NCBI GenBank assembly: GCA_027624075.1
Contig: JAQBUH010000005.1
Location: 13,198-77,197, forward strand
DNA: 64,000 nucleotides
Direction of reading: 5' to 3'
Origin: Chloroflexota bacterium
GTDB taxonomy: Bacteria > Chloroflexota > Dehalococcoidia > Lucifugimonadales > Lucifugimonadaceae
This document shows, one piece after another, positions 1 through 64,000 of this stretch; the first letter of the stretch is position 1; each line of letters opens with the position of its first letter. The position numbers and the translations under genes were made by a program. The notes under the pieces are model-generated. The model did no database searches. It saw only the letters and a list, made by a program, of their open reading frames with translations, and had not been told where the DNA came from.

Positions 1-330
1 GTAACCGCATGGCTTGGTGACGCGCCGTCCGAGGCGCTGAGCAAGCTCAGGCCAGATCACGGGGAACGTGGGGAGCGGGGCGAGCGCGGTCATGGTCCCA
101 GCGGTGACCGAGGTCACGGCCGAGGCTTCAGCGGACGGATGTTCGGCGAAGGGCCAGGCGGCGGACTCTTCGAAGGCCGCTTCCAGATCCGGCCTTACGT
201 CCCATCGGTAGACGCCGATGATGCCGGTGGCGCAGGAACCTCGACCTCTGCGGCGCTCGGCGACCTGGCGTAGCGTCAGATCATCGGCGAACGGCGCGGA
301 CCCCTGGCATGTGGCCGGTCGAACAACCAA
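1..330 (-). CDS. hypothetical protein (N-terminal part; 3' end lies beyond window start)
   Basis: Uninterrupted minus-strand frame runs from a possible TTG (328-330) to base 1, with GC-rich third codon positions (..FADDLTLRQVAERRRGRGSCATGIIGVYRWDVRPDLEAAFEES..). It is not in the ORF track because there is no stop inside the window. No family recognised; start uncertain. Confidence 0.3.
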   Translation of the reverse strand, partial: MVVRPATCQGSAPFADDLTLRQVAERRRGRGSCATGIIGVYRWDVRPDLEAAFEESAAWPFAEHPSAEASAVTSVTAGTMTALAPLPTFPVIWPELAQRLGRRVTKPCGY

Positions 331-701
331 TCAACGATGGCCGGCGGAGCATCCCTCTTCGCCGGCCATCTCTCGTGCGCGGCCTCACGGGTCAGACGCC
401 GATGCGTCCCGTGACGCGACAAAGTCCCGCTCTGCGAGGTCTGCCACTTCGTGTTGGACCGCTCACAAAAAGTGACCATGAGTGTTGACCACTCTCTTCA
501 GCGTAGGCTAGATTAAAGACCTGTGGCACAGTTCAGACGCGTCTCTGATCTTGCCGTCCAGGCGCGGCGCCGGCGAAAAGAGGGTGATCGTTATGAACAT
601 AGCAGCGTCTACCTCCATTCAGCGCGCCGATGCGCTCTCACGCCGTTCCGGCACATCCCACCGCCTGCGCTCCCTGAACTGAGCGCCCTCATCTGCGGCC
701 G

Positions 702-1877
702 ATGCTCCGGACCTGGAGCATCCTGTTGCCCTCCCTCGATCCAGTAAGTAATTTGCCTGATTCTGTGCCCGGGACCGGACATGACACGAACGCGTCCCGG
801 GTTTTAGCGCCAATTGGCTGGGACTCGACTCGGGTCGCCGAGTTTGCGCCATACGCCGCCGCAGGAATGCAACCCGGCAGGGTTGCGCGCGTCGATGGAC
901 TGTCGGTCATGCTCATCACGGCGGACGGGACCACCCGTGCAGAAAGTTCGACGGAGCTGCAGTCCGCGGCTGAGACCGCCGAGGCGTTGCCTGCCACAGG
1001 AGACTGGGTCGGGTTCAGCGCCCGGCCTTCGCACAACACCGACCTGATCGAGGTGTTGCTGCCGCGCAGTTCTCAACTCACCCGCACCCGGCAGGTCTTG
1101 AAATCCGCTATCGAGCGTCAGATTGTTGCGGTGAACCTGGACGTTGTGTTCATCGTCCATGCGGCGAACAACGTAAACCTGCGGCGGCTGGAACGAGAGG
1201 CCACGCAGGTGGCGGCGAGCGGGGCGCGGGTAGTCATCCTGCTGAACAAGGCTGACCTTTCCGGCGACATGGACCAACTGGTCTCCGAAGCTCTTGTCTC
1301 CGTGCCGGACGTGACCGTGCATCGCGTAAGCGGCGTCACCGGAGAGGGCGTCGAGGAGCTGGCCGCATATGCCCGCCCTGACAGGACGGTGGCATTCATC
1401 GGGGCGTCTGGCGTTGGGAAGTCAACGCTCATCAACCGCCTGCTCGGCCGGGAGGCCATGGACACGGGCGCGGTGAGGGAGGACGACCAGCGAGGCCGCC
1501 ACACGACGACGACCCGACACCTGTTGCCGCTCGATGGTGGCGGTGCGCTGATCGACACGCCAGGGGTGCGGTCGCTTGGCCTGTCGGATGCCGGCGAGGG
1601 CGTGGAGACGGTGTTCGATGACGTCGCTGCGCTGGCGCTCAAGTGCCGCTTTGCAGACTGCTCACATTCCGGCGAGCCTGATTGCGCTGTGCTTGAGGCT
1701 ATCCGCCGCGGCGAGCTGGCGAGAGCACGGCTGAACTCGTTTAAGAAGCTGAGCCTGGAGACGGAGTTTGCCGAGTCGAAGTCGGACGTGCGCCTGCGTC
1801 AGGCCAGGCGGGACCTGTGGAAGGCGAGAGCGAAGCGTGCACGGCAGAGGACGGACGCAGAGCAGAAACTCGACTAA
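702..1877 (+). CDS. rsgA: ribosome small-subunit-dependent GTPase A
   Basis: Circularly permuted GTPase motifs LLNKADL, GASGVGKSTLINRLLG and DTPGVRS. C-terminal zinc knuckle CRFADCSHSGEPDCAV. Start may be a little downstream. Confidence 0.9.
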   Translation: MLRTWSILLPSLDPVSNLPDSVPGTGHDTNASRVLAPIGWDSTRVAEFAPYAAAGMQPGRVARVDGLSVMLITADGTTRAESSTELQSAAETAEALPATGDWVGFSARPSHNTDLIEVLLPRSSQLTRTRQVLKSAIERQIVAVNLDVVFIVHAANNVNLRRLEREATQVAASGARVVILLNKADLSGDMDQLVSEALVSVPDVTVHRVSGVTGEGVEELAAYARPDRTVAFIGASGVGKSTLINRLLGREAMDTGAVREDDQRGRHTTTTRHLLPLDGGGALIDTPGVRSLGLSDAGEGVETVFDDVAALALKCRFADCSHSGEPDCAVLEAIRRGELARARLNSFKKLSLETEFAESKSDVRLRQARRDLWKARAKRARQRTDAEQKLD

Positions 1878-1981
1878 TCAGACTGACGAGAGCTTGATCC
1901 GCTTGCGTCCGGATGTCCGTAGCTGACCGCGGCTTACGCAGCCGTCTGGCATGTAAACGATCACCAAGGTCGCCCTACTGG

Positions 1982-2109
1982 CCCGGAACGTACTTCGTGT
2001 CCGGCTCAAACGGGTAGAGCGGCTTGCGGCGCCGGTTGTACGTGAAGTAGGAGAGGTCGGCGGTCGTCACACCAGGCGTGTTGACCAGGATGACCTCTCC
2101 TGCGATCAG
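1982..2109. repeat. direct repeat copy 1: orphan duplicate of the last ~42 codons of the M81/MlrC gene (minus-strand remnant ..KYVPGQ*, stop 1975-1977)
   Basis: Matches 3157-3284 at a constant offset of 1175 bp, with 4 mismatches by my count (2071, 2074, 2098, 2108). Still translates on the minus strand to IAGEVILVNTPGVTTADLSYFTYNRRRKPLYPFEPDTKYVPG. Confidence 0.9.
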
Positions 2110-3146
2110 TCACTATCCGGAAGTTTCCTTAGAAGAGACATCAGATCAAAAAGCCGCTTATTCTCTGTAGTTGTTGGGAAGTCTCTGAAATGCATTAAGC
2201 TGTTCCGTATGTTGAGTGCCCAATCTAATTCAGCATGCAATATTATTCGGTCGCATTTAGTCCCTAACCAATCCCAGCTGAACTGAGACTGCAATAATCG
2301 AATCATCTCGCCAAAACTTAACTCAGAAATCGGCAAAGTCTCATTAGCGGTGTCTTCAGATCTGAGCGCGTCATGCAATTCTTTTGGAGAGAATTTGGTG
2401 GCTATCATTCGTCCTAATCTGTTTTCTATTTCTTCCAGACGTCGAAATGGGCCTACAAGACGTGCAAAATCGGTGGCGATGTCATGAGTTGTGACTATGC
2501 CTTTGATCAGACCGTTTTTGTCAATCACTACTGCAACATTGCGCTCTCCCATAATGCTCAGAGCCTGCCCGACCTCCGTGTCAGACGGTACCGAATAGTT
2601 CTCTTGGTCTATGCAGTCTTTAACCGTCTGAGGTTTTTCATGCCAAAGTTTTGACACCACTGTCTTTAAGGAGATAATACCCACATATTTACGATGCCAA
2701 TCTTCAACAACTAATTGACTATAGTCATGAAGAAGCATTTCTGTGAGAGCGTTATCGAGAGGATCGTTCACCAGCACACAAGAAATAGATTGATCTTCTG
2801 GAATCAAGTCAGCAATTTTATACTCAGATATCGACGGTAGTTCACTGACCCCCTCAGATTCGTTTGAAGGTGATGATTCCACAGATAGTTGCGCAGACGG
2901 GATTACTGGTGAACTTTTCAGAGAAAAACGGATCATCGGACGATAAAGATCGGTATTTGAGGTCAGGGCAGGAGTGGCAATGAGACCGAGTTTAACTAGC
3001 GCATCGTTTACCGTATCAACCGATGAACCGCGGCGTCGCTGGTATCCGAATTCCGCAAGTACATTCACGAACATACGCCATCTGTTTGCGCCTGATTCAA
3101 GATCGGACTTAATGGTCTTTAGATATTCGATACCATTTTCAGCCAT
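2106..3146 (-). CDS. CBS-pair protein with C-terminal HEPN-like (Swt1-type, Rx4H) domain; putative ligand-regulated RNase
   Basis: 346-aa ORF that fills a visibly AT-richer block. Two CBS-like repeats at about aa 108-232 (..YSQLVVEDWHRKYVGIISLKTVV.. and ..RNVAVVIDKNGLIKGIVTTHDIATDF..). C-terminal helical region with motif IRNSLMH (R314-H319, nt 2190-2207). ATG lies 3 nt after the upstream stop. Confidence 0.75.
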   Translation of the reverse strand: MAENGIEYLKTIKSDLESGANRWRMFVNVLAEFGYQRRRGSSVDTVNDALVKLGLIATPALTSNTDLYRPMIRFSLKSSPVIPSAQLSVESSPSNESEGVSELPSISEYKIADLIPEDQSISCVLVNDPLDNALTEMLLHDYSQLVVEDWHRKYVGIISLKTVVSKLWHEKPQTVKDCIDQENYSVPSDTEVGQALSIMGERNVAVVIDKNGLIKGIVTTHDIATDFARLVGPFRRLEEIENRLGRMIATKFSPKELHDALRSEDTANETLPISELSFGEMIRLLQSQFSWDWLGTKCDRIILHAELDWALNIRNSLMHFRDFPTTTENKRLFDLMSLLRKLPDSD

Positions 3147-3149
3147 TGT

Positions 3150-4742
3150 CTAACTCCCCGGAACGTACTTCGTGTCCGGCTCAAACGGGTAGAGCGGCTT
3201 GCGGCGCCGGTTGTACGTGAAGTAGGAGAGGTCGGCGGTCGTCACGCCCGGCGTGTTGACCAGGATGACCTCGCCTGCGATCGGCTGGTATGCGGGCCGC
3301 GGGGACACGACGCCCTTCGCAACGACGATCTGGTAGTGCTCGGGGATGATGCCGGCCGCGTACATGCCGTACCGGGACGTGTTTCCGGTACGTCTGCTGT
3401 TCAGGAAGAGAGTGTGGCCGTCAGTGGTATCGAGCCGCACGGACACGCCCGCGTCATAGAAGCGGTAACCGCCATGGGTCGCGCCGAAGTCCTCCCAGTC
3501 ACCGTCGATGATCGCCCTTACTTTCCCTGTGACCTGGACAGGCTTCCCGTGCATGTTGTCCGTCTTTGCGCCAACCTTGAGCGTAACTTTGGCGCCCACT
3601 CCGGCTGCGACGCACGCCTCAACAGACTCAGGGTCGTAGAGCGACTGCAGCAGCGACTTCACGCCCATCTTCTGCGCCGCGGCGAGAATGAAGGTCGAGT
3701 CTGCGGATGAGCCACCGCCGATGTTGTCTCCAACGTCCATCAGGACTATCGGGCCTGTGCTGGGTGCTTTTCCGTCAGCCGTCTCGGCGGCAGCCGGCGC
3801 CGCAAGCGCTGTGCCGTCCATCGGCACCTCGACCCAGTCACCAAGCCTGCGAGGCCCGCGGTAGCGCTTCTGGGCGGTCTCAAGCGCATCTTTGATCGAG
3901 GAGACCGGCGTGTTCAGCGCCTCGCGGTGCTTCCAGGCCCGCTCGGCCATCCAGATAGCGGTCTCTTTCGCCAGTGCCGGGTTGTTGTCCGTGATGGCGA
4001 TCCAGCTCATCCCCATCTCGGCCACGTCCGAGTACGGGTAGCCTTCGGCTGTGCTTGTGTCCAGGACTCCGGGGCGCTTCAGGGCCTCGATCGAGTCTGC
4101 GACGATCGTCTTCATCGGCTCCTCGCCGGTGAACTGGCGGACGATGTTCACGACCATCGGCGGCATCTCTATCCACTGTGTCGGCTTGATCTCACCCTTC
4201 ACGGTGCGGTAGATCAGCTCGGCGCACTTGTAGCCGCGCGGCTTGGGGTCGAGGTGCGGGTTCGTGCGCCAGACGACGCAGACATCGGTGTTCGCGACGA
4301 CCGCCTTCGAGACGTTTGCGTGCATGTCCAGCGTGATTCCAACGGGCACGTTCGGGCCAACGATCTCCCGGACAGCGCGAGTGAACTCGCCGTCCATGTC
4401 AGGGAACTCCTCGGACACTGCTGCGCCGTGGTTTGGGAGCAGCACGGCGTCCCACGGTCCCTGGACGCGGAGCATCTGGAACATCTCGGCGGTGATGCGG
4501 TCGTATGCGTCCTTCGTGATGGTGCCGATCGGCCCTGTCTGCGCCCACATCAAGGGGACCGCCTCGAAGCCGAAATCCCTCGCCGCCTGCAGGTAGCCCG
4601 CGGTCGTGTAGAGAGCGCTCTCGAACTGCTTGACGATCTCATCGCCTCGCAGCAGGTCCGCCATCTCGAACTGGTGGTAGTCGGCAGGGACGCGGGAGAA
4701 GGTGTTTGTCTCGTGAGAGATGCCGAGGATAGCGAACCGCAT
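3150..4742 (-). CDS. M81 family metallopeptidase (MlrC/microcystinase C-like)
   Basis: N-terminus MRFAILGISHETNTFS is typical of the DUF1485/MlrC family. Length 530 aa. Confidence 0.8.
   Translation of the reverse strand: MRFAILGISHETNTFSRVPADYHQFEMADLLRGDEIVKQFESALYTTAGYLQAARDFGFEAVPLMWAQTGPIGTITKDAYDRITAEMFQMLRVQGPWDAVLLPNHGAAVSEEFPDMDGEFTRAVREIVGPNVPVGITLDMHANVSKAVVANTDVCVVWRTNPHLDPKPRGYKCAELIYRTVKGEIKPTQWIEMPPMVVNIVRQFTGEEPMKTIVADSIEALKRPGVLDTSTAEGYPYSDVAEMGMSWIAITDNNPALAKETAIWMAERAWKHREALNTPVSSIKDALETAQKRYRGPRRLGDWVEVPMDGTALAAPAAAETADGKAPSTGPIVLMDVGDNIGGGSSADSTFILAAAQKMGVKSLLQSLYDPESVEACVAAGVGAKVTLKVGAKTDNMHGKPVQVTGKVRAIIDGDWEDFGATHGGYRFYDAGVSVRLDTTDGHTLFLNSRRTGNTSRYGMYAAGIIPEHYQIVVAKGVVSPRPAYQPIAGEVILVNTPGVTTADLSYFTYNRRRKPLYPFEPDTKYVPGS
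3157..3284. repeat. direct repeat copy 2 (functional 3' end of the M81/MlrC CDS)
   Basis: See copy 1. Lies inside CDS 3150-4742. Confidence 0.9.
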
Positions 4743-4813
4743 TTTTCTGTTTCTCCTTGAGCGAGGTGACCGCCGGCGTTGTCGAATATCTGCCGGACGA
4801 CGGATGATTGCCG

Positions 4814-5983
4814 TTACAGCCTCACAGCGTGCCTCTTCAACGCCTTTTCGTTCAGTTCAGTACCCCAGCCCGGCCGCGTCGGGATGGTCACGCGGCCATT
4901 CTTGATCTCCGGCACATGTGTCACCAGCTCGTCGCGCCAGGGAACCTGCACGGGGTCTGACTCGCTGATAAGCACATTGTTTATGGATGCGCACAGGTTC
5001 ATCGTCTGGAACGTCGAGAGGTGGCCGTTGAAGTTGTGGGGCGCGATGTTCATGTCATACACCTCGGCCATCTTCGCAGCGTTGCGAGCAGGTGTGAAGC
5101 CCTGCCACTGCACGTCGACCTTCACAACGTCCATAGCACGCTCTTCGAACAGCGGCAGATAGTTGATTGGCCCGAGCTTCTGCTCGCCGGTGCAGATCGG
5201 CACGCGCGTGCTGTCCTTGACCATGCGCAGCGACTTTGCGTCCAGGTTGTCAATCTCCATCCAGAACAGGTCGAACGGCTCGAGCGCACGCCCGAGCCTG
5301 ATCTGGCCTGCGGCCTTGAAGTTGTAATTGACGTCCAGGCAGATCTCCATCTCAGGGCCTGCGACCTCCCGGAACGCCGATATCTGGCGCACCGCTATGT
5401 TGAGCAGATCACGCGTCACGGGCTGGTCATGCGGTCCGCTGCGGCCCTGGTTGATGCCGCTCCACGGGCCGTTGGCGTTTGGTATCAGGATGTTGGTCTT
5501 GAAGGTGTCGTAGCCGGCGGCTTTGGCCTGTTCCACTATCTTGCAGGCGTCGTCGAGCGACCTGATTGGCGATGTGCCGAGGCGGTCTGACCTCCCGGCC
5601 TGGTAGGTGGCGAGGTGGGACCAGTAGACCTTCTGCTCAGTGCGAGTGGGTCCGCCGAACAGCTCGTACACAGGGACGCCGAGCGCTTTGCCCTTCACAT
5701 CCCAGAGCGCCAGCTCTATGCCCGCCATCGCCTGCCATGTCGCCCCGCCGTAAACGGACTGAGTGCCCCGGAGCATGTCCATGTACAGCCTCTCGACCTG
5801 CCGCGGGTCCTGGCCGACTATGAAACGTGACAGGTCCTTGACGAGTCCCGCCATTCCGTTGGCTACGACGCCCTCGCCGAACTCAGAGTAGCCGGAGAGC
5901 CCATCGTCTGTGCGGACGATGCAGAACATCCACGGCGCGGCCAGACCTTCGACGGCGACGGCTTCGACTGATGTGACCTTCAT
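4814..5983 (-). CDS. enolase-superfamily enzyme (mandelate racemase/muconate lactonizing, dehydratase-like)
   Basis: 389 aa. Capping domain plus TIM barrel pattern (..ALWDVKGKALGVPVYELFGG.., ..EEPL-like WMEID.., ..ICTGEQ..). Confidence 0.85.
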   Translation of the reverse strand: MKVTSVEAVAVEGLAAPWMFCIVRTDDGLSGYSEFGEGVVANGMAGLVKDLSRFIVGQDPRQVERLYMDMLRGTQSVYGGATWQAMAGIELALWDVKGKALGVPVYELFGGPTRTEQKVYWSHLATYQAGRSDRLGTSPIRSLDDACKIVEQAKAAGYDTFKTNILIPNANGPWSGINQGRSGPHDQPVTRDLLNIAVRQISAFREVAGPEMEICLDVNYNFKAAGQIRLGRALEPFDLFWMEIDNLDAKSLRMVKDSTRVPICTGEQKLGPINYLPLFEERAMDVVKVDVQWQGFTPARNAAKMAEVYDMNIAPHNFNGHLSTFQTMNLCASINNVLISESDPVQVPWRDELVTHVPEIKNGRVTIPTRPGWGTELNEKALKRHAVRL

Positions 5984-6141
5984 ACTTCCTCTTCACGGAC
6001 CGCTATTACGAATAATAAAGACTGTGGCGACGCCGGGATGTGGCTCCGGACTGACCGGAGACCACACGGGCGAGCATGCGGCGGCAAGGCCGCGGCTACT
6101 AGCGTCGCTCCGGCGCACATTACCACCGGCAGGCCGCGCCG

Positions 6142-7248
6142 TCAGCGGTCGACGAACGGCACTTCGAGCCGGGCCGGAGCCTTGCTCCTGACGGACCTGA
6201 AGATCAGGTATCCGGCGGTGATGACAGAGACCGGCAGCACAACACCCAGGGCGACGATGCTGGCGGGCGTTAGCAGGTCCGCATTGATCGAAATGGCGAT
6301 CAGGGTCGACAGATAAATGGCGTAAAAACCCAGCATGAGCAGCCCGTCCCTGCGCCCGGCCCGTTTTCCGATGATGACGATGGACAGCACGACGATTCCG
6401 ACTGTGACTGCGACCGGGAAGTCGAGCCGGAGCGCCTCGGAAGGGACTATGAGTCCGCCGCCTGAGACCAGCGCAGAGGCGCCTATGACGCCGAGCACGT
6501 TGATCACACTGGCGCCTACCGCGTTACCTATCGCAAGGTCGGTCTCGCCGCGGAGCGCTGCGACAATCGCGGTGGTGAGTTCCGGCGCTGACGTGCCTGC
6601 TGCGACGATCGTCAGGCCAATGATCAACTCGCTCACGCCAAGCGCCGAGGCGATATCGGACGCTGAGTTGACGAACAGTCGTGAGCCAAGGATCAGGAGC
6701 GCTGCGCCTGCGCCTGAAAAAACAACGCCTATCCCCATCTCGTTCAACGCCGCCCTTCGCGTCCGGGTGACGAATGACTCACGCGTGGCGCGTGCTGTCC
6801 GGCGGGACTGCAAGATTGAGAATGTTATGAAGCCGGCGAGGGCGAGGAGCAGGAGGATGCCTTCCCACTCAACCACGGTCCCGTTGACGGCAAGCAGGTA
6901 GACAACGGCCGTCGCAATGATCAGCACCGGCAGGTCTTTACGGATGGTGATGTTGGAGACCGGGATGGCGATGATGGTGGCGGCTGCGCCCGCGACCACA
7001 AGGATGTTGAAGATGTTGCTGCCCAGGACGTTGCCGACCGCAAGCCCGCCGCGGCCGTCTGCGGCTGCCACGATGGACACGCTGGCTTCGGGCGTAGTTG
7101 TGGCGAACGAGACGATCGTCAGCCCGACCACGAGCGGCGACAGACCTGCGAGCCGCCCGAGTCTTGTCGCCCCGCGCACGAGGCCTTCCGCCCCGACGAC
7201 GAGCAGCACCAGACCGGCGAGGAACAGAATGAGGTCGAGGATGTTCAT
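6142..7248 (-). CDS. Ca2+/Na+ (CaCA family, YrbG-like) antiporter
   Basis: Two alpha-repeat motifs (GLTIVSFATTTPE.., GNVLGSNIFNIL / GLTIVAAGTSAPE.., GNAVGASVINVL). ATG 7246-7248 overlaps the upstream stop (ATGA), so the shorter start was chosen. Confidence 0.85.
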   Translation of the reverse strand: MNILDLILFLAGLVLLVVGAEGLVRGATRLGRLAGLSPLVVGLTIVSFATTTPEASVSIVAAADGRGGLAVGNVLGSNIFNILVVAGAAATIIAIPVSNITIRKDLPVLIIATAVVYLLAVNGTVVEWEGILLLLALAGFITFSILQSRRTARATRESFVTRTRRAALNEMGIGVVFSGAGAALLILGSRLFVNSASDIASALGVSELIIGLTIVAAGTSAPELTTAIVAALRGETDLAIGNAVGASVINVLGVIGASALVSGGGLIVPSEALRLDFPVAVTVGIVVLSIVIIGKRAGRRDGLLMLGFYAIYLSTLIAISINADLLTPASIVALGVVLPVSVITAGYLIFRSVRSKAPARLEVPFVDR

Positions 7249-8030
7249 GCGGGTCTCGTGAGGACCTCGACCCATGTCGGCCGCAGCCCGGCGGCGAGCG
7301 CTGTCCGCATCGAAGGGACGTTTGAGCTGCTTGTGCCGTAGTAGGGCAGCGCTCCGGCTGCGAACACGGCGCGTGCGGCCGCTGCGGTCATCGCCGGGGC
7401 GAGTCCGTTGCCGCGGTGCTCAGGGAGCACGTCTATGCCTATCTGGTACATGAACTCCGAGTCCTTGGACACGCCTGCGACTCCCACAACGTCGCCGTTC
7501 CGCTCGGCGACAGCGGCCAGCACGGTTGGACGGCCGGAGACGCCCGGCTCAGGGAAGAGCGAATTTGGAAACAACCGACGGTCAATCATAGTCCGATTCC
7601 GGGCGAGGTCGGACTCTATATCGGTGACGCGTATCGAGTAGCCGGGAGCGTGCGATGGCTCGGTTATAGCAGAGAGCGGCGCTGTGAAACGCGGGTACGG
7701 GCCGTGGACCGTAAGGCCGAGCCGCCTGCCCCGGCCGATCAATGCCGCAAGCAGGCCGTCGCGAAATAGCTCGTCCCTGCCGGCGTTGCGGAACGTCCGT
7801 TGCGCCCACTCCAGGTCCTCTTGCTCAACCGATATCACTGCGCCGGTCCCGAGTGTAACCGCGCCAATCCTGCCCGGATGAGGATTGAAAGCCCTGTGCT
7901 GAGGCATGGATCTGCGCCCGGGGACTCTTGTCACAACGTGGACGCGGCCGTCTGTCAGGTGATCCGGCTCGCACCCCGTTTCGGCAGACAGCATCGCCAT
8001 CACCGTCTCGCGGACCTGCCTGGAGTTCAT
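7245..8030 (-). CDS. GNAT family N-acetyltransferase
   Basis: C-terminal acetyl-CoA motif region ..IGIDVLPEHRGNGLAPAMTAAAA... Confidence 0.65.
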   Translation of the reverse strand: MNSRQVRETVMAMLSAETGCEPDHLTDGRVHVVTRVPGRRSMPQHRAFNPHPGRIGAVTLGTGAVISVEQEDLEWAQRTFRNAGRDELFRDGLLAALIGRGRRLGLTVHGPYPRFTAPLSAITEPSHAPGYSIRVTDIESDLARNRTMIDRRLFPNSLFPEPGVSGRPTVLAAVAERNGDVVGVAGVSKDSEFMYQIGIDVLPEHRGNGLAPAMTAAAARAVFAAGALPYYGTSSSNVPSMRTALAAGLRPTWVEVLTRPA

Positions 8031-8040
8031 TCAGCGGGTC

Positions 8041-9492
8041 TCACAGGTCCGGGTGCCGCATATGCCAGCCGGTGGATTGCTCGTGGGCGTGAGCCAGCTG
8101 CAACAGGCCAAGGTCGTCATGCAGCGCCGATGTAAGCATTGCGCCGATGGGTAGCCCGGTGCTTTCAGAGAACCCTGCGGGAACGCTGACAGACGGGTGG
8201 CCGGTGATGTTGAATGGCGCTGTGTAGCAGGCGTTAATGCCTCGGGAGTGCTCGCCCGGCCTGCGAGACCGCTCCGCAGTGACGAAGGGTGAAGTCGGCA
8301 TTGCGATGACGCGGACTCCGGAGCCGCGGCCGGCCCCGCTCCCGGCAAATACTTCGGTCTCCAGCAGGCCGCGCACGGTCCGGCCAACCTCCGCCGCGTT
8401 CAACAGGTCATGCGCGCCGAGGTACGCGCCCTGCAGCAGGTAGACGCGTGTGATCTCGCCATAGCTGTCCCAGCTCTCGCCGAGGCTCTTCGCGTGCCTC
8501 TGGTACGCCTCAGCGTTTAGCACGAGGAAATTCGCCATGCGGGCTTCGGCCAGACCCCGGACAGGCACGTCGACGACCTCGCAGCCGATCGATTCGAGGT
8601 CCGCGATGAACCTCTCGAAGGAGTCTGTGACCTCCGGCTCGTTCGGGGCGGAGCGTACGAATGTCCACGGCACGCCGACTCGCCAGCCTCGCACGTCCGC
8701 GTCATTGAGCTTCGCCGTGTAGCCAACCGGCCTTCCTGGCCAGCTCATGTCGTCTTCCGGCACGAACCCTCCAAGCGCGTCCAGCATTAGCGCCGCGTCT
8801 TCGACTGTGCGGGTGAGTGGCGAGATCTCGCTGTGCGAGTTGTGGTCCATCCCGAGGCGGCTGACAAGGCCGTGGGTTGGCTTGAACCCGATCAGGCCGT
8901 GCGCGCCTCCGGGCAGCCGGATGGAGCCGCCGCCATCTGTGCCGATAGCGGCCGAAGCGAGGCCGCCACTGGCTGCGACCCCTGAGCCTGAACTCGAGCC
9001 GACCGAGGCGAAGCGCGGGTTCCACGGATTCCATGGCGGCGGAGCGAGGTCGGCCTCGGACGGCCTCGACCAGCCGAATTCGTTCAGGTTTGCCTTGCCG
9101 ATGATGATCGCTCCGGCCGCCTTTAGCCGGGTGACGGCGGCGGCGTCGTGACCGGGGACCCAGTTGGCGAGCAGGTTGCTGTTATCTGTGGTGCGGAGAC
9201 CCTTCGTCGGAATCGAGTCTTTTGCCGCGATGGGAATGCCGGCCAGCGGACCGGTCTCATCGCCGCGGCTGACCGCCTCATCGACCAGTCTCGCCTGTTC
9301 AAGCGCTCCATCTTCGTCGACGGTGATGAAACTGTTCAGTTGAGGGTTGTGGGCGCGAATCCTGCCGAGGTATGCCCTCACCAGCGCGACCGCCGAAAGC
9401 TCGCGGTTACGGATGCGTCGCGCCTGTTCGGCGAGCGGCAGGTAATGGAGCGGCTCTTCCGGCTGAGAGTTCTGTTGGGTGCTGTCGGTCAT
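8041..9492 (-). CDS. amidase (amidase-signature family, GatA/AtzE-like)
   Basis: AS signature ..GSSSGSGVAASGGLASAAIGTDGGGSIRLP.. and Lys in ..IAAKDSI... Confidence 0.9.
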   Translation of the reverse strand: MTDSTQQNSQPEEPLHYLPLAEQARRIRNRELSAVALVRAYLGRIRAHNPQLNSFITVDEDGALEQARLVDEAVSRGDETGPLAGIPIAAKDSIPTKGLRTTDNSNLLANWVPGHDAAAVTRLKAAGAIIIGKANLNEFGWSRPSEADLAPPPWNPWNPRFASVGSSSGSGVAASGGLASAAIGTDGGGSIRLPGGAHGLIGFKPTHGLVSRLGMDHNSHSEISPLTRTVEDAALMLDALGGFVPEDDMSWPGRPVGYTAKLNDADVRGWRVGVPWTFVRSAPNEPEVTDSFERFIADLESIGCEVVDVPVRGLAEARMANFLVLNAEAYQRHAKSLGESWDSYGEITRVYLLQGAYLGAHDLLNAAEVGRTVRGLLETEVFAGSGAGRGSGVRVIAMPTSPFVTAERSRRPGEHSRGINACYTAPFNITGHPSVSVPAGFSESTGLPIGAMLTSALHDDLGLLQLAHAHEQSTGWHMRHPDL

Positions 9493-9548
9493 GGGGTTGG
9501 CGGTGGAACGGTGAGTGCGGGAGGGCGAGTTGGGCGGGTTCCTTCAGT

Positions 9549-9755
9549 TCAGGAGCTGTCTTCGCCGTCGACGGTCTGCGACAGCCGGCCAGCGTCCAAC
9601 TCGGCGGGGAACACCGGCGCCAGCGATGCCATGCGGTCTGCGGCGGCGCGCACTCCGGCAAGCAGGTTGTGCAGCTGTTCAGCGTCGGCTTCGCTGAGTG
9701 GGACTGCCGGTCTCAGGCGACGAAGTATGTCTGACGGTGATCCGGGGTCTTCCAA
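9549..9755 (-). CDS. small hypothetical protein, possible GatC/AtzG-like partner of the downstream amidase
   Basis: 68 codons with a TTG start, 56 nt upstream of the amidase on the same strand. Helical ..LSEADAEQLHNLLAGVRAAADRM.. is reminiscent of GatC-type helpers. Weak. Confidence 0.35.
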   Translation of the reverse strand: MEDPGSPSDILRRLRPAVPLSEADAEQLHNLLAGVRAAADRMASLAPVFPAELDAGRLSQTVDGEDSS

Positions 9756-10030
9756 CGGTCTTCTCTTGCGCTGTGGCTCTTGAGCCTGGGGTGCGGCGAT
9801 GATAGCAGCGCCGGACAGTGCTCTATTCAGGAGTTGCCAGCGGCGCCAGTGGGGCCTGAGATGCCGGGGCGAGAGCAGATGCTCAGAGCAAAGGTCCCGG
9901 TGGGGCGTCCCGGCACTCCCGGGGACATTGCGCCGCCGGTCGTTTTCCCGTGATCAGACGCTGCGTCCTACGCCGCAGGTGGCGAGTCCGTGACCGATGG
10001 CGGCGTGACGGTGATTTGAGGGATTTTCAG

Positions 10031-10066
10031 GCACATACAGCTATACATACATATGTAAATACATAG
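10031..10066. repeat. AT-rich alternating pyrimidine-purine tract A (core TATACATACATATGTA, 10042-10057)
   Basis: Read directly. 16-nt perfect Y-R alternation in a high-GC context. 15/16 identical to the core of tract B. Confidence 0.8.
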
Positions 10067-10432
10067 TGCGTGAAGCTGCCAGCCTGAACTGGCATTCGCA
10101 GATAGTTCGCCGCAAGCTCATCGGGATACGGCACTGACTGGCGCTCTGTACATGTAGTGGAGTGAGACCGCCGCACATCACCGCTTCGCAGATATTTGGC
10201 CCCGGTCTGGAGCCGGACTTGCGCCGTCTGGCCCCATCGAGCACTGCGTCTGCGCAGTCCCGCAGGGGCCAGGAGATCTCAGCGCCTGTGACCGTGCACA
10301 GCCGTCTGCTCACCCTGCGCTATCCAGGGCGGGCGCGAACGGAGGTCAGTGGCTTACGGTTCAGGGGATCAGGCGATCAGGCGGTGCCAATGGCGGTCCG
10401 GGTGCGATTGCCAGCCACCGGCGAGGCGCAGG

Positions 10433-10732
10433 CTAGCGGGCCTGTTCTTCGGCGAAGCAGTCCTCGACCACCTCTTCGCCGTAGAGCTCAGCCGTAATGA
10501 ACTTGAGCTGCTGGATATCGTCCTGGACGGAGTTGTGCACGGGTCTGTGGAGCGCGTCGCATAGATCACGGCTGTTGGCGGCAAGGATGGCCTGCGCCTC
10601 GAAGATCTCGACCGGTGTCTCCGGAACTGACGACGGGGAGTTCGAGGAGCCCATGAAGTTACCGAGCGCTCCGACCGCGAAGGGCAGGGAGATCAACTGT
10701 CCGAGCAGATAAAGCTTGAAGAGCATCCTCAT
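10433..10732 (-). CDS. hypothetical small protein with hydrophobic N-terminus
   Basis: GC-rich third positions. MRMLFKLYLLGQLISLPFAVGALG.. is signal/TM-like and is followed by an acidic helical region. No family recognised. Confidence 0.45.
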   Translation of the reverse strand: MRMLFKLYLLGQLISLPFAVGALGNFMGSSNSPSSVPETPVEIFEAQAILAANSRDLCDALHRPVHNSVQDDIQQLKFITAELYGEEVVEDCFAEEQAR

Positions 10733-11118
10733 GCAACCAGAATCACACAATTGGCCGGTACCGAAAAGCTCGGACGGTGTGCTTTGCGATTGCGACCGGA
10801 TGACGAAGAGTGTTTATTAGTCTCGCCGAGGCTTGAGGCCGCCGGAGCGCGGTTTTACCCCCGGAGGCCAGGAAAATGCCCGCGGAGTCAGGAGACGCTG
10901 GCGAGCACCGCGAGGGTCGTCATGGCTACCATGATGACCGGCATTAAGAGGCGAGACCGAAGCACAACCACCGGGTTCCTCCACTCAGAAATGGGCCAGA
11001 GACGGGCCGGAAACGGGTCCGCCAGCACCGATTATGGGTGCGGTCGCGTTAAGAGATCGTTACCCGGGGAGGTCATTTGACTGGAGGCTGGCTGGGACCG
11101 CCGCGCAGGGTGCGCACT

Positions 11119-11140
11119 CATATATACACACATATGTACA
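11119..11140. repeat. AT-rich alternating pyrimidine-purine tract B (CATATATACACACATATGTACA)
   Basis: 22-nt perfect Y-R alternation, about 85 nt downstream of the nudC stop. Confidence 0.8.
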
Positions 11141-11224
11141 GGCGTTAATCCCAGTTCAATTCCGCCATACATATCAGCGGCGTGGGGGGCCGCGAGCGGG
11201 CCGGTTGGCACCCCGTCAGAGCTG

Positions 11225-12154
11225 CTAGCCGCCGGCCACGTCGCCCTCGGCCCACGCCTTAATGATGTGGTGCGCGATGGCTATCGGCCCCGGCACCTTG
11301 AGATCGGGGTTCTCATCCTTCAGCGCGCGTAGCACCTCATCGCGGGTGAACCAGCGCACGTCAGACATCTCTTCCTCGTCCCGGTTGATAACGGCCGAGA
11401 GCGCCCTGGCGTGACAGCCGATCATCAATGACGAAGGGAACGGCCAGGGCTGGGACGAGTGATAGGTCACCTCTCCGACCTCGATTCCCGCCTCCTCACG
11501 CACCTCCCTGCGGACCGCCTCCTCTATCGACTCGCCCTGGTCGACGAACCCGGCGAGGGCGGAGAACATCCCGGACCGTGACAGCCTGCCGCGGCTCTGG
11601 CCGAGGACGCAGCGGTCTCCATGGTGAGTGACCATGATCACGACCGGGTCTGTGCGAGGGAAGTGCTCAGCCCCGCAGGACGGGCACTTGCGGACGTGGC
11701 CGCCCTTGGCAGACTCAGTCCGCTGGCCGCAGACGCTGCAGAATGCGTGGCGGGCATGCCAGTCAAGTTGCGCCCTGCTCTGGGCAAGGATGCCGGTCTC
11801 AGGGCCGGGCAGCTCTGCCGCCGCTGAGCGCGCCTCTTCAAACCGCCAGCTCTCCGGCAGGTTCAGCTCATGGACAGGGTCGTGGACCTCGGAGATGTCG
11901 AGCGCGAAGTGGGCCTTGCGGTCCATGAAGCCCAGGAATATGGGCTTCACGTCTATGTCCAGCCGCTTGACGTCTGCCGCGCCGATCCAGCCGAGAGCGG
12001 TGTGAGGGTTGGACTGCACCAGCACGTTAAGTTGCCACATCGGCAGCACGCGAGTCTCGGGACTGGCGAAGAGGGCTGCGAGTTGGACGTCGTCGCGGCG
12101 TTGCACGTCGCCTCGGTCAAGCGGGTTGCCGGCAAAAATATGGGGTTTCTTCAT
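11225..12154 (-). CDS. nudC: NAD+ diphosphatase / NADH pyrophosphatase
   Basis: Zinc ribbon CSVCGQ..CPSCG followed by Nudix box GFVDQGESIEEAVRREVREEAGIEV. ATG at 12152-12154 (MKKPHIFAGNPLDRG) chosen over the 89-codon upstream extension in the ORF track. Confidence 0.85.
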   Translation of the reverse strand: MKKPHIFAGNPLDRGDVQRRDDVQLAALFASPETRVLPMWQLNVLVQSNPHTALGWIGAADVKRLDIDVKPIFLGFMDRKAHFALDISEVHDPVHELNLPESWRFEEARSAAAELPGPETGILAQSRAQLDWHARHAFCSVCGQRTESAKGGHVRKCPSCGAEHFPRTDPVVIMVTHHGDRCVLGQSRGRLSRSGMFSALAGFVDQGESIEEAVRREVREEAGIEVGEVTYHSSQPWPFPSSLMIGCHARALSAVINRDEEEMSDVRWFTRDEVLRALKDENPDLKVPGPIAIAHHIIKAWAEGDVAGG

Positions 12155-12247
12155 TTTGTGATCTTGGTGCGGCGGCTGGCCCCGGGGCGGTTGCCGGGTG
12201 CGGGCTATTCTGCGCCTTCCCGGACTCGGGGGCAGGGGCTGGCTGAG

Positions 12248-12262
12248 GTGTATGTATATACA
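12248..12262. repeat. AT-rich alternating purine-pyrimidine tract C (GTGTATGTATATACA), inverted relative to A/B
   Basis: 15-nt alternation about 95 nt upstream of the nudC start. Its reverse complement shares TATACATACA with tract A. Confidence 0.75.
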
Positions 12263-12282
12263 GATCGAGTTCCAGAGTGGTT

Positions 12283-13008
12283 TCAGGTCATCTGGAGCCA
12301 CTCCTCCGCGATCACGCCGTTCTGCAGCCGTGCAAAGCCGAATCCGCTGACGGCCGGCGACCATGCACTGGCCTCGCTGGCCTCTCCGGCTGACCACCTG
12401 TACGCCACCCGCTCGCCCCACTCCCCGCCCGCAATGGCCTCGTCGACGCGGAAGACGCCTTCGTCCCAGCGAGTTCTAGTTTCCGATATATATACCCCGA
12501 GCCGGCGACGCCCTTCGACCGCGTTCGACCGTCCGTTGAGGTGCAGCACGTGCCCGCTTGCGACGTGGGTCTTGAGCGTTTGGAGCTGACCTGCGCCCCA
12601 ACCCTTCTCAAGGTAGTCGGTGACGACGGCGGACGCTATCTGGCGCTCCACCGACTGCAGGTTGTACTCGGACCACAGCTCCTCGACGAGCAGGCCGTCC
12701 GACGCTCTGAATGCGGTCGCCGCCGGAATGTCCATGCGGACCCCGGTTGGAGGGAACTTGAAGAAGCCGGGACCGCCGGTGTGGGTGCCCTGCATGCGGG
12801 AGCGGACCACCATCACATCGCCGTCTATATAGGTCCCTTCGAGCGGTCTGGCGAGGTCAGGAAAGTCCTTGCGAATATCGGTGATGAACTCGCCCTAGGG
12901 CTGTCCGATGCCGGCGACGTGGCGAGCGCTGGCCGGGAAGATCTGGCTGACGATGTTGACGTCACCGCTCGACCACAACTCGCAGTAGAGCCGTGCGAGG
13001 CGTTCCAT
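12283..13008 (-). pseudogene. SnoaL-like ester cyclase (tandem NTF2-like) interrupted by in-frame TAG at 12895-12897
   Basis: Same frame reads MERLARLYCELWSSGDVNIVSQIFPASARHVAGIGQP*GEFITDIRKDFPDLARPLEGTYIDGDVMVVRSRMQGTHTGGPGFFKFPPTG... The ORF track only reports the part after the stop. Confidence 0.6.
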
Positions 13009-13120
13009 TGAGCGGCGGTCCTTGCTGTCAGGCATTCAGGTCTCCATGTCGGTGTCTTGGCGCGCCGCCAGTCTACTCTGCGCTGACGCTGCCTCCCGCG
13101 ACGCTTGAGCCAGCCGGTGG

Positions 13121-14119
13121 CTACAGGTCTATCGCAAGCCGGAACCCCATGTTGCCGGTCGATGAGTCAGGGGTCGATGAGGTACGTGCGCCGACTCTAT
13201 AGCGGTTGCAGTAGGAGTCGTGGCACAGGTATGAGCCGCCCTTCGTCACCTTGGCCTGTCCCTGTCTCGGGCCAGCCGGGTCGACTCTCGTCAGGCGCCG
13301 CTCGTTCTGATGATATGTGGCAGACCACCAGTCCGAGCACCACTCCCATATGTTGCCTGCGGAGTCGAACAGGCCGTAGCCGTTCGGCGGGAAGGAGCCA
13401 ACTGGCGATGTGCCGTGGAAGCCGTCCTCTTTCGTGTTCGAGTCCGGGAAGTCTCCCTGCCAGATGTTGCACATGTGCTTGCCGTCAGGCGTGAGCTCAT
13501 CGCCCCACGCGAATGTCGCACCGTCCAGCCCGCCACGAGCCGCAAACTCCCACTCCGCCTCCGTCGGCAGGCGCGTTCCGGCCCATGCGGCGAACGCTGA
13601 AGCGTCGTTCCAGGAGACGTGGACTGCGGGGTTGTCTGGAATATCGCGCCAGCTCGAGTCAGGCCCGTGAGGATGACCCCAGTCAGCGCCGTTGACCTGC
13701 CACCACCATCGTGCGCTATGCACGGCAGACGTGATGCTCTTCCCGGTCTCCTCAGACACGAAGTTGTGGAAGACAAACGACCAGCCGAAGCGTTCAGCCT
13801 CAGTCGTGTAGCCGGAGTCTGCTGCGAACGATGCGAACTGCCGATTGGTGACCTCGCGAGCGGCGATTGCGAAGGGCGAGACCGTCACCTCTCGTATTGG
13901 CCCCTCGCCGTCGCCAGGGAAGCGCCGGTTGTCCGTGCCCATGGCGAAAGCGCCGCCTTCGAGGTGGACCAGGTCAGACCGCAGTTCTGCTTTGATGGCC
14001 GCGACGCCGGAAACCCTGCCGCTAGAAGCTGCGAGAGCCGGAGGCGCAGTGGCCGGCAGACCGCCTGAGCCAGATGAGCGCTCCGGCGTGCAGCAGGAGC
14101 AGTTGTCCTTGTTGGTCAT
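13121..14119 (-). CDS. formylglycine-generating enzyme (FGE/SUMF1 family)
   Basis: N-terminal CSCCTPER. ..HVSWNDASAFAAWAG.RLPTEAEWEFAARGG.., ..NIWEW.., ..KGGSYLCH..YCNRYRVGAR... ATG 14117-14119 chosen. Confidence 0.85.
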   Translation of the reverse strand: MTNKDNCSCCTPERSSGSGGLPATAPPALAASSGRVSGVAAIKAELRSDLVHLEGGAFAMGTDNRRFPGDGEGPIREVTVSPFAIAAREVTNRQFASFAADSGYTTEAERFGWSFVFHNFVSEETGKSITSAVHSARWWWQVNGADWGHPHGPDSSWRDIPDNPAVHVSWNDASAFAAWAGTRLPTEAEWEFAARGGLDGATFAWGDELTPDGKHMCNIWQGDFPDSNTKEDGFHGTSPVGSFPPNGYGLFDSAGNIWEWCSDWWSATYHQNERRLTRVDPAGPRQGQAKVTKGGSYLCHDSYCNRYRVGARTSSTPDSSTGNMGFRLAIDL

Positions 14120-14201
14120 GTCAGAGGTAAAGATACTTCTGCAGCTGTGCGGCCCGGCCGGCTCAGCTCGTTGCATCGGGCCTGTGGCGTTTGCCGTCCG
14201 G

Positions 14202-15494
14202 TCAATCAACGAACCGCTTTCCGGTCGTCCGCTCTTCCACGTCGTCACGGAGCCCGGTCACCTGCCGCTGGGTCAGCGCAACCAGGACAATCAACGAAAC
14301 CACAACGATCGGTCCCAGCGCAACTCCCCAGCGCACAGTGAGCAGGTCTCCCATAGTACCGGCCCAGAGGCCGCCGAGAATCGCAAGGCTCTGGTTGACG
14401 GCGTAGATGCCCATCACGCGGCCTCGGAGCTCGTCCGGCACGCGCAACTGGAGCGCGGTCATCGAGGTGATCATGAACATGCCGTTGCCGAAGTGGCCGA
14501 TAGCGACGAGCGGCAGCACGACGCGGTAGTCAGGCGCATGCGCTGCGACGAAGACCAGCGATGAGAAGATGAGCGCTGCTCCGAGGATGGTCCAGCCGAG
14601 CCAGCGGCCTGGCCTGATCCGGCCTGCGACAACGATGCCGCTGAGCGCGCCGATTCCCGCGGCAGAGAACAGGAAGCCGACCTGCGGGTCGCCGCCGCCG
14701 AACTCTTTCACGAACGCCGGAAGGATCTGGATGTAGCCGAAGACGAAGAACATGCTTGCGAAGTTGAGGCCGATGATTACGGAGAACAATCGAGTGCGCA
14801 CGATGAAAGAGACGCCAGCCCGGAAGTCTGCGAACACGTTGTGGGCCTGGTCAAGCACCGGCCGGCGCGCTGGCAGGAGCCAGGTCGATGCGGTCATCGC
14901 GGCGTATCCGCCCGCCGCCACGAAAAACCCCGTTGCGGTGCCAAACCCGGCGATTAGCAGCCCTCCGATAGTTGGCATCACGACTGAAGCCGACGCCATC
15001 ATCGCTCCGTTCAGATTGACGGCGCTCTTCGTGGCTCGCGGCGGGACGAGACGCGGGAAGTACGCCTGCCGTGTCGGGTTGTCGAAGCCGATGACTATTC
15101 CAGAGAGCGTGGCGAGCACGAAAACGTGCCATAGCACAACGGTCCCTGTGGCGATCAGCACTGCCAACGTTGTTAGCATGCCGGTTGTTGCGAGTGCCGT
15201 GTATCTCAGCAGGCGGCGCGTATCCATGCGGTCCGCCAGGACGCCGCCGAACAGATTGAAGATGATCGTGGGAACGGCGTTCGCCGCTGCGACAAGTCCG
15301 AGCTTGAGCGTCGAGCCTGTCATGTCGAACACGAGAATAGACAGGGCGACGACGTTCAGGCGCTGGCCGAGGAACGCCGCATACGAGCCAAACCAGTAGA
15401 TGCGGTAGTCACGGTACGAGAATGCACGGGTCGAGGCCGGGCGAGCGGGTGCCGAGCGTCTGACCGTCACCGAGGCGTCTTCGATGACTTCCAC
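14202..15494 (-). CDS. MFS transporter
   Basis: 12-TM pattern, ..GGVLADRMDTRRLL.. motif. Paralogue of the upstream gene. Confidence 0.85.
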   Translation of the reverse strand: MEVIEDASVTVRRSAPARPASTRAFSYRDYRIYWFGSYAAFLGQRLNVVALSILVFDMTGSTLKLGLVAAANAVPTIIFNLFGGVLADRMDTRRLLRYTALATTGMLTTLAVLIATGTVVLWHVFVLATLSGIVIGFDNPTRQAYFPRLVPPRATKSAVNLNGAMMASASVVMPTIGGLLIAGFGTATGFFVAAGGYAAMTASTWLLPARRPVLDQAHNVFADFRAGVSFIVRTRLFSVIIGLNFASMFFVFGYIQILPAFVKEFGGGDPQVGFLFSAAGIGALSGIVVAGRIRPGRWLGWTILGAALIFSSLVFVAAHAPDYRVVLPLVAIGHFGNGMFMITSMTALQLRVPDELRGRVMGIYAVNQSLAILGGLWAGTMGDLLTVRWGVALGPIVVVSLIVLVALTQRQVTGLRDDVEERTTGKRFVD

Positions 15495-15496
15495 GC

Positions 15497-16819
15497 TCAG
15501 GGCTTTTCGTCTTTCGCGGCGGCGGGGCCCGCAGGCACGTCTCGCTCAAGCTCAAACCCGCTAAGGTTTCTCACCTCCCGCTGGGTCGCAAAGACGCCGA
15601 TGACGATGAGGCTGAGAACCGCCGCGGAGATGGTCACGGCCCACCGTTCGTCCAGCGCCTCGGCAATAACTCCGCCCATGAGGCCTCCAGCCGGGATGAG
15701 GCTGAACGTGATGGTGTATATGCCCATCACCCGGCCGCGCAGGTGCGGCGGCACGCGTAGCTGGAGAGAGGTCATGGAGCTGATCAGGAAGATGGAGTTG
15801 GTGATGCCAACAAGGAAGATCATGCCCAGCGCGGCGGGATAGGTCGGCGCGAAGGCGAACCCGGACACGAGGAGGCTGAACAGGAATGTGCCGCCGAGCA
15901 TTGTCTTACCCACATGCTTGCTGCGTTGCCGCCTGCTGATTATCAACGTCCCGGTGATGGCGCCAAGTCCCAGGAAGGTGAAGATCACGCTCATGCCGCT
16001 TGCGCCGACATCGTGGCGCAGAGCGAATATCGGCATCAGTTGCAGATACTGCATGCCGAAGAACATGTTGGCGAAGGTGAGCGGGACTATCACGGCGAAG
16101 AGCCTGTTTCGAGCGATGAACCCGACGCCTTCGCCAAGCTCCTGCAACACGTTGCGGCGTGTCTCAGGCTTCGTGTGCGGGACGCGCAGGGTGAAGATGA
16201 CGGCCATCATGGTGATCCAGCCCACCGCGCCGGCGAAGAAGACTGACTCCGTGCCCAGGAATTCGATGGCAAACCCGGCGACAAGCGGTGTAAGGATCCG
16301 GCTGAACTGCCACATGACGGAGTTGAGTGCGACCGCGCTCATCATGTGTTTGCGCTCGATCAACAGCGGAAAGAAAGATGAGCGGACAGGGCCGTCGAAC
16401 CCCTGGAAGAAGCCCTGCACCGCTGCTATCGCTATCACGTGCCAGACCTCTACGACGCCTGTCACGACCAGCACGGCGAGAAGTGTCATTAACGACGCGG
16501 TCGCGCCGGAGATCACCATCATGATCACCCTGCGGTCGAGACGGTCTGCGAGTACTCCGCCGAACAGGTTTACAAGGATGGTCGGGATGGCGATGGCGCC
16601 GCCAAGGTAGCCGAGCGTGGCGGCAGACTCGCCCAGGTCGTTGGCGATCAGCCAGCCCATGCCGAGCATGGCGACCTGGATTGCGCCGACGGACGCGATT
16701 GAGCCGAGCCAGTAACGCCTGTACTTCGGCTCGCTAAAAGCGCCCGAAGACTCACGTATGCGCTCCCGGAGTGACCTGGGCGAGGCGGCGGGAGTCCTGG
16801 CGGCAGAGGTCGTGGCCAT
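15497..16819 (-). CDS. MFS transporter
   Basis: 12-TM pattern, ..GGVLADRLDRRVIM... In tandem with 14202-15494, separated by a 2-nt gap. Confidence 0.85.
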   Translation of the reverse strand: MATTSAARTPAASPRSLRERIRESSGAFSEPKYRRYWLGSIASVGAIQVAMLGMGWLIANDLGESAATLGYLGGAIAIPTILVNLFGGVLADRLDRRVIMMVISGATASLMTLLAVLVVTGVVEVWHVIAIAAVQGFFQGFDGPVRSSFFPLLIERKHMMSAVALNSVMWQFSRILTPLVAGFAIEFLGTESVFFAGAVGWITMMAVIFTLRVPHTKPETRRNVLQELGEGVGFIARNRLFAVIVPLTFANMFFGMQYLQLMPIFALRHDVGASGMSVIFTFLGLGAITGTLIISRRQRSKHVGKTMLGGTFLFSLLVSGFAFAPTYPAALGMIFLVGITNSIFLISSMTSLQLRVPPHLRGRVMGIYTITFSLIPAGGLMGGVIAEALDERWAVTISAAVLSLIVIGVFATQREVRNLSGFELERDVPAGPAAAKDEKP

Positions 16820-16935
16820 AATGGCGTAAGTGTGCGCCTGTTACGTCGGGAGAGGTAACTGTCGCGACAACGGTTTCGGGGCGTGCGCAGACGCCAGCGA
16901 AAGAGCCCGCCGCAGGTCCGGGCTCAACTTCCGGC

Positions 16936-16990
16936 CTGGCGCCGAATCAGGGGCCCGGTCGTGCGCCTGATCTGGCGCCCAATCAGGGGC
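16936..16990. repeat. 19-bp direct repeat CTGGCGCC(G/C)AATCAGGGGC x2 with an inverted half-copy between
   Basis: 16936-16954 and 16972-16990 differ at 1 position. GCGCCTGATC (16963-16972) is an inverted partial copy. Lies between the glmS stop and the MFS operon start. Confidence 0.7.
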
Positions 16991-16997
16991 GAAACCG

Positions 16998-18851
16998 CTA
17001 CTCGACCGTTACGGTCTTCGCCAGGTTCCGTGGCTTATCCGGGTTCATTCCCAGGGCGACCGACGTGTGATACGCGAGCATCTGCAGCGGGATGATGTTG
17101 AGGAGCGGCTGGAACAGCGTATGCGCCAGGGGGACGTAGAGCACGTCGTCGGCAAGCGACTTCATAACATCGTCGCCGTCCGTGGTCACCGCGATCACCC
17201 TGCCGCCGCGGCTCTTCACCTCGTTCACGTTGCTGACCATCTTGTCGAACATGGCGTCTCGAGGCGCAATAGCGATAGTCGGCATATCTTTGCTGATGAG
17301 CGCGTTGACGCCGTGCTTCATCTCGCCTGCCGCGTAGCCTTCTGCGTGGATGTAGGCGATCTCCTTCATCTTGAGCGCGCCCTCCATTGCCACAGGGAAC
17401 TGTGCGCCGCGGCCCAGGTACAGCAGGTGGCTGTATGCGGTCAGGTCATCTGCCAGCTTCTTGATCGGCTCGACACGCTCGAGCGCGATGCCGGTCAGCG
17501 CCGGCAGTGACGAAAGGGCTTTTGCCAGTTTGGCCTCCGCCTGCTCAGACAGGTTTCCTCGCAGCGACGCCAGCCTTGCAGCCATCAGCGAGAGCGTGAC
17601 CATTGTGGCGGTCATGGTCTTTGTTGCCGCGACGCCGATCTCCTGGCCGCAACGGACCGGCAGCGTCACGTTGGCAAGGCGGGTTGCCTGCGTGCCTTCC
17701 GCCTCAACGGCCGTCACAAGGAGGCAGCCGCTATCTCTTGCCAGCTCCATGGCGGCGAGCGTGTCTGCTGTCTCCCCGGACTGCGTGACAGACACCACCA
17801 GCGTGTGGCTGTCCAGGACGGGGTTGCGGTACCGGAATTCAGATGCGTTCTCGGCGTATGCCGGGATCCTGGCCAGGGCTTCAAGCGCAGATGCGCCGTT
17901 CATCGCAGCATGCAGGGAGGTCCCCATGCCGATGAACACGGCGCGGTTAATGGCAAGGGCCTGTTCAGGAGTCAGGTTGAACTCGGGAAGCGCAATCCGT
18001 CCGGTTGCGAGGTCGACTCGCTGCCGCATGGCTGCGGTGACGCTCTCAGGCTGTTCCGCTATCTCCTTTGCCATGAAGTGCGGGAAGCGCCCGCGGGCCG
18101 CCATGTCTGCGCTGCGAGTGCTTGTGACGAACACGGTCTTTACGGCCTTGCCGTCGAGCTGCGTTATCTCGCAGCGGTCCGGCGTGATGCTGGCGACCTG
18201 ACCGCTCTCCAGGTAGCAGACCGTGTTGGTGTGTGGCAGCAGGGCGATGATGTCCGAGGCGACCATATATGCGCCGTCTGCCGCGCCGATGACGATCCCA
18301 CCCGCGTTGCCAAGCCGCGCTGCGACGATCTTGTCCGGCTCTGCGACGGAAGTGGCTACGACCGCCGCTGCGCCCTCAACCTGCCTCATGGCGTTGCCGA
18401 CTGCGGCTGCGAGGTTGGCGCCGCGGTCGATCTCGCGTGCGACAAGGTGTGCGATCACTTCGGAGTCTGTGTCTGAGAGGAACTTGTAGCCGGCTTCTTT
18501 GAGCTCCGCCTTGAGATGGAGATAGTTTTCGACGATGCCGTTGTGGACAATCGCAACACTGCCGCTGTGTCCACGGTGCGGGTGGGCGTTTCGCTCTGCG
18601 ACCTCACCGTGAGTGGCCCAGCGCGTGTGCGCTATTCCGACCTTGCCTGCGGGTGTCAGTTCGTCGATGGCCGCCGCAAGTCTTGCGACGCTGTCTGTGC
18701 CGCCTGCCCGCCGGGTTATTGAGATCTCTTTTGAGCCGTTCAGCACCGCTATGCCTGCGCTGTCGTAGCCGCGGTACTCGAGCAGTTTGAGACCGCCGAT
18801 CAGCAGCGGCGCTGCCGGGTTATGGCCGGTGTATCCGAATATTCCGCACAA
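16998..18851 (-). CDS. glmS: glutamine--fructose-6-phosphate aminotransferase
   Basis: MCGIFGY N-terminal nucleophile, two SIS domains, C-terminal ..AKTVTVE. Confidence 0.97.
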   Translation of the reverse strand: MCGIFGYTGHNPAAPLLIGGLKLLEYRGYDSAGIAVLNGSKEISITRRAGGTDSVARLAAAIDELTPAGKVGIAHTRWATHGEVAERNAHPHRGHSGSVAIVHNGIVENYLHLKAELKEAGYKFLSDTDSEVIAHLVAREIDRGANLAAAVGNAMRQVEGAAAVVATSVAEPDKIVAARLGNAGGIVIGAADGAYMVASDIIALLPHTNTVCYLESGQVASITPDRCEITQLDGKAVKTVFVTSTRSADMAARGRFPHFMAKEIAEQPESVTAAMRQRVDLATGRIALPEFNLTPEQALAINRAVFIGMGTSLHAAMNGASALEALARIPAYAENASEFRYRNPVLDSHTLVVSVTQSGETADTLAAMELARDSGCLLVTAVEAEGTQATRLANVTLPVRCGQEIGVAATKTMTATMVTLSLMAARLASLRGNLSEQAEAKLAKALSSLPALTGIALERVEPIKKLADDLTAYSHLLYLGRGAQFPVAMEGALKMKEIAYIHAEGYAAGEMKHGVNALISKDMPTIAIAPRDAMFDKMVSNVNEVKSRGGRVIAVTTDGDDVMKSLADDVLYVPLAHTLFQPLLNIIPLQMLAYHTSVALGMNPDKPRNLAKTVTVE

Positions 18852-18862
18852 GAGCAGGTCCC

Positions 18863-19585
18863 TTACGTGGCATGGGCCGGAGCCGCAGAGATCTCCGCTG
18901 CCTCCAGCTCTTTCGTGTATACGAACGGGATGTCCATCAGCTCTCGATAGTAACCGCGGTAGGACTCTGGAAGTAGGTGGGCTACACGCAGCATGATTTC
19001 GGTTGTCACAGCATCAACCTGCTCTCTGGCCGGCCGGCCCGGACCTTCCCTCGTCACAAGAACCGGCTTTCCGATCTTGATTCTCAGCCTTGCCTTCGGC
19101 ATGAGGACCTTGATGAAGCTCTGCAGCGGCTCAGCGCCGGTAATGCCCACAGGAATGATCGGCGCACCCGTCATCAGCGCCATGTGGCTGACTCCGGGGA
19201 GGCCTTTCCGCATGCCTTCCCCATTTTTATCGCGGGTCCCCTCAGGGAAGAGGACCAGCGTGCCGTCCGGCTGCTTCAGCCGTCTCGCTCCCCATCTCAG
19301 GGCGCCGATATCGTGTGAGCCACGCTTGAGCGGGTGTGCGCCGTATGCGTTCAGGAACATAATGAACGGGCGGGACTTGAACAACTCGCTCTTGGCGAGG
19401 AATCCCGGATGTCTGCCCGTGAGAGCTGCGACTATGGGCGGGTCGAGGTTGGAGACATGGTTCGCGACGAAGATGAGCGGCCCATGTTCAGGAATGTTCT
19501 CCCGCCCTTCGATCACCTGGTCTGCGAAAAGCCTGAGCGTGAGCTTGAACGCGGTGTTGCATATTGTGAACACCCCACTCTTCAC
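18863..19585 (-). CDS. plsC: 1-acyl-sn-glycerol-3-phosphate acyltransferase
   Basis: NHVSNLDP (HX4D) and FPEGTR motifs. GTG start overlaps the cmk stop (GTGA). Confidence 0.85.
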   Translation of the reverse strand: MKSGVFTICNTAFKLTLRLFADQVIEGRENIPEHGPLIFVANHVSNLDPPIVAALTGRHPGFLAKSELFKSRPFIMFLNAYGAHPLKRGSHDIGALRWGARRLKQPDGTLVLFPEGTRDKNGEGMRKGLPGVSHMALMTGAPIIPVGITGAEPLQSFIKVLMPKARLRIKIGKPVLVTREGPGRPAREQVDAVTTEIMLRVAHLLPESYRGYYRELMDIPFVYTKELEAAEISAAPAHAT

Positions 19586-20265
19586 CGTTTGACGCTCCTG
19601 GCAATCTCCGAAATCCGGCAGACAACGTCATCTATGGACAGGTTGTCTGTCTCGACAATGACGGCGTCTTCTGCGGGCCGCAAAGGCGAGGCTTCCCGCG
19701 ATGAGTCGATGTCGTCACGCCACCGCATGGTCTCAAGCACCTCGTCAAGTGGCGGCTGGCCCGGCCTGTCTTTCATCTCAGTGAACCTGCGCCCGGCGCG
19801 GGTCTCCAGCGTGGCGGTCAGGTAGATCTTGGGAGCGGCGTCTTGCAGCACGACGGTGCCGATGTCCCTGCCGACCATGACGATGCCGCCGCCTGCCGCC
19901 AGCTTACGTTGCGCCTCCACCATGATCTCCCGGATGCGCGGGATTGCTGAGATGACGGACACTTTGCTGTCCACGTCATGCCCGCGCAGGCGAGAGGTGA
20001 TGTCAGTTCCGTTGACGAGGATCAGGGTCTCACCCTCGGAGCCGGCGCGTGCCTCGATGTCGATCTGTTCTGCGGCTTCGGTCAGCTGGTCAAGGTCATT
20101 GAAGTCTGCCCCTGCGTCCAGCGCCGCCACTGTCGCGGCCCTGTACATCATCCCTGTATCCAGGAAGCGGTAGCCCATTTTCTTCGCCAGCCTGGTCCCG
20201 ACGACGGTCTTACCGGCCGCCGCTGGGCCGTCAATCGCTATCGCCGTCGCTCCATGGTTGCTCAA
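19582..20265 (-). CDS. cmk: cytidylate kinase
   Basis: IAIDGPAAAGKT P-loop, ..LDTGMMYRA... Confidence 0.93.
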   Translation of the reverse strand: MSNHGATAIAIDGPAAAGKTVVGTRLAKKMGYRFLDTGMMYRAATVAALDAGADFNDLDQLTEAAEQIDIEARAGSEGETLILVNGTDITSRLRGHDVDSKVSVISAIPRIREIMVEAQRKLAAGGGIVMVGRDIGTVVLQDAAPKIYLTATLETRAGRRFTEMKDRPGQPPLDEVLETMRWRDDIDSSREASPLRPAEDAVIVETDNLSIDDVVCRISEIARSVKR

Positions 20266-20430
20266 TTCGTGCTCCGGAATATCTTTCTCATTCAGCCTGC
20301 ATACGGCACAGTGAGTTTATCCGACCACCGGACCGGTCGCCCGCAGACATTCAGAGTTTTAGCGACTGTATAGTCTCCTGGCAAGTTAACGGTTCAGTAA
20401 TGCGGCCGGTGCTAGACTCTGCCATGCGCT

Positions 20431-21201
20431 ATGAGCGCGCCGGGTTCCAACACACGGCGTGATTGGGCGGTAAAAGGCAAGGACCGAAAGGGTGCGTCAA
20501 CAGCCGTGAACTTCTTTGACTGGGTACTGATAGCCCTCTTCGCAATTGGCGCATTCTGGGGTTACCGCAAGGGACTGATCGACGCAGTTCTCCTCGTCGC
20601 CTCCATTTACGTCGCTCTACTACTAAGCGGGCAGTTCGCCGGCCGCATCCTGAACCTCATCTGGGAGGATGCAGGCAACGAGGCGTTTGCAACCGCCGTC
20701 GGATATGTTGTCATCTTTGTCGGCGTTTTCATCGCCGGCCGCATCGTTTCCAGGATCATCAAGTCCAGCCTCACGAAGATGAAGGTTGGATGGGCAGACA
20801 AGGCCGGCGGCGTGCTGGTCGGGCTGCTGGCCGGAGTCCTGTTGTCCGGGGGGCTCATGGCTGTCGCCGCCCGGTACACGTATGTCATAGACAAGGACGC
20901 GGCAGGCGACGGAGGGTCGTCTGGCGGGCTTAGCCCCGAGGCGATCGTGGAACAGCTGCGTGAGTCCGCTGAGAAGTACCTGGTCGACTCCGGCCGCGAG
21001 AACGTCGATCGCTGGCTCCGGGAGTCCGAGATGGTGCCGGTGCTGATTGACGTGCGGAACGTGCTGCCGGGCAGTGCGCTTGGCATGTATCCCGAGGAGT
21101 TCAACACCGCAATTGACATCCTGGAGAGCAAGAGAAACCTGGAAGAAAGCGCGACAGCACTCCAGAATCGTAGTATGAGTATGCAATCCAGCGCCGTTTG
21201 A
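20431..21201 (+). CDS. CvpA family membrane protein
   Basis: ..NFFDWVLIALFAIGAFWGYRKGLI.. is typical of the CvpA N-terminus. True start may be GTG at 20506. Confidence 0.7.
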   Translation: MSAPGSNTRRDWAVKGKDRKGASTAVNFFDWVLIALFAIGAFWGYRKGLIDAVLLVASIYVALLLSGQFAGRILNLIWEDAGNEAFATAVGYVVIFVGVFIAGRIVSRIIKSSLTKMKVGWADKAGGVLVGLLAGVLLSGGLMAVAARYTYVIDKDAAGDGGSSGGLSPEAIVEQLRESAEKYLVDSGRENVDRWLRESEMVPVLIDVRNVLPGSALGMYPEEFNTAIDILESKRNLEESATALQNRSMSMQSSAV

Positions 21202-21269
21202 GTCGTGATATAACGATGGAGATGTAGGCTCAGACGGCGCGTAACGTACTCATAGCGAGGCGATATAGC

Positions 21270-21845
21270 GTGTTGATCACTCGTGCACCTGTGCTGGTCC
21301 TGAACCAGAACTATCAGCCGCTCAACATATGCAACGTGCGGAGGGCGGTCGCGCTGCTAGGAAAAGGCAAGGCTGAGCCCGTTGGCGAGTCCGGCGAGTA
21401 CCTGCACAGCGCCGCCGACCTCATCGAAAAGCCGGTCATCATCCGGCTGTTCTACATGGTCAAGCGGCCGCTCCACCGCAGGAAGCTGTCTCGCCGCGAG
21501 GTCTTCGTAAGAGACGGTTACCGCTGCCAGTACTGCGGCGCAAAGGCCCGTGACCTCACTCTCGACCATGTGATTCCCCGCTCTCGTGGCGGGCAGCACA
21601 CCTGGGACAACGTTGTAAGCGCCTGCAAGCCGTGCAATCACGGAAAGGCCGGCCGCACTCCGAGAGAGGCCGGCATGGCGCTCTTCAGCGCGCCGCGTGA
21701 GCCGCGCCCGAATCCGTATGCGATGTTTCACCCGGGGCGAGTGCTTGATGAGTGGCGTCCGTTCTTACCGTGGGTCCAGCCTTCGCAGTTCAGTGACTTC
21801 GAGCCGGACTTCGGCTCCGTGGCGGTAGCTGTGGCCGGAGACTAA
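21270..21845 (+). CDS. HNH endonuclease
   Basis: ..RDGYRCQYCG..LDHVIPRSRGG.HTWDNVVSACKPCNHGK... Confidence 0.85.
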   Translation: MLITRAPVLVLNQNYQPLNICNVRRAVALLGKGKAEPVGESGEYLHSAADLIEKPVIIRLFYMVKRPLHRRKLSRREVFVRDGYRCQYCGAKARDLTLDHVIPRSRGGQHTWDNVVSACKPCNHGKAGRTPREAGMALFSAPREPRPNPYAMFHPGRVLDEWRPFLPWVQPSQFSDFEPDFGSVAVAVAGD

Positions 21846-21880
21846 GTCCCGCCTGTCCCTGCGCCTGATTAAGCCCCTGG

Positions 21881-23023
21881 TCAGGCCCCCGATGACGCCA
21901 TAGACCGTTCGCTCAGAGTCACAGGCGGAAGGTCCAGCATCATCACCTCAAGTGCGAGCCTGGGAATGGCGTTTGCCTCCAGCGCCGCGATGGTGCTTGA
22001 AACCGAGCTGGCAGCCTGCGAGATAGCGCCCTCGCTGAGCTGTCTGCCAATCTCGTCGAACGCCGCCAGCCAACCGGAGTTGATTACGTTGTCCCTGAGG
22101 CCCGCCTTAGCGACGGCCGTGTCTCGCCACCACTCCAGCCATCTGTACAGCTCGCTGAGCACGGCGTCGCGGTCTCGCCAGAACCTGCCGGAGAGTTCCC
22201 TGGCGTAGACAAACCGCTCCTCAAGATCGCCCGCAATTGCGTTCAGGATGCGCTGCGCGGCCTGTGAGTAGAGCTCCAGCACGGCCGGGTCCCGGACCGC
22301 GGCTATCGCCCATCCCGGTCTGCCGCCGGAGATCTTCGCAAGACGCAGCGCTGTCTCTGGCTCAACGGAGAGGCGGCTTACGAGTTGGTCTGCGATCGTC
22401 TGTGGAGTGACCGGCCGCAGACTGATCCGCTGACACCGGGAGACGACGGTCTCAGGGAGCGCCTCCGCGGTGGTGGCCACGAGGACGATGTAGACATCGC
22501 CGGACGGCTCTTCCAGGGTCTTGAGAAGGGCGTTTGCCGCCTCAGCGGACATGGTTTCCGCGCCGTCAATGATAAAGACGCGGGCCTTTCCCTCGAACGG
22601 CTTCAGCGAGGCGTCGCGTTGCAGGTCGTGGATATGGTTGATGGAGATCAGTTTGCGGGAAGTGCCGCTTGATGCTTCACCGTCTTCTGCGTCGCCGGCC
22701 GCCTTGTCACCCTTGAGCGGCGTTGCCGCGTCGATGACTCTGATATCCGCGTGCAGGCCTTTGCGGATGCGCTGAGCCGCAGGGCACGACGCCAGGTCGA
22801 GGCGCGGGAGCTCACCGAACAGGTCCGGCTGTGGCTCGCAGTTCACGAGGCATGCGAGGTCGATGGCGAGCGTGCGACGGCCCACACGGTCGGGTCCGGT
22901 GATCAGGTAGGCGTGCGACAGCATGCCTGCCATGTTGGCCGCGTCCAGCATGCGGACGGCCGCGTCGTGGCCGAAGGTCTGCCACCCTGTGGCAGGCGGA
23001 ATCTGTTGCGATGTCTCAAACAA
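21881..23023 (-). CDS. holB: DNA polymerase III subunit delta'
   Basis: ..GHDAAVRML..LSHAYLITGPDRVGRRTLA.. AAA+ clamp-loader pattern without an intact P-loop Lys-Thr. Confidence 0.8.
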   Translation of the reverse strand: MFETSQQIPPATGWQTFGHDAAVRMLDAANMAGMLSHAYLITGPDRVGRRTLAIDLACLVNCEPQPDLFGELPRLDLASCPAAQRIRKGLHADIRVIDAATPLKGDKAAGDAEDGEASSGTSRKLISINHIHDLQRDASLKPFEGKARVFIIDGAETMSAEAANALLKTLEEPSGDVYIVLVATTAEALPETVVSRCQRISLRPVTPQTIADQLVSRLSVEPETALRLAKISGGRPGWAIAAVRDPAVLELYSQAAQRILNAIAGDLEERFVYARELSGRFWRDRDAVLSELYRWLEWWRDTAVAKAGLRDNVINSGWLAAFDEIGRQLSEGAISQAASSVSSTIAALEANAIPRLALEVMMLDLPPVTLSERSMASSGA

Positions 23024-24341
23024 GGCTTGTCGCCAGGAGATCGGCGTATGTCTCGCGTCGGCGGATCAGGCGCGCGTCGCCGTCTTTGACCATCACTATT
23101 GCCGGACGCGTGGTCATGTTGTAGTTACTGGCCATTGGCACGGCGTATGCGCCGGACGCCGGCGTGCAGAGGAGGTCGCCCGGCTCAAGCGGCGGCAGGT
23201 CGACGTCCTTCGCAATAAAGTCGCCTGACTCGCAGTATTTGCCGACCACTGTGACCTTTTCCTGCGGGGTGGCGTAAGGTTCACGCACCCGGCGGACGGT
23301 GTACCTGGATGAGTAGAGAGCGGGCCGGATGTTGTCGCCCATTCCGCCGTCGACGCTGACGTAGACACGCACTTCCGGGATGCGCTTGATGCCTCCGACC
23401 GTGTATACCGCAACGCCTGCGCGGGCGACGATTGCGCGGCCAGGCTCGACCGTGAGCAGCGGCTCGTCCAGCCCGTATCGATCACAGCCAGAGCGCACGG
23501 CCTCTGATATCTCGGAGGCATAGGCAGATATTGGCGGTGGAAGCCGCTCGCCGATGTACCCGACAGCGAACCCGCCGCCGGGGTTGAACTCGGCGAGCCT
23601 GAGACCGTGCGCGTCACGCATCTGGGCTGCGAAGTTGAGCACATAGTCGATAGCCTGCGAGTACGGCTCGAGCTCGAAGATCGGTGAGCCGAGGTGGAAG
23701 TGCAGGCCGACAACTTCAAGGTTCTGCGCCGCCATCGCCCGCTCAACCGCCTCCGCGGCGGCGCCCGTCTCGATTGAGAACCCGAACTTGGAGTCGAGCA
23801 CGCCTGTCGTCGTCAGCATGTGGGTGTGCGGGTCGACGCTCGGAGACACCCTGAGCAGGACCTTCTGGCGGACGCCGCGCTCAGAAGCGACCTCATTCAG
23901 CAGACCGATCTCGTAGAACGAGTCGATTGTGACGCGGCCGATTCGATAGTCGATCGCCTCGGCGAGCTCCTCACGGCCCTTGTTGTTGCCGTGGAAGTTG
24001 AGCCGGTCTGGAGGGAAGTTCGCCGCCTTCGCGAAGACCAGTTCGCCGCCTGTGACGATGTCCATGTGGAGACCCTCTTCGGCGATGATCCTTGCCAGCG
24101 CGGGGTTGGCGAACGCCTTGGAGGAGTATTCGACGTGTGAGCGTTCGTAGGCCTGTTTGAAGCCGCCTGCGAACTGCCTGCACATGTGGCGAACGGTGTC
24201 TTCGTCATAGATGTACAGCGGCGACCCGAACTCGGCGACGAGGTCCGGGATGGAGCAGCCGCCTATGGTGATGTTTTCGCCGGAGTCGAGCCCTGCGGTG
24301 ACAGGGAAGAGTTCACGGTCTGTTTCGGTTAGCTGTGGCAT
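23016..24341 (-). CDS. lysA: diaminopimelate decarboxylase
   Basis: ..FGSPLYIYDE.., ..YSSKAF.., ..HFHLGS.., ..CESGD... ATG 24339-24341 (MPQLTETD..) chosen over the long extension. Confidence 0.93.
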   Translation of the reverse strand: MPQLTETDRELFPVTAGLDSGENITIGGCSIPDLVAEFGSPLYIYDEDTVRHMCRQFAGGFKQAYERSHVEYSSKAFANPALARIIAEEGLHMDIVTGGELVFAKAANFPPDRLNFHGNNKGREELAEAIDYRIGRVTIDSFYEIGLLNEVASERGVRQKVLLRVSPSVDPHTHMLTTTGVLDSKFGFSIETGAAAEAVERAMAAQNLEVVGLHFHLGSPIFELEPYSQAIDYVLNFAAQMRDAHGLRLAEFNPGGGFAVGYIGERLPPPISAYASEISEAVRSGCDRYGLDEPLLTVEPGRAIVARAGVAVYTVGGIKRIPEVRVYVSVDGGMGDNIRPALYSSRYTVRRVREPYATPQEKVTVVGKYCESGDFIAKDVDLPPLEPGDLLCTPASGAYAVPMASNYNMTTRPAIVMVKDGDARLIRRRETYADLLATSLV

Positions 24342-24598
24342 CGGTGGGTCGGTTGAGTTGACGGGCACGCTGCCGGTGTGGGCCTGTGCCGGATTCCGGT
24401 TCGGATCACATTCTATTAGTACTTGGCCAGCGTAGGGCGAAGTGCGGCGTGCGATGTGGTGTGAGGCGGACACGCCGGAGCGAGATTTCCAAGGGCACTC
24501 GCAGATAGCTCCGCCGATATACTGCGTTGCATCTGACGCCGGGCATGGTCGATGTCGCGGCAGCAGGTTCACCAGAGTTCGTTAAAGAGGTAAGACGC

Positions 24599-25657
24599 GT
24601 GACTCAGACAGAGTTCAGCGGCCGGCTCACTGAGCTGGCAGCATGCGCCGGTTGAGCGGGTAAGCTCTCACAGAGCGAACTGGCCAGTGTGCTGAGCCAG
24701 CTGCCGCCCGCAACCTACAGGGACCCGAACGTCCTGCTGGGCTTCGAGTCCGGTGACGATGCCGCCATCTACCGGATCTCGGATGAGATCGCGCTCGTTT
24801 TAACGGTCGATTTCTTCCCTCCCATCGTCGACGACCCGTTCCAGTACGGGCAGATCGCGGTCGCCAACGCTCTCTCGGACGTGTACGCCAAAGGCGGCCG
24901 GCCCGTAACGGCGCTCAACATCGCAGCGTTCCCCCGCAGTCTCCCGCCGTCCGTGCTGGCCAGAGTGCTGGAGGGCGGCCAGTCAAAGGCGTCTGAGGCC
25001 GAGGTCTCGATAGTTGGCGGCCACACCGTCGATGACCCGGAGCCGAAGTACGGGCTTGCGGTGACCGGTCTCATACGGCCCGGCGAAGAGGTTACCAACA
25101 GTGGCGCCAGGCCGGGCGACGTGCTGGTGCTGACGAAGGCGATCGGAACAGGGATCATAACGACGGCGGGAAAGGCCGGGATTGCAGACGAGGCGGTGCT
25201 GGCGGGCGCAGTCGCTTCGATGTCTGCTTTGAACAGGGGAGCGTCCGAGGCGATGCTCGAGGTGGGCGTCAACGCCGCAACCGATGTCACCGGGTTCGGG
25301 CTGCTGGGTCACCTCAAGACGATGCTCACCGCAAGCGGCGTATCGGCTTCGGTGAGCCGCGGCGATGTTCCGGTCCTTCGTGGCGCCGTGGAGTTGCTCA
25401 AGCGCGGGGTTGCCCCGGGCGGCACGCACCGCAACCTTGAGTCGCTCGCAGAGCATGTTGACTGGGCAGAGGGCGTCGGCGAGCTTGACCGGCTGCTGCT
25501 GTGCGACGCGCAGACATCAGGCGGACTGCTTATCTCGGTGCCAGAAGAGCGCCTTGAGAAGCTGCGGAGTGCGCTAATCGGCCGGGGCTGTGAGTTCGCA
25601 GCCGCAATTGGCATCGTAGGCGCTGGCACCCCGGGTTCGATATTCGTAGAGCTCTAG
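24599..25657 (+). CDS. selD: selenide, water dikinase; selenocysteine-containing (UGA 24653-24655)
   Basis: ORF-track ORF 24689-25657 is clearly SelD (..GFESGDDAAIYRI.., ..VDFFPPIVDDPFQYGQIAVANALSDVYAKGGRP..). The same frame continues upstream through a single TGA: VTQTEFSGRLTELAACAG-U-AGKLSQSELASVLSQL. This matches the RLT..G(C/U)..K N-terminal active-site loop. AAAGAGG lies 8 nt before GTG 24599. Confidence 0.85.
24664..24700 (+). promoter_or_regulatory. candidate SECIS region (two hairpins just 3' of the UGA)
   Basis: GCTCT-CAC-AGAGC (24664-24676) starts 8 nt after the UGA. CTGGCCAG-TGTG-CTG(A)GCCAG (24680-24700) starts 24 nt after it. Which one, if either, is the SECIS is not determined. 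Confidence 0.35.
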
Positions 25658-25683
25658 CAGACCGGACTGGCCGCAAACGCCGC

Positions 25684-26451
25684 CTACTTTAACGCGGCCT
25701 CGCTCCACAACCTGTCCCGGGTCGAGGGCTCGAGGTCGGCCAGCGCCACACCCTGTGCCAGGTCTTCCGCTCGAAGCACGCGGTCCCGGAGAGCCACCGC
25801 AGCGCCGCGCAGCGCAATCTCGGGGTCCGCTCCCGCCTGGCGGACCTCCCTGGCGATCTTCATCAACAGCGTCGCGGCCCGCCGCTCGACCTGCTCGTCT
25901 GACTCGCCGTCTCTCCGCTCGAACACCGGCTCGGCGGACTCTTCGTCCGATGCCGCAGGCCACCTCAGTCCAGCTTTGGCCGCCCTTCGCTGAACGGACC
26001 CGGCCAGCGCCAGCGCCGGCATGGCCGCCGGCAGGCCCGCAACAGTTGAGGTTCTCCCGCTTTCTTCGCGCTTCAACCTGTCCCAGCGGTCGACAACCTC
26101 TTCCGGGTCGGTCAGCCGCTCTGCGTCTGCGAAGACGTGCGGGTGGCGGCTGACTAGCTTCTCTCGCACTTTGCGGGCAGCAGACGCCGCGTCGAAGCGG
26201 TTTTCACGATGCGCGATGTCTGAGTGGAACACGATCTGCGTCAGGACGTCGCCAAGCTCCTCCTCGACGCCGTCGCTGTCCGCTGAATCGATCGCATCGA
26301 GGAGTTCGTATGTCTCTTCAAGCAGGTGCTGCCGCAGGGAGGCGTGGGTCTGATCGGCGTCCCATGGACAGCCGCCGGGGTCCCTGAGCAGTTCGACAGT
26401 AGCGACCAGCTCCGCGAATGCGTCGCCGGAACTTCGGGCGTACTCAGACAT
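25684..26451 (-). CDS. mazG: nucleoside triphosphate pyrophosphohydrolase MazG
   Basis: ..LRDPGGCPWDADQTHASLRQHLLEETYELLDAI..ELGDVL... ATG 26449-26451. An alternative TTG at 26464-26466 sits 6 nt after AGGAGG. Confidence 0.85.
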   Translation of the reverse strand: MSEYARSSGDAFAELVATVELLRDPGGCPWDADQTHASLRQHLLEETYELLDAIDSADSDGVEEELGDVLTQIVFHSDIAHRENRFDAASAARKVREKLVSRHPHVFADAERLTDPEEVVDRWDRLKREESGRTSTVAGLPAAMPALALAGSVQRRAAKAGLRWPAASDEESAEPVFERRDGESDEQVERRAATLLMKIAREVRQAGADPEIALRGAAVALRDRVLRAEDLAQGVALADLEPSTRDRLWSEAALK

Positions 26452-26495
26452 TTCGATCGTGGGCAATCGGAGCCTCCTTGCTGGCACGGCGGCCT

Positions 26496-26558
26496 GATCG
26501 GCCGGGCTGGCCCGGCTGGCTGATTGGCCGAATTGGCCGATTTGGCCGGATTGGCCGG
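26496..26558. repeat. 9-bp tandem repeat, 7 units (GATCGGCCG GGCTGGCCC GGCTGGCTG ATTGGCCGA ATTGGCCGA TTTGGCCGG ATTGGCCGG)
   Basis: Read directly. Lies in the divergent intergenic region between mazG and 26601(+). Confidence 0.85.
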
Positions 26559-26600
26559 ACGGGGCGCAGACCTCACGCCGAGACAGTATCCTAACCAGCA

Positions 26601-27383
26601 ATGCAGAACTCGGCTATCCAATCTCTCAGAACGCGGCTCGTGCCGCCTCTTGCCTTGCCAGTGGACGTGCGCGGCTGGTCAGTCCTGTTCTTCGCCACCG
26701 TATTCGGCGTTGCGCTGCCGCTGTTCATTGTCCTGGCGAATGTCGAGTATGTGACGAAGAGTGAATGGCTGTACTCGTACAACTGGTGGCGCAACGGTAT
26801 CCCCGAGCGGACCGGGTTGCCGGTGTCCGAGCTCAACAGCGGCGCCGGCCAGATCAAGGACTACTTCACGAATGACGAAGAGTTGCTTGACCTGCGGGTG
26901 ATCTACCGCGGTGAGGAGGTTTCGCTCTACAAAGAGCGGGAGGTCCTGCACATGGTTGATGTGAAGGGGCTAATGCAGGCTGTGTTCAACACGGCGCGCG
27001 TTTCCGGGGCGATAGCTCTGCTGATTGCCGTGGCCGGGCTGATCTACTTCAGACGGCTGTTCTGGGACGTGCTGCTGACCACTCTGCGGTGGTCGGCGTT
27101 GGGGTCGGGGACCGTTGTTGGCGTGTTTGTGGTCGCCATCCTGATCGATTTCAACTTTGTGTTCAAGCAGTTCCATTTCCTGAGCTTTGCGAACGACCTG
27201 TGGCTGTTGGACCCGTACAGGGACTTCCTGCTCATCATGTTCCCGCAGCGCTTCTTCTTCGAGGCGACTGCGTTCATCGCGGTGTTCGCAGTGGCGCAGT
27301 TTGCGCTGCTGATCTACGGCACGCGCCTGGCGCGTAAGCGGGTTGCAGAGCGCGCCTCGACGCGATCAGTGCGGGCTGCCTAG
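26601..27383 (+). CDS. integral membrane protein, DUF1461/TIGR01906-like (Lit-like)
   Basis: N-terminal TM, ..KEREVLHMVDVKGL.., ..FHFLSFANDLWLLDP..LIMFPQRFF.. pattern. Confidence 0.55.
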   Translation: MQNSAIQSLRTRLVPPLALPVDVRGWSVLFFATVFGVALPLFIVLANVEYVTKSEWLYSYNWWRNGIPERTGLPVSELNSGAGQIKDYFTNDEELLDLRVIYRGEEVSLYKEREVLHMVDVKGLMQAVFNTARVSGAIALLIAVAGLIYFRRLFWDVLLTTLRWSALGSGTVVGVFVVAILIDFNFVFKQFHFLSFANDLWLLDPYRDFLLIMFPQRFFFEATAFIAVFAVAQFALLIYGTRLARKRVAERASTRSVRAA

Positions 27384-27510
27384 TTGAGGTAAGGCGGGTT
27401 TGAGCGCTCGAGAACGATCTTGAGGTTCTCGCCCTCTTCCCGCATGTGTTCTGCGAGCGCCTTCATCTGGCTTCCGAACAGGAGATTGGAGAGCCACGCA
27501 GGCGGGCGTC

Positions 27511-27915
27511 TCAGGGGCTGTATGTTTTTGCGACGAGGTTTCGCTCAGTCTTGTATGTGAGGCGGTCCAGTGACTCCACCGGCGTCATCCACTGCACTGC
27601 CGAGACCTCGTCGTTTGGCTCAAGGTCGCCGCGCTTTACCAGCCTCATCCGGAAAAAGACCACGATCTTTGGGCGGCCTCTCACGAGGTATGAAGTCGGC
27701 TGGGCGATCTCAATGATCTCACCGGCGCAGCCTGTCTCCTCGACGACCTCCCTGAGCGCCGCCTCCTCGATCGTCTCACCGGCGTCGATGTGGCCCTTCG
27801 GCAGTGACCAGTCGTTGTGCCGCGGGCGATAGATCAGGGCGATCTTCAGGTTGTCGCCGTCGCCAGACTCAAGCAGCCCACCGGCAGCGACGTCGATGAA
27901 GGTTGGTTGTGGCAT
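27511..27915 (-). CDS. NUDIX hydrolase
   Basis: Nudix box GHIDAGETIEEAALREVVEETG. Confidence 0.85.
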   Translation of the reverse strand: MPQPTFIDVAAGGLLESGDGDNLKIALIYRPRHNDWSLPKGHIDAGETIEEAALREVVEETGCAGEIIEIAQPTSYLVRGRPKIVVFFRMRLVKRGDLEPNDEVSAVQWMTPVESLDRLTYKTERNLVAKTYSP

Positions 27916-27953
27916 CTGTCGTGTTCTGAGGCCCGGCTCGCTTGCCCGTTCTG

Positions 27954-30272
27954 TTACTGGCCGTTTGCGGAGTCCTTCATTGCCCAGAAGACCCGCTCCG
28001 GGCTCATTGGCAGTTGTGTCATGCGGGCGCCGATCGCGTCGTACACCGCGTTTGCGAGTGCGGCGGCAGGTGGGATGATCGGCGGCTCGCCGACGCCGCG
28101 CAGGCCGAACGGCCCATCATCTGCTGGCGTCTCAAGGATGACGCACTCCATCATTGGCAGATCGAGCGCGGTCGGCATCCGGTAGTCCAGCAGGCTGGAG
28201 TTCCGCATCAGTCCCCGGTCGTCGTAGACGTACTCCTCGTTCAGCGCCCAGCCAATGCCCTGTGCAGCGCCGCCGTGCATCTGACCCTCGACCTGCATCG
28301 GGTTGACCAGTCGGCCAACATCCTGGAACAGCGTGAAGTCGAGCACTTGGACCTTGCCTGTGTCGGGGTCGATCTCGACGTCTGCGATGTTGAGCGCGTA
28401 GCCGTTGGCCGGGCGCAGGTTGGGGTCGCTGGAGGCTGTCGCCTCAATCGGCACGGCCCGTGCGCTGACGATCTGTGCCGCCTGTTTGAACGAGAGGCGA
28501 TTGTCCTGGTTGTCACGCGGGAAGAAGCTGCCGTCCTCGTACTCGACGAACTCAGGGTCGACGTTGAGGCGAGAGGCCAGGCCGTTGCGCATGATGTCCA
28601 ACACGGCCATGCCTGCCTTGTAGACGGCGTCTGACTGCGTGCGGGTGACCTTCGAACCTGCCGAGGAGCCGGTGAACGGGATGCTGTCTGTGTCTGCGAT
28701 GCGGACAGACACATCATCCGGGCTGATGCCCAGCGTCTCCGCGGCAAGCTGCGCGAGGCCGGTCCTGACGCCGGAGAGGTCCACGGAGCCTGTTGTGACA
28801 ACGACTCGCCCGTCCGGCTGGACCAGTATGCGAGAGCTGGCCTGATCGACGCCGCACGGCCACCAGCCGATGCCGATTCCGCGGCCGGTGGGCCAGCCGT
28901 TCTTCGACTTCTTGATCGGGCGGGTGTACGCCGGGTGCGCCTTCGCCGCCTCAAGCATCTCCACGATGCCGATGCGCGTGTACTTGTTGTCGTCGACTGT
29001 GTAGTCGCCGGTCTTCGAGGCGTTCATGATGCGGAAGTCAATCGGCTCGATGTTGAGCTTGCGGGCCAGCTCGTCCATCACCTGCTCTGTGCAGAAGGAC
29101 GAGACGGTTGCCCCGGGGGCGCGGTATGCGGCGACGCGCGGGGTGTTTGTGACCACGTCATAGCCGTCTACGCGGCTGTGCTCGGGCTGGTAGCAGGCGA
29201 ACACGGTCTGCACGCCGCGCATGATCGGCGCCCCTGGGAAGGCGCCCGCGCCGTACACGAGGCGCGACTGGGCCGCCTTCAGCTTGCCGTCTTTCGTTGC
29301 GCCCATCTTGATGGTGACGACTGCTGCCGCGCCCGGACCCGTTGCTTTCAGGACCTCTTCCCTGTTGAGCACGATCTTGACCGGGCTGCCGGCCTTGCGG
29401 GAGAGGATCGCGGCTATCGGCGTGACGCGCGGCAGCGTCTTAGCGCCGAACGCGCCGCCGACCTCGAGGGGAGTGACCGTGATGCGGCCGATGTCCACCT
29501 TGAGCAGCTTGGACAGGTTGCCTCGAACGGCGAACGAGCCCTGCGTGTTGGCCCAGACCTGCATGTGTCCGTCGCTCTGCCAGAAGACCGTCTCGGCCTC
29601 AGGCTCGATGTAGCCCTGGTGGACTATCGAGGTCTTGAATGTGCGCTCGACGATCACGTCGGACTCTGCGAACCCCTTTTCGACGTCACCGCGGCCTGCC
29701 TCTATGTGCGCTGAGATGTTGCTCGTCCGGTCTCCTGTGCCGCTCAGTGAGCGCGCCACAAGCCCTTCGTGCAGGATCGGCGCGTCCGCGGCCATAGCCT
29801 CGATAGGGTCGGTCACCGGGTCCAGCACCTCGTATTTGACCTTGACGAGGCGAACGGCTTCAGCCGCGATGTGGGCGTTGTCAGCCGCGACCGCCGCGAT
29901 GGGATGGCCCTCGAACAGCACCTTGCGCCTGGCCATCATGAGGTTGGCGAGGAACTGGATGCCGATGTCTACCTCGCCTGTGTCGAGGTCGCCGCTGATA
30001 TCGGACGGAAAGTCGGCTGCGGTGCAGACGGCGCGGACGCCAGGCAACTGCTCTGCGGCCGATGTGTCGATGCTCAGGATGCGGGCGTGGGCGTGTGGGG
30101 AGCGGACGATTGCTCCGTGCAGTGAGCCGGGAATGGTGAAATCTGCGCCGAACAGCGCCCGGCCTGTGACCTTCTCAAGTCCATCGACCTTCTCGTGAGA
30201 CTTTCCGAAGCCCTTGAAGGTGAGACCGTCTGAGTTGGCGCGTCGTGGAGATTGCGAGGGTGTTGTGACCAT
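27954..30272 (-). CDS. molybdopterin-dependent hydroxylase large subunit (xanthine dehydrogenase/aldehyde oxidase family)
   Basis: ..GKSHEKVDGLEKVTGRALFGADF.. a/b-hammerhead start. ..GGAFGAK.., ..GVGEPP.. near the C-terminus. ATG 30270-30272 chosen. Confidence 0.85.
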   Translation of the reverse strand: MVTTPSQSPRRANSDGLTFKGFGKSHEKVDGLEKVTGRALFGADFTIPGSLHGAIVRSPHAHARILSIDTSAAEQLPGVRAVCTAADFPSDISGDLDTGEVDIGIQFLANLMMARRKVLFEGHPIAAVAADNAHIAAEAVRLVKVKYEVLDPVTDPIEAMAADAPILHEGLVARSLSGTGDRTSNISAHIEAGRGDVEKGFAESDVIVERTFKTSIVHQGYIEPEAETVFWQSDGHMQVWANTQGSFAVRGNLSKLLKVDIGRITVTPLEVGGAFGAKTLPRVTPIAAILSRKAGSPVKIVLNREEVLKATGPGAAAVVTIKMGATKDGKLKAAQSRLVYGAGAFPGAPIMRGVQTVFACYQPEHSRVDGYDVVTNTPRVAAYRAPGATVSSFCTEQVMDELARKLNIEPIDFRIMNASKTGDYTVDDNKYTRIGIVEMLEAAKAHPAYTRPIKKSKNGWPTGRGIGIGWWPCGVDQASSRILVQPDGRVVVTTGSVDLSGVRTGLAQLAAETLGISPDDVSVRIADTDSIPFTGSSAGSKVTRTQSDAVYKAGMAVLDIMRNGLASRLNVDPEFVEYEDGSFFPRDNQDNRLSFKQAAQIVSARAVPIEATASSDPNLRPANGYALNIADVEIDPDTGKVQVLDFTLFQDVGRLVNPMQVEGQMHGGAAQGIGWALNEEYVYDDRGLMRNSSLLDYRMPTALDLPMMECVILETPADDGPFGLRGVGEPPIIPPAAALANAVYDAIGARMTQLPMSPERVFWAMKDSANGQ

Positions 30273-30435
30273 GTTTGTTCTCACGGAGAGGTGACGAGCC
30301 TGAGGGCGAACAAGCGCTCGCTCATTTGACCGGTAATGCGGATGACGCGAATTTACCAGAGTAACTGTGCTGTAGTCGAACTTGCCGGCGGACACTCACG
30401 CACGCGGCACGGTTCGGAAGGTGGCGACACGAAGT

Positions 30436-30894
30436 CTACTTTGCCGTGCGCCTCGAAAACTCGTCGTGCGGCGGGACGTCTTCGCCTACCACCCAGAGCC
30501 AGTAGTAGATGCCGACTGGCCCCATGAACTTGAACTGCTTGCGGAGGTCCGCCATAAGGTCGTAGAAATTGTCGAACGACCTGAGATAGTTCTTGAAACC
30601 GTCGTGCTCGTCGTCCAGCTCGATCATCTTGCGGGCGTTTTCGGTTATCGCAGCCAGCTTGCGCTTGTTGCGGATGACACGCGTGTCGTCGCCGAGGGCT
30701 GCCAGTCTCTCCGGGCCGTAAGAGGCGATAGCGCCTACCTGGAAGTTGTCCATCGCCTCACGGGTGCCAGGCCACTTCGCCTCGACAACCTTCCACGACA
30801 TGCCGCTCTGAAAAACCGCCTTGGTCTGGATCTCCAGGTAGTCGTCGAGCGACTTCGGCTCAATGCGCGGCGGCGCTCCCTGTTCTGATGGCAT
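30436..30894 (-). CDS. tag: DNA-3-methyladenine glycosylase I
   Basis: ..AVFQSGMSWKVVEAKW..F..F......YGPERLAALGDDTRVIRNKRKL... Confidence 0.85.
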   Translation of the reverse strand: MPSEQGAPPRIEPKSLDDYLEIQTKAVFQSGMSWKVVEAKWPGTREAMDNFQVGAIASYGPERLAALGDDTRVIRNKRKLAAITENARKMIELDDEHDGFKNYLRSFDNFYDLMADLRKQFKFMGPVGIYYWLWVVGEDVPPHDEFSRRTAK

Positions 30895-30916
30895 CTTGTT
30901 CTCCGCTCAGTGCGAG

Positions 30917-31285
30917 CTACTCCTGAAATTCGATGGCTACGGGCAGCGCTGTCTGTCCCCAATTGGACAGATCACCATCGTGTATCGGCTGGTACTTGTC
31001 AACGAGTAGCCGACGGGCCATCGAGTCTTCATCGCTCTGTTCATCCACGGTCCGCCCAGTTCCTGTGAGTATGTGTCCCGAAATTCGCACTGTGACTTCG
31101 GGTCTGTGGAGCAGGTTGCGCACCCAGTCGGACCGGTCACGGTTCCCTGAAAGCATGTACAGAGTTGGCCCGTTGACGGCGAACCAGATCTCGATCTCCC
31201 TCGGCAGACCGGAGACGCGCCCCGTTGTTGTCAGGTAGCAGAACTGCTCGTCAGCCAGCCCTGCAAGGACCGTGCCGTCCGGCAA
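30917..31285 (-). CDS. nitroreductase/deazaflavin-dependent oxidoreductase family protein (DUF385-like)
   Basis: ..YLTTTGRVSGLPREIEIWFAVNGPTLYMLSGNRDRSDWVRNLLHRPEVTVRI... TTG 31283-31285 sits 9 nt after AGGAGG. The longer track ORF overlaps the upstream gene. Confidence 0.6.
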   Translation of the reverse strand: MPDGTVLAGLADEQFCYLTTTGRVSGLPREIEIWFAVNGPTLYMLSGNRDRSDWVRNLLHRPEVTVRISGHILTGTGRTVDEQSDEDSMARRLLVDKYQPIHDGDLSNWGQTALPVAIEFQE

Positions 31286-31340
31286 ACCTTCTATCCTCCT
31301 GAGGCAGCATTGGAATAACGCTGACACTGGCTGCCTGCGC

Positions 31341-32126
31341 TCAGCCGGCGGCTTTCCAGCCTTCCGGCAGCGGCCATTCCTTGATGCCGTCCTCCGGCAC
31401 ATAACCGATGACTTCACGTGCGTGTTCGAGATCGCGGAACCGGGTGAAGTTGTCCGAGACGCCAAACACGATATCGAACTTGACGCTGTCCGGCGCCTCG
31501 ACGCACCTGCGCACCACCTGCGCAGCGTCCCTGTGGCTCAGGTAGACCGCTGCCTCTCGTGCGTTTGCCGGGCGGTCTTCGGCGCGAACACGCCCGAGCC
31601 TGACGCAGATGACGGAGATGCCGTGCTGCTCTGCGAAAGAGCGGCCGAGCGCCTCTCCAAACAGCTTGACCGCGCCGTACAGGCTGTCCGGCCGCGGCGG
31701 GTCGAGGTGCGTGAGGAGCGGGCGCGGGTGTGGGATGTTTGCGAGGCGGGCTTCGGTCATTGCCAGGAACGGCTCTTCTGTCTCGTACGCGTGCATCGTC
31801 GAGCCAGAGCTCCCGAACACGATTCTCCTGACCCCGGACTCGCGCGCCGCCTGGAACACGTTGTGCGTGCCGCGGACGTTGACTTCGAGCTGCTGCTGAT
31901 CGTCCCCGCCCAAGTAGGCGGCCATGTGTACGACCGTGTCGACGCCCTCGAAGGCAGGTCTGATGGCGTTGAGGTCCGTGATGTCTGCCGTGACGGTCTC
32001 GAACCCTTCGACCGGCCGGCGGTTGAGGGCGCTGACCCGGTATGACTTTGCAAGGTCACGCCCTGCGACACCGCCGATGATGCCGCTCATGCCTGTGACC
32101 AGGACCGCTTTCTGTGTCTCTGCCAT
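31341..32126 (-). CDS. NAD-dependent epimerase/dehydratase (SDR)
   Basis: ..KAVLVTGMSGIIGG.. Rossmann motif, ..YGAVK.. catalytic pair. Confidence 0.8.
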   Translation of the reverse strand: MAETQKAVLVTGMSGIIGGVAGRDLAKSYRVSALNRRPVEGFETVTADITDLNAIRPAFEGVDTVVHMAAYLGGDDQQQLEVNVRGTHNVFQAARESGVRRIVFGSSGSTMHAYETEEPFLAMTEARLANIPHPRPLLTHLDPPRPDSLYGAVKLFGEALGRSFAEQHGISVICVRLGRVRAEDRPANAREAAVYLSHRDAAQVVRRCVEAPDSVKFDIVFGVSDNFTRFRDLEHAREVIGYVPEDGIKEWPLPEGWKAAG

Positions 32127-32136
32127 CGCGTAACTC

Positions 32137-32895
32137 CTAGTAGCCGTGCTGTACCGCACTGTCTTCTGGCGTGTAGCCAAGCACATCATGCGCGTGGCTC
32201 CAGTCGCGGTAGTTGAGCGGGTTGTCCGAGACGCTGAAAAAGATGTTGAAACGGAGGTCTTCCGGAGCGGCGACGCAGAGCCTGAGCAACCGCATCATAT
32301 CGCCGTGGCTGCACCAGACGGCGGCGTTCCGGGCGTTTGCGGGAACGTTGTTGATCTCGACCTTGCCGACGCGGATACACAGCACAGAAAGACCGTGGGC
32401 CTCCGAGTAGGCGCGGCCGATCGCCTCGCTCCAGAGCTTGGTCACGGCGTAGAGGCAGCGCGGTCGAGGAGGCTGGTCGACGGTGATCATCTTGACGCTG
32501 CCCGGCCGGGTATCGGGCCGGACGCCATTGACCATCGAGCGGTACGGCTCATCTTTCTCATAGCCGCCGACCACTGCGCCTGTGCTTGCCAGGATGACGC
32601 GCCTCGCTCCGGCCTGCCGCGCCGCCTCAAGCACGTTGTAGACACCGATTACGTTGGCGCGGTAGTGCACATCGAAAGGCTGGTTGCCGCGGGACGCTGC
32701 CATGTGGATGACGGTCTTGACGCCGTCGAAAGCCGGCCGCATCGAGTCGAAGTCGGCGATGTCTGCGACGGTATACGGCCAGCCGTCCACAGGCGTGCGG
32801 CCGATGTCGCTGACTTCGTAGTCGCCGGAGAGCGTGCGTGCGGCCAGCCCGCCTATGAGGCCGGACATTCCTGTGATGAGGACCTTTTCTCTCAT
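32137..32895 (-). CDS. NAD-dependent epimerase/dehydratase (SDR), tandem paralogue
   Basis: ..KVLITGMSGLIGG.., ..YAVTK... ATG 32893-32895. Confidence 0.8.
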   Translation of the reverse strand: MREKVLITGMSGLIGGLAARTLSGDYEVSDIGRTPVDGWPYTVADIADFDSMRPAFDGVKTVIHMAASRGNQPFDVHYRANVIGVYNVLEAARQAGARRVILASTGAVVGGYEKDEPYRSMVNGVRPDTRPGSVKMITVDQPPRPRCLYAVTKLWSEAIGRAYSEAHGLSVLCIRVGKVEINNVPANARNAAVWCSHGDMMRLLRLCVAAPEDLRFNIFFSVSDNPLNYRDWSHAHDVLGYTPEDSAVQHGY

Positions 32896-32969
32896 GGAAG
32901 AGCGACTCTCTTGCTGGCTCATTGGCCGGCCCGCTGGCCGGGTGACTGGCTGACCGGCGCCGCCCTGGC

Positions 32970-35516
32970 TCACGATAGCTCTCCCGGCCTTCCCACTGCG
33001 AAAAGCGCCAGCTCAGCGGCAAGCAGTGAGAGCTCCGGCGCGGCCAGTTGAGGGTCCGCGGCCAGCAGTCTGCCCGCCTCTTCGCGGCATGTTTCGATCA
33101 GGTCGAGGTCGGCCGGGGTGGCGATCTTCATCTGCGCCCATCCGCTCTGTCGAGTGCCGGTGTACTCGCCCGGCCCGCGCATCTCAAGGTCCTTGTCTGC
33201 CAGCTCGAACCCGTCCGACGTCTCCTCCACCGTGCGTAATCGGGTGATGCCGTCTTCGGACGGGCTGTCAGATAGCAGATAGCAACTCCCGGCGTGGCCG
33301 CCCCGGCCGACCCTGCCGCGTAGCTGGTGGAGCTGTGACAGCCCGAACCTGTCAGCGCTCTCGATCAGCATCACGGTTGCGTTCGGCACGTCGACTCCGA
33401 CCTCGATCACCGGCGTCGCCACCAACACCTGTGTCTCACCGCTCCTGAACCTCTCCATTGCGAGCTGTTTTTCTGCGATTGGCATGCGGCCGTGCAGGAG
33501 GCCGAGGCGAAGGTCTGACAGAGGGCCGGAGGTGAGCCTTGCAAACTCTGGAACGGCGGCTCTGGCCGCGACCGCCTCAGAGTCCTCGATGAGCGGGCAG
33601 ACGATGAACGCCTGCCGGCCCTCGGCAACCTGCGACCTCACCAGATCGTAGGCCTCGTGACGGCCGTGCTGGTCCCTTGCCCAGACGGTCTTCAGCGGAG
33701 CACGGCCGCTCGGCATCTGCTTGAGGACAGAGACATCAAGGTCCCCGTACACCGTAAGGGCCAATGTTCGGGGGATCGGGGTGGCTGACATGGCGAGCAT
33801 GTGCGGCCGCGGCTCCCGCTGGCCGAGCGCCGCCCTTTGCTCAACGCCGAAGCGGTGCTGCTCGTCCACGACTGCCAGCGCCAGGTCAGGGATGTCCACC
33901 GACTCCTGCAGCAGCGCGTGCGTGCCAATGACGATGTCGATCTGACCGGCCGCGATCAACTCGTGCATCTTGGACTTCTGCACCGGTGTCTGGCTGCCTG
34001 TGAGGAGTCCGATGGTGATCGGGCGGTCTCTGATTGCCGGAGCCGCCGCCTGTCTCACGGTGGCAGGCAGCAGCGGTGTCGACTCTGCGCCGAGCTGGCG
34101 CGTCGTGCTCAGGAAGTGCTGTTCGGCGAGGACCTCGGTGGGCGCAAGGAACGCGCCGCGATAGCCGTTCGCGACGCAGGCCAGGATGGCAGCAAGTGCG
34201 ACGATGGTCTTGCCGCTTCCCACTTCACCCTGCAGTAGCCGGGCCATCGGCACACCGGTCGCCATATCTTCCAGCAGCGAACTCAATGTTGCCCGCTGGT
34301 CGCCGGTCAGGTCGAAGTCGAGTCCTGCCAGGAACTCCGCAACCGCCTCGGCGCCGTTCGCAATCCTTGGTGATCCGGTCCTGGACTGCCAGTCCTGGCG
34401 GTTGCGCAGGACGAGCAACTGGTTGAGGAGCAGCTCATCGAAGGCCAGCCTGCGGCGCGCCGCCTCTGCGTCCGCCGCTGCCGCGGGGAAGTGCATGTCC
34501 GATATGGCCTTCTTGAGACCGGGCATGGCGTGACGGTCGACCATGTCTGCGGGGAGCATGTCTTTCAAGAGCGGGAGGGCGATGTCGAGAGCGGCGCGCG
34601 TGGCGTTTCGTATGGTGCGTTGTGGCAGGCCCTCGGTCGTCGGATAGACGGGGAGCAGGTTGCCTGCGTGTGTCAGCGTGCCGGTGCGGCGGTCGAACAC
34701 CTCGTACTCAGGGCTTTCGAGCTGTGCCTGGCCCCGGTACTCGCCAACCTTGCCGCTGAGCGCGATGTCTGTGCCGGGCTTCAACTGGCTTGCGAGGTAC
34801 GGCTGACCGAAGAATGTGACGCTCAGTAGGCCGGTGCCGTCGCTGACCAGAACGCGGGCGGCGCCGCTCCGGCCAATCGCCAACGATTCGGCGCGCACCA
34901 CGTGGCCGATGACTGTCGTCTCCTGGCCCAACTCAAGCAGTCCGATCTGAGTCGGCTTCGAGTAGTCGATGTGCCGGCGCGGGAAGTGCCACAGGAGGTC
35001 TTTTAGAGTTGCGAGTTCTGTCTTCGCCAGTCTGGTTGCAGTGGCGCGGGTAATGAACTCGAGGTCGCCTAACGGTGTGGTGAGAGCCGGTTTGACCGGT
35101 GACGGGTCTGCCGGTTTTCCCGGCCTGGCTGTGCGAGGCTTGCGAGCCGACGGCTTCGGCTGGCTGCGTGCGGTCGCGGGGCCGTCGGAGTCGATGCTAG
35201 TTACATTTGGGCCAACCGGAACTGGGCCGGGCGAGTCTGGCCGCGTGCTGCTTCCAAGTCGCTGCAGCACGCTCTCGACCCACATCTGCCGCTCTCCCGG
35301 ACCGAGACTTGAGTAGCGGCGTTCTTTCCGCGGCGGCATGTTGTTGAGCCACTTGATCTGGGCGGAGAACGAACTGAGCAGTCCGTCCAGGCCGCCGATC
35401 ACAGCCCGGTCGTTGTAGTCGAGGCCGCGTTCATGCAGCAAGACTCGTCGTAGCCGGGCCTCGGCCTCAGCTCCGGGAATCGAGCGTGCCTCAGGTTGTC
35501 TGCGTATTGCGGGCAT
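32970..35516 (-). CDS. recG: ATP-dependent DNA helicase RecG
   Basis: Wedge/OB region, Walker A GEVGSGKT, DEQHRFGV, ..QLHQLRGRVGRG... Long Pro/Lys-rich N-terminal region. ATG 35514-35516. Confidence 0.93.
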   Translation of the reverse strand: MPAIRRQPEARSIPGAEAEARLRRVLLHERGLDYNDRAVIGGLDGLLSSFSAQIKWLNNMPPRKERRYSSLGPGERQMWVESVLQRLGSSTRPDSPGPVPVGPNVTSIDSDGPATARSQPKPSARKPRTARPGKPADPSPVKPALTTPLGDLEFITRATATRLAKTELATLKDLLWHFPRRHIDYSKPTQIGLLELGQETTVIGHVVRAESLAIGRSGAARVLVSDGTGLLSVTFFGQPYLASQLKPGTDIALSGKVGEYRGQAQLESPEYEVFDRRTGTLTHAGNLLPVYPTTEGLPQRTIRNATRAALDIALPLLKDMLPADMVDRHAMPGLKKAISDMHFPAAAADAEAARRRLAFDELLLNQLLVLRNRQDWQSRTGSPRIANGAEAVAEFLAGLDFDLTGDQRATLSSLLEDMATGVPMARLLQGEVGSGKTIVALAAILACVANGYRGAFLAPTEVLAEQHFLSTTRQLGAESTPLLPATVRQAAAPAIRDRPITIGLLTGSQTPVQKSKMHELIAAGQIDIVIGTHALLQESVDIPDLALAVVDEQHRFGVEQRAALGQREPRPHMLAMSATPIPRTLALTVYGDLDVSVLKQMPSGRAPLKTVWARDQHGRHEAYDLVRSQVAEGRQAFIVCPLIEDSEAVAARAAVPEFARLTSGPLSDLRLGLLHGRMPIAEKQLAMERFRSGETQVLVATPVIEVGVDVPNATVMLIESADRFGLSQLHQLRGRVGRGGHAGSCYLLSDSPSEDGITRLRTVEETSDGFELADKDLEMRGPGEYTGTRQSGWAQMKIATPADLDLIETCREEAGRLLAADPQLAAPELSLLAAELALFAVGRPGELS

Positions 35517-35662
35517 CGCTGTCAGATGGAGTGGAAATAGTTGATGCCGTCTCGATGAGCGGCGCGACAGACGCACGCCACGGCGCGAAGAATGCTACGT
35601 GATCTTTTCGCGAAGCCGTCAACTCTGACGCAGCGCGTGCAAGTGAGCCTTGCCGCTGGATA

Positions 35663-36505
35663 TTACTCTGCGCGGATCATCCCGAACCCGAGCATGCCGG
35701 GGCCGAGGTACGTGCCGACAACAGGGCCGAGGCGCGCCGCCAGAGCTTTGCCATCGGGCGCGTACTGGCTGAGGTCTTCCGCTATCTCTTTTGCCAGCTC
35801 AGGGTCAGTCGTGTGCAGCACACACAGCGCCTCAAGCGGCGCCGCCTCTGCGACCAGGCTCTTGATGCGGGCGATGCCTCTCGAGCGGGTGCGGGCGCGC
35901 TCGATGCCGTGCGCCTCACCGTCAACGAGCGCAAGTATCGGCTTGATCCTGAGCAGTGAGCCGAGCAGAGCCTGGGCCTTGCCGATTCGCCCGCCTTTCT
36001 GGAGATACTCCAGCGTCTCGACAAGCCCTGTGAAGGTGGCCCGTGAACTCAGCGATTTCGCCTTATCGACGGCTTCATCCAGGGACGCTCCGCCGGCCGC
36101 CGCCTTCGCGACGCCGATTGCCACCAGTCCGAGCGCCATCGAAGCCTGCAGCGTGTCGACCGCCTCAACCGTGATTCCCTGTTCCCTCACCTCTTCCGCA
36201 GCCTGCGCCGCCGAGGCATATGTGGCGCTCACCTTCGACGAAAGATGCAGCGAGATGATGCCGTCATGACTCCTGGCCAACTCCTGGTAGAGCTCAATGA
36301 AAGCGCCTGAAGATGGAGCGGATGTCGTCGGGAAGGTCTTGCCTGACTGCAGCCGTGCGTAGAACTCGTCTGGCTCGATGTCCACGCCGTCCCTGTAAGT
36401 CTTGTCCCCGAAATTGACGTGGAGCGGAACGACCGAGATTCCGTACTGCAGGGCCAGCTCCCCCGGCAGGTCGGACGTGCTGTCTGTGACTACTGCGATT
36501 GCCAT
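35663..36505 (-). CDS. DegV family fatty-acid-binding protein
   Basis: MAIAVVTDSTSDLP..YGISVVPLHVNFGDKTYRDGVDI... Confidence 0.9.
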   Translation of the reverse strand: MAIAVVTDSTSDLPGELALQYGISVVPLHVNFGDKTYRDGVDIEPDEFYARLQSGKTFPTTSAPSSGAFIELYQELARSHDGIISLHLSSKVSATYASAAQAAEEVREQGITVEAVDTLQASMALGLVAIGVAKAAAGGASLDEAVDKAKSLSSRATFTGLVETLEYLQKGGRIGKAQALLGSLLRIKPILALVDGEAHGIERARTRSRGIARIKSLVAEAAPLEALCVLHTTDPELAKEIAEDLSQYAPDGKALAARLGPVVGTYLGPGMLGFGMIRAE

Positions 36506-36566
36506 GCGGGCTGCTCTTTTATCTCTTGAAACATGGGGGACATGGTGCCCGGAGCGAACGGTCCGT

Positions 36567-38264
36567 CTATTCGATCGACAGCAGGAAGTCGTAGTCCGGC
36601 TGTCCGCCGGACTGCGTCTCTATCTCAACGCCGCGCAGCGATTTCGCAAGTATGGCGGCCGTCTGCCGCAGCGCAAGTTTGTCGACGCTGGCCCCGCTGT
36701 AGAGGGTCAGCAACGACTCTTCATCGACCTGTCCGGCGAGCATCTGCTTGAGCACATCGAGAGAGCTGTTGCCTGCCGCCACCAGCCGCTCGTCAAGCAC
36801 GCCCATGTATTGCCCGCGCTTGACCGCGACTCCATCCAGCAGCGCGTCACGGATCGCCACGGAGACGGACCCGCTGCGGATGATGGACTGCGACTCTTCC
36901 ATCTGGGCCGAGTTCTTCTCGATCTCGCGCTCAGGAGAGAACTCGAGCAGCGCCGCGAGGCCGGACTGCATCGAGCGTGTTGGCAAGACCGTGACTTCTT
37001 TTTCGGATAGCTGCGCCGCCTGCTGGGCGGTGCCGATGATGTTCTTGTTGTTCGGCAGGACGATCACGTTGTCCGACGGCGCCTTCTCTACCGCGGCCAG
37101 GATGTCGGCCGTGCTCGGGTTCATGGAGTCGCCACCGCTTACGATCACGACCGCGCCGTATCCGGCGCTCTTGAACAGCTCGACGAAGCCTTCGCCGATG
37201 GCTACGCAGACGATGGCCGTAGTCACCTGAACAGGCGGCTCAGCAAGCTCGCCGGCTGCCGCGGCATGTCCGCTGGCCCATTCCCTGGCCTGCTCGTCCA
37301 TGTTGTGGATGTCTATGTTGGAAAGTGTGCCGAGCTTCAGGCCGGCGGAGAGCGCCGCGCCAGGGTCTTCAATGTGGACATGGACCTTGATCAACGTGCC
37401 GCTGCCTGCGACCACGGCGGAACGGCCAAGGGCGTCCATCTGATTTCGCACAGACTCAGGGTCGAGGTCTACGCCCTCGACGGCGAACACGGTGCAGTAG
37501 CCCCAGGCTTCGCCTTCGATGCTCTCCAGAAACTCGCTTCTGATACTGGTGAGCCGTGTGCCAGGGGTCAGGTCAGGGAGGCCGCTAAGACCAGGAGGGG
37601 CGATCAGTTCCAGTCCTGCCTCCTCTCCGCGCAGCGCCTGAACGCCGCTTCTCAACATGATTGCGAAGCCGAAGCCACCGGAGTCAACGACACCGGCGTC
37701 CCTGAGCACATCGAGCATCTCAGGGGTGCGCCTGACGGTGTCCATCGCCTGATCGGCGGCGACCGTCATTACGTGCTCCAGTCCAGGCTTCTCTTTCAAC
37801 GCCCTCTCAGAGGCGTCTGCGCACTCCCTGAAGACGGTGAGCATCGTCCCTTCCCTGGGCTTCGGCACCGCGCGATAGGCGATCTCAGATGCGATGCGCA
37901 TCCCGCGTGCAAACCCTTCACCACTAACGTCGTATCCGTCTGCGAGCGACTCAGCAAGCCCCTTGAAGTACTGCGCCAGGATCAGTCCGGAGTTGCCTCG
38001 CGCGCCAAGCAGGGCGGCGCGGGCTATCCGGGCGGATGTGATGCTGGGATTGGCGTCTACGTGGCGGTCAAGCTCGTCACGGATGGCCCGCATGGTTAGG
38101 ACCATGTTCGTGCCGGTGTCACCATCCGGCACAGGGAAGACGTTCAGTGCGTTGAGCGTGTCCCGGTTCGTCTCAAGGGCGCGGGTGGCGCAACGAATGA
38201 AGTCGCGCAGCAGAAAGCCGTCTGTGCGGCGGGTAGACCTCGATGTGTCCGAGGGGTCTGTCAT
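36567..38264 (-). CDS. yloV: DAK2 domain fusion protein YloV
   Basis: ..LNVFPVPDGDTGTNM.. Dak2 N-domain plus DegV-like C-domain. Start at ATG 38264 or GTG 38318. Confidence 0.88.
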   Translation of the reverse strand: MTDPSDTSRSTRRTDGFLLRDFIRCATRALETNRDTLNALNVFPVPDGDTGTNMVLTMRAIRDELDRHVDANPSITSARIARAALLGARGNSGLILAQYFKGLAESLADGYDVSGEGFARGMRIASEIAYRAVPKPREGTMLTVFRECADASERALKEKPGLEHVMTVAADQAMDTVRRTPEMLDVLRDAGVVDSGGFGFAIMLRSGVQALRGEEAGLELIAPPGLSGLPDLTPGTRLTSIRSEFLESIEGEAWGYCTVFAVEGVDLDPESVRNQMDALGRSAVVAGSGTLIKVHVHIEDPGAALSAGLKLGTLSNIDIHNMDEQAREWASGHAAAAGELAEPPVQVTTAIVCVAIGEGFVELFKSAGYGAVVIVSGGDSMNPSTADILAAVEKAPSDNVIVLPNNKNIIGTAQQAAQLSEKEVTVLPTRSMQSGLAALLEFSPEREIEKNSAQMEESQSIIRSGSVSVAIRDALLDGVAVKRGQYMGVLDERLVAAGNSSLDVLKQMLAGQVDEESLLTLYSGASVDKLALRQTAAILAKSLRGVEIETQSGGQPDYDFLLSIE

Positions 38265-38439
38265 TTTGCAGTCAGGGCGCCGGGTCGAGCCACTGTTGTG
38301 GGGGAATTGATTGCCCACAACTGGTGAGCATGGTAGCTTAGTAGTCCTGCGCTACTCAATCTAACATTAGCGCGCCAGTCCACCAACCTGTTACGTTTCG
38401 CCGCCGTACATTAGATACGGTTTTCACGAGGATCCATGC

Positions 38440-38643
38440 ATGGCAAAGTGTCACGTCTGCGGCAAAGGCCCACTGTTTGGCCACAACCGTAGCCATGCGT
38501 TGAACGCAACACAGAAGATTTCTCAGCCGAACGTGTTCAAGAAGAACCTCATGATCGGCGGCCAGAAGAAGCGGATGAATGTCTGCACCCGTTGCATCCG
38601 CACGCTGCAGAAACAGGGCAAGCTGCAGATCGCCGCGAAATAG
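38440..38643 (+). CDS. rpmB: 50S ribosomal protein L28
   Basis: MAKCHVCGKGPLFGHNRSHALNATQ.. Confidence 0.93.
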   Translation: MAKCHVCGKGPLFGHNRSHALNATQKISQPNVFKKNLMIGGQKKRMNVCTRCIRTLQKQGKLQIAAK

Positions 38644-38679
38644 CATCCGGTTATTTCGTCTCAGTCTCCGCCCGCTTCG

Positions 38680-39342
38680 CTAGACGCCTTTTATCCGCCT
38701 CACCGCGGCGGCAAGTCCGTCTTTGTACTTGAACAGCCCTGTGCCTGAGATCAGCGTGTCTGCGCCCGCCTCAATCACCGTACCTGCGTTCTCAACCTTC
38801 ACTCCGCCGTCGACTGCGATGTCGATCTCGGCGCCTGCGCGCAGCGCCGCTGACCGCAGCAGCCCGATCTTCGCCAGCACCTCCGGAATGAGCGACTGAC
38901 CGCCGAAGCCGGGCTCGACGCTCATCACAAGGAACCTCGGCACAGAGCTAACGTAACGCGTCACAGCGCTGGCCTCGGTCGCCGGGTTGATCGAGATGCC
39001 GGGACGCATTCCTGTCTCGGCGACGTCTGCCAGGGTCGCCGCAAGGTCGGAACATGCCTCGGCGTGGACGGTGAAGGTGTCTGCGCCGGCCGCGGCGAAC
39101 AGGCCGGCGAACCTGCCTGGCTCGGTCACCATCATGTGTACGTCAACAGGCAGCGATGTCAGGCCGCGTATCGCTTCGAGCACGGGAGCGCCGAACGTGA
39201 TGTTGGGGACGAAGTGGCCGTCCATGACATCGAAGTGGATCTCGTCGCACCCTGACTCCTCGATCAGCGCGATCTCTTCGCCGAGGCGCGCAAAATCGGC
39301 TGCGAGTATGGATGCGGAGACTCGGACTGTTCCTGGCAACAC
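38680..39342 (-). CDS. rpe: ribulose-phosphate 3-epimerase
   Basis: ..VSASILAADFARLGEE.., ..HFDVMDGHFVPNITFG.., ..VDGG... GTG 39340-39342 or TTG 39337-39339 after GGAG. The longer track ORF overlaps the upstream gene. Confidence 0.9.
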   Translation of the reverse strand: MLPGTVRVSASILAADFARLGEEIALIEESGCDEIHFDVMDGHFVPNITFGAPVLEAIRGLTSLPVDVHMMVTEPGRFAGLFAAAGADTFTVHAEACSDLAATLADVAETGMRPGISINPATEASAVTRYVSSVPRFLVMSVEPGFGGQSLIPEVLAKIGLLRSAALRAGAEIDIAVDGGVKVENAGTVIEAGADTLISGTGLFKYKDGLAAAVRRIKGV

Positions 39343-39476
39343 GTGCTCCGGGCTGTTAGGACTGGAGAATGACGCTTCACTGTGGGAGGCGACGCGTGAA
39401 GGGCCGTCGCCTTCCGCGCTGGCAGAATGTATCAGTTGGCGGACATGCCGGCAGGTCCCATCAGGGCCGGGACGGA

Positions 39477-40067
39477 TCAGCGCTTCAAGCCTGCTGACGC
39501 GACTGGCGGCGTGCACGGGTTGCCGTCAGGAAGAAGCCCCTGCGCGGCCATGCGCTGCATTCTGGCCTCGAAGTTGGCGCAGTCTTCGCAGACAGACTCC
39601 GGGATCAGGCCGAAACGCATGAGGATGCTGAACACCTTGCAGCCCAGGCAATAGCCAAACGCAGCTTCGAGTCCGGCCGCAAAGATCAAGGCGCCGAGCA
39701 CGCCGTACGATGCGCCGGTGAGGCCGAAGCCGAAGTGGAGGACGATTGCAGTGAGGCTGAATGTCACTCCGATGGCGGCGGCGAAGCGCTTGGGCGGGCC
39801 TGCGATGGGCTTATATGGCAGCTTCAGCGCAGGGACTGCGACTCTGACCACGAACTGCGCCAGCGGGCTGAGGCGCGGTCCTGCGGCGACCCTGGCAATG
39901 AAACCGTATGCGATGAGGAACATCAGCCACGGGAAGTCGAATGCGATCGTCGCCGCGGCCATGATGACCACGCCTGCCGCGACAGACCGGGCGACGCTCT
40001 CGTTGATCGGGTTCGGGAAGCTGAAGAATGGCTGCTTGGCAGCCTGCGTGCTAGTTACCGTTGTCAT
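39477..40067 (-). CDS. DUF4395 family membrane protein
   Basis: ..FPNPINE..AR..A.., 4 TM segments, C-terminal ..GYCLGCKVF..CEDC... Confidence 0.7.
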   Translation of the reverse strand: MTTVTSTQAAKQPFFSFPNPINESVARSVAAGVVIMAAATIAFDFPWLMFLIAYGFIARVAAGPRLSPLAQFVVRVAVPALKLPYKPIAGPPKRFAAAIGVTFSLTAIVLHFGFGLTGASYGVLGALIFAAGLEAAFGYCLGCKVFSILMRFGLIPESVCEDCANFEARMQRMAAQGLLPDGNPCTPPVASAGLKR

Positions 40068-40101
40068 CTGGTTGCTCTCGTCTCCACTCTTGCCGGCACA
40101 T

Positions 40102-40137
40102 AAAAAAGAACCCCCGGCCGCACTGCTGGCCGGGGGT
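40102..40137 (-). terminator. intrinsic terminator (minus strand)
   Basis: 10-bp GC stem ACCCCCGGCC/GGCCGGGGGT with an 8-nt loop, followed on the minus strand by TTCTTTTTT. Lies 35 nt upstream of the DUF4395 ATG and 284 nt downstream of the enolase-family stop. Confidence 0.65.
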
Positions 40138-40420
40138 CTGTAGTTCAGATTCCTTCGCGCGCGCCTAACCGGTTGCTATCTGGGTGCAGGTGCAACAGAG
40201 GCAGGCAGCGAACTTTCGTGGTCGAATACTCATCTGTGGGACTGATATTACTCTTCTCGTCAACCATTGGGTCAACACTGGCATCAACACTACGTTAGAT
40301 GACCTTCGCCGGCGGCAGATTCCGTGTGAGGCCGGCGATCTCCACTACTCTTGCCAATGCGGCAGGTAATTGGCCTGTGTGGGCAGCCTTTACGTCCCTG
40401 CGGCGCCTGCCCCTAAGAGT

Positions 40421-41590
40421 CTAATTGACCGTCCAGCCGGGGTGTAACGCCGCCTTCACCTTTTCCATGTCGAGGTCGACCCCGAGTCCTGGCCGGTCCC
40501 AGAGCTTGAGCCTGTTGCCCTCCCACTGCAACGGTTCTTGCAGGAAGGAGTCGTAGGCAGGCTTGAAGCTGATTGCGTGCTCAAGCCGGTAGAAGTTCGG
40601 CACAGTCATCATCGTATGTGCGCCCGCCAGGATCTGTCCCGGACCCTGCGCGTTGTGCGGGCTGATTGGGATGTAGTACGCCTCGGACATGGTGGCGATC
40701 TTCTTGAGCTCCGATATGCCGCCCGTCCAGGTGACGTCCGGCATGATGTAGTCGGCCAGTCCCTGCTCAAGCACCGGAATGAAGTCGAAGCGGGTGAAGA
40801 GCCTCTCGCCAACGCAGATCGGCGCCTTCGTCTGGTCCCGCACCGCCTTCAGCCCTTTGAAGCTCTCCGGCGGCAGCGGCTCCTCGAACCAGCCGATCTT
40901 AGACTCATCGAACAGCCGGTTTGCCAGCCTGACCGCGGTCGGCACGTTGTAGTGGCCGTGCGCGTCGATCAACACCTCGACCTTCGGGCCAACGGCTTCG
41001 CGGACGGCCCGGGTGATGTCACAGCCAAGCTCCTCGCCGTCAGCTGATATCTGGCCGTCGACATAAAACGAGTGCTTTGGCGCCATCTCAAGGAACGGGT
41101 CCATCTTGAGTGCGTCGTGACCGGCCGCAACTGTGTCCCTGGCGGCCTGAGCGTACTGCTCCGGCGTCGAGCAGCCGCCGAACCAGCCGTTTGCGTAGAG
41201 GCGGAGGTCCTCACGCATCCGTCCGCCAAGCAGGTCGTAGACCGGCCTGCCGACTGCCTTGCCCTTCAGGTCCCAGAGTGCGATGTCTATTCCGCTGAGG
41301 ATTGTGGTTGGGAAGCCGCGGGAGCCGAGATATGTGTACTTGCGGTAGAGCTTCTGCCAGAGGTGTTCGATGTTGGCGGGATCTTCGCCGATTAGCTCGT
41401 CCCGGCACGCCTTCACACCCGCCGCCGTGAGGAGAGAGGTGTTGCGAGGCACGTTCGAGGACTCGCCCCATCCGCTCAGGCCCTCGTCTGTCTCGATCAC
41501 GACGAAGGTCCATTGCCAGTCCGATATTCCATCCGCCTCTGGCCCGTAGTCTGGGACCACCACGTATGCGTTGACGTTTGTGATCTTCAT
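40421..41590 (-). CDS. enolase-superfamily enzyme (mandelate racemase/muconate lactonizing family)
   Basis: MKITNVNAYVV.., ..ALWDLKGKAVGRPVYDLLGG.., ..FEEPL.., ..VGERL... ATG 41588-41590. Confidence 0.85.
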   Translation of the reverse strand: MKITNVNAYVVVPDYGPEADGISDWQWTFVVIETDEGLSGWGESSNVPRNTSLLTAAGVKACRDELIGEDPANIEHLWQKLYRKYTYLGSRGFPTTILSGIDIALWDLKGKAVGRPVYDLLGGRMREDLRLYANGWFGGCSTPEQYAQAARDTVAAGHDALKMDPFLEMAPKHSFYVDGQISADGEELGCDITRAVREAVGPKVEVLIDAHGHYNVPTAVRLANRLFDESKIGWFEEPLPPESFKGLKAVRDQTKAPICVGERLFTRFDFIPVLEQGLADYIMPDVTWTGGISELKKIATMSEAYYIPISPHNAQGPGQILAGAHTMMTVPNFYRLEHAISFKPAYDSFLQEPLQWEGNRLKLWDRPGLGVDLDMEKVKAALHPGWTVN

Positions 41591-41675
41591 CTTGATCTTG
41601 CGCTCCAGGTTCGGTATCCGTGCAGGTTGATGGGCCGCGACGGATTCTACAGGCGCGATGAAGGTGCAGATGACT

Positions 41676-41714
41676 AAAAAAGAGAGGCCGCAGCGGGCAA
41701 GCGCTACGGCCTCT
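41676..41714 (-). terminator. intrinsic terminator (minus strand)
   Basis: Stem AGAGGCCG/CGGCCTCT with an internally paired loop (AGCG/CGCT), followed on the minus strand by CTCTTTTTT. Lies about 85 nt upstream of ATG 41590. Confidence 0.6.
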
Positions 41715-41900
41715 GTGTCTACGACGTGGCAGGTCTCTAACCGGGATTTGAACTGCCTTCGGTTATATTGCCTCGAAGCCAGCACCTATCGCAACCGCCC
41801 GCACCCCGCTTATTTTCTGAGGTAGCCGAGCATTCGAGGCACTCGTAACACTAGTGGCCACAGGGTGACAGTAGGGGCACTGGCCGGTCTCCCTCCGGTT
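41715..41900 (-). promoter_or_regulatory. candidate riboswitch-like leader (cobalamin-like elements; unverified)
   Basis: Minus strand reads ..GGAGGGAGACCGGCCAGTGCCCCTACTGTCACC..GGCCACTAG..(about 95 nt)..CCCGGTTAGAGACCTGCCAC. The terminator stem follows 13 nt later. GAGACCTGCC resembles the B12 box. No convincing CDS in this stretch. Confidence 0.3.
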
Positions 41901-41997
41901 ACGGTCTCTGGCGATCTGTCGCGGCAAGACGATTCGACTCTTCATAGAGGCCGCGTCCGCTTGCGCAGGGCCGTCCCCTGCGCCTGCCACCGTTCAA

Positions 41998-42029
41998 GTC
42001 TGCCAGTTCTGCCAGGCCTGCCAGTTCTG
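41998..42029. repeat. 9-bp tandem repeat NYCTGCCAG x3.5
   Basis: GTCTGCCAG TTCTGCCAG GCCTGCCAG TTCTG read directly. A further degenerate copy, GCCTGCCAC, is at 41982-41990. Confidence 0.75.
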
Positions 42030-42214
42030 TTGGAGTTGTGTGAGAGAACATCTCGAATCGGTGGATCGAGTGTGGGGACCGTTTTCCTAGACAACTCTCA
42101 CATCTCTCCGACACCGCGCTGACCTTGCTCCGGTTTCATGGTTGGTGAGGCCGCAGATTGGGACTGGCCGACGACCAAACGACCCTGTGATGATGTCAGG
42201 AAAGCGAGCGGAAG

Positions 42215-42613
42215 ATGGCCCTGATCAGCGTGGTATCGCACTGCAAGGAGACTGCAGCGCATCTGGAGACGGTACTGCGCAGTCGCGGTCACGAGGTCAT
42301 TTCCGTGTCGGATTCGGAGCTCACCGCAGTTCAGGAACAGAGGAGCGGCCGGGAGACAGGGTTGTCCCCAGAGCTGTTTATAGTCGATATCGACTGCGAC
42401 CCACACGCGGCGGCCGGCAGGGTGAGGAACTTGACGGAGGACCCGTCGACCGCCCTCACGCCGGTGCTTGTGGCTCCGTCACCGGAGTCCCAGCGGCAGG
42501 TCGCCCTGGCGTGCGCATACGGCGCCACCGGCCTCCTTAGAAAGCCTTTTTCGACTTTGGAGACTGTGCCAGATACAGAGCGAGCGCTTGCGGCGGCCAA
42601 CCCGGCCGCATAG
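42215..42613 (+). CDS. single-domain receiver (REC)-like protein, atypical
   Basis: CheY-like pattern: ..LFIVDID.. (putative acceptor Asp), ..PVLVAPS.., ..GLLRKPF... The N-terminal acidic pair is replaced (ISVVSHCKE). Confidence 0.55.
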   Translation: MALISVVSHCKETAAHLETVLRSRGHEVISVSDSELTAVQEQRSGRETGLSPELFIVDIDCDPHAAAGRVRNLTEDPSTALTPVLVAPSPESQRQVALACAYGATGLLRKPFSTLETVPDTERALAAANPAA

Positions 42614-42774
42614 CCGTAACGGTGCTCATGCTGACCGCGCTGAGGGGTTGCGGAAAGCCAGTATCTCCCGGCCTTGTGCCGGTCTCCTCTTCCGGCCAGC
42701 GAGGCCGGGCCAGAACGTGAATTGTCTCCTCACCGACTGGCCCGGCTTCGCGATAGGCCGAACCGTCTGTTGGA

Positions 42775-44709
42775 TCATCCAGCCGGCGGAACCACCGGCA
42801 AGTCCACCCGTGACGGGCGTTGCGCATCCAGGTAAACCGTGTTCTCCGCCTTCTCGAAACGAGTGTGGCGGCCAAGCGGCTCGCCCGTGTTCGGGTTGAC
42901 ATCGAAGCGCGGGAAGTTCGACGAAGAGATGTCGACCCTGATCCGGTGCCCTGCGGCAAACAGGTTCGAGATCGGTGGCAGCTCGATCTCTACCTCGTAG
43001 CTCTGGCCCGGCGCCATGAGCCGCTCGGCGTCAAAGCCGTCCCTGAAGCGGGCGCGGATTATCGAGTCTGCAAGCGGCAGGTGAAAGCCATCCGGCCAGT
43101 CGTCAGACGGTGGATAGATATCCAGCAACTTCGCAGTGAAGTCCGTGTCAACGGCAGAGGACGATATCCAGAGGCGGACACGCGGCGCGCCCGTGACCTC
43201 GACCGGGCTTTCCAGCGGCTCCGTCTCGAACACCATCACGTCCGCCCTGTCCGCCAGCAACCGATACGGCTCAGAGCAGCACAGCAGGTCAGCGCGCTCT
43301 CGCTGGTGCAGCGGACCGTCCGGAATGACCGATTTCATGCGTGCTCGCTGCGGGATGTATGAGCGGTCAAGCCCCTCGCTCAGCCTCACCCACTCGTACA
43401 TGCCTGTGACGTTGGCGCTGATGCTCGGAACGGGGTTCTGCGGGTCATGCGTCCATGTGGCCGGGGCATCGTCGGCGGCGCCTTGCTCGGAATGCAGTCC
43501 GCCGCCTGAGCGCAGATAGAGCGTGGTGTCAGTGGCCCTTGCGAGCGGCCACTCCTGCTCCTCTCTCCACCGTCCGCCGTGTTCGATATGGCCTGCCGCA
43601 GTCTTCCTTCCCGAGCCGCCGCCCATCACGAATATGCGTACCGGCGCCTCAGCCTCAACACCTGTCTCGTCGCCCTTGAGCCAGCGGTCGAACCAGCGAA
43701 GCCGTTCGGCGTTGAACACCTCGTCGCCCCATTTTGCGCCTTCGCCGAACTCGACCTCGCCGACCGACGATGAGCCCTTGCCCCGCATCAGCACGTGGTT
43801 CCACGGTCCGACCACGAGCCGTTGCGGCGTGGTGTTCTGCCTCGACATCGCGGCGAACTGCTGTGTCACGTCCGCGGGGAACGGGTCGTACCAGCCGCTT
43901 GAATAGACTGCCGGGATGTCCGCCATGCGGGCGAAATGTGGCGACTGGTCGAGGCACTCCTGCGACCAGAATTCGTTGTAGACGCCGTCGTGGTAGTAGT
44001 GGAACAGGACCTTTTCCAGGTTTGGGACGGCGGCGATGGGTGTTTCGCCTGGCCTGAGCGGCTCGCTGAGCAGCCTCAGCAGCTCAGAGCGCAGGTTTTC
44101 CGCGCCGCGCTCGATGCGTTCCACCGCCTCCGGGTTGCCGCGCAACTCGTGGGAGTCGTAGCCGTGCAGATACAGCGCGCCGTACATGTGCAGACCCATT
44201 GCGCCACCCTGGCGAGCCTCCCACTTGAAGGCGTTGGTGGGCGCGACGTCTACCCAGAGCGCAGCCAGGTGGGGAGGCCGCTCGAGCGAGGCCATGTTCT
44301 GCACAATGCCGCCGTGCGAGGCGCCAACCATGCCGACTTTGCCGTTGCACCACGGCTGGGACGCGGCCCACTCGATGGTGTCGTAGCCGTCCTTGCCTTC
44401 GAGCGGGTTGGCCGTGTGGAAGTACTGTCCCGTGCCTTCCGACATGCCGCGGCCACGCAGGTCTTGCAGCAACACGACGTAGCCGCGCGGGACGAAGAAG
44501 TTGGCGATGGGATTGATCCAGATGACCGGGTTCGACTTGTCGTACGAGGTGCGGCCGAGGATGACGGGGAACCGGCCGCCGATCAGGTTGCCGTTCTCGT
44601 CTGCGGGCCGGTAGATGTCAGTGGCGAGCCTGACGCCGTCCCGCATGGAGACCATTATGTTTTGACTGGCGTTGACTGTGACTGTTGCTGGAGAGGGACG
44701 CGAGACCAT
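42775..44709 (-). CDS. CocE/NonD family alpha/beta hydrolase (S15 X-Pro dipeptidyl-peptidase-like)
   Basis: ..MRDGVRLATDIYRP.., nucleophile elbow GASHGG, C-terminal ..FDVNPNTG.. jelly-roll domain. Confidence 0.85.
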   Translation of the reverse strand: MVSRPSPATVTVNASQNIMVSMRDGVRLATDIYRPADENGNLIGGRFPVILGRTSYDKSNPVIWINPIANFFVPRGYVVLLQDLRGRGMSEGTGQYFHTANPLEGKDGYDTIEWAASQPWCNGKVGMVGASHGGIVQNMASLERPPHLAALWVDVAPTNAFKWEARQGGAMGLHMYGALYLHGYDSHELRGNPEAVERIERGAENLRSELLRLLSEPLRPGETPIAAVPNLEKVLFHYYHDGVYNEFWSQECLDQSPHFARMADIPAVYSSGWYDPFPADVTQQFAAMSRQNTTPQRLVVGPWNHVLMRGKGSSSVGEVEFGEGAKWGDEVFNAERLRWFDRWLKGDETGVEAEAPVRIFVMGGGSGRKTAAGHIEHGGRWREEQEWPLARATDTTLYLRSGGGLHSEQGAADDAPATWTHDPQNPVPSISANVTGMYEWVRLSEGLDRSYIPQRARMKSVIPDGPLHQRERADLLCCSEPYRLLADRADVMVFETEPLESPVEVTGAPRVRLWISSSAVDTDFTAKLLDIYPPSDDWPDGFHLPLADSIIRARFRDGFDAERLMAPGQSYEVEIELPPISNLFAAGHRIRVDISSSNFPRFDVNPNTGEPLGRHTRFEKAENTVYLDAQRPSRVDLPVVPPAG

Positions 44710-44726
44710 TGGAGACCGGCTTTCAG

Positions 44727-46010
44727 CTAGTGCTTTTCGCCGGGGCCGGACCTGTCTCGTCCGCCCAGCCCGGCAATCCTGTGAACCCTGGCGAGCAGGT
44801 GCGCTGCCTCACGCAGTACGTCCATGCCCGGTAGCCGCGGCAAATCCCTGCGTTCCGGCATCGATGGTATGGGAACTTTTGACGCAAAGCGCACGATTCG
44901 AGACGCTGTATCGGCTGGCACCCCGTCGATCGCCTCCGCCAGAGCGACAGGCGCCCCGGCGATCAACCTCACACCGTCCCACGCCGCCGCCAGCTGCTTC
45001 TGCGAGAGATGCGTCATGGCTGCAGGATCGTACGCCTTCAGAAGCGCGTAGATGACGGCCGGGCTGAACCGGGCAGGATGATACGCCAGGAAGCGCGGCT
45101 CCCAGAAGTCCGGGCCGAACTGCTCTTTGAACTGATACATCGGCTTGAACGAATAGAAGTAGCCGAGCCGATCGAAGGCGATATCCATCGCAAGCTCGAT
45201 AAACCAGCCCTGCGCCAGGTCCTCCGCATGCTCGCCTGAAAGCGGCGCCGTGCCCAGTGTTGCCAGCTCGTAGCCCTGCTCTTTCAACTGGCGAATGCTA
45301 TCGACGATCAACAACTCGACGGTTCCGCGCACCGGCCGGCGCTTGCGGCGCAGGATGTCGAAGTAGATGGCGTTGCGGGCGTAGATCGGTGTGCAGACGC
45401 AGAACGCCTCCACCTGCCCGTTGAGCGTCGCCACGAAGTATTTCCTGTCGCCAGGGTCGTCGAGCGATGGCTGTCCGACCAGGAAACCGAACTCGCCTGA
45501 ACCCTTCTCGCTCCGCCACTCGTCCGAGAGTGCCGTCATCTGCTGGTCGAGCGTGGCGTCCCGCGCCTCGGCGGGACGGCTTTCGATGATCTTGAGGCCG
45601 TCCGACTGGGCCCGCCGGATGTCACGGCGGAGGTCCCTGAACTGACCTCCGGCCAGCGAGAAGTCCTGCAGGCGGAAGAATGGCTCCTCTCCGATTTTGA
45701 CGTATCCGAACTTCAGGTACTGGAGTTGCTCCAGTGTGCGGAGCGTAACGCTCTGGAACGCGCATCTCCATCTGTTCCTTTTGCAGAACTGCAGGAACTC
45801 GGCGCACAGGTCACGGATATCGCTCTCTGCGCAAACCGGGTCTCCTGCGACCAGTGCGACGCGGGCGATCACCACGTACGCGACGACGCCTTCCGTGCCG
45901 CGCTGAGAGAAGAAGAACCGCTTTTCTCCAGACAGGATGTTGTATGACTGTGACTGGTAGCCGTACTTGCGGAGTGCGGCGTGGACCAGCTCGGACTCAG
46001 TTGTGGGCAT
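44727..46010 (-). CDS. DUF2156 domain protein (MprF C-terminal, aminoacyl-tRNA-dependent transferase-like), no membrane domain
   Basis: ..YGYQSQSYNILSGEKRFFFS..GVVAYVVIARVALVAGDPV.., ..GEEPFFRLQDFSLAGGQFRDLRRDIRRA.., ..FDILRRKRRPVRGTVELL... Starts directly with the soluble domain. Confidence 0.75.
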   Translation of the reverse strand: MPTTESELVHAALRKYGYQSQSYNILSGEKRFFFSQRGTEGVVAYVVIARVALVAGDPVCAESDIRDLCAEFLQFCKRNRWRCAFQSVTLRTLEQLQYLKFGYVKIGEEPFFRLQDFSLAGGQFRDLRRDIRRAQSDGLKIIESRPAEARDATLDQQMTALSDEWRSEKGSGEFGFLVGQPSLDDPGDRKYFVATLNGQVEAFCVCTPIYARNAIYFDILRRKRRPVRGTVELLIVDSIRQLKEQGYELATLGTAPLSGEHAEDLAQGWFIELAMDIAFDRLGYFYSFKPMYQFKEQFGPDFWEPRFLAYHPARFSPAVIYALLKAYDPAAMTHLSQKQLAAAWDGVRLIAGAPVALAEAIDGVPADTASRIVRFASKVPIPSMPERRDLPRLPGMDVLREAAHLLARVHRIAGLGGRDRSGPGEKH

Positions 46011-46147
46011 AGGACCTTTTGTCTCAAGTTGCTATCGCTGGCGGCCTGCCCACGCGAATCACCTGTGCATGCCCCCTGTGAATACGACAGATGAATACCA
46101 CAGAACGCGCGGGTCTCAACCGCCGTAAAGGTACCCGGAGAATGGTG

Positions 46148-47890
46148 TCACAGGCTGGCGCCGGGAATTGCCGGGATCACCGGCAGCAGCAGGTGCGATG
46201 GGTGTCCGGCGTCATGGAACACGGTCTGGTGCGCCACACGGATATCGGTGTCAGTCGCGATCGGGTTGCCTGTGTTCAGGTTGCGGTTGTAGCGCGGGAA
46301 GTTGCTCGATGAGACCTCGACCCTGACGCGGTGGCCGGCCAGGAACAGGTTGGATGTGTCCCACATGTCGATATTGAACTCGTAGACCTTCCCCGGCTTC
46401 ATCATTTCGGGAGTTTCCGGGCCGTTTCGAAAACGCGCCCGGCAGATGCCCTCACACAGGATGATCGCCCGGCCGTCCGGCTCAACGTCGATGAGTGCCG
46501 CCGTGAAGTCCGTGTCGACTGCGGATGAGCTTGCGTAGACCACCGCGGAGACGGGACCCGTAACCTCGGTGTCCCGTTCCAGCGGCTCAGACGTGTAGAT
46601 CAGCACGTCTGCGCGGCGTTCGATCATTCGCCTGTCTCGCGGGCCGCACAGGTCAAGGCTCTGGTACTGAGCGCCCCAGGACGGCACGGGATTGTCAGGG
46701 TCGTAGCGGAACCTGTCCGGCGGCTGGTTGCCGGCAGGTGACTCAGTGCGCAGGCTGCCGCCGCCGGCCGCATCCTCCTGCGCATCGCGCGGCCCGTCGC
46801 CGTGCAGGAACATCTTCGTCCACTGTGTCCGGGCAAGCGGCCACTCATGCTCAAACCGCCACTCATTCGCACCCATCACGAACAGCTTGACAGGCGGCTC
46901 ATTGTCGATGCCCGTGTCGATGCCCTTCAGTCGCTGGTCATACCAGCGGGTGTGCATGCCGACGATGTCCCAGTGGGCGCCGGCGCCGAACGTGCGGTCC
47001 TGGTACTCCCCGTTCGGGCCGATCTGCACGCGGCCCCACGGCGAGACCTGGTGGCTCCACGGTCCGACGATCAGCTTCGTCCGCCGCCTCGCCTCTTCCG
47101 AGCGCGCGCCGGAGCGCCAGCCGTTGAACAGCTTGAAGTTCTCGTGCGAGAGGGAGTCGAACCAGCCTGTGATGAACAGGGACGGCACTTCGACTTCCGG
47201 GTAACGGGTGCGAAGGCTGTAGCTGCTCCACCACTCGTCGTACTGCTCGTGCTCAAGCACGCCGGCAAAGTACGGGTGAGTCTCTGTGACCACCGAGAAC
47301 GCGTCTTTCAGCGGCAGGCGCTTGAGCAGCGCCTTCTGATCGAACTGCTGGAGCGACGCTGACTGCATCGAGCGGCCGGCCATGTTCAGGAACGTGAGCG
47401 TCACCGCCCAGTGGATCACGCCATCGACCCTGTGGTGGCCGTAGTTATCCTGCTGCGAGGCGATGGGCGCGATGGCCTTGAGGTACTTCGAGCGGAGCGT
47501 TGCGGGCGCCGACTGCGTGAAGCCGGGATAGGAGAGGCCGAACGTGCCGATGTTGCCGTCGCACCACGGCTGCCTGCCGATCCATTCATGGGTGTCGTAG
47601 CCGTCCGGGACCTCGCAGACATAAGGCTCCCAGACGCCGTCTGAGTCACCTCGGCCGCGGCAGTCCTGCATCACGACCGCGTACCCGGCGTCGTTGAAGC
47701 CGCGCGCCCATCCGATGTAGCGCGGCTCCTGGTTGTCGTAGATCGTCCGCAGCAGGAGGACCGGCCACGGGCCGTCGCCATCCGGCGGGAGCCAGACATC
47801 GGCGGAGAGGTCCACGCCGTCACGCATCGGTGTCTTCTGGTCGAGGAGGAGCCTGCCCGGCTGGACTAGGGGGCGGTCGTTGGAGGTCAA
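46148..47890 (-). CDS. CocE/NonD family alpha/beta hydrolase
   Basis: ..MRDGVDLSADVWLP.., GLSYPG nucleophile elbow, ..RYNRNLNTG.. C-terminal domain. Confidence 0.85.
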   Translation of the reverse strand: MTSNDRPLVQPGRLLLDQKTPMRDGVDLSADVWLPPDGDGPWPVLLLRTIYDNQEPRYIGWARGFNDAGYAVVMQDCRGRGDSDGVWEPYVCEVPDGYDTHEWIGRQPWCDGNIGTFGLSYPGFTQSAPATLRSKYLKAIAPIASQQDNYGHHRVDGVIHWAVTLTFLNMAGRSMQSASLQQFDQKALLKRLPLKDAFSVVTETHPYFAGVLEHEQYDEWWSSYSLRTRYPEVEVPSLFITGWFDSLSHENFKLFNGWRSGARSEEARRRTKLIVGPWSHQVSPWGRVQIGPNGEYQDRTFGAGAHWDIVGMHTRWYDQRLKGIDTGIDNEPPVKLFVMGANEWRFEHEWPLARTQWTKMFLHGDGPRDAQEDAAGGGSLRTESPAGNQPPDRFRYDPDNPVPSWGAQYQSLDLCGPRDRRMIERRADVLIYTSEPLERDTEVTGPVSAVVYASSSAVDTDFTAALIDVEPDGRAIILCEGICRARFRNGPETPEMMKPGKVYEFNIDMWDTSNLFLAGHRVRVEVSSSNFPRYNRNLNTGNPIATDTDIRVAHQTVFHDAGHPSHLLLPVIPAIPGASL

Positions 47891-47990
47891 CTGGGTCTCC
47901 GGTTACTGGAGCTGGGGTGTCGGCGGCATTGTGCCAACAACGTGCGTGGCGCGTCGAGTAAGCTAACGGCCAATCCATGAATTCGAGCTA

Positions 47991-49073
47991 TTGAGGAACG
48001 TCATGCCAGCACGAAAAGTCGTTATCACCATGAACAACCGGCCGCCGAGCGACATCACGCTCGATGTGATCAAGAAGGCCGGAATCGATGTCGAGTACGT
48101 GTCGTGTGACACCGAAGACCAGGTGGTCCGGGCCGCCGCAGACGCAGACGTGCTGCTCGTTGGCACCGTCCCGCACACCACTCGCAGGGTCTTGGAGGCG
48201 CTGCCGAGGCTGAAGATGGTTGGACGCAGCGGCGTCGGGGTCGACTCGGTCGATCTGGAGGCCGCGACAGAGCTGGGTATCGCGGTCACGAATACGCCCG
48301 GCATCAACACCTCCGAGGTCGCCGACCACGCGATGGCGATGCTGCTTTCGATCACCCGGCAGATACCCGAGTTGAAGGCGGCTACCCGGGACGGCTCATG
48401 GAGCGACAGGCCGAGGGAGATCAACGCCCTGCGCAACAAGCTCCGCCGCATCGCAGGCAACACCGTCGGCATCTACGGCCTCGGCAATATCGGCAGGGCG
48501 TTTGCGACGCGGGTCCGCGGGTTCGGGCCGGCGCGCATCATTGCCCACGACCCTTATGTGCCGCAGACGACCGCCGACCTGTACGGCGTACAGCTGGTCG
48601 ATTTCGATACTCTGCTCCGTGAGTCCGACTTCATCACTGTCCATTCGCCCGCGACCGCTGAGACGAGCCACGCTTTCAACCTTGAGAGCTTCGGGAAGAT
48701 GAAGCCGACCGCCATATTTATCAACTGCGCCCGCGGCCCGCTGGTCGACGAGGCGGGTTTGCAGGAGGCGCTGGAGACGAACCTGATCTACGCTGCGGGC
48801 ATCGACGTGACGGAAGTGGAGCCGCTCGATGCGGAGAACCCGCTGTTGAAGCTCCCGAACCTGACCATCACGCCGCACTTTGCCGGAGCGTCGGACGTGA
48901 CTTCTAGAGAGGGTGCGAGGCGATGGGGGGAGAACGCGGTGAATGTGCTCACCGGCAAGATGCTGCACGGTCTCGGGAACCCGGATGTTGAGAAGGTGAT
49001 CGCGGTGCGGCGGTCGCAGGGCGACAAACGCTGGGAGGGCGTCCCTGACCCGGTTACAAACAGAGGGTTTTAG
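47991..49073 (+). CDS. D-isomer-specific 2-hydroxyacid dehydrogenase
   Basis: ..GIYGLGNIGRAFA.., ..INCARGPLVDE.., ..TPHFAG... Confidence 0.85.
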   Translation: MRNVMPARKVVITMNNRPPSDITLDVIKKAGIDVEYVSCDTEDQVVRAAADADVLLVGTVPHTTRRVLEALPRLKMVGRSGVGVDSVDLEAATELGIAVTNTPGINTSEVADHAMAMLLSITRQIPELKAATRDGSWSDRPREINALRNKLRRIAGNTVGIYGLGNIGRAFATRVRGFGPARIIAHDPYVPQTTADLYGVQLVDFDTLLRESDFITVHSPATAETSHAFNLESFGKMKPTAIFINCARGPLVDEAGLQEALETNLIYAAGIDVTEVEPLDAENPLLKLPNLTITPHFAGASDVTSREGARRWGENAVNVLTGKMLHGLGNPDVEKVIAVRRSQGDKRWEGVPDPVTNRGF

Positions 49074-49264
49074 GGAGTTAGACGTTCGGTGGATGTGCCA
49101 TCGCTGTCTGCCGCGGCTGCGCGACAATTCAGCCATTGAGACCAGCTACGGGCCGGACAGACGCCCGGACAGCAGCCTGGATTTCCGCCGGGAATGGGCC
49201 AGAGTTGAACCCGAGTTGAAAAGGTGGACGATAGAGTGCCGGTTTTGGCGGCGCCTGTTCAAGC

Positions 49265-50980
49265 ATGAAAGTTCGATTGGCCAACCTGGAGTGGAGCGTC
49301 ACTCCTCCCGGCCTGCTCTCCCCTGATGAAATCCGCAGGAACGTCGTCTCCGGCCTCGTAGTCGGCACTATCGCGCTGCCGCTTTCGATCGCACTCGCAA
49401 TCGCCGTCGGCGCGCCGCCCATCATGGGGCTTTACACCGCCGCATTCGCGGGAGCGGCCGCGTCCATCTTCGGGTCGTCACGCTTCAACATCACCGGACC
49501 GACCGCCGCGCTCGTGCCGCTGATCGGCGCCATCGTCATCAAACACGGCGTGGAGGCGTTGCCTCTACTTGGCATCATGGTCGCAGGGATCCTGTTCATC
49601 ATGAGCGCCCTGCGGCTGGGCCGGATCTCCAAATACATCCCCGGAGTCGTGGTCGCAGGGTTCACGGTGGGCATCGCCCTGTCGATAGCGTTCGGGCAGT
49701 TGAACTCGCTGCTTGGCGTGACTGGCACGGACCCTGACCTTGAGCACTTCCATGAGCGGCTCTGGGACACGCTTGTCCAACTGCACACCGTGGGCTGGGT
49801 GACCGTCGTAGTCGGGTTCACCGCCGTTGCCCTTGTGTACGCGTGGCCTCGTGTGTCGAAACGGGTGCCGGGAGCGCTGGTCGCCGTTGTGCTGTTCACG
49901 GCCATCACATGGTTGCTCTCGATAGACACGTCCACGGTGGCAACGCGGTACGGAGATCTGCCGCGCGGGCTGCCGGAGATCGGGCTTCCGGAGTTCGACC
50001 TTGACCTTGCCAGGGTCCTCTTGCCTTCCGCGTTCGCAGTGGCTGTGCTGGCAGGGGTCGAGTCGCTCCTGAGCGCTGTTGTCGCCGACAACATGGCGCA
50101 GGCTCCGGTGCATCACAAACCGGACCGCGAGCTTTTCGGGCAGGGCATGGCGAACCTTGTGGCATCGATCACCGGTGGAATTCCTGCCACAGCGGCAATC
50201 GCCCGCACCGGCGCCGGAGTTCAGAACGGCGCAACGTCGCGTCTCAGCGGCGTGGTTCACTCCGGGTTCGTGTTTGCGTGCACCATCGCGCTTGCGGGTC
50301 TCGTCGGGCACATCCCACTGGCTGTGCTGGCCGGCGTCCTCGTCGTCACCGCATACCGCATCGCCGATGTGAAAGGGTTAAGGCGAATACTGCGGGGCGC
50401 GCCACGCTCAGAGATGCTGGTCCTGGCGACCACCATCGGTCTCACCGTGTTCTTGGACCTGACATACGCCATTCTCGCCGGAGTCGTGATCTCGGTGATC
50501 ATCGTGCTCAGGCAGCTAACGGCGAACGCTTCTGCGATGCAGATGAAGCCAGACGCAATGGGCCTGATCCGGCAGGTCTCGCCACGGCTTGGCGCGCTGA
50601 TGATCAGCAGACCGGATATTGCGTTCTACAACGCTCAAGGAATACTGGCGTTCCACTCGGCGGCCGCGCTGGAGCGTGTTTTGCTGGCGGACGAGCCCCG
50701 GCCGCTGGTCCTGCGCATGAAAGACGTCACCTATATCGACACGTCAGGGCTCCTGGCGCTCGAGCACATAATCGCTGAGCGGAAACGTAAGGGCGGGCGC
50801 ATGCTCCTAACTGCCATTCAGCCCGCCGTCATGCCCGCAATCAGGCGGTTTGGAATCGTCCGTGAGCTTGGCTGGTCAAACGTGTATCCGAGCACTGAGG
50901 CAGCGATCAATTCGCTGCCAGTGCTGCCGGAGGCGTCGGCCGGTGAGCAAGCGGGAGTGCAGCCTGCCACTTCCGTCTGA
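49265..50980 (+). CDS. SulP family anion transporter with C-terminal STAS domain
   Basis: ..GLVVGTIALPLSIALAIAVGAPP..GLYTA.. and a STAS-like tail ..VLRMKDVTYIDTSGLLALE... Confidence 0.9.
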   Translation: MKVRLANLEWSVTPPGLLSPDEIRRNVVSGLVVGTIALPLSIALAIAVGAPPIMGLYTAAFAGAAASIFGSSRFNITGPTAALVPLIGAIVIKHGVEALPLLGIMVAGILFIMSALRLGRISKYIPGVVVAGFTVGIALSIAFGQLNSLLGVTGTDPDLEHFHERLWDTLVQLHTVGWVTVVVGFTAVALVYAWPRVSKRVPGALVAVVLFTAITWLLSIDTSTVATRYGDLPRGLPEIGLPEFDLDLARVLLPSAFAVAVLAGVESLLSAVVADNMAQAPVHHKPDRELFGQGMANLVASITGGIPATAAIARTGAGVQNGATSRLSGVVHSGFVFACTIALAGLVGHIPLAVLAGVLVVTAYRIADVKGLRRILRGAPRSEMLVLATTIGLTVFLDLTYAILAGVVISVIIVLRQLTANASAMQMKPDAMGLIRQVSPRLGALMISRPDIAFYNAQGILAFHSAAALERVLLADEPRPLVLRMKDVTYIDTSGLLALEHIIAERKRKGGRMLLTAIQPAVMPAIRRFGIVRELGWSNVYPSTEAAINSLPVLPEASAGEQAGVQPATSV

Positions 50981-50994
50981 GGTCTTGTCAGGTC

Positions 50995-53421
50995 TCAGCG
51001 TTCCGCACTCACCCACAGCCTCACACCGTCCGTGCGTACGGTCACATCGCCGTCGCGGGAAGTGATGAACAGGCTCTCCTCAGGAACGACCGCCTCAAGC
51101 CGCGACAGCACATCGGCAGTCGGATGGCCGAAGCGGTTGTCCGAGCCGACCTGGATGATTGCGACTTCGGGATTAACCGCGTCCAGAAACAGTCCGGTAG
51201 ACGATGTGTCGCTGCCGTGGTGCGGCACCTTGAGCACTGTGGCGCCAATGTCGCGCCCGGAGTCGAGAAGCCTGCGCTCTATGACCGAGGTGATGTCACC
51301 AGTGAGCAGCATCGAAACGTCCCCGTAGCGCAGCATCGTCACGACTGACGCGTCGTTGATCGTGGCGTCGGGGAACGGCCGGCCGGCCGAGAGCACCTCC
51401 AGCGTCACACCGTCGTCGAGTGCTATCAACACACCCTGGTCCAGTGTCACCGAGCCGCCACGCTCATCGACCGCTCTGCGCCACGCCGCATAGACAGTGC
51501 TGCCGTGCGTGGTCGGCGCCTCAACTATGGTCGTGACGTCGTAGCGCTCGATCACAGCTTGCAGTCCGCCGACGTGATCGGCGTCCGGGTGGGTCACCAG
51601 CAACAGGTCGAGCGAGCGGTCCCAGAAAGGGAGAGCTGAGTCGAGGCTGCGCACGGCGCCAAACGGGTCTCGCCCACCATCGATGAGCGCAGAGTTCCCG
51701 TTTGGCGTGCGGACCAGGACCATGTCGCCGCGGTCGGTCTCGAAGAACGTCACGGTCAACTCATCGCCGCCTGCAGAGGTGACGACGCCCGCCCACGCCA
51801 CGGCTGCGACCGCGGCGGCAACCACGATGGACCATGCCGGGACACCCGAGCGGACAAAGAGATGCTCTGAGAACGGCTGCGCGAGGGTTTGCCAAATCCG
51901 CGTTACCGCCGATGTGAGGACGGCGCGCACTCTGTCCCAGCCAAACGCCAGGTAGATCGCCGCGTACGCCAGAATAGCGGCGCCCGCACCCCAGCCTTCG
52001 GTGTTGACGATGCCAGGTGGCAGGTCCTTGAACAGCCGGGCGACTCCGACGATGAACTCGCTGAGCAGCCAGGCGGGCCAACCGATCACCTCGCCTGCCT
52101 GCGTTGAGACTCCGGCCGCGAGGGACGCGACTCCGCTGATGATGATGAGCAGCGGCACCGCCGGCAGCATGACGACGGTCGCAATCCCGCCCCAGACAGG
52201 TGCGCCGCCGAAGTTCATCGCAACCAGTGGCCATGTGATGAGCGTTGCGGCGACCGACACCGCGAGAGTTCCAACCAGGGCGGCGGCGAGCCTGTTGCCG
52301 TTCCGCTCGCTCAGCCTGAGGCCCGGCATCAACCTGCCTGCGGCGGCGATCAGCCGGGGTGTCAGGACGGCTATGCCGGAGACGGCGGCGAAGCTCAACT
52401 GGAATGACAGCGAACGCAGGATCTCGGGGCTGATGGCGACCATTACGGCGGCCGCGAAGCCGATTCCGGGGAGTGACGCGTTCTGGCGTCCCGCGGCGCG
52501 CGCCAGCAACCCGACGCTGAACATGATCGCCGCACGCGTCACTGACGGCGAGAAGCCTGCGAGCGCCGCGTATCCCCAAGTGACGGCCAGCGGTATCAGC
52601 AGGTAGTACTGGCCTCGCCTGCCGAGCAACGACGCAGACACGGCCATCGCCAGCCCGCTGATCAGCGCGACGTGTAGCCCGGAGATTGCGAGGATGTGCG
52701 ATGTTCCCGACTCGCGGAACTCCAGGTTGAGCTGTTCCGATATTCCGGTGCGGTTGCCGACAAGCATCGCCGCCGCGAGGGCCGACGCCGGCTCACCGAT
52801 GGTCCTGTCCAGGTTGTTCGAGAGCCACTCGCGAACGCCCGCGACGCTGCGGCGCGCCGTGTTGCCGTGATCTGCCTCGACCAGTGAGACGACGCCCGTG
52901 AAGACGGTTCCGGCAGACGCTGCGGCGAACTCTCCAGATGCTGTCGAGAACCGGCCGCCGAACGTGTAGACATCTCCGTACCTGAAGCCGTTCGAGGTGC
53001 GGCCTGAGCCGGTGAGGTCGGACAGCCCGCTCGCAAAGACGGTCACCGGGAAGTCTGCCGGAGCATCGTCGATGGACAGGGCACGCAGCGTCAGGCGCAC
53101 ACCTGAGCCCGCCCTGTTCGCGTCTGCGTTGAGCCACGCCGTCAGTGTGACCTGCTGGCCGTCTGTTGGGACGTTCAGCCAGTTTTGCCCTGGCCCATCG
53201 CCGGCCGCGGCGCCTCTTGCGAACCCGAGCACGAGGATAAGGGCGCCGATCGCGAACACCGATCTCTTCCGCGTCACCAGCCGGCTTGCGACGGCAAGCG
53301 AAAGCGCTATCTCCGTTGCCAGCACCGCTAACTGGACCGTTGTATCGGCTGGTGATATCCCGGCCCCGAACGCGGCGGCGACCCCCAGGACAAAGAGTGC
53401 AGACGCGGTGGCGAGTCTCAT
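50995..53421 (-). CDS. comEC: DNA internalization competence protein ComEC/Rec2
   Basis: Competence membrane core (..GTSHILAISGLHV..) plus C-terminal metallo-beta-lactamase domain (..VTHPDADHVGG..). Confidence 0.9.
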   Translation of the reverse strand: MRLATASALFVLGVAAAFGAGISPADTTVQLAVLATEIALSLAVASRLVTRKRSVFAIGALILVLGFARGAAAGDGPGQNWLNVPTDGQQVTLTAWLNADANRAGSGVRLTLRALSIDDAPADFPVTVFASGLSDLTGSGRTSNGFRYGDVYTFGGRFSTASGEFAAASAGTVFTGVVSLVEADHGNTARRSVAGVREWLSNNLDRTIGEPASALAAAMLVGNRTGISEQLNLEFRESGTSHILAISGLHVALISGLAMAVSASLLGRRGQYYLLIPLAVTWGYAALAGFSPSVTRAAIMFSVGLLARAAGRQNASLPGIGFAAAVMVAISPEILRSLSFQLSFAAVSGIAVLTPRLIAAAGRLMPGLRLSERNGNRLAAALVGTLAVSVAATLITWPLVAMNFGGAPVWGGIATVVMLPAVPLLIIISGVASLAAGVSTQAGEVIGWPAWLLSEFIVGVARLFKDLPPGIVNTEGWGAGAAILAYAAIYLAFGWDRVRAVLTSAVTRIWQTLAQPFSEHLFVRSGVPAWSIVVAAAVAAVAWAGVVTSAGGDELTVTFFETDRGDMVLVRTPNGNSALIDGGRDPFGAVRSLDSALPFWDRSLDLLLVTHPDADHVGGLQAVIERYDVTTIVEAPTTHGSTVYAAWRRAVDERGGSVTLDQGVLIALDDGVTLEVLSAGRPFPDATINDASVVTMLRYGDVSMLLTGDITSVIERRLLDSGRDIGATVLKVPHHGSDTSSTGLFLDAVNPEVAIIQVGSDNRFGHPTADVLSRLEAVVPEESLFITSRDGDVTVRTDGVRLWVSAER

Positions 53422-54125
53422 GGCTGGATGACCAGCGGCCTGATGGCGTCAACCGTGGCAGGGCCGATGCCGTCTATCGCAGTGAGGTCGTCTGCGAAAA
53501 GGACGGGGCCGTTGCGCTCCCTGAAGGCGATTATCGCAGCGGCGCGTGTTGGACCGATGCCTGGCAACTGTTCCAGCTGAATGGCGCTGGCCGTGTTCAG
53601 GTCGAGCAGCAGGTTGCCAGCCTGTCCGTTCAAGCCGGTGATGGGCGATACAAGTTCGCCGTCTGTGGTCGCGGCGGCGCCTGTCACCACCAACTGCTGG
53701 CCGTCCCTGAGCAGAGCGGCCAGGTTGATGGATGAGGGACCTGTAAGCCCGCCTGCGGCGTCCACGGCTTCTGCCACACGTGAGCCAGGAGGCAAAATGT
53801 ATACGCCTGGACTCGAGACCGAGCCGGTGACGTGTACGACCATCGGACCGGGCGTCGGGATGAGGATCTCGACAGTCCGAGGCTCCGGACGGACAAGCGC
53901 CCAGGTCACTGCGCCGGCCCCGGCCGCGATAACGACCAGGGCGAACAGCATGAACGATACTGAGGGCAGCGAGCGTGCGGTCTTGCCCGCAGGACGGTCT
54001 TCCCGCCTCCGGGACGGCTCTCGGTCGCTGACGGCAGCTTTCCTCTCTGGTGAGAGAGTTTCGCCGCCGTCGTCGCTGCGTTTCATTCGGGCTTGTCCCA
54101 TGTGAGAGGCCGTCCGCCCGGTCAA
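53418..54125 (-). CDS. comEA: competence protein ComEA (SLBB + helix-hairpin-helix)
   Basis: ..VHVTGSVSSPGVY.. and ..LNTASAIQLEQLPGIGPTRAAAIIAFRE... 4-nt overlap with comEC. Start uncertain. Confidence 0.85.
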   Translation of the reverse strand: MTGRTASHMGQARMKRSDDGGETLSPERKAAVSDREPSRRREDRPAGKTARSLPSVSFMLFALVVIAAGAGAVTWALVRPEPRTVEILIPTPGPMVVHVTGSVSSPGVYILPPGSRVAEAVDAAGGLTGPSSINLAALLRDGQQLVVTGAAATTDGELVSPITGLNGQAGNLLLDLNTASAIQLEQLPGIGPTRAAAIIAFRERNGPVLFADDLTAIDGIGPATVDAIRPLVIQP

Positions 54126-54338
54126 TATGAGTGGTCTGCGGATGAGCGCGCAGTCTATGTGAACCGGCGTACAACGTGAACTGGTGACAGGCTCTGAGTC
54201 CGGAGCCGGGATTCGGTCGACGCCACCGGTTTCGTGAGGTTAAGCTTCGCCATCGGACACTCACGGCCACTCAGGCGGCGATTGTCAGGCAGGGGCGTAG
54301 CGAGTCAAGTCCGCACCGCATCCACACAGGAACAGCAC

Positions 54339-55493
54339 ATGAAGATTGAACAGATAAAGGTAACCGTATTCACGTACACGTCCCACACAGTGAACGACAC
54401 GGACGGCCACACGCACCCCGGCGATCCGCACCCTGCACGGCAGGCGATGCTTACGATCACTGATGACGAGGGCAACAGCGGACACTCGTTCGGGGCGTCT
54501 GAGTCGCTGCGTCCGCATGTGATCGAGACCTATGTGAAGAAGGTCCTGATGGGCGAGGACCCGATGGACCGGGAGAAGCTCTGGCTCGGCCTGGCAAGGT
54601 GGCAGCGCGGCAGCGGGGCGCAGTTGACGGACCGGACGCTGGCGGCTGTTGAGCTCGCCCTGTGGGACCTGGCGGGCAACGCGCTCAAGACGCCTGTGTG
54701 GAAGCTGCTTGGAGGCTACAGGGACAGTGTGCCAGCGTACGGCAGCACCATGTGTGGTGACGAGATGCCGAACGGCCTTGCGACGCCGGAGGACTACGGG
54801 AAGTTCGGAGAATGGCTGATTAACCGCGGCTACAAGGCGATCAAGCTGCACACGTGGATGCCGCCGGTTTCATGGGCGCCCAGCGTCAAGATGGACATCA
54901 AGGCCTGCGCGGCGGTCCGCGAGGCGGTCGGGCCGGATGTTCCCCTCATGCTGGACGCAAACCACTGGTACAGCCGGACCGAGGCGTATGAACTCGGACT
55001 CGGCATCCAGAACCTCAACTACTACTGGTTCGAGGAGCCGATGGACGAGCATTCGACGTCTTCGTATCGCTGGCTGGCAGAGAACCTGGACATCCCGATT
55101 CTCGGGCCGGAGTACGCGGGCGGCAAGTTCCACACCAGGGCGGAGTGGATTGCCGGCGGAGTGTGCGACATTGCCCGGACCGGCGTAATGGACGTTGGCG
55201 GCATTGGCCCGAGCATGAAGATTGCCCATCTTGCGGAGAGTTTCAACATGGATGCTGAGATCCACGGCGGCGGCGCGGGCAACCTGGCTGTGCTCGGCGC
55301 GATAAGCAACGCCCGCTGGTATGAGCGCGGGCTGCTGCACCCGTTCGTCGACTACGACCAGACTCCCGAGTACCTGAACAGCATCGTCGATGAGATGGAC
55401 TCGGACGGCAACATCCACATGCCGAAGACGCCGGGACTCGGCCAGGACATCAACTTCGGCCACATCAAGAACGCAACGGTGAGCGAGCACTGA
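54339..55493 (+). CDS. enolase-superfamily enzyme (mandelate racemase/muconate lactonizing family)
   Basis: MKIEQIKVTVF.., ..ALWDLAGNALKTPVWKLLGG.., ..FEEPM... ATG 54339-54341. Confidence 0.85.
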   Translation: MKIEQIKVTVFTYTSHTVNDTDGHTHPGDPHPARQAMLTITDDEGNSGHSFGASESLRPHVIETYVKKVLMGEDPMDREKLWLGLARWQRGSGAQLTDRTLAAVELALWDLAGNALKTPVWKLLGGYRDSVPAYGSTMCGDEMPNGLATPEDYGKFGEWLINRGYKAIKLHTWMPPVSWAPSVKMDIKACAAVREAVGPDVPLMLDANHWYSRTEAYELGLGIQNLNYYWFEEPMDEHSTSSYRWLAENLDIPILGPEYAGGKFHTRAEWIAGGVCDIARTGVMDVGGIGPSMKIAHLAESFNMDAEIHGGGAGNLAVLGAISNARWYERGLLHPFVDYDQTPEYLNSIVDEMDSDGNIHMPKTPGLGQDINFGHIKNATVSEH

Positions 55494-55540
55494 GGCCGGG
55501 TTGTGCCGACGTTCCGGCTGGGTGCCAAGCCAGCTTCAGA

Positions 55541-56023
55541 CTAAGCGCGTTGCCTGTCGAACACCTGCTTCGCCTCGGTTGCCCGGTCGCCGACGGTTAC
55601 GGTGACGACTGATGGCGGCTCAGCCGGGGCTTCTTGGTGTGGGTGGCTAAATGCAAAGCGCGTGGATATCAGGTTGACGGCGATCGCCGTGACAATGGCG
55701 CCCGCGGCAGCGCTTACAACAGCGGAACCCGCGGCCATCTCCATCGCAATGCGGTCGTCGCCTGTCCACGAGATAGCGATGCTCAGGAAGAACCCTGCCA
55801 GGCCGGAGATAAACCCTCCCGCCAGGAGTCCTTCCACAGTGCGGGCAAGCCTGTCTTCGCCAGACCCGCCGCTCCGCCTGTGCTGCCACACGCGGATCTG
55901 GTCCTCTCGAAATCCCGCCTGCTTCAGGCCGTCAGCGGCGCCGGTCGCCTGCTCGGCCGTCTCGAAGCGTCGTGAAACTGTCAGGCCCCAGGCGTTGCTG
56001 CCCTGTTCGCGCATCTGGCTCAA
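55541..56023 (-). CDS. hypothetical membrane protein (stress-protein-like N-domain plus 2 TM)
   Basis: ..FETAEQATGAADGLKQAGFREDQIRV.. followed by Gly/Ala-rich TM segments. Family not certain. Confidence 0.45.
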   Translation of the reverse strand: MSQMREQGSNAWGLTVSRRFETAEQATGAADGLKQAGFREDQIRVWQHRRSGGSGEDRLARTVEGLLAGGFISGLAGFFLSIAISWTGDDRIAMEMAAGSAVVSAAAGAIVTAIAVNLISTRFAFSHPHQEAPAEPPSVVTVTVGDRATEAKQVFDRQRA

Positions 56024-56200
56024 CCCCTAAATATTGATATCGGCTCGCCCATGCCACGGTGGCAGGGCGCTTTTTGGACTGTGTGAATCGTAGCGCAACC
56101 GGCCGTTCGGCGTCATCTGATTTCCTGTCGCATAGCCTCCGTATGCGTGTGCCTTGCGAATGATTTGACAACGGTCTGCCATCACGAAACTGCAGAACAG

Positions 56201-56228
56201 TTGTCCGGCACGTTTCGGAACGTATAAT
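56201..56228 (+). promoter_or_regulatory. candidate sigma70-type promoter of ilvE
   Basis: TTGTCC (56201-56206), 16-nt spacer, TATAAT (56223-56228). About 95 nt upstream of the ATG. Sequence match only. Confidence 0.35.
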
Positions 56229-56324
56229 TGCTCGGCCGACGGCATCAGACGGTCAGGCAGGACACGCCCGCGGACAGCGCTGGCGTTATCGTGAAGCGGC
56301 GAGATCAACCACGGAGTAACAGCT

Positions 56325-57260
56325 ATGACGCCAGTTGCGTACGCGTTCCTGGGCGGGAAACAGGTCCCTCTTGCGGATGCGAAGGTAGGCGTCATGACCC
56401 ACGCTCTTCACTACGGCACAGCCGTTTTCGAGGGGATCCGCGGGAACTGGAACGAAGCTCACGGCAAGATGTACGTGTTCCGGCTAAGGGAACACTATGA
56501 GCGGCTCCTCCGCGGCTGCCAGATGTTGCGAATCGAGCTTCCGTACGGCGTTGACGAGTTGTGCAAGATCACAACCGAACTCATCGAGCGAAACGGGTAC
56601 AGGCAGGACGTGTACATCCGCCCGCTCGCCTTCAAGGGCCAGCAGGCGGTTGCGAACCTGAAGCTGCACGAGCTCGACAACGAATTCGCCGTCGTTGTGC
56701 TTCCGTTCGGCAACTACATCGCGAGCGACAGGCCGCTCCGTTGCCAGACCTCTTCGTGGCGGCGGCCAGAAGACTCGATGATGCCGACGGGAGTGAAGAT
56801 CACCGGGCTGTACACGACCAGCATCCTCGCCAAGACTGAGGCGGTGACGGCGGGCTATGACGAGGCTGTCCTGCTTAACTGGGACGGCACCGTTTCAGAG
56901 GGCAGCGGCGAGAACCTTTTCATGGTGTCGAACGGCCGGATGTCGACGCCGTCTGAGACCGACAACTGTCTGCTTGGGATCACCCGTGACTCGGTGATCG
57001 AGCTGGCGTCGCGTGAGCTTGGCATGGAGGTTGTGGAGCGGCGAATCCACCGCAGTGAGCTCTACCTGGCAGACGAGGTGTTTCTGACCGGCACAGCGGC
57101 GCATGTCACGCCGATGGGTGAGCTCGACAACCGTAAGATCGGCGATGGTGGAATCGGCCCGGTGACGAGCAAGCTGCAGGAACTCTATTTCGGCGTCGTG
57201 AAGGGTGACAACCCGGCCTATATGAAGTGGTGCACGCCGGTGGCGCCTGGCGGCGGCTAA
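56325..57260 (+). CDS. ilvE: branched-chain amino acid aminotransferase
   Basis: ..HALHYGTAVFEGIRG.., ..TGLYTTSILAKTEA.., class IV fold pattern. Confidence 0.92.
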   Translation: MTPVAYAFLGGKQVPLADAKVGVMTHALHYGTAVFEGIRGNWNEAHGKMYVFRLREHYERLLRGCQMLRIELPYGVDELCKITTELIERNGYRQDVYIRPLAFKGQQAVANLKLHELDNEFAVVVLPFGNYIASDRPLRCQTSSWRRPEDSMMPTGVKITGLYTTSILAKTEAVTAGYDEAVLLNWDGTVSEGSGENLFMVSNGRMSTPSETDNCLLGITRDSVIELASRELGMEVVERRIHRSELYLADEVFLTGTAAHVTPMGELDNRKIGDGGIGPVTSKLQELYFGVVKGDNPAYMKWCTPVAPGGG

Positions 57261-57414
57261 GCCGGGCCAGTGCTAACTCGTCCCCGAAACCCCTTTCTCG
57301 AAGCCGCAGCCTCTGCAACCCTGATAGCTCGACAACACATTGACGACCGGAAAATTGGGACCGTGCAGGGAATGACGCAGGCAGAGGCAATCGAACAGGC
57401 GCCTCAAGACTCAA

Positions 57415-58077
57415 GTGACTCCTGACCCCTCGGATGTGCAGGCGCTCTTTGCGCGCCACTATTTCTACTTTGCGATGCTGGCAACTCTCGGCGCGTTGCA
57501 GATAGCGGTTTCCATTGGCGGATACCCTGGCCTGTGGGTGTTGCCGCACCGGCTTGGCACGCGCATGGCAGGCGCCATCTTGATCATCGCTGGCGCCGCG
57601 CTGTTTTTCATGTTGCCCTTATGGGTCGACGGACCGTGGGCGGCTGGCTCGGTGGAGGCAGACTCATCGACGCGGCAATGGGGCAGGGCGGACTGGGGTG
57701 ACCTGGGCGCGGCGCGGAACGTAAACGATATCGACGGCGGTCTCTCAGGGACCGGCCAGGCGACGTGGTTCCCCCTTGCCGCTCTGATCGCGTTCTGTGT
57801 TTCGATAACTGCCGGCGCGGCTAACAGGAGGCTGTTCCCTGCGCGAATGGCGCGAATGACTCCGATATCTCCCGGAACAGACGCGTCTGAGGGCATTGAC
57901 GATGAAGACGGCATTGCGCTCTTGCGTCGGCGGTCCTATCCCGGCGCGCTCAAAACTTCCTGGCGACGTTTCAGGCGGGAGCTCCCCGCAGACGCCATGA
58001 CATTGCTGGCCCAGGCGGACCGTTGGAGCGTTGCGTTCCAGGTGTGGCACTGGGTCCTCAGGAGGAAGAGCCGGTGA
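57415..58077 (+). CDS. hypothetical membrane protein
   Basis: 4 predicted TM segments. Stop overlaps the start of the next gene (GTGA). No family recognised. Confidence 0.5.
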   Translation: MTPDPSDVQALFARHYFYFAMLATLGALQIAVSIGGYPGLWVLPHRLGTRMAGAILIIAGAALFFMLPLWVDGPWAAGSVEADSSTRQWGRADWGDLGAARNVNDIDGGLSGTGQATWFPLAALIAFCVSITAGAANRRLFPARMARMTPISPGTDASEGIDDEDGIALLRRRSYPGALKTSWRRFRRELPADAMTLLAQADRWSVAFQVWHWVLRRKSR

Positions 58078-58658
58078 ACCCGATCGACAGAGAGGTTGTC
58101 ATCTGGCTCAACGGCCTCTCAGGCAACGTTGCGCTGATCGATGACCTGGCGCGGGTGATCGCAACCGATTACCTGATGCCTCTCGTCTTTTCACTGGCGA
58201 TGTTCGGCATGTGGTTCGCAGGCCGCAGCTCGGGTGAGCGTCTCCGGTTTCAACACTGGGTGCTGATCGGCATCAGCTCGATCGGCCTCTCGAACGTTAG
58301 CGTTGTGCTGATCAACCTGGCGTGGGAGCGCACCAGGCCGTATGCGGTGCTCGATGAGATCGAGCTGCTCTTCTACCGCGCCACTGACCCGTCATTTCCG
58401 GCCAACCCGGTTGCCATCGGGTTTGCCGCAGGCGCCGCGGCGTGGATGGCAAACCGGAAGTTCGGGTACTGGCTGTTCGGGGCGGCGCTTGTCTACGGGC
58501 TCTCTCGAGTGTATGCCGGAGTCTTCTATCCCACAGATGTCCTCGGCGGCGCAGTCGTCGGCGTATTGACCACATGGGGGACCACGTACTTGCACCGTCT
58601 GTTCCAGCCTGTGACCAATCTGTTCGTCAGACTGACCCGAGGCCTGGCGCTCGGGTAG
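58074..58658 (+). CDS. PAP2-superfamily membrane protein with degenerate catalytic motifs
   Basis: PAP2 topology and spacing: ..NLAWERTRPY.., ..SFPANPVAIG.., ..SRVYAGVFYPTDVLGG... GTG 58074 follows AGGAGG. Confidence 0.65.
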   Translation: MNPIDREVVIWLNGLSGNVALIDDLARVIATDYLMPLVFSLAMFGMWFAGRSSGERLRFQHWVLIGISSIGLSNVSVVLINLAWERTRPYAVLDEIELLFYRATDPSFPANPVAIGFAAGAAAWMANRKFGYWLFGAALVYGLSRVYAGVFYPTDVLGGAVVGVLTTWGTTYLHRLFQPVTNLFVRLTRGLALG

Positions 58659-58672
58659 AGACTGCGGTCAGC

Positions 58673-59512
58673 TCATGGGCGGCCCTGGCTTTTCCGGCCG
58701 CGCAGGATCCCTGGCGCAGGGATTCTCCACCAGCGCCTGCCGCTGGACTCGGAGTCGTCGAAGTCAGGCTCGGATTCAGGTGAGTGGCCCTGCAAGATCA
58801 TCCTGGGCTGCTCTTCCAGCAGGCGAATGGCGGTCGCCTCATCCGTCGCACGCTCGACCCACCTGAAGGCACGCCGGAGTCCGGGAGGGCGCGACCCATC
58901 GAGCGAGTGCATGTCTGACACAACAGCGTGGGCCAGATGTTGCTGCACCATCCGGAGCGCTGCACGCTGCGAATCTTTGCCGAACTGCCCTGTGATGCTG
59001 CCAGCGGTCACAACGAACAGCGTGCCTTCCTCGATCATCGCCCGCATGCGGCCCAGGTCCCGCCGTAAGACAGCGTTGCGTTCCGGCCGCGCCAGGACGG
59101 GGATCAGCCGTTTCATGCGCAACCTGGCAAGTACATCGCCGACGAAGTCAGGCAGTGTGGCGAACGGCGTCGAGAGCAGCACAAAGCGCGAGCCATTCAG
59201 GGTCAGTTGATCGCCCGCCTCAATCATGTCCGGCAGCGCAGGGGTGATCCGGTTTTCCATTCCAGGGACCACCCTTACAAGCGGCGCGCCGTCCGCAGCC
59301 TCTCGCCTGAGGCGTGAGTTCAAGTCCGCGAGAAGTTGCCGGACAGTATCGAGACTGGAGTTGAGCTGCACGTCGCCGTGGTGCGGTGTTGAGACGAGGG
59401 TGGCTGCGCCGTCTGCCGCAGACACCTGGGCCATCCGGACGCTCTGGTCCATCGTCGCCGGGCCGTCGTCTGTGCCGGGCAGGATGTGGGTCAGCAGATC
59501 GATATAAGGCAT
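58673..59512 (-). CDS. CpsB/YwqE-like PHP-domain phosphatase
   Basis: MPYIDLLTHILPGTDDGPATMDQSVRMAQ..LVSTPHH.. aligns with MIDIHxHILPGxDDG. Confidence 0.7.
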   Translation of the reverse strand: MPYIDLLTHILPGTDDGPATMDQSVRMAQVSAADGAATLVSTPHHGDVQLNSSLDTVRQLLADLNSRLRREAADGAPLVRVVPGMENRITPALPDMIEAGDQLTLNGSRFVLLSTPFATLPDFVGDVLARLRMKRLIPVLARPERNAVLRRDLGRMRAMIEEGTLFVVTAGSITGQFGKDSQRAALRMVQQHLAHAVVSDMHSLDGSRPPGLRRAFRWVERATDEATAIRLLEEQPRMILQGHSPESEPDFDDSESSGRRWWRIPAPGILRGRKSQGRP

Positions 59513-59527
59513 TTCAGCACATCATCG

Positions 59528-60328
59528 TCATCGTCTCGCAGTGAGTCTGCGGAAAGTTTCTGCGTACTCAAACTCATATCCTGCGGCAGCGTCTTTCGCC
59601 CTCGTGCGTAACCTGGTTGCCGCGTCTGTGTTCGTTGCGAGCCCCCCGATCTGGCTTTCGTGCTTGAACAGCGCCTCGACCTTGATCTCAAGAGAGTCCG
59701 TGACATCGACTATTACGTCCGGTTGGTCCGTGCCCCACATAAACAGGTGTTTCACCTTCCATGTCTCAAGTCCCTCCGCCGTTATCTGGTCGGGGAAGTG
59801 GAGATGGTCACGGGCATAAGGGTAGATGGCGTCTTTCGCCGTGATTCCAACCGCCCTGTGGTCCCTGTGGTTGAATCCTGAGTAACGCTCCGGGTCATGG
59901 GCGAACACAACGTCCGGCCTGTGTCTGCGGATCACGCGGACCAGTTCTTCCAGGAACACGCGGTCAGGGTCCAGCCATCCGTCCTGGTGGTCCAGCACCT
60001 CGATGCTCTTGACTCCAATGGTGTCAGCGGCCGCCTTTTGCTCAGCGGCGCGAATGGGGACGATGGCCGCTGTAGTCATCGATCTGTCATTGCTGCCGCT
60101 TGATCCGGTTGTGCACTGAACATAGGTGATCTCGCAACCTGCCCGTGCCCACTTTGCCACCGTGGCCCCCGCCCCGATCTCTGCGTCGTCCGGATGGGCA
60201 AAGATCACCATCGCCCTTTCCGGCGCCTCGGTAATCAGCTCCAAACCGGCGCCATGTTGGGCGCTGGCATCGCCGGCCATGGCCGCACGGGCGGCTCCGG
60301 CACCCATTCCGCCAGGTTGCTGTGTCAT
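59528..60328 (-). CDS. PIG-L/LmbE family deacetylase
   Basis: ..[21 protein letters not shown].., ..HRDHRAVG... Confidence 0.8.
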
Positions 60329-60588
60329 CTGTCTCCCGTGGTGTGACCCTGTGTTGCCGTCGCCGCGTAATCCCGTGGCTCTGGGCGTTGAGAATAGCGT
60401 ACCTGTCCCGCGCGCAGGGCTGCGCCGGGCTGTTCCGGCACATCACCCGGCAGCGGGTGGCCCGCGCCTTTCACGGCATCCGGCCCACGGTTTGCGCGAT
60501 AGACTGGCAGACTGCCGGACCGTCTATCCGAGTGGCCTGCCCGAAGGCCGGCCCAACTCGTGACCAATTCGTAATAGGTGAGTGTGAC

Positions 60589-61845
60589 ATGGCTGTACCG
60601 CACGCGTTAGCGGCGAACGACCCCGAAATAGCTCGAGTCGTGGAGAGCGAAGAGCGAAGACTGCGCGAGAACATCGTGCTTATCGCCTCGGAGAACTACG
60701 CCAGCGCCGCAGTGCTTCAGGCCACAGGCTCCGTGTTGACCAACAAGTACGCCGAAGGTTATCCGGGAAGGCGCTACTATGCCGGCACCGAAAATGTGGA
60801 CACTGCGGAGACGCTGGCCATCGAGCGGGCGAGGGAGCTGTTTGGCGCCGAGCATGTGAACGTCCAGCCGCACAGCGGGTCGCAGGCGAACATGGCTGCG
60901 TATTTTGCGGTGCTAAAACCCGGCGACCGTGTGCTCGGCATGTCGCTGGACCATGGCGGACACCTCACGCACGGCTCTCCGGTCAACTTCTCCGGAAAGC
61001 TGTTCGAGTTCAACCACTACGGCGTGGACAGTGAGAGCGAACAACTGGACTACGACGCTGTCGCCGATGTGGCCCGGTCGTTCAAGCCGAAGATGATCGT
61101 TTGCGGCTATACGGCGTATCCGCGGACTATCGATTTCGCCCGCTTCAGAGAGATTGCAGACGAGGTCGGCGCGTACCTGCTGGCGGACATGGCGCATATA
61201 GCGGGACTGGTTGCTGGCGGGGCGCACCCCTCACCGGTGCCGCACTCGCACATCGTCACGAGCACAACGCACAAGACGCTGCGGGGGCCGCGCGGCGCCA
61301 TGGCCCTGACGACCGCCGACCTTGCCCGGAAGTACAACTCAGCCGTGTTCCCGAACATGCAGGGCGGGCCGATGATGCACTCGATAGCGGCGAAGGCGGT
61401 TGCGTATAAAGAGGCGGCGCAGCCCTCATTCAGGCAGTACGCGTCTGCGATAGTCCAGAACGCCCAGTCGCTGGCGAGCGCGCTGACGGCCGGCGGTCTC
61501 CGCATCGTCTCCGGGGGAACGGACAACCACCTGATGCTCGTTGACGTCCGTCCGCTTGGTCTCACAGGGAAGGAAGCCGAGACAGCGCTGCACTCGGCAG
61601 GGATCGTGGTCAACAAGAACACGATTCCAAACGACCCTGAGTCGCCGATGGTGACGAGCGGTGTGCGGATCGGCACGCCCGCAGTCACCTCACGCAACAT
61701 GACTACGGCCGACATGGAGACCGTGGCCGGATACATCCTGGACGCGGTCAAGTCAGCGGGTGACGACGCCGCGCTAAAGGCGCTGAAGGTTGCCGTGGCA
61801 AGGTTCGCGTCGCAGTTCCATGTGCCCGGACTGGACGACGTGTAG
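60589..61845 (+). CDS. glyA: serine hydroxymethyltransferase
   Basis: ..LIASENY.., ..[14 protein letters not shown].., ..[14 protein letters not shown]... ATG 60589-60591. Confidence 0.96.
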
Positions 61846-61912
61846 GGCAGATAACGGCGCGACCGGCAGTTTTGTATTGCCGGACAGCGCAGTGAATTGA
61901 TGCGCGACTGCG

Positions 61913-61921
61913 TGCTATAAT
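61913..61921 (+). promoter_or_regulatory. candidate extended -10 element (TGCTATAAT) upstream of rpsF
   Basis: Perfect TATAAT preceded by TGn, 65 nt before the rpsF TTG start. No good -35. Sequence match only. Confidence 0.3.
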
Positions 61922-61985
61922 TCTGCGGTTGTGCCAGCATGCCGGACTGCGGCGCCTTCGATCTTAGGGAAATTGGTAAAGAGAT

Positions 61986-62297
61986 TTGCGCGACTACGAA
62001 CTGATGTGGATCCTGCCGGGCGAGTCGTCTGAAGAAGACGGCAAGAAGTCCGTTGAGGTGATTTCAGCCCTTGTCACCGAAAAGGGCGGTAAGGTGAAGT
62101 CTTCCGGGCTGTGGGGTCGCCGGACTCTGTCATACCCGATCAAGAAAAGCAGCGAAGGGGCGTATTATCTGGCTCGGTTCAGTGTGGATGCCACGGCTGC
62201 GCCCGATCTTAATCGTGCGATGGAGGCCGACCAGGGCGTCCTCCGCCATCTTCTCGTAAAGGAAGAGCGGAAGAAGGCTGTAAAGGCCGAGAGCTGA
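61986..62297 (+). CDS. rpsF: 30S ribosomal protein S6
   Basis: (M)RDYELMWILPGE.., ..WGRRTLSYPIKK... TTG start. Confidence 0.9.
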   Translation: MRDYELMWILPGESSEEDGKKSVEVISALVTEKGGKVKSSGLWGRRTLSYPIKKSSEGAYYLARFSVDATAAPDLNRAMEADQGVLRHLLVKEERKKAVKAES

Positions 62298-62336
62298 GCC
62301 CCCGTTGACCTGGTATTTATTGCAGGGGGAACACAG

Positions 62337-62780
62337 ATGAGCCTCAACCAGATACTTCTTATTGGCCGCGCGGGGACAGATCCCCAGATGCGGTACACGC
62401 CGAGCGGCACCGCCGTGACTGATTTTCGCCTGGCGGTGAACAACCCTTCCCGGGGCCAGGACGGCGAATGGAAGGACAACACGGAATGGTTCACGGTTAC
62501 CGCCTGGGACAAACAGGCGGAGTCAGTCAACCAGTATCTGGCGAAGGGCCGCCGGGTATTTGTCGAGGGCAGGTTGAGCACGAACACCTTTACTGGCAAT
62601 GATGGCCAGCAGAGGACGAGCCTGGAGATTCGGGCGTTCAGGGTTATCTTCCTGGACCGGCCTGAGGTTCAGGGTGATGATTCCAATGCTCCATCACCGG
62701 GCCGGGGCGCCGTTGGCCCTTCCGGGAACGGTGGGGAGCCAGCAAGTTCTGCGGAAGACGTGGAGGAGCTGCCCTGGTAG
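62337..62780 (+). CDS. ssb: single-stranded DNA-binding protein
   Basis: MSLNQILLIGRAGTDPQMRYTPSGTAV..F.LAVN.., Gly-rich linker, acidic tip ..EELPW. Confidence 0.93.
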   Translation: MSLNQILLIGRAGTDPQMRYTPSGTAVTDFRLAVNNPSRGQDGEWKDNTEWFTVTAWDKQAESVNQYLAKGRRVFVEGRLSTNTFTGNDGQQRTSLEIRAFRVIFLDRPEVQGDDSNAPSPGRGAVGPSGNGGEPASSAEDVEELPW

Positions 62781-62831
62781 CAGTTCCCGTTCTGCGCAAC
62801 TGGCGCAGACGTCCGTTCCACAAGGAGAAAC

Positions 62832-63464
62832 ATGACGACATCGCAGGGTAGAGATTTCCGTGGCGGCGGTGGCCGAGACGGTGGCAGGGACGGTGGCGGC
62901 AGGGACGGCGGGCGTGATGGTGGCGGTGGGAGAGACGGCGGTGGCCGGCCACCTACACGAAGGTTCACAAGCCGGCGTCGCAGGCAGTGTGTCTGTAAGG
63001 AAGTCGGCACAATCAGCTACAAGGACGTCTCGGTCCTCAGGCGGTTCATCACTGACCGCGGCCGCATCGAGTCGGGTCGAAAGTCTGGCAACTGCGCCAA
63101 GTGCCAGCGAGAACTCGGCACCGCTATTTCACGCGCACGCTTTCTCGCGCTGCTTCCGTACGCTCCCAATCACCTCAGAGTCACCGGCACGATTTCGCCG
63201 GCGGCCGCGCCTGCCTCCGAAGCCGGGCCTGAGACGGATGACTCTGCCGATGAGACGGCGACCGCCGAGGTTTTGGACGAAGAAACCGAGGTCGCAGTTG
63301 AGGCTGACGCAGGCGGCGAGGCTGAATTCGTAGACGATGAGCCGGGGGACGAATCCGACGAGACCTCGGCGAGCGTTGAATCTTCTGAGGACGAGTCAGG
63401 TTCCGAAGAGGCTGACGCAGCCGACGAGCCTGAGGATTCTGAAGAGGCCGAAGAGAAGAGCTAG
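62832..63464 (+). CDS. rpsR: 30S ribosomal protein S18 with N-terminal GGRD repeats and long acidic C-terminal extension
   Basis: S18 core ..ISYKDVSVLRRFITDRGRIESGRKSGNCAKCQRELGTAISRARFLALLPY.. at about aa 60-120, within a 210-aa ORF. Confidence 0.85.
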   Translation: MTTSQGRDFRGGGGRDGGRDGGGRDGGRDGGGGRDGGGRPPTRRFTSRRRRQCVCKEVGTISYKDVSVLRRFITDRGRIESGRKSGNCAKCQRELGTAISRARFLALLPYAPNHLRVTGTISPAAAPASEAGPETDDSADETATAEVLDEETEVAVEADAGGEAEFVDDEPGDESDETSASVESSEDESGSEEADAADEPEDSEEAEEKS

Positions 63465-63576
63465 TCCCTCGCCAGGCTAGTAGCCGAGCGATATTGACGG
63501 TAGCAGACCGTTAATGGTCCGCCGTCCGATTCGCGAACACTTCTACAGTAAATAACGACGGCGAACTGTTCAAAAT

Positions 63577-64000
63577 ATGACCAACCAGGAAAACGTCACG
63601 AGTCCGCGGCAAAGCCCTGGCCCTAATCCGGGAGACGATTACCGCGCCGGGCAGCGCAGCATTACGCAGCGCGGCTCCAAGAGCCGGTTCGACATTCTCC
63701 GGGAGAAGAAGGTCAAAAGCGCCCGCGGGCGTCCATACATCTTTGGCGGGATCGGGGTCCTCGTCGCGTTGATGGCTGTGATCGGATATGCGTTCTGGAA
63801 CGAGTTTGTGGCCCCGCCCAGGGCCCTCGCCATCAGAGTCGGGGACGTCGAATACAGCCGGGGCGACGTTGTTGACCTGATCAGGTTTAACCAGCGTCTC
63901 AGCGAAGAGATCGGCGTGCCGTTCCAACTCGGGAATTCTGTATTCGAGGCGCTGCAGACCATCCAGGAGGCGGAGCTTTCGTTTCAACTGGCGCCGCAGT
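63577..64000 (+). CDS. membrane-anchored protein, SurA-N/PpiD-like N-terminus (partial, runs off window end)
   Basis: ATG 63577, then MTNQENV..KSARGRPYIFGGIGVLVALMAVIGYAFW (TM) ..ALAIRVGDVEYSRGDVVDLIRFNQRL... Open to base 64000 and preferred over the antisense track ORF 63511-63987. Confidence 0.5.
   Translation, partial: MTNQENVTSPRQSPGPNPGDDYRAGQRSITQRGSKSRFDILREKKVKSARGRPYIFGGIGVLVALMAVIGYAFWNEFVAPPRALAIRVGDVEYSRGDVVDLIRFNQRLSEEIGVPFQLGNSVFEALQTIQEAELSFQLAPQ

What the first reader, a model, noticed from the sequence alone, without database searches (positions are those of the whole stretch)
1975..3284. 1.05-kb low-GC single-gene cassette bracketed by 128-bp direct repeats that duplicate the 3' end of the neighbouring MlrC-like gene
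Positions 1982-2109 and 3157-3284 are the same sequence at a constant offset of 1175 bp. I count 4 mismatches: 2071/3246, 2074/3249, 2098/3273 and 2108/3283. Copy 2 is the real 3' end of the M81/MlrC CDS (..IAGEVILVNTPGVTTADLSYFTYNRRRKPLYPFEPDTKYVPGS*). Copy 1 is an orphan fragment that still encodes the same 42 aa (..KYVPGQ*, stop 1975-1977). The three internal mismatches are all synonymous third-position changes (GGC/GGA, CCG/CCT, GGC/GGT). The two copies therefore look like diverged alleles of a coding sequence rather than a slippage product. Between them lies exactly one ORF (2106-3146) that is visibly AT-richer (roughly 40-45% GC by eye, versus about 63-65% around it). Its ATG is 3 nt after the MlrC stop (TAG ACA ATG). 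Its TGA abuts the orphan fragment and is in the same frame. This geometry is what a Campbell-type single crossover would leave, if a circle of about 1175 bp (cassette plus 128 bp of homology) integrated here. The mismatches cluster at the cassette-proximal end of copy 1, which fits a crossover in the identical part. No integrase, transposase or attC-like site is visible, so how the cassette moved is open.
Basis: partly seen in the sequence, partly recalled or inferred. Interest (0 to 1): 0.75.

Follow-up and report, generated by a model that had tools for sequence, protein, structure and literature searches.

The report
Defence gene cassette with duplicated gene-end
A single foreign anti-phage-type gene sits directly behind a bacterial peptidase gene and is bracketed by two copies of that gene's last 128 bases, which is the scar expected if a small DNA circle recombined in without any enzyme of its own; relatives of this gene show the same scar behind other housekeeping genes.

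Summary
Positions 1982-2109 and 3157-3284 are a 128-nt direct repeat with 4 mismatches. The repeat brackets one low-GC ORF (GC 0.44, against 0.64 for the neighbouring gene). Three assemblies show the junctions. A relative with 97% identity has the exact empty site: mlrC ends in ...PGQ*, followed by the same flank, with 1175 bp missing.

The ORF is a divergent homologue of DS-11, a validated one-protein CBS+HEPN anti-phage system. It has no promoter of its own. Its ATG lies 3 nt after the mlrC stop, and the new mlrC tail (GGG AGT TAG) provides a GGAG.

Differences between the repeat copies sit only at the two ends next to the cassette. That fits integration by one homologous crossover of a circle carrying the cassette and an mlrC arm.

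The geometry recurs among DS-11 relatives behind purD and a LuxR-type regulator gene. In the census, 8 of 121 family genes are bracketed, against 5 of 495 control ORFs. One Bradyrhizobium locus preserves the joint of a circularised donor fragment.

The closest known kinds are unconventional circularizable structures and Rhs C-terminal displacement. No circle was observed.

The parts
3150..4742 (-). Anchor gene: M81/MlrC-family peptidase gene, intact, 530 aa, ending ...KYVPGS*.
   Evidence: ORF list. Pfam DUF1485 2.5e-85 and MlrC_C 1.5e-46. The closest homologues, at 82-98% identity, mostly end in ...VPGQ.
3157..3284 (-). Direct repeat copy 2: the working 3' end of mlrC. At mismatches 3283, 3273 and 3246 it carries the same base as the empty-site relative.
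3147..3157 (-). Cassette-borne tail and junction, read 5'->3' on the minus strand as GGAG-T-TAG-ACA. GGAG is at 3157-3154, the new mlrC stop TAG at 3152-3150, and the spacer ACA at 3149-3147. It replaces the native GGC CAG TAG and puts a Shine-Dalgarno-like GGAG 7 nt before the cassette ATG. It also contains GTTAGAC (3148-3154), which matches the integron core GTTRRRY.
   Evidence: Sequence. Comparison with copy 1 and three relatives. GTTRRRY scan. The ribosome-binding role is an inference.
2106..3146 (-). Cassette ORF, 346 aa: a small N-terminal domain, a disordered linker, a CBS pair and a C-terminal helical domain with the R-N-x3-H-F (HEPN-type) motif. It is a divergent homologue of the DS-11 anti-phage protein. 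GC 0.439.
   Evidence: Pfam CBS 3.8e-14. NCBIfam DS11_antiphage 183.8 bits, E 4e-54, below the 260-bit cut-off. Family alignment with invariant DYSQL and RN..xHF. Structure model with pLDDT 81. The Tyr of the E. coli homologue's DYSQL is Y157, the residue shown to be essential in DS-11.
1982..2109 (-). Direct repeat copy 1: the orphan mlrC 3' fragment. Its cassette-proximal 38 nt carry the four mismatches, of which 2108, 2098 and 2071 are unique to this copy among all relatives examined.
1975..1981 (-). Native mlrC tail (G)GC CAG TAG. It runs straight into the native intergenic flank, as in the empty-site relative.
2049..2101 (-). Hairpin beginning 4 nt after the cassette stop codon, inside copy 1. 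Mismatch 2098 turns an interrupted stem into a perfect 10-bp outer stem. As RNA it folds at -31.4 kcal/mol (z -3.4), against -27.9 (z -1.9) for the same stretch of copy 2.
   Evidence: Any role as a 3' stabiliser or terminator is speculative, and no T-run follows.
702..1877 (+). Convergent rsgA-type GTPase gene. It marks the far side of the insertion site and is the same neighbour as in the empty-site relatives.
   Evidence: Pfam RsgA_GTPase 7.4e-44. L006 and L009 have mlrC directly followed by rsgA.

Best explanation
The cassette is a promoterless, single-gene DS-11-like (CBS+HEPN) defence cassette. It entered the 3' end of mlrC by insertion-duplication.

The proposed sequence of events is this. 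A small non-replicating DNA circle of 1175 bp carried the ORF plus about 135 bp copied from the 3' end of an mlrC allele. The circle underwent one homologous crossover with the resident mlrC. This left mlrC intact but with the circle's last two codons and stop (GGG AGT TAG). The cassette now follows 3 nt downstream and reads from the mlrC transcript, with a GGAG provided by the new tail. The resident gene's original end was displaced behind the cassette as an orphan.

Recombination between the two repeats would excise the circle again and restore the native gene, so the unit can move among relatives that share the anchor gene without encoding any recombinase.

Shown: the repeat, the foreign composition, the exact empty site, which tail is native, the polarity of the mismatches, and the recurrence of the geometry in the family.

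Inferred: the circle, the dependence on host homologous recombination, co-transcription and translational coupling, and the anti-phage function.
For: Empty site. L006 is 97% identical on both sides with no imported tract, and it lacks exactly 1175 bp. Its mlrC ends GGC CAG TAG and is followed by the flank that follows copy 1 here. L009 and L007 also lack the cassette.

Polarity. The copies differ only next to the cassette. Copy 2 differs in its last 7 nt. Copy 1 differs in its first 38 nt; the chance that all four differences fall there is 0.008. The 89-nt centre is identical. Bases next to the cargo are the ones least likely to be exchanged in repeated excision and integration.

No mobility gene. 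The only ORF inside is the CBS-HEPN protein. No inverted repeats sit at the cassette ends. No recombinase family is annotated in the called neighbours for about 6 kb beyond mlrC (window 3150-9146) or in the 1.7-2.9 kb held beyond copy 1.

Recurrence. Among 121 evaluable DS-11-like genes, 8 are tightly bracketed by direct repeats, against 5 of 495 other ORFs in the same loci (odds ratio 6.9, p = 0.001). Three of those 8 (L049, L103, L130) are integron-type or multi-copy intergenic repeat arrays. That leaves 5 of 121 against 3 of 495, a split I did not test separately.

Where the repeat is a gene end, it is the 3' end of the co-oriented upstream gene. Examples are purD in Tardiphaga (L025, 40 nt, 100%), a soil contig (L159, 80 nt, 94%) and B. 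betae (L173, 86 nt, 92%), and a LuxR-type regulator gene in Rhodococcus (L077). Further examples are L017, L037, L041 and L095.

Fossil circle joint. In L173 the order is purD, cassette, a degenerate copy of the 5' end of the downstream hydrolase gene, the purD orphan, then the intact hydrolase gene. A circularised fragment running from the purD 3' part through the cassette to the hydrolase 5' part would give exactly this order after one crossover in purD. Relatives L170 and L174 show the matching donor arrangement without an orphan.

Allele-like differences. In the purD repeats, 5 of 5 (L159) and 5 of 7 (L173) internal differences are synonymous.

Precedent. Recombinase-less circles bounded by direct repeats have been demonstrated experimentally (PMC7843796, PMC10770853). 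A circular intermediate carrying a core fragment was proposed for Rhs tips (PMC2935791).
Against: No circle, tandem or excision read was observed. With an 89-nt identical core, these forms create no new k-mers, so the assemblies cannot show them.

The foreign DNA ends exactly at the ORF's stop codon, which is a tight fit for a random fragment end.

The arm is nearly identical to the host gene except at its extremities. The low-GC gene must therefore have acquired the arm in a close relative by an earlier event that remains unexplained.

No donor with mlrC followed by the cassette but without a repeat was found. The cassette protein has no relative above 35% identity apart from itself.

Codon-position statistics over all loci (about 52% third positions) do not clearly exceed what in-situ duplication plus drift would give.

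In Bradyrhizobiaceae, gene conversion between the copies could also keep the orphans similar to the working gene.
Confidence: 0.58

Rival explanations
1. One-sided homologous recombination with an illegitimate join (homology-facilitated illegitimate recombination, or break repair that copies a donor). A linear donor fragment consisting of the mlrC 3' end and the cassette anchors in mlrC on the left. Its right end, just after the cassette stop, joins by microhomology to the recipient about 135 nt upstream of the mlrC stop. This duplicates that stretch.
For: The right junction shows possible microhomology: cassette ...GACTGATCG against mlrC ...CCGATCG. This route was proposed for displaced T6SS effector-immunity modules and Rhs tips (PMC5361080). 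It needs no circle and could explain how a first repeat arises. Identity to L006 is uniform on both sides, so neither model is contradicted.
Against: The model gives no reason for the illegitimate join to land inside the same gene just upstream of the anchor in many independent loci. It predicts that copy 1 is entirely recipient sequence, yet three bases of copy 1 next to the cassette occur in no relative, whereas copy 2 matches the relatives there. In L173 the right end of the donor fragment was homologous to the recipient's hydrolase gene. An ordinary double crossover without any duplication would therefore have been expected from a linear fragment.
Confidence: 0.2
2. Remnant or satellite of a site-specific integrative element that targets the 3' end of mlrC and carries a replacement gene end, as phage 21 and e14 do at icd (from my own knowledge). 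The repeats would be attL and attR. The integrase has been lost or acts in trans.
For: The geometry is the same: an intact target gene with an element-borne end, and the displaced native end on the far side.
Against: No integrase lies inside or nearby. The ORF fills the space between the repeats to within 3 nt on one side and 0 nt on the other, which is unlikely for a decayed larger element. Relatives of the cassette show the same geometry at unrelated target genes with locally derived repeats. That argues against a fixed att site.
Confidence: 0.07
3. In-situ target duplication during a non-homologous insertion, through staggered breaks about 128 nt apart or replication template switching. The four mismatches and the altered tail would have arisen afterwards.
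For: The foreign DNA is essentially the bare ORF. Repeat lengths vary widely among loci, from 40 to 205 nt. The codon-position bias over all loci is compatible with one selected copy plus one drifting copy. Mismatch 2098 improves a hairpin, so some differences may be post-insertion changes.
Against: In L159, L025 and L077 the homology runs to the stop codon with synonymous differences. The new tail is therefore a diverged gene end and not random foreign DNA. All four mismatches fall in 38 of 128 nt (p = 0.008). L173 contains donor flank DNA between the cassette and the orphan.
Confidence: 0.07
4. An integron gene cassette that landed at a non-canonical genomic site.
For: DS-11-like genes are true integron-type cassettes elsewhere. 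L049 and L103 have arrays with repeats that start GCCTAAC and end GTTAGGC or GTTAGGT, and L022 has GTTGGGC. In the window, GTTAGAC (GTTRRRY) lies 1 nt before the ATG. From my own knowledge, cassette insertion at non-classical genome sites has been reported.
Against: There is no attC. The sequence after the stop is an mlrC coding copy without an R''/R' core pair. No integron integrase appears in the annotated neighbourhood. Integron insertion does not duplicate 128 nt of target. GTTRRRY occurs 77 times in the window, so the site before the ATG is only mildly unexpected.
Confidence: 0.04
5. Chimeric assembly across a shared 89-nt sequence.
For: The data are metagenomic, and the NCBI MAG contig breaks inside the cassette at 2951.
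Against: Three assemblies agree. The Logan unitig links the cassette to copy-specific variants on both sides, and L003 links the cassette through copy 1 to rsgA. The low-GC ORF is fused in a precise, gene-preserving way. The same geometry is seen in isolate genomes (L025 Tardiphaga robiniae, L173 B. betae).
Confidence: 0.03

Closest known systems
Unconventional circularizable structures (UCS; Palmieri et al. 2013, as described in PMC7843796) and host-gene-mediated circular intermediates in Campylobacter (pcp-, tetO-mediated; PMC10770853)
   Same: A DNA segment bounded by two direct repeats and encoding no recombinase. It is expected to loop out as a circle carrying one repeat and to re-enter wherever a homologous copy exists. 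The repeat is an ordinary host gene sequence and not a dedicated site.
   Different: Known UCSs carry antibiotic-resistance genes, and their repeats are described as usually long (PMC7843796). Here the repeat is only 128 nt. It is precisely the 3' end of a chromosomal housekeeping-type gene that stays intact. The cargo is one promoterless defence-type gene coupled to that gene. Circularisation has not been shown.
Rhs C-terminal displacement (PMC2935791) and sequential displacement of T6SS effector-immunity modules (PMC5361080)
   Same: An incoming module attached to a fragment of the resident gene recombines into that gene's 3' part and pushes the old end downstream as an orphan. A circular intermediate (Rhs) or homology-facilitated illegitimate recombination (T6SS) has been proposed.
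   Different: In those systems the incoming piece changes the protein's toxic C-terminal domain and brings an immunity gene. Here the anchor protein is unchanged except for its last residue (Q to S), and the cargo is unrelated to the anchor's function.
Integrative elements that insert into the 3' end of a protein-coding gene and carry a replacement end (phage 21 and e14 at icd; from my own knowledge)
   Same: The target gene is kept intact by an element-borne gene end with synonymous differences. The native end is left as a pseudo-fragment at the far junction.
   Different: Those are elements of 15-40 kb with their own integrase and a fixed att core. This unit is 1.05 kb with a single non-recombinase gene, and its relatives sit at different target genes.
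Integron gene cassettes
   Same: A promoterless single ORF with a minimal 5' leader that depends on upstream transcription. DS-11-like genes do occur as such cassettes (L049, L103, L022). A GTTRRRY motif lies just before the ATG here.
   Different: There is no attC, no integron integrase in the annotated neighbourhood, and a 128-nt duplication of the target.
DS-11 anti-phage system (DefensePredictor study, PMC13092281; NCBIfam NF053863)
   Same: A one-protein architecture with a CBS pair followed by HEPN. The Tyr equivalent to DS-11 Y157 and the HEPN R-N-x3-H motif are both conserved.
   Different: Only 28% identical to the E. coli homologue examined here (L176, taken to be DS-11 or a close variant) and below the family's curated score cut-off. 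Defence activity is untested for this protein.

Membership tests
Unconventional circularizable structure (UCS) | Segment bounded by two direct repeats in the same orientation | tested here: met
   128-nt repeats at 1982-2109 and 3157-3284, 97% identical.
Unconventional circularizable structure (UCS) | No recombinase or transposase gene within the segment | tested here: met
   The only ORF of meaningful length inside is the CBS-HEPN protein. No inverted repeats lie at its ends.
Unconventional circularizable structure (UCS) | Excision as a circle with one repeat, leaving one repeat behind | not testable with these tools
   This needs outward PCR or read-level data. The predicted post-excision product does exist as the empty site in a 97% relative, but that may equally be the ancestral state.
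Integron gene cassette | attC site (imperfect palindrome with RYYYAAC ... GTTRRRY) at the 3' end of the ORF | tested here: not met
   The sequence after the stop is a copy of mlrC coding sequence. It folds into a hairpin but has no paired core sites.
Integron gene cassette | Promoterless ORF starting shortly after a G|TTRRRY crossover site | tested here: met
   GTTAGAC at 3148-3154(-), 1 nt before the ATG. There are 77 such motifs in the window, so this is weak evidence.
Integron gene cassette | Integron integrase and attI, or an array of attC sites, nearby | tested here: not met
   Neighbouring genes encode amidase, acetyltransferase, Na/Ca exchanger, enolase-superfamily protein, MlrC and RsgA. 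No other repeats occur in the window. The rest of the 64 kb was not scanned for intI.
Site-specific integrative element with replacement gene end (phage 21/e14-icd type) | Duplicated target-gene 3' end at both junctions, with the target kept intact | tested here: met
Site-specific integrative element with replacement gene end (phage 21/e14-icd type) | Integrase gene next to an att site | tested here: not met
   None inside the unit, and none among the annotated neighbours for about 6 kb beyond mlrC or in the 1.7-2.9 kb held beyond copy 1.
Transposon or insertion sequence | Transposase, terminal inverted repeats and a short target-site duplication | tested here: not met
   No transposase ORF. 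No inverted repeats at the cassette ends. The duplication is 128 nt.
Rhs-type C-terminal displacement | Old 3' end displaced downstream while retaining part of the conserved gene | tested here: met
   The orphan at 1975-2109 keeps the last 43 codons of mlrC.
Rhs-type C-terminal displacement | The incoming piece replaces a variable C-terminal domain and brings a cognate immunity gene | tested here: not met
   The two ends encode the same 42 residues, and only the last residue differs (Q/S). The cargo is a CBS-HEPN gene.
DS-11 anti-phage protein (NCBIfam NF053863) | Score above the curated family cut-off | tested here: not met
   183.8 bits against a cut-off of 260 (E 4e-54, covering profile positions 3-296 of 305). 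The closer relatives P0002 and P0012 pass.
DS-11 anti-phage protein (NCBIfam NF053863) | CBS pair with the adenine-contacting Tyr (Y157 in DS-11) | tested here: met
   Pfam CBS. The model's CBS pair matches solved CBS pairs. DYSQL is invariant in the alignment (Y142 here). In an E. coli homologue that Tyr is residue 157, the residue mutated in PMC13092281.
DS-11 anti-phage protein (NCBIfam NF053863) | C-terminal HEPN domain with catalytic R-x4-H | tested here: inconclusive
   R314-N315-x3-H319-F320 is invariant in 25 sequences, and the region is all-helical in the model. However, no Pfam HEPN model matched, and the fold search returned only CBS matches.
DS-11 anti-phage protein (NCBIfam NF053863) | Protects against phage | not testable with these tools
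   Needs a plaque assay.

The most novel reading that the evidence does not exclude
DS-11-like defence genes, and possibly other small defence genes, form a class of recombinase-less 'armed cassettes'. Each rides on the last 40-200 bases of a conserved housekeeping gene. It borrows that gene's promoter and ribosome loading. It spreads among relatives by host homologous recombination through excised or circularised intermediates, and successive cassettes can stack behind the same anchor gene. If so, this would be a general and so far unrecognised route by which immune genes move and persist outside defence islands.
Probability: 0.3. Interest if true: 0.78.

Novelty: new variant of a known kind. 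Interest (0 to 1): 0.6.

Why it matters
Most newly found anti-phage genes lie outside recognisable mobile elements, and how they get there is an open question. Here one such gene is caught with a clean before-and-after comparison. It has no mobility gene, and its scar points to plain homologous recombination of a small circle carrying a copy of the host gene's end.

The same scar appears around relatives of this gene behind other housekeeping genes in several phyla, and in Bradyrhizobiaceae the gene is persistently tied to purD. If this route is general, it gives a simple, searchable signature for recent defence-gene gain: a low-GC single ORF just after a stop codon, followed by an orphan copy of the upstream gene's end. 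It would also explain how promoterless immune genes come to be expressed from core operons. The idea can be tested directly with outward PCR and circle-transformation experiments.

Tried and rejected
- PADLOC gave no hit for the cassette protein.
- Pfam found nothing in the N- or C-terminal parts on their own.
- The fold search against the PDB returned only CBS pairs, so the HEPN fold could not be confirmed structurally.
- Exact-sequence look-ups of the cassette protein, MlrC and RsgA found only the same scaffold, one unitig and one MAG contig. They showed no second context for this cassette.
- The closest MlrC variants with odd tails (P0085 ...PGK, P0087 ...PGI) were checked as possible further replacements of the gene end. 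Both are plain empty sites.
- No homologue occurs in the phage collection, and only three distant ones in the plasmid collection.
- The promoter and terminator scan found nothing useful around the cassette.
- A whole-window repeat scan found no second structure of this kind.
- Sliding identity to the empty-site relative showed no imported tract next to the insertion. It therefore could not tell a circle from a linear donor.
- The codon-position test over all repeat pairs was not decisive.
- The attC idea was rejected after folding the repeat and scanning for core sites.
- A tRNA-gene target was excluded for the related loci.

Full report
**1. The observation**

Positions 1982-2109 and 3157-3284 are the same sequence at an offset of 1175 nt. 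They differ at four positions: 2071/3246, 2074/3249, 2098/3273 and 2108/3283. A scan of all 64 kb finds no other direct repeat of comparable length and identity.

Copy 2 is the end of a 530-aa M81/MlrC-family gene at 3150-4742 on the minus strand. Copy 1 encodes the same 42 residues and then Q and a stop, where the working gene has S and a stop.

Between the copies lies one ORF, 2106-3146 on the minus strand, 346 aa. Its GC is 0.439 and its GC3 0.412, against 0.639 and 0.844 for mlrC. It is the only strong compositional outlier in the window.

The cassette TGA (2106-2108) is one base out of register with the orphan reading frame. It overlaps the first bases of the repeat, and the mismatch at 2108 is what creates it.

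**2. Is it an assembly artefact?**

The window matches an ENA metagenome scaffold of 97.8 kb.

A separate Logan unitig of 1146 nt equals window 3186..2041 exactly. It carries the cassette joined to the copy-2-specific tail on one side and to the copy-1-specific variants on the other. It ends precisely where 31-mers become shared between the two copies.

An NCBI MAG contig runs from inside the cassette through copy 1 into rsgA. It differs only at three bases at its own contig end.

A chimera is therefore unlikely. The same geometry also occurs in isolate genomes (section 6).

**3. The empty site**

The closest MlrC homologue is 98% identical and ends ...VPGQ. Its contig (L006) is about 97% identical to the window for 7.6 kb on the mlrC side and about 94-97% on the rsgA side.

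L006 lacks exactly the 1175 bp. Its mlrC ends GGC CAG TAG and runs into the same intergenic flank that follows copy 1 here. Two more distant relatives, at 92% and 89%, also lack the cassette.

Copy 1 therefore carries the native gene end and flank. The tail of the working gene, GGG AGT TAG, occurs in none of the relatives.

At three of the four internal mismatches, copy 2 has the base seen in the empty-site relative, while copy 1 has a base seen nowhere else. At the fourth, a fourfold-degenerate site that varies among relatives, copy 1 matches L006.

**4. What the cassette encodes**

Pfam finds a CBS pair.

NCBIfam places the protein in DS11_antiphage at 183.8 bits (E 4e-54) over almost the whole profile. 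This is below the curated cut-off of 260 bits, which closer relatives pass.

DS-11 is a one-protein system with CBS and HEPN domains. It was shown to protect E. coli from phage, and mutating Y157 in the CBS domain or the HEPN catalytic residues abolished defence (PMC13092281).

In an alignment of 25 family members, DYSQL (Y142 here) and R-N-x3-H-F (314-320) are invariant. In an E. coli homologue the Tyr of DYSQL is residue 157.

A structure model (pLDDT 81) shows four parts: a small N-terminal domain, a disordered linker, a CBS pair that matches solved CBS pairs, and a helical C-terminal part. The HEPN fold itself was not confirmed by Pfam or by fold search.

I therefore call the protein a divergent DS-11 homologue whose function is untested.

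**5. Expression (inferred)**

The ATG lies 3 nt after the mlrC stop, so there is no room for a promoter, and the promoter scan finds none. The new mlrC tail reads CCG GGG AGT TAG ACA ATG. This places GGAG 7 nt before the ATG. The native tail, GGC CAG TAG, has no such motif. The cassette is thus most likely read from the mlrC transcript by coupled translation.

Beginning 4 nt after its stop, copy 1 can form a hairpin. The mismatch at 2098 perfects its outer stem. Whether this matters is unknown.

**6. The same scar elsewhere**

I collected 160 loci encoding relatives of the cassette protein from genomes and metagenomes.

Of 121 evaluable family genes, 8 are tightly bracketed by direct repeats. 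Of 495 other ORFs of at least 200 aa in the same loci, 5 are bracketed, and several of those are immediate neighbours in the same arrays (odds ratio 6.9, p = 0.001).

Two kinds of bracket appear.

*Integron-type attC arrays or multi-copy intergenic repeats.* These are L049 and L103 (repeats starting GCCTAAC and ending GTTAGGC or GTTAGGT), L022, and the multi-copy array L130. Three of them (L049, L103, L130) are among the 8 bracketed genes. That leaves 5 of 121 against 3 of 495, a split I did not test separately.

*Duplicated host gene ends.* In these loci the repeat is the 3' end of the co-oriented upstream gene, exactly as in the window:
- purD in Tardiphaga robiniae (L025, 40 nt, 100%);
- purD in a soil contig (L159, 80 nt, 94%);
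- purD in Bradyrhizobium betae (L173, 86 nt, 92%);
- a LuxR-type response-regulator gene in Rhodococcus (L077, 205 nt, 80%);
- further cases in L017, L037, L041 and L095.

There are three variants. In L163 the repeat is the ribosome-binding site plus the first eight codons of the downstream ppk2 gene. In L014 and L026 another gene has been inserted between an anchor gene and the DS-11-like gene, again with a duplicated anchor end.

**7. The purD lineage**

Homologues of the Tardiphaga cassette at 59-74% protein identity all sit immediately after purD in Bradyrhizobium and its relatives. Three of these loci have no orphan (L170, L171, L174), and three have one (L025, L159, L173).

In L173 the order is:
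1. purD;
2. the cassette;
3. a degenerate copy (73%) of the first 210 nt or so of the downstream hydrolase gene;
4. the purD orphan with the native stop and intergenic region;
5. the intact hydrolase gene.

This is the product expected if a fragment running from the purD 3' part through the cassette to the hydrolase 5' part was taken from a donor arranged like L170 or L174. The fragment would have been circularised and then integrated by one crossover in purD.

Within the purD repeats, 5 of 5 (L159) and 5 of 7 (L173) differences are synonymous. The two copies therefore look like alleles that both evolved as working gene ends.

**8. Mechanism for the window**

The best reading is insertion-duplication by one homologous crossover of a circle of 1175 bp. 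The circle carried the cassette plus about 135 bp of an mlrC allele.

This reading explains five things:
- the exact, gene-preserving insertion;
- which tail is native;
- the absence of any mobility gene or terminal inverted repeat;
- the uniform divergence of both flanks from the empty-site relative;
- the concentration of differences at the two cassette-proximal ends, with an identical 89-nt centre (p = 0.008 for the four internal sites).

On the last point, the bases closest to the cargo are the least likely to be swapped in repeated rounds of excision and integration. They therefore keep older sequence while the centre takes on the current host's sequence.

The model does not explain two things. 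One is how the low-GC gene first acquired a host-like arm. The other is why the foreign DNA ends exactly at the stop codon.

**9. Rivals**

*One-sided homologous event closed by an illegitimate join.* This gives almost the same product, and possible microhomology (GATCG) at the right junction favours it. It does not explain why the join falls inside the same gene in many loci. It does not explain why copy 1 carries unique bases next to the cassette. It does not explain why L173 did not simply undergo a double crossover.

*Decayed site-specific element.* This is unlikely given the tight fit of the ORF between the repeats and the different target genes in relatives.

*In-situ duplication.* This is disfavoured by the homologous, synonymously diverged tails in the purD and LuxR cases, but it cannot be excluded from the window alone.

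*Integron origin.* This is plausible for the gene itself: family members are integron cassettes, and GTTAGAC lies before the ATG. It does not account for the repeat, and no attC is present.

**10. Comparison with what is known**

Recombinase-less segments bounded by direct repeats that loop out as circles are known as unconventional circularizable structures (PMC7843796). Circles mediated by ordinary host genes have been shown to transfer resistance genes in Campylobacter (PMC10770853).

Displacement of an old gene end by an incoming module attached to a gene fragment was described for Rhs, with a circular intermediate proposed (PMC2935791). It was also described for T6SS effector-immunity modules, with homology-facilitated illegitimate recombination proposed (PMC5361080).

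The present case works like these but differs in four ways. The repeat is short and is precisely the end of a housekeeping-type gene that stays intact. The cargo is a single promoterless defence-type gene coupled to that gene. The pattern recurs within one validated defence family across phyla. I found no description of this in the papers searched.

I rate it a new variant of a known kind.

**11. Verdict**

Interest is moderate to high. The window gives a clean natural example with its empty site. The recurrence suggests a simple, searchable route for defence-gene gain outside islands. The mechanism remains an inference that read-level analysis and a circle-transformation experiment could settle.

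Noticed in passing
L049 5517-8740; L103 594-2818; L022 775-2003; L130 4404-6910: DS-11-like genes sit in arrays of co-oriented ORFs separated by repeats of about 65-160 nt. In L049 and L103 the repeats begin RYYYAAC (GCCTAAC) and end GTTRRRY (GTTAGGC or GTTAGGT), as integron attC sites do. So this defence family also travels as integron cassettes, including in a Flavobacteriaceae genome (Winogradskyella).
   Followed up: partly
window 3148-3154 (-): GTTAGAC, a match to the integron crossover core GTTRRRY, lies 1 nt before the cassette ATG. It could be a fossil of an integron origin or a chance match (77 such motifs in the window).
   Followed up: partly
L170, L171, L173, L174, L025, L159: Across Bradyrhizobium and Tardiphaga relatives, a DS-11-like gene of lower GC (0.45-0.49 against 0.64-0.67) always sits immediately after purD. 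The cassette proteins have diverged to 59-74% identity. This is a long-lived or repeatedly renewed linkage between a defence gene and a purine-biosynthesis gene.
   Followed up: partly
L014 4623-5976; L026 4606-5704: A different gene is inserted between an anchor gene and the DS-11-like gene, again with a duplicated anchor 3' end. In L014 the insert is a 385-aa protein with an M78-peptidase-like domain and the anchor is an Eco57I-type R-M gene. In L026 the insert is a 171-aa ORF and the anchor is ribE. In L014 both downstream genes start 1-2 nt after a TGA. This looks like stacking of cassettes behind one anchor.
   Followed up: partly
L163 1745-1784 and 2575-2614: Mirror-image case. The repeat is the ribosome-binding site plus the first eight codons of the downstream ppk2 gene. 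The DS-11-like ORF therefore starts with ppk2's own initiation region (MKGEKGE...).
   Followed up: no
window 2049-2101 (-) versus 3224-3276 (-): The mlrC 3' region contains an imperfect hairpin. In the orphan copy, the mismatch at 2098 makes its outer stem a perfect 10 bp, beginning 4 nt after the cassette stop codon (RNA -31.4 against -27.9 kcal/mol).
   Followed up: partly
window 1-379 and 2951: The window extends 379 nt beyond the end of the ENA scaffold, so it comes from another assembly. The NCBI MAG contig JAQCKV010000196.1 ends inside the cassette at 2951, with three mismatches in its last 30 nt. This looks like contig-end noise, but a coverage or strain break inside the cassette is not excluded.
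   Followed up: no
window 1801-2000 versus L006: The rsgA-mlrC intergenic region differs from the empty-site relative by a 22-nt indel and has lower identity (0.90) than the surrounding genes.
   Followed up: no
window 31449-31505 and 32221-32277: A 57-nt direct repeat at 72% identity, 772 nt apart. It is probably two related coding segments.
   Followed up: no
L082 219-460 / 1366-1614; L043 7910-8144 / 9645-9881: Longer direct repeats (about 240 nt, 82%) lie next to DS-11-like genes and bracket other small ORFs. They may be paralogous small genes or further insertion-duplications.
   Followed up: no

Follow-up and report, generated by a model that had tools for sequence, protein, structure and literature searches.

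The closest described counterpart of the gene analysed here is DS-11 of E. coli (WP_000257686.1), a one-protein anti-phage system that combines CBS and HEPN domains and was reported with DefensePredictor (DeWeirdt et al., Science 2026; PMC13092281). In that report, defence is abolished by each of the single substitutions Y157A, R330A and H335A, Y157 is a predicted adenine contact, and a dimer modelled with AF3 reaches an ipTM of 0.59 (PMC13092281). Related fusions had been catalogued earlier: CBS (and HD) fusions such as alr3009 and Pelobacter gi 118580987 were listed under the Swt1-like HEPN domains by Anantharaman et al. 2013, who proposed that CBS-HEPN proteins answer nucleotide ligands and regulate RNA stability (PMC3710099). 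These fusions, which are predictions only and some of which carry an extra HD domain, unite a CBS sensor with an Rx4-6H HEPN domain that is competent for catalysis and are predicted to cleave RNA in response to nucleotides. A parallel of working logic is offered by Csm6/Csx1 of type III CRISPR systems, in which a nucleotide-binding sensor governs a dimeric HEPN RNase and leads to collateral RNA cleavage.

The window of this study, the whole stretch of 64,000 nucleotides that was analysed, comes from a metagenome scaffold of a Dehalococcoidia (Chloroflexota) genome and contains a gene that quite probably belongs to the DS-11 family as a divergent representative; it would encode a nucleotide-gated HEPN RNase directed against phage and would have arrived as an ORF-only cassette. 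The gene and the parts of its product are as follows:

2106..3146, minus strand: DS-11-like CBS-HEPN gene, stop codon at 2106-2108 (ORF list, NCBIfam NF053863, BLASTP against DS-11)
2907..3146, minus strand: N-terminal family domain, aa 1-80 (AF2 secondary structure, alignment with the DS-11 N-terminus)
2826..2906, minus strand: Ser/Pro-rich disordered linker, aa 81-107 (pLDDT, alignment)
2469..2825, minus strand: CBS pair (Bateman module), aa 108-226 (Pfam PF00571, Foldseek, invariant columns)
2721..2723, minus strand: codon of Y142, aligned with DS-11 Y157
2109..2468, minus strand: helical C-terminal domain, aa 227-346 (AF2, family consensus against PF18731)
2190..2207, minus strand: R314-N-S-L-M-H319, the HEPN Rx4H motif, aa 314-319 (sequence)

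The frame read by a first-pass annotation of this DNA, an ORF of 346 aa plus stop at 2106..3146 on the minus strand, is found exactly so in the ORF list of the 64-kb window. That annotation had also called the gene a foreign cassette with no partner ORF, and both points agree with the composition and the ORF list. The ORF has a GC content of 43.9% and a GC3 of 41%, whereas the window has 63% GC and the genes on either side of the ORF have 77-84% GC3. The ORF is the sole GC trough across the 64 kb; the gene is foreign to its Dehalococcoidia host genome. The unique DNA inserted here (2108-3156, 1049 bp) is nearly all ORF, filled by this single frame with no partner ORF in the list, and tRNA and Rfam scans returned nothing relevant at the gene. 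The nearest non-self relative of the protein is only 33-36% identical to it.

The relationship to DS-11 extends over the full length of the protein. In BLASTP, aa 7-333 align with residues 11-349 of WP_000257686.1 (28% identity, E 1e-28), and the NCBIfam model NF053863 (DS11_antiphage) matches aa 29-331 over profile positions 3-296 of 305 (E 4e-54, 183.8 bits). Because this score lies under the 260-bit equivalog cutoff of the model, the protein ranks as a homologue, but the threshold curated by NCBI does not make it an equivalog. DS-11 is itself 45-54% identical to several homologues of the window protein, and the two are therefore linked through intermediates. The two single-gene systems are collinear, each with an N-terminal domain, a linker, a CBS pair and a C-terminal domain assigned at family level as Swt1-like HEPN, and share the motifs DYSQL, GIVTT.D and IRN..MHF. 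Besides their hosts, E. coli and a member of the Chloroflexota, they differ in that the window gene, whose anti-phage role is predicted, is an ORF-only cassette that lies in no defence island, and in the protein's unique substitutions at W160, R245, Y281 and R311. PADLOC 2.0, whose library is older than DS-11, gave no match for the window protein. The statement of the first-pass annotation that this architecture had not been characterised experimentally is outdated, since the DS-11 report describes validation against phage (PMC13092281). Its core reading, a self-contained defence singleton in which a CBS sensor is fused to a HEPN RNase, matches DS-11, with a full-length homologue that keeps the essential residues; the homology thus supports that reading as right, for an architecture already known through DS-11.

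The residues on which DS-11 depends are conserved throughout the family. Y142, R314 and H319 of the window protein, corresponding to Y157, R330 and H335 of DS-11, are invariant in 52 of 52 family members, as are D141, S143, Q144, L145, G216-I217-V218-T219 and N315, and the family alignment adds G279 and an acidic residue (E/D) at position 241. All 14 invariant residues, those of the ligand site and the catalytic site included, are kept in the window protein.

As the first-pass annotation had described, the protein is tripartite: about 80 aa at the N-terminus form one domain, a CBS pair follows, and the C-terminal domain is helical. The AF2 model folds all three confidently (overall pLDDT 84.9). 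The N-terminal domain shows an alpha-beta-alpha-alpha-beta-beta order at a pLDDT of about 90, aligns with the N-terminus of DS-11 in BLASTP, and contains a conserved 'F/W-G-x-x-R-R' turn (aa 33-38) whose R38 is present in 43 of the 43 family members that possess the domain. A Pfam search with it gave no significant match, and weak matches of the N-terminal consensus to DUF7187 (E 0.0055) and phrog_10412 (E 0.0019) were not taken as an assignment. It may be a sensor or a nucleic-acid binder of winged-helix-like type. The sigma-region-1.1-like identity proposed at first was supported by no search and was rejected in favour of a conserved family domain of winged-helix-like order. The linker that follows has a pLDDT below 50 (aa 82-106) and varies in length across the family alignment.

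The same core of N-terminal domain, CBS pair and HEPN domain, with the same invariant residues, occurs in proteins of Actinomycetes (for example P0012, P0031 and P0046; PF18755 + PF00571) that carry an added N-terminal RAMA domain, a modified-DNA reader of about 110 aa that is absent from the window protein. The 2013 fusions differ from the window protein in another way, as the latter has no HD domain and carries the N-terminal family domain of about 80 aa; alr3009 was compared by description.

The two CBS repeats that had been placed at about aa 108-232 were recovered by Pfam and by structure comparison. PF00571 matches two tandem stretches (E 3.8e-14; 53.2 bits, the cutoff being 24). In Foldseek, aa ~108-230 of the AF2 model resemble solved CBS pairs, including 2p9m, 3kpb, 5ks7 and 7msu, with E-values down to 1e-8 and a TM on target of 0.77-0.89, so that the modelled segment has a CBS fold. 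The model resembles AMP-, ATP-, SAM- and c-di-AMP-bound Bateman modules, and a phmmer search of the PDB with the window protein returned CBS proteins only. The ribose-phosphate motif of CBS domains reads G-h-h-(S/T)-x-x-(D/N). It is fitted by G216-I-V-T-T-H-D222 in the second repeat, where it is invariant or nearly so, whereas the counterpart in the first repeat, G156-I-I-S-L-K-T162, has no acidic residue.

The motif RNSLMH, which the first-pass annotation had picked out at nucleotides 2190-2207, is confirmed at aa 314-319 and is the sole Rx4-6H match within the protein. AF2 places helices at 220-251, 254-261, 278-294, 300-318 and 326-341. The motif closes helix 300-318 and is followed by a loop and the last helix; in the HEPN helical bundle as described, it stands where helix 3 ends, ahead of the loop to helix 4 (PMC3710099). 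The HEPN claim itself stands at the level of the family, and for the window protein it is indirect. No Pfam HEPN model was found even at E<=10, with the whole protein or with the isolated C-terminal domain; Foldseek with a C-domain-only AF2 model gave nothing significant against the PDB (best E=2), HEPN structures, HepT among them, appearing only as weak matches (TM ~0.33-0.36); and a profile of the C-domain alignment found 0 matches among PDB sequences. The family consensus, by comparison, matches PF18731 HEPN_Swt1 (E 2.2e-5, profile positions 14-105 of 115) at 25.1 bits against a gathering threshold of 27.5 bits, weak matches to the same model occur in 11 of 52 family members, and HHpred on DS-11 gives PF18731 a probability of 0.98 in the DS-11 report (PMC13092281). 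Combined, this family-level evidence supports the assignment of the C-terminal domain as Swt1-like HEPN, in agreement with the Swt1-type reading in the first-pass annotation and with the CBS fusions of the 2013 catalogue.

The gene is set among the following features:

702..1877, plus strand: RsgA GTPase host gene, convergent
1982..2107, minus strand: left direct-repeat copy, an orphan 3' fragment of the MlrC-like gene
3154..3159, minus strand: GGGGAG, a hexamer resembling a Shine-Dalgarno site, 7 nt ahead of the start codon (ATG) of the cassette (read from the sequence)
3150..4742, minus strand: MlrC-like host gene (DUF1485 + MlrC_C), co-oriented and located 3 nt before the cassette's start codon
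3157..3282, minus strand: right direct-repeat copy, 126 bp, serving as the functional final 42 codons of the MlrC-like gene

The cassette is a precise insertion among housekeeping genes, outside a defence island: in four related genomes RsgA directly adjoins the MlrC-like gene, and the site is empty. It is bracketed by a duplication of the 3' end of the MlrC-like gene, whose two copies (1982-2107 and 3157-3282) are identical at 123 of 126 positions and share an 89-nt identical core. The left copy retains the ancestral gene end ...VPGQ* (stop at 1975-1977), and its first two bases complete the TGA stop of the cassette. At the other junction the host gene now ends GGG AGT TAG, where the ancestral end was GGC CAG TAG (orthologues end ...PGQ*), and the Shine-Dalgarno-like hexamer exists because of this altered end. 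A correctly oriented sigma-70-like promoter was not found just upstream of the cassette, nor was a terminator-like site, and the MlrC-like gene is presumed to be the source of its transcription. A duplicated target-gene 3' end in direct repeat, as is present here, is a trait of integrase-borne integrative elements (att-flanked islands or CIME-like remnants); the element itself, when screened, contained one ORF only and no integrase or recombinase gene. No comparable bracket was found around six homologues, indicating that the duplication is not a trait of the family, and two orthologous MlrC loci that are followed by other DNA (L080 and L053) have genes of ordinary GC and no duplication, indicating that the site is not a recurrent insertion hotspot. 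An exact search of JGI metagenome contigs with the repeat core gave 0 matches, and thus no same-species empty-site or alternative-cargo alleles there.

Within the family the window protein stands apart. At the near-invariant positions altered by W160L, R245G, Y281M and R311L it is the sole or nearly the sole outlier, and P322D is another unique substitution of this kind; together with the score under the equivalog cutoff, this marks it as a divergent member. The same features would suit a relic, a DS-11-type gene that was acquired and is now inactive or has drifted to another ligand or regulation, as would the lack of a promoter or terminator of its own and the low identity to its closest non-self relative. 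Such a relic is unlikely, however: the 346 codons are intact despite their AT-rich foreign composition, the set of invariant residues is complete at both sites, AF2 folds the three domains confidently, and the Shine-Dalgarno site is correctly spaced.

The neighbourhoods of homologues speak to function. In five of the six that were sampled there are genes for restriction-modification, Dnd, HipA, Zeta, NERD or GmrSD, and no conserved partner gene was seen across the neighbourhoods. Two homologues are morons within prophages. The homologues sit mostly in defence islands or prophages. A non-immune, housekeeping role as a nucleotide-responsive regulator of RNA stability would follow the 2013 proposal for CBS-HEPN proteins (PMC3710099) and would fit a gene that lies amid metabolic and housekeeping genes, co-oriented and 3 nt downstream of the MlrC-like gene, but these homologue settings, the foreign composition, the empty site in four related genomes, the absence of any observed conservation at this locus across the clade, and the anti-phage defence by the tested family member DS-11 (PMC13092281) make such a role distinctly improbable.

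An assembly artefact, in which the low-GC gene is not integrated and the join is chimeric, is very improbable. One possible source would be a free 1175-bp circle that was merged with an empty chromosomal site over the 89-nt identical core common to both repeat copies. The window comes from a metagenome scaffold, and the sole other assembly with the gene is interrupted within the cassette, at position 2951 of the window; being otherwise identical, it may not be independent. However, the 3' end of the cassette is joined to the orphan copy and RsgA in both assemblies, the junctions are functional to the base (shared stop codon, 3-nt spacing, Shine-Dalgarno site), and the repeat copies differ at three sites, with differing gene ends, which ordinary 150-nt reads could phase. 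A toxin of an HEPN-MNT-type toxin-antitoxin or addiction module is scarcely credible, even though HEPN domains are common as toxins and HepT is among the weak Foldseek matches, as no MNT nucleotidyltransferase or other small partner ORF is present beside the MlrC-like and RsgA neighbours, the domain is assigned as Swt1-like and not MNT-associated, and DS-11 acts as a single protein (PMC13092281).

For the preferred reading, a divergent DS-11-family defence gene, we infer ligand gating, activation as a dimer, RNase activity and anti-phage function. The CBS pair would bind a nucleotide that contains adenine, using Y142, the invariant tyrosine of DYSQL, together with the ribose-phosphate motif G216-I-V-T-T-x-D222, and binding or release of this ligand during infection would alter the pairing of two protomers. 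Two Swt1-like HEPN domains would then meet to form a composite RNase site from R314, N315 and H319, and RNA cleavage at this site would stop phage replication, probably at the expense of host growth. The N-terminal domain (~80 aa) may serve as an additional input or targeting module. The logic would parallel that of Csm6/Csx1 and does not imply membership, as there is no sequence kinship beyond the HEPN superfamily, the sensor there is a CARF domain and here a CBS pair, and the window gene has neither a cyclic-oligoadenylate synthase nor a CRISPR locus beside it. The cassette would have entered the Dehalococcoidia lineage at the 3' end of the MlrC-like gene, and its expression probably depends on read-through from that gene together with the junction-made Shine-Dalgarno site.

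A bolder joint reading, which we consider unlikely, is that of a recombinase-free minimal mobile defence cassette and, independently, of an outlier protein with a different ligand. The unit of 1175 bp, made of the ORF and one copy (126 bp) of the 3'-terminal sequence of the host gene, would insert and excise through recombination at the duplicated gene end, leaving the target gene repaired, and would borrow the transcription of the target gene and the junction-made ribosome-binding site. The outlier substitutions W160L, R245G, Y281M and R311L may reflect a ligand other than that of E. coli DS-11.

Overall, the divergent DS-11-family gene provides a clean natural case of a defence gene inserted outside a defence island, the kind of case for which DefensePredictor was built. 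The family alignment reveals which residues are truly invariant (DYSQL, GIVT, G279, RN..H and the acidic E/D241), as well as a conserved N-terminal domain that sometimes stands behind a RAMA modified-DNA reader and is unmentioned in the available part of the DS-11 paper (PMC13092281). These residues and this domain are concrete targets for studies of the ligand and the trigger. The finding extends DS-11, an experimentally validated family, to the Dehalococcoidia of the Chloroflexota, a clade with few characterised immune systems.

The gene considered here lies on the minus strand and encodes a 346-aa product, as the first-pass annotation had given. The features at this site are as follows:

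702–1877, convergent with the MlrC-like gene: RsgA GTPase gene
1982–2107: left copy of a direct repeat, orphan
2106–3146, minus strand: open reading frame of the 346-aa window protein
2907–3146, minus strand: N-terminal family domain (aa 1–80)
3150–4742, minus strand: MlrC-like peptidase gene (DUF1485 + MlrC_C)
3157–3282: right copy of the direct repeat, the functional end of the MlrC-like gene

With a GC content of 43.9% (GC3 41%) against 63% for the window and a GC3 of 77–84% for the two flanking genes, the gene forms the sole GC trough across 64 kb, in agreement with the earlier description of a foreign cassette. The ribonuclease-like motif R314-N-S-L-M-H319 noted previously is present at nt 2190–2207, and no other Rx4-6H match occurs in the product.

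One strong, nearly full-length NCBIfam match was obtained, to NF053863 ('DS11_antiphage, CBS domain-containing anti-phage protein'; E 4e-54, aa 29–331 against profile positions 3–296 of 305), with a score of 183.8 bits that falls below the curated equivalog cutoff of 260 bits. DS-11 is a single-protein anti-phage system of E. coli from DeWeirdt et al. (DefensePredictor; bioRxiv 2025; Science 2026; PMC13092281), whose strain list includes the mutants Y157A, R330A and H335A, each of which loses defence; the sequence used for comparison was WP_000257686.1 (365 aa), from Table S8 of the same source. The two proteins are collinear (aa 7–333 against 11–349, 28% identity, E 1e-28) in an alignment that takes in the N-terminal region, 'HDYSQL' and 'IRNxxMHF', and Y142, R314 and H319 of the window protein are the counterparts of the essential DS-11 residues. 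Because DS-11 is 45–54% identical to several homologues of the window protein (e.g., P0013), the two belong to one family joined by intermediates, and by sequence the window protein is a divergent new member of the DS-11 family. The earlier functional guess of a ligand-gated RNase was essentially correct, including its Swt1-type call, given the full-length homology to DS-11 and a family consensus that matches PF18731. The accompanying statement that this architecture had not been characterised experimentally no longer holds: CBS-HEPN proteins were catalogued computationally in 2013 (Anantharaman et al., PMC3710099) and validated experimentally in 2025–2026 (DefensePredictor, PMC13092281). A literature search found no mechanistic study of DS-11 after DefensePredictor.

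A search of 5.8 billion proteins returned a single near-identical sequence, a partial copy in a 'Chloroflexi bacterium' MAG; the remaining matches were all ≤35% identical. When 1.84 billion cluster representatives were searched exhaustively with HMMER, 779 clusters passed E ≤ 1e-10; the majority have lengths of 330–375 aa and align over their whole length, and the best non-self match is at 33–36% identity. In the family alignment (n=52), D141, Y142, S143, Q144, L145, V147, G216, I217, V218, T219, G279, R314, N315 and H319 are invariant, T220, D222, F234, W291, M318 and F320 are nearly so, and position 241 is always acidic. The window protein keeps all invariant residues, and at several near-invariant positions (W160L, R245G, Y281M and R311L) it departs alone, or almost alone, from the rest of the family. 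This divergence fits its sub-threshold NCBIfam score and could reflect a change of ligand or of regulation, or a relaxation of constraint. The family occurs in the following architectures:

N-terminal domain, CBS pair and HEPN: window protein and DS-11
RAMA (PF18755), N-terminal domain, CBS pair and HEPN: Actinomycetes
CBS pair and HEPN only, N-terminal domain absent: proteins of ~262 aa

The RAMA-bearing members (e.g., P0012, P0031 and P0046, from Amycolatopsis and Nocardia) differ in carrying an extra N-terminal modified-DNA reader before a core like that of the window protein; DUF4357 matches overlap RAMA in these proteins.

An AlphaFold2 model of the window protein, built with the family alignment, had a mean pLDDT of 84.9 and the following regions:

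N-terminal domain, compact: helix 2–17, strand 23–26, helices 29–32 and 40–52, strands 55–58 and 71–76
aa 82–106: disordered linker
CBS pair, between the linker and the C-terminal domain
C-terminal helical domain: helices 220–251, 254–261, 278–294, 300–318 and 326–341

Searched against the PDB with Foldseek, the full model matched only Bateman modules (E down to 1e-8, target TM 0.77–0.89), many of which carry AMP, ATP, SAM or c-di-AMP. Pfam likewise detected CBS (PF00571) in two stretches (E 3.8e-14) and no other domain at E ≤ 10, so that the CBS-like repeats of the first-pass annotation were recovered by both routes, whereas its HEPN domain was recovered by neither on the window protein itself. 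The isolated C-terminal domain also gave no Pfam HEPN match, its profile found no PDB sequences, and a model of this domain alone (pLDDT 85.7) had no significant Foldseek match in the PDB (best E = 2), the HEPN structures 1wwp, 6m6u_H and 8xeh_B appearing only among weak matches (TM ~0.33–0.36). At the family level, PF18731 (HEPN_Swt1) was matched weakly by 11 of the 52 members and by the family consensus at E 2.2e-5 (score 25.1 bits, cutoff 27.5 bits; positions 14–105 of the 115-position profile), with HEPN_RiboL-PSP ranking second. The HHpred table of PMC13092281 assigns DS-11 residues 252–359 to PF18731 with probability 0.98, and Anantharaman et al. (PMC3710099) placed 'CBS and HD (alr3009), active' under Swt1-like HEPN and predicted that CBS-HEPN proteins sense nucleotides and regulate RNA stability. 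In the model, R314–H319 falls at the end of helix 300–318, before a loop and the last helix, as described for HEPN. Owing to the family-level matches, the motif position and the DS-11 mutational data, HEPN is the best-supported assignment of the C-terminal domain, extended by homology to the window protein.

The element order of the N-terminal domain is winged-helix-like in the predicted model, and R38, within an F/W-G-x-x-R-R turn, is present in 43 of the 43 members having this domain. The domain consensus gave weak matches to DUF7187 (Pfam, E 0.0055) and to the phage family phrog_10412 (E 0.0019), both running nearly the full length of these short profiles; the domain is possibly a small one common to phage proteins.

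The host belongs to the Dehalococcoidia (Chloroflexota). The cassette lies outside any defence island in the window, with an enolase-superfamily gene and a Na/Ca exchanger as further neighbours. The MlrC-like and RsgA genes are separated by only ~30–60 bp in four related genomes (L003–L006; MlrC 82–89% identical), which represent the empty site. The bracketing 126-bp repeat, the longest in the window, corresponds to the final 42 codons of MlrC-like and is identical at 123/126 positions, with an 89-nt identical core; each of its 3 internal differences is a synonymous change at a third codon position, a pattern no more than suggestive at n = 3. The right copy ends the gene as …VPGS*, and the left, orphan copy retains the ancestral …VPGQ* found in five orthologues (L004, L005, L006, L079 and L080). 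Between the copies lies a unique insert of 1049 bp, 1041 bp of which are the open reading frame with its stop codon, giving an inserted unit of 1175 bp that contains no recombinase gene; no similar repeat bracket was found at six homologous loci. Such a layout would be expected if a 1175-bp circle had integrated by a single, Campbell-type crossover, and equally would be the attL/attR look expected of a recombinase-mobilised element. An assembly artefact is unlikely, as the cassette–orphan copy–RsgA junction recurs in GCA_027592805.1, although this may be non-independent evidence because that contig stops within the cassette, and its only differences from the window lie ≤30 nt from the contig end. 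The most unusual feature of this case is the ORF-only cassette with its duplicated host-gene end.

In a further relative (L080, 7859-8716), an ordinary-GC 285-aa gene lies between MlrC-like (87% identical) and RsgA genes without flanking duplication; the content of this junction therefore also varies by ordinary rearrangement. Additionally, tblastn matches directly downstream of the first copy showed the MlrC-like gene as 2–3 tandem paralogues in several marine Dehalococcoidia (Dehalococcoidia/SAR202 loci L025, L043, L048, L049, L051 and L052).

At the upstream junction (minus strand, 3144-3161), the host gene now reads GGG AGT TAG ACA ATG, its ancestral end being GGC CAG TAG. The change creates a Shine-Dalgarno site, GGGGAG, 7 nt upstream of the cassette ATG, which is separated from the host stop by just 3 nt; at the other end, the last two bases of the TGA stop are the first two of the left repeat. 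No sigma-70-like promoter in the right orientation was found upstream of the open reading frame and no terminator-like site, and therefore expression is likely by read-through from the MlrC-like gene. No relevant tRNA or Rfam RNA was found.

Elsewhere, five of the six sampled homologue neighbourhoods resemble defence or mobile islands, containing a methylase, HipA with HTH, and an integrase (L082); MmeI/Eco57I, a NERD-kinase, a GmrSD_N gene and Macro (L083); HNH, UvrD, Zeta toxin, methylases and ResIII (L084); DndB, HATPase_c_3 and radical SAM (L085); or UvrD-PDDEXK, a methylase and ResIII (L086). The sixth, from Nocardia (L081), is ambiguous. Two further members are prophage morons on IMG/VR (pro)phage contigs, one between tail-terminator and baseplate genes (L087, 7857-9002) and one between anti-repressor/HNH and ParB/replication-initiation genes (L088, 7956-9068). 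A concentration in metabolic operons, which the first-pass annotation had named as counter-evidence, was not seen, and its interpretation withstands this check. In metagenomic locus L083 (8169-11044), the homologue start overlaps the end of the GmrSD_N (DUF262) gene by 4 nt, suggesting that a DS-11-family gene can share an operon with a component of a modified-DNA-dependent nuclease.

By analogy, CBS-gated HEPN RNA cleavage is the most likely mechanism for the window protein. The N-terminal domain, conserved across the family and preceded by the RAMA reader in Actinomycetes, is speculatively a candidate module for sensing the trigger or for targeting. Judging from the AF3 model and the mutant of DS-11 and from general knowledge of CBS domains, the CBS pair would bind an adenine nucleotide through Y142 (DS-11 Y157) and through the ribose-phosphate motif G216–D222 in CBS2. 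The ligand state would then control the pairing of two protomers, whose HEPN domains, as general HEPN knowledge and the DS-11 R330A and H335A mutants suggest, may jointly build a composite RNA-cleaving site (R314/N315/H319).
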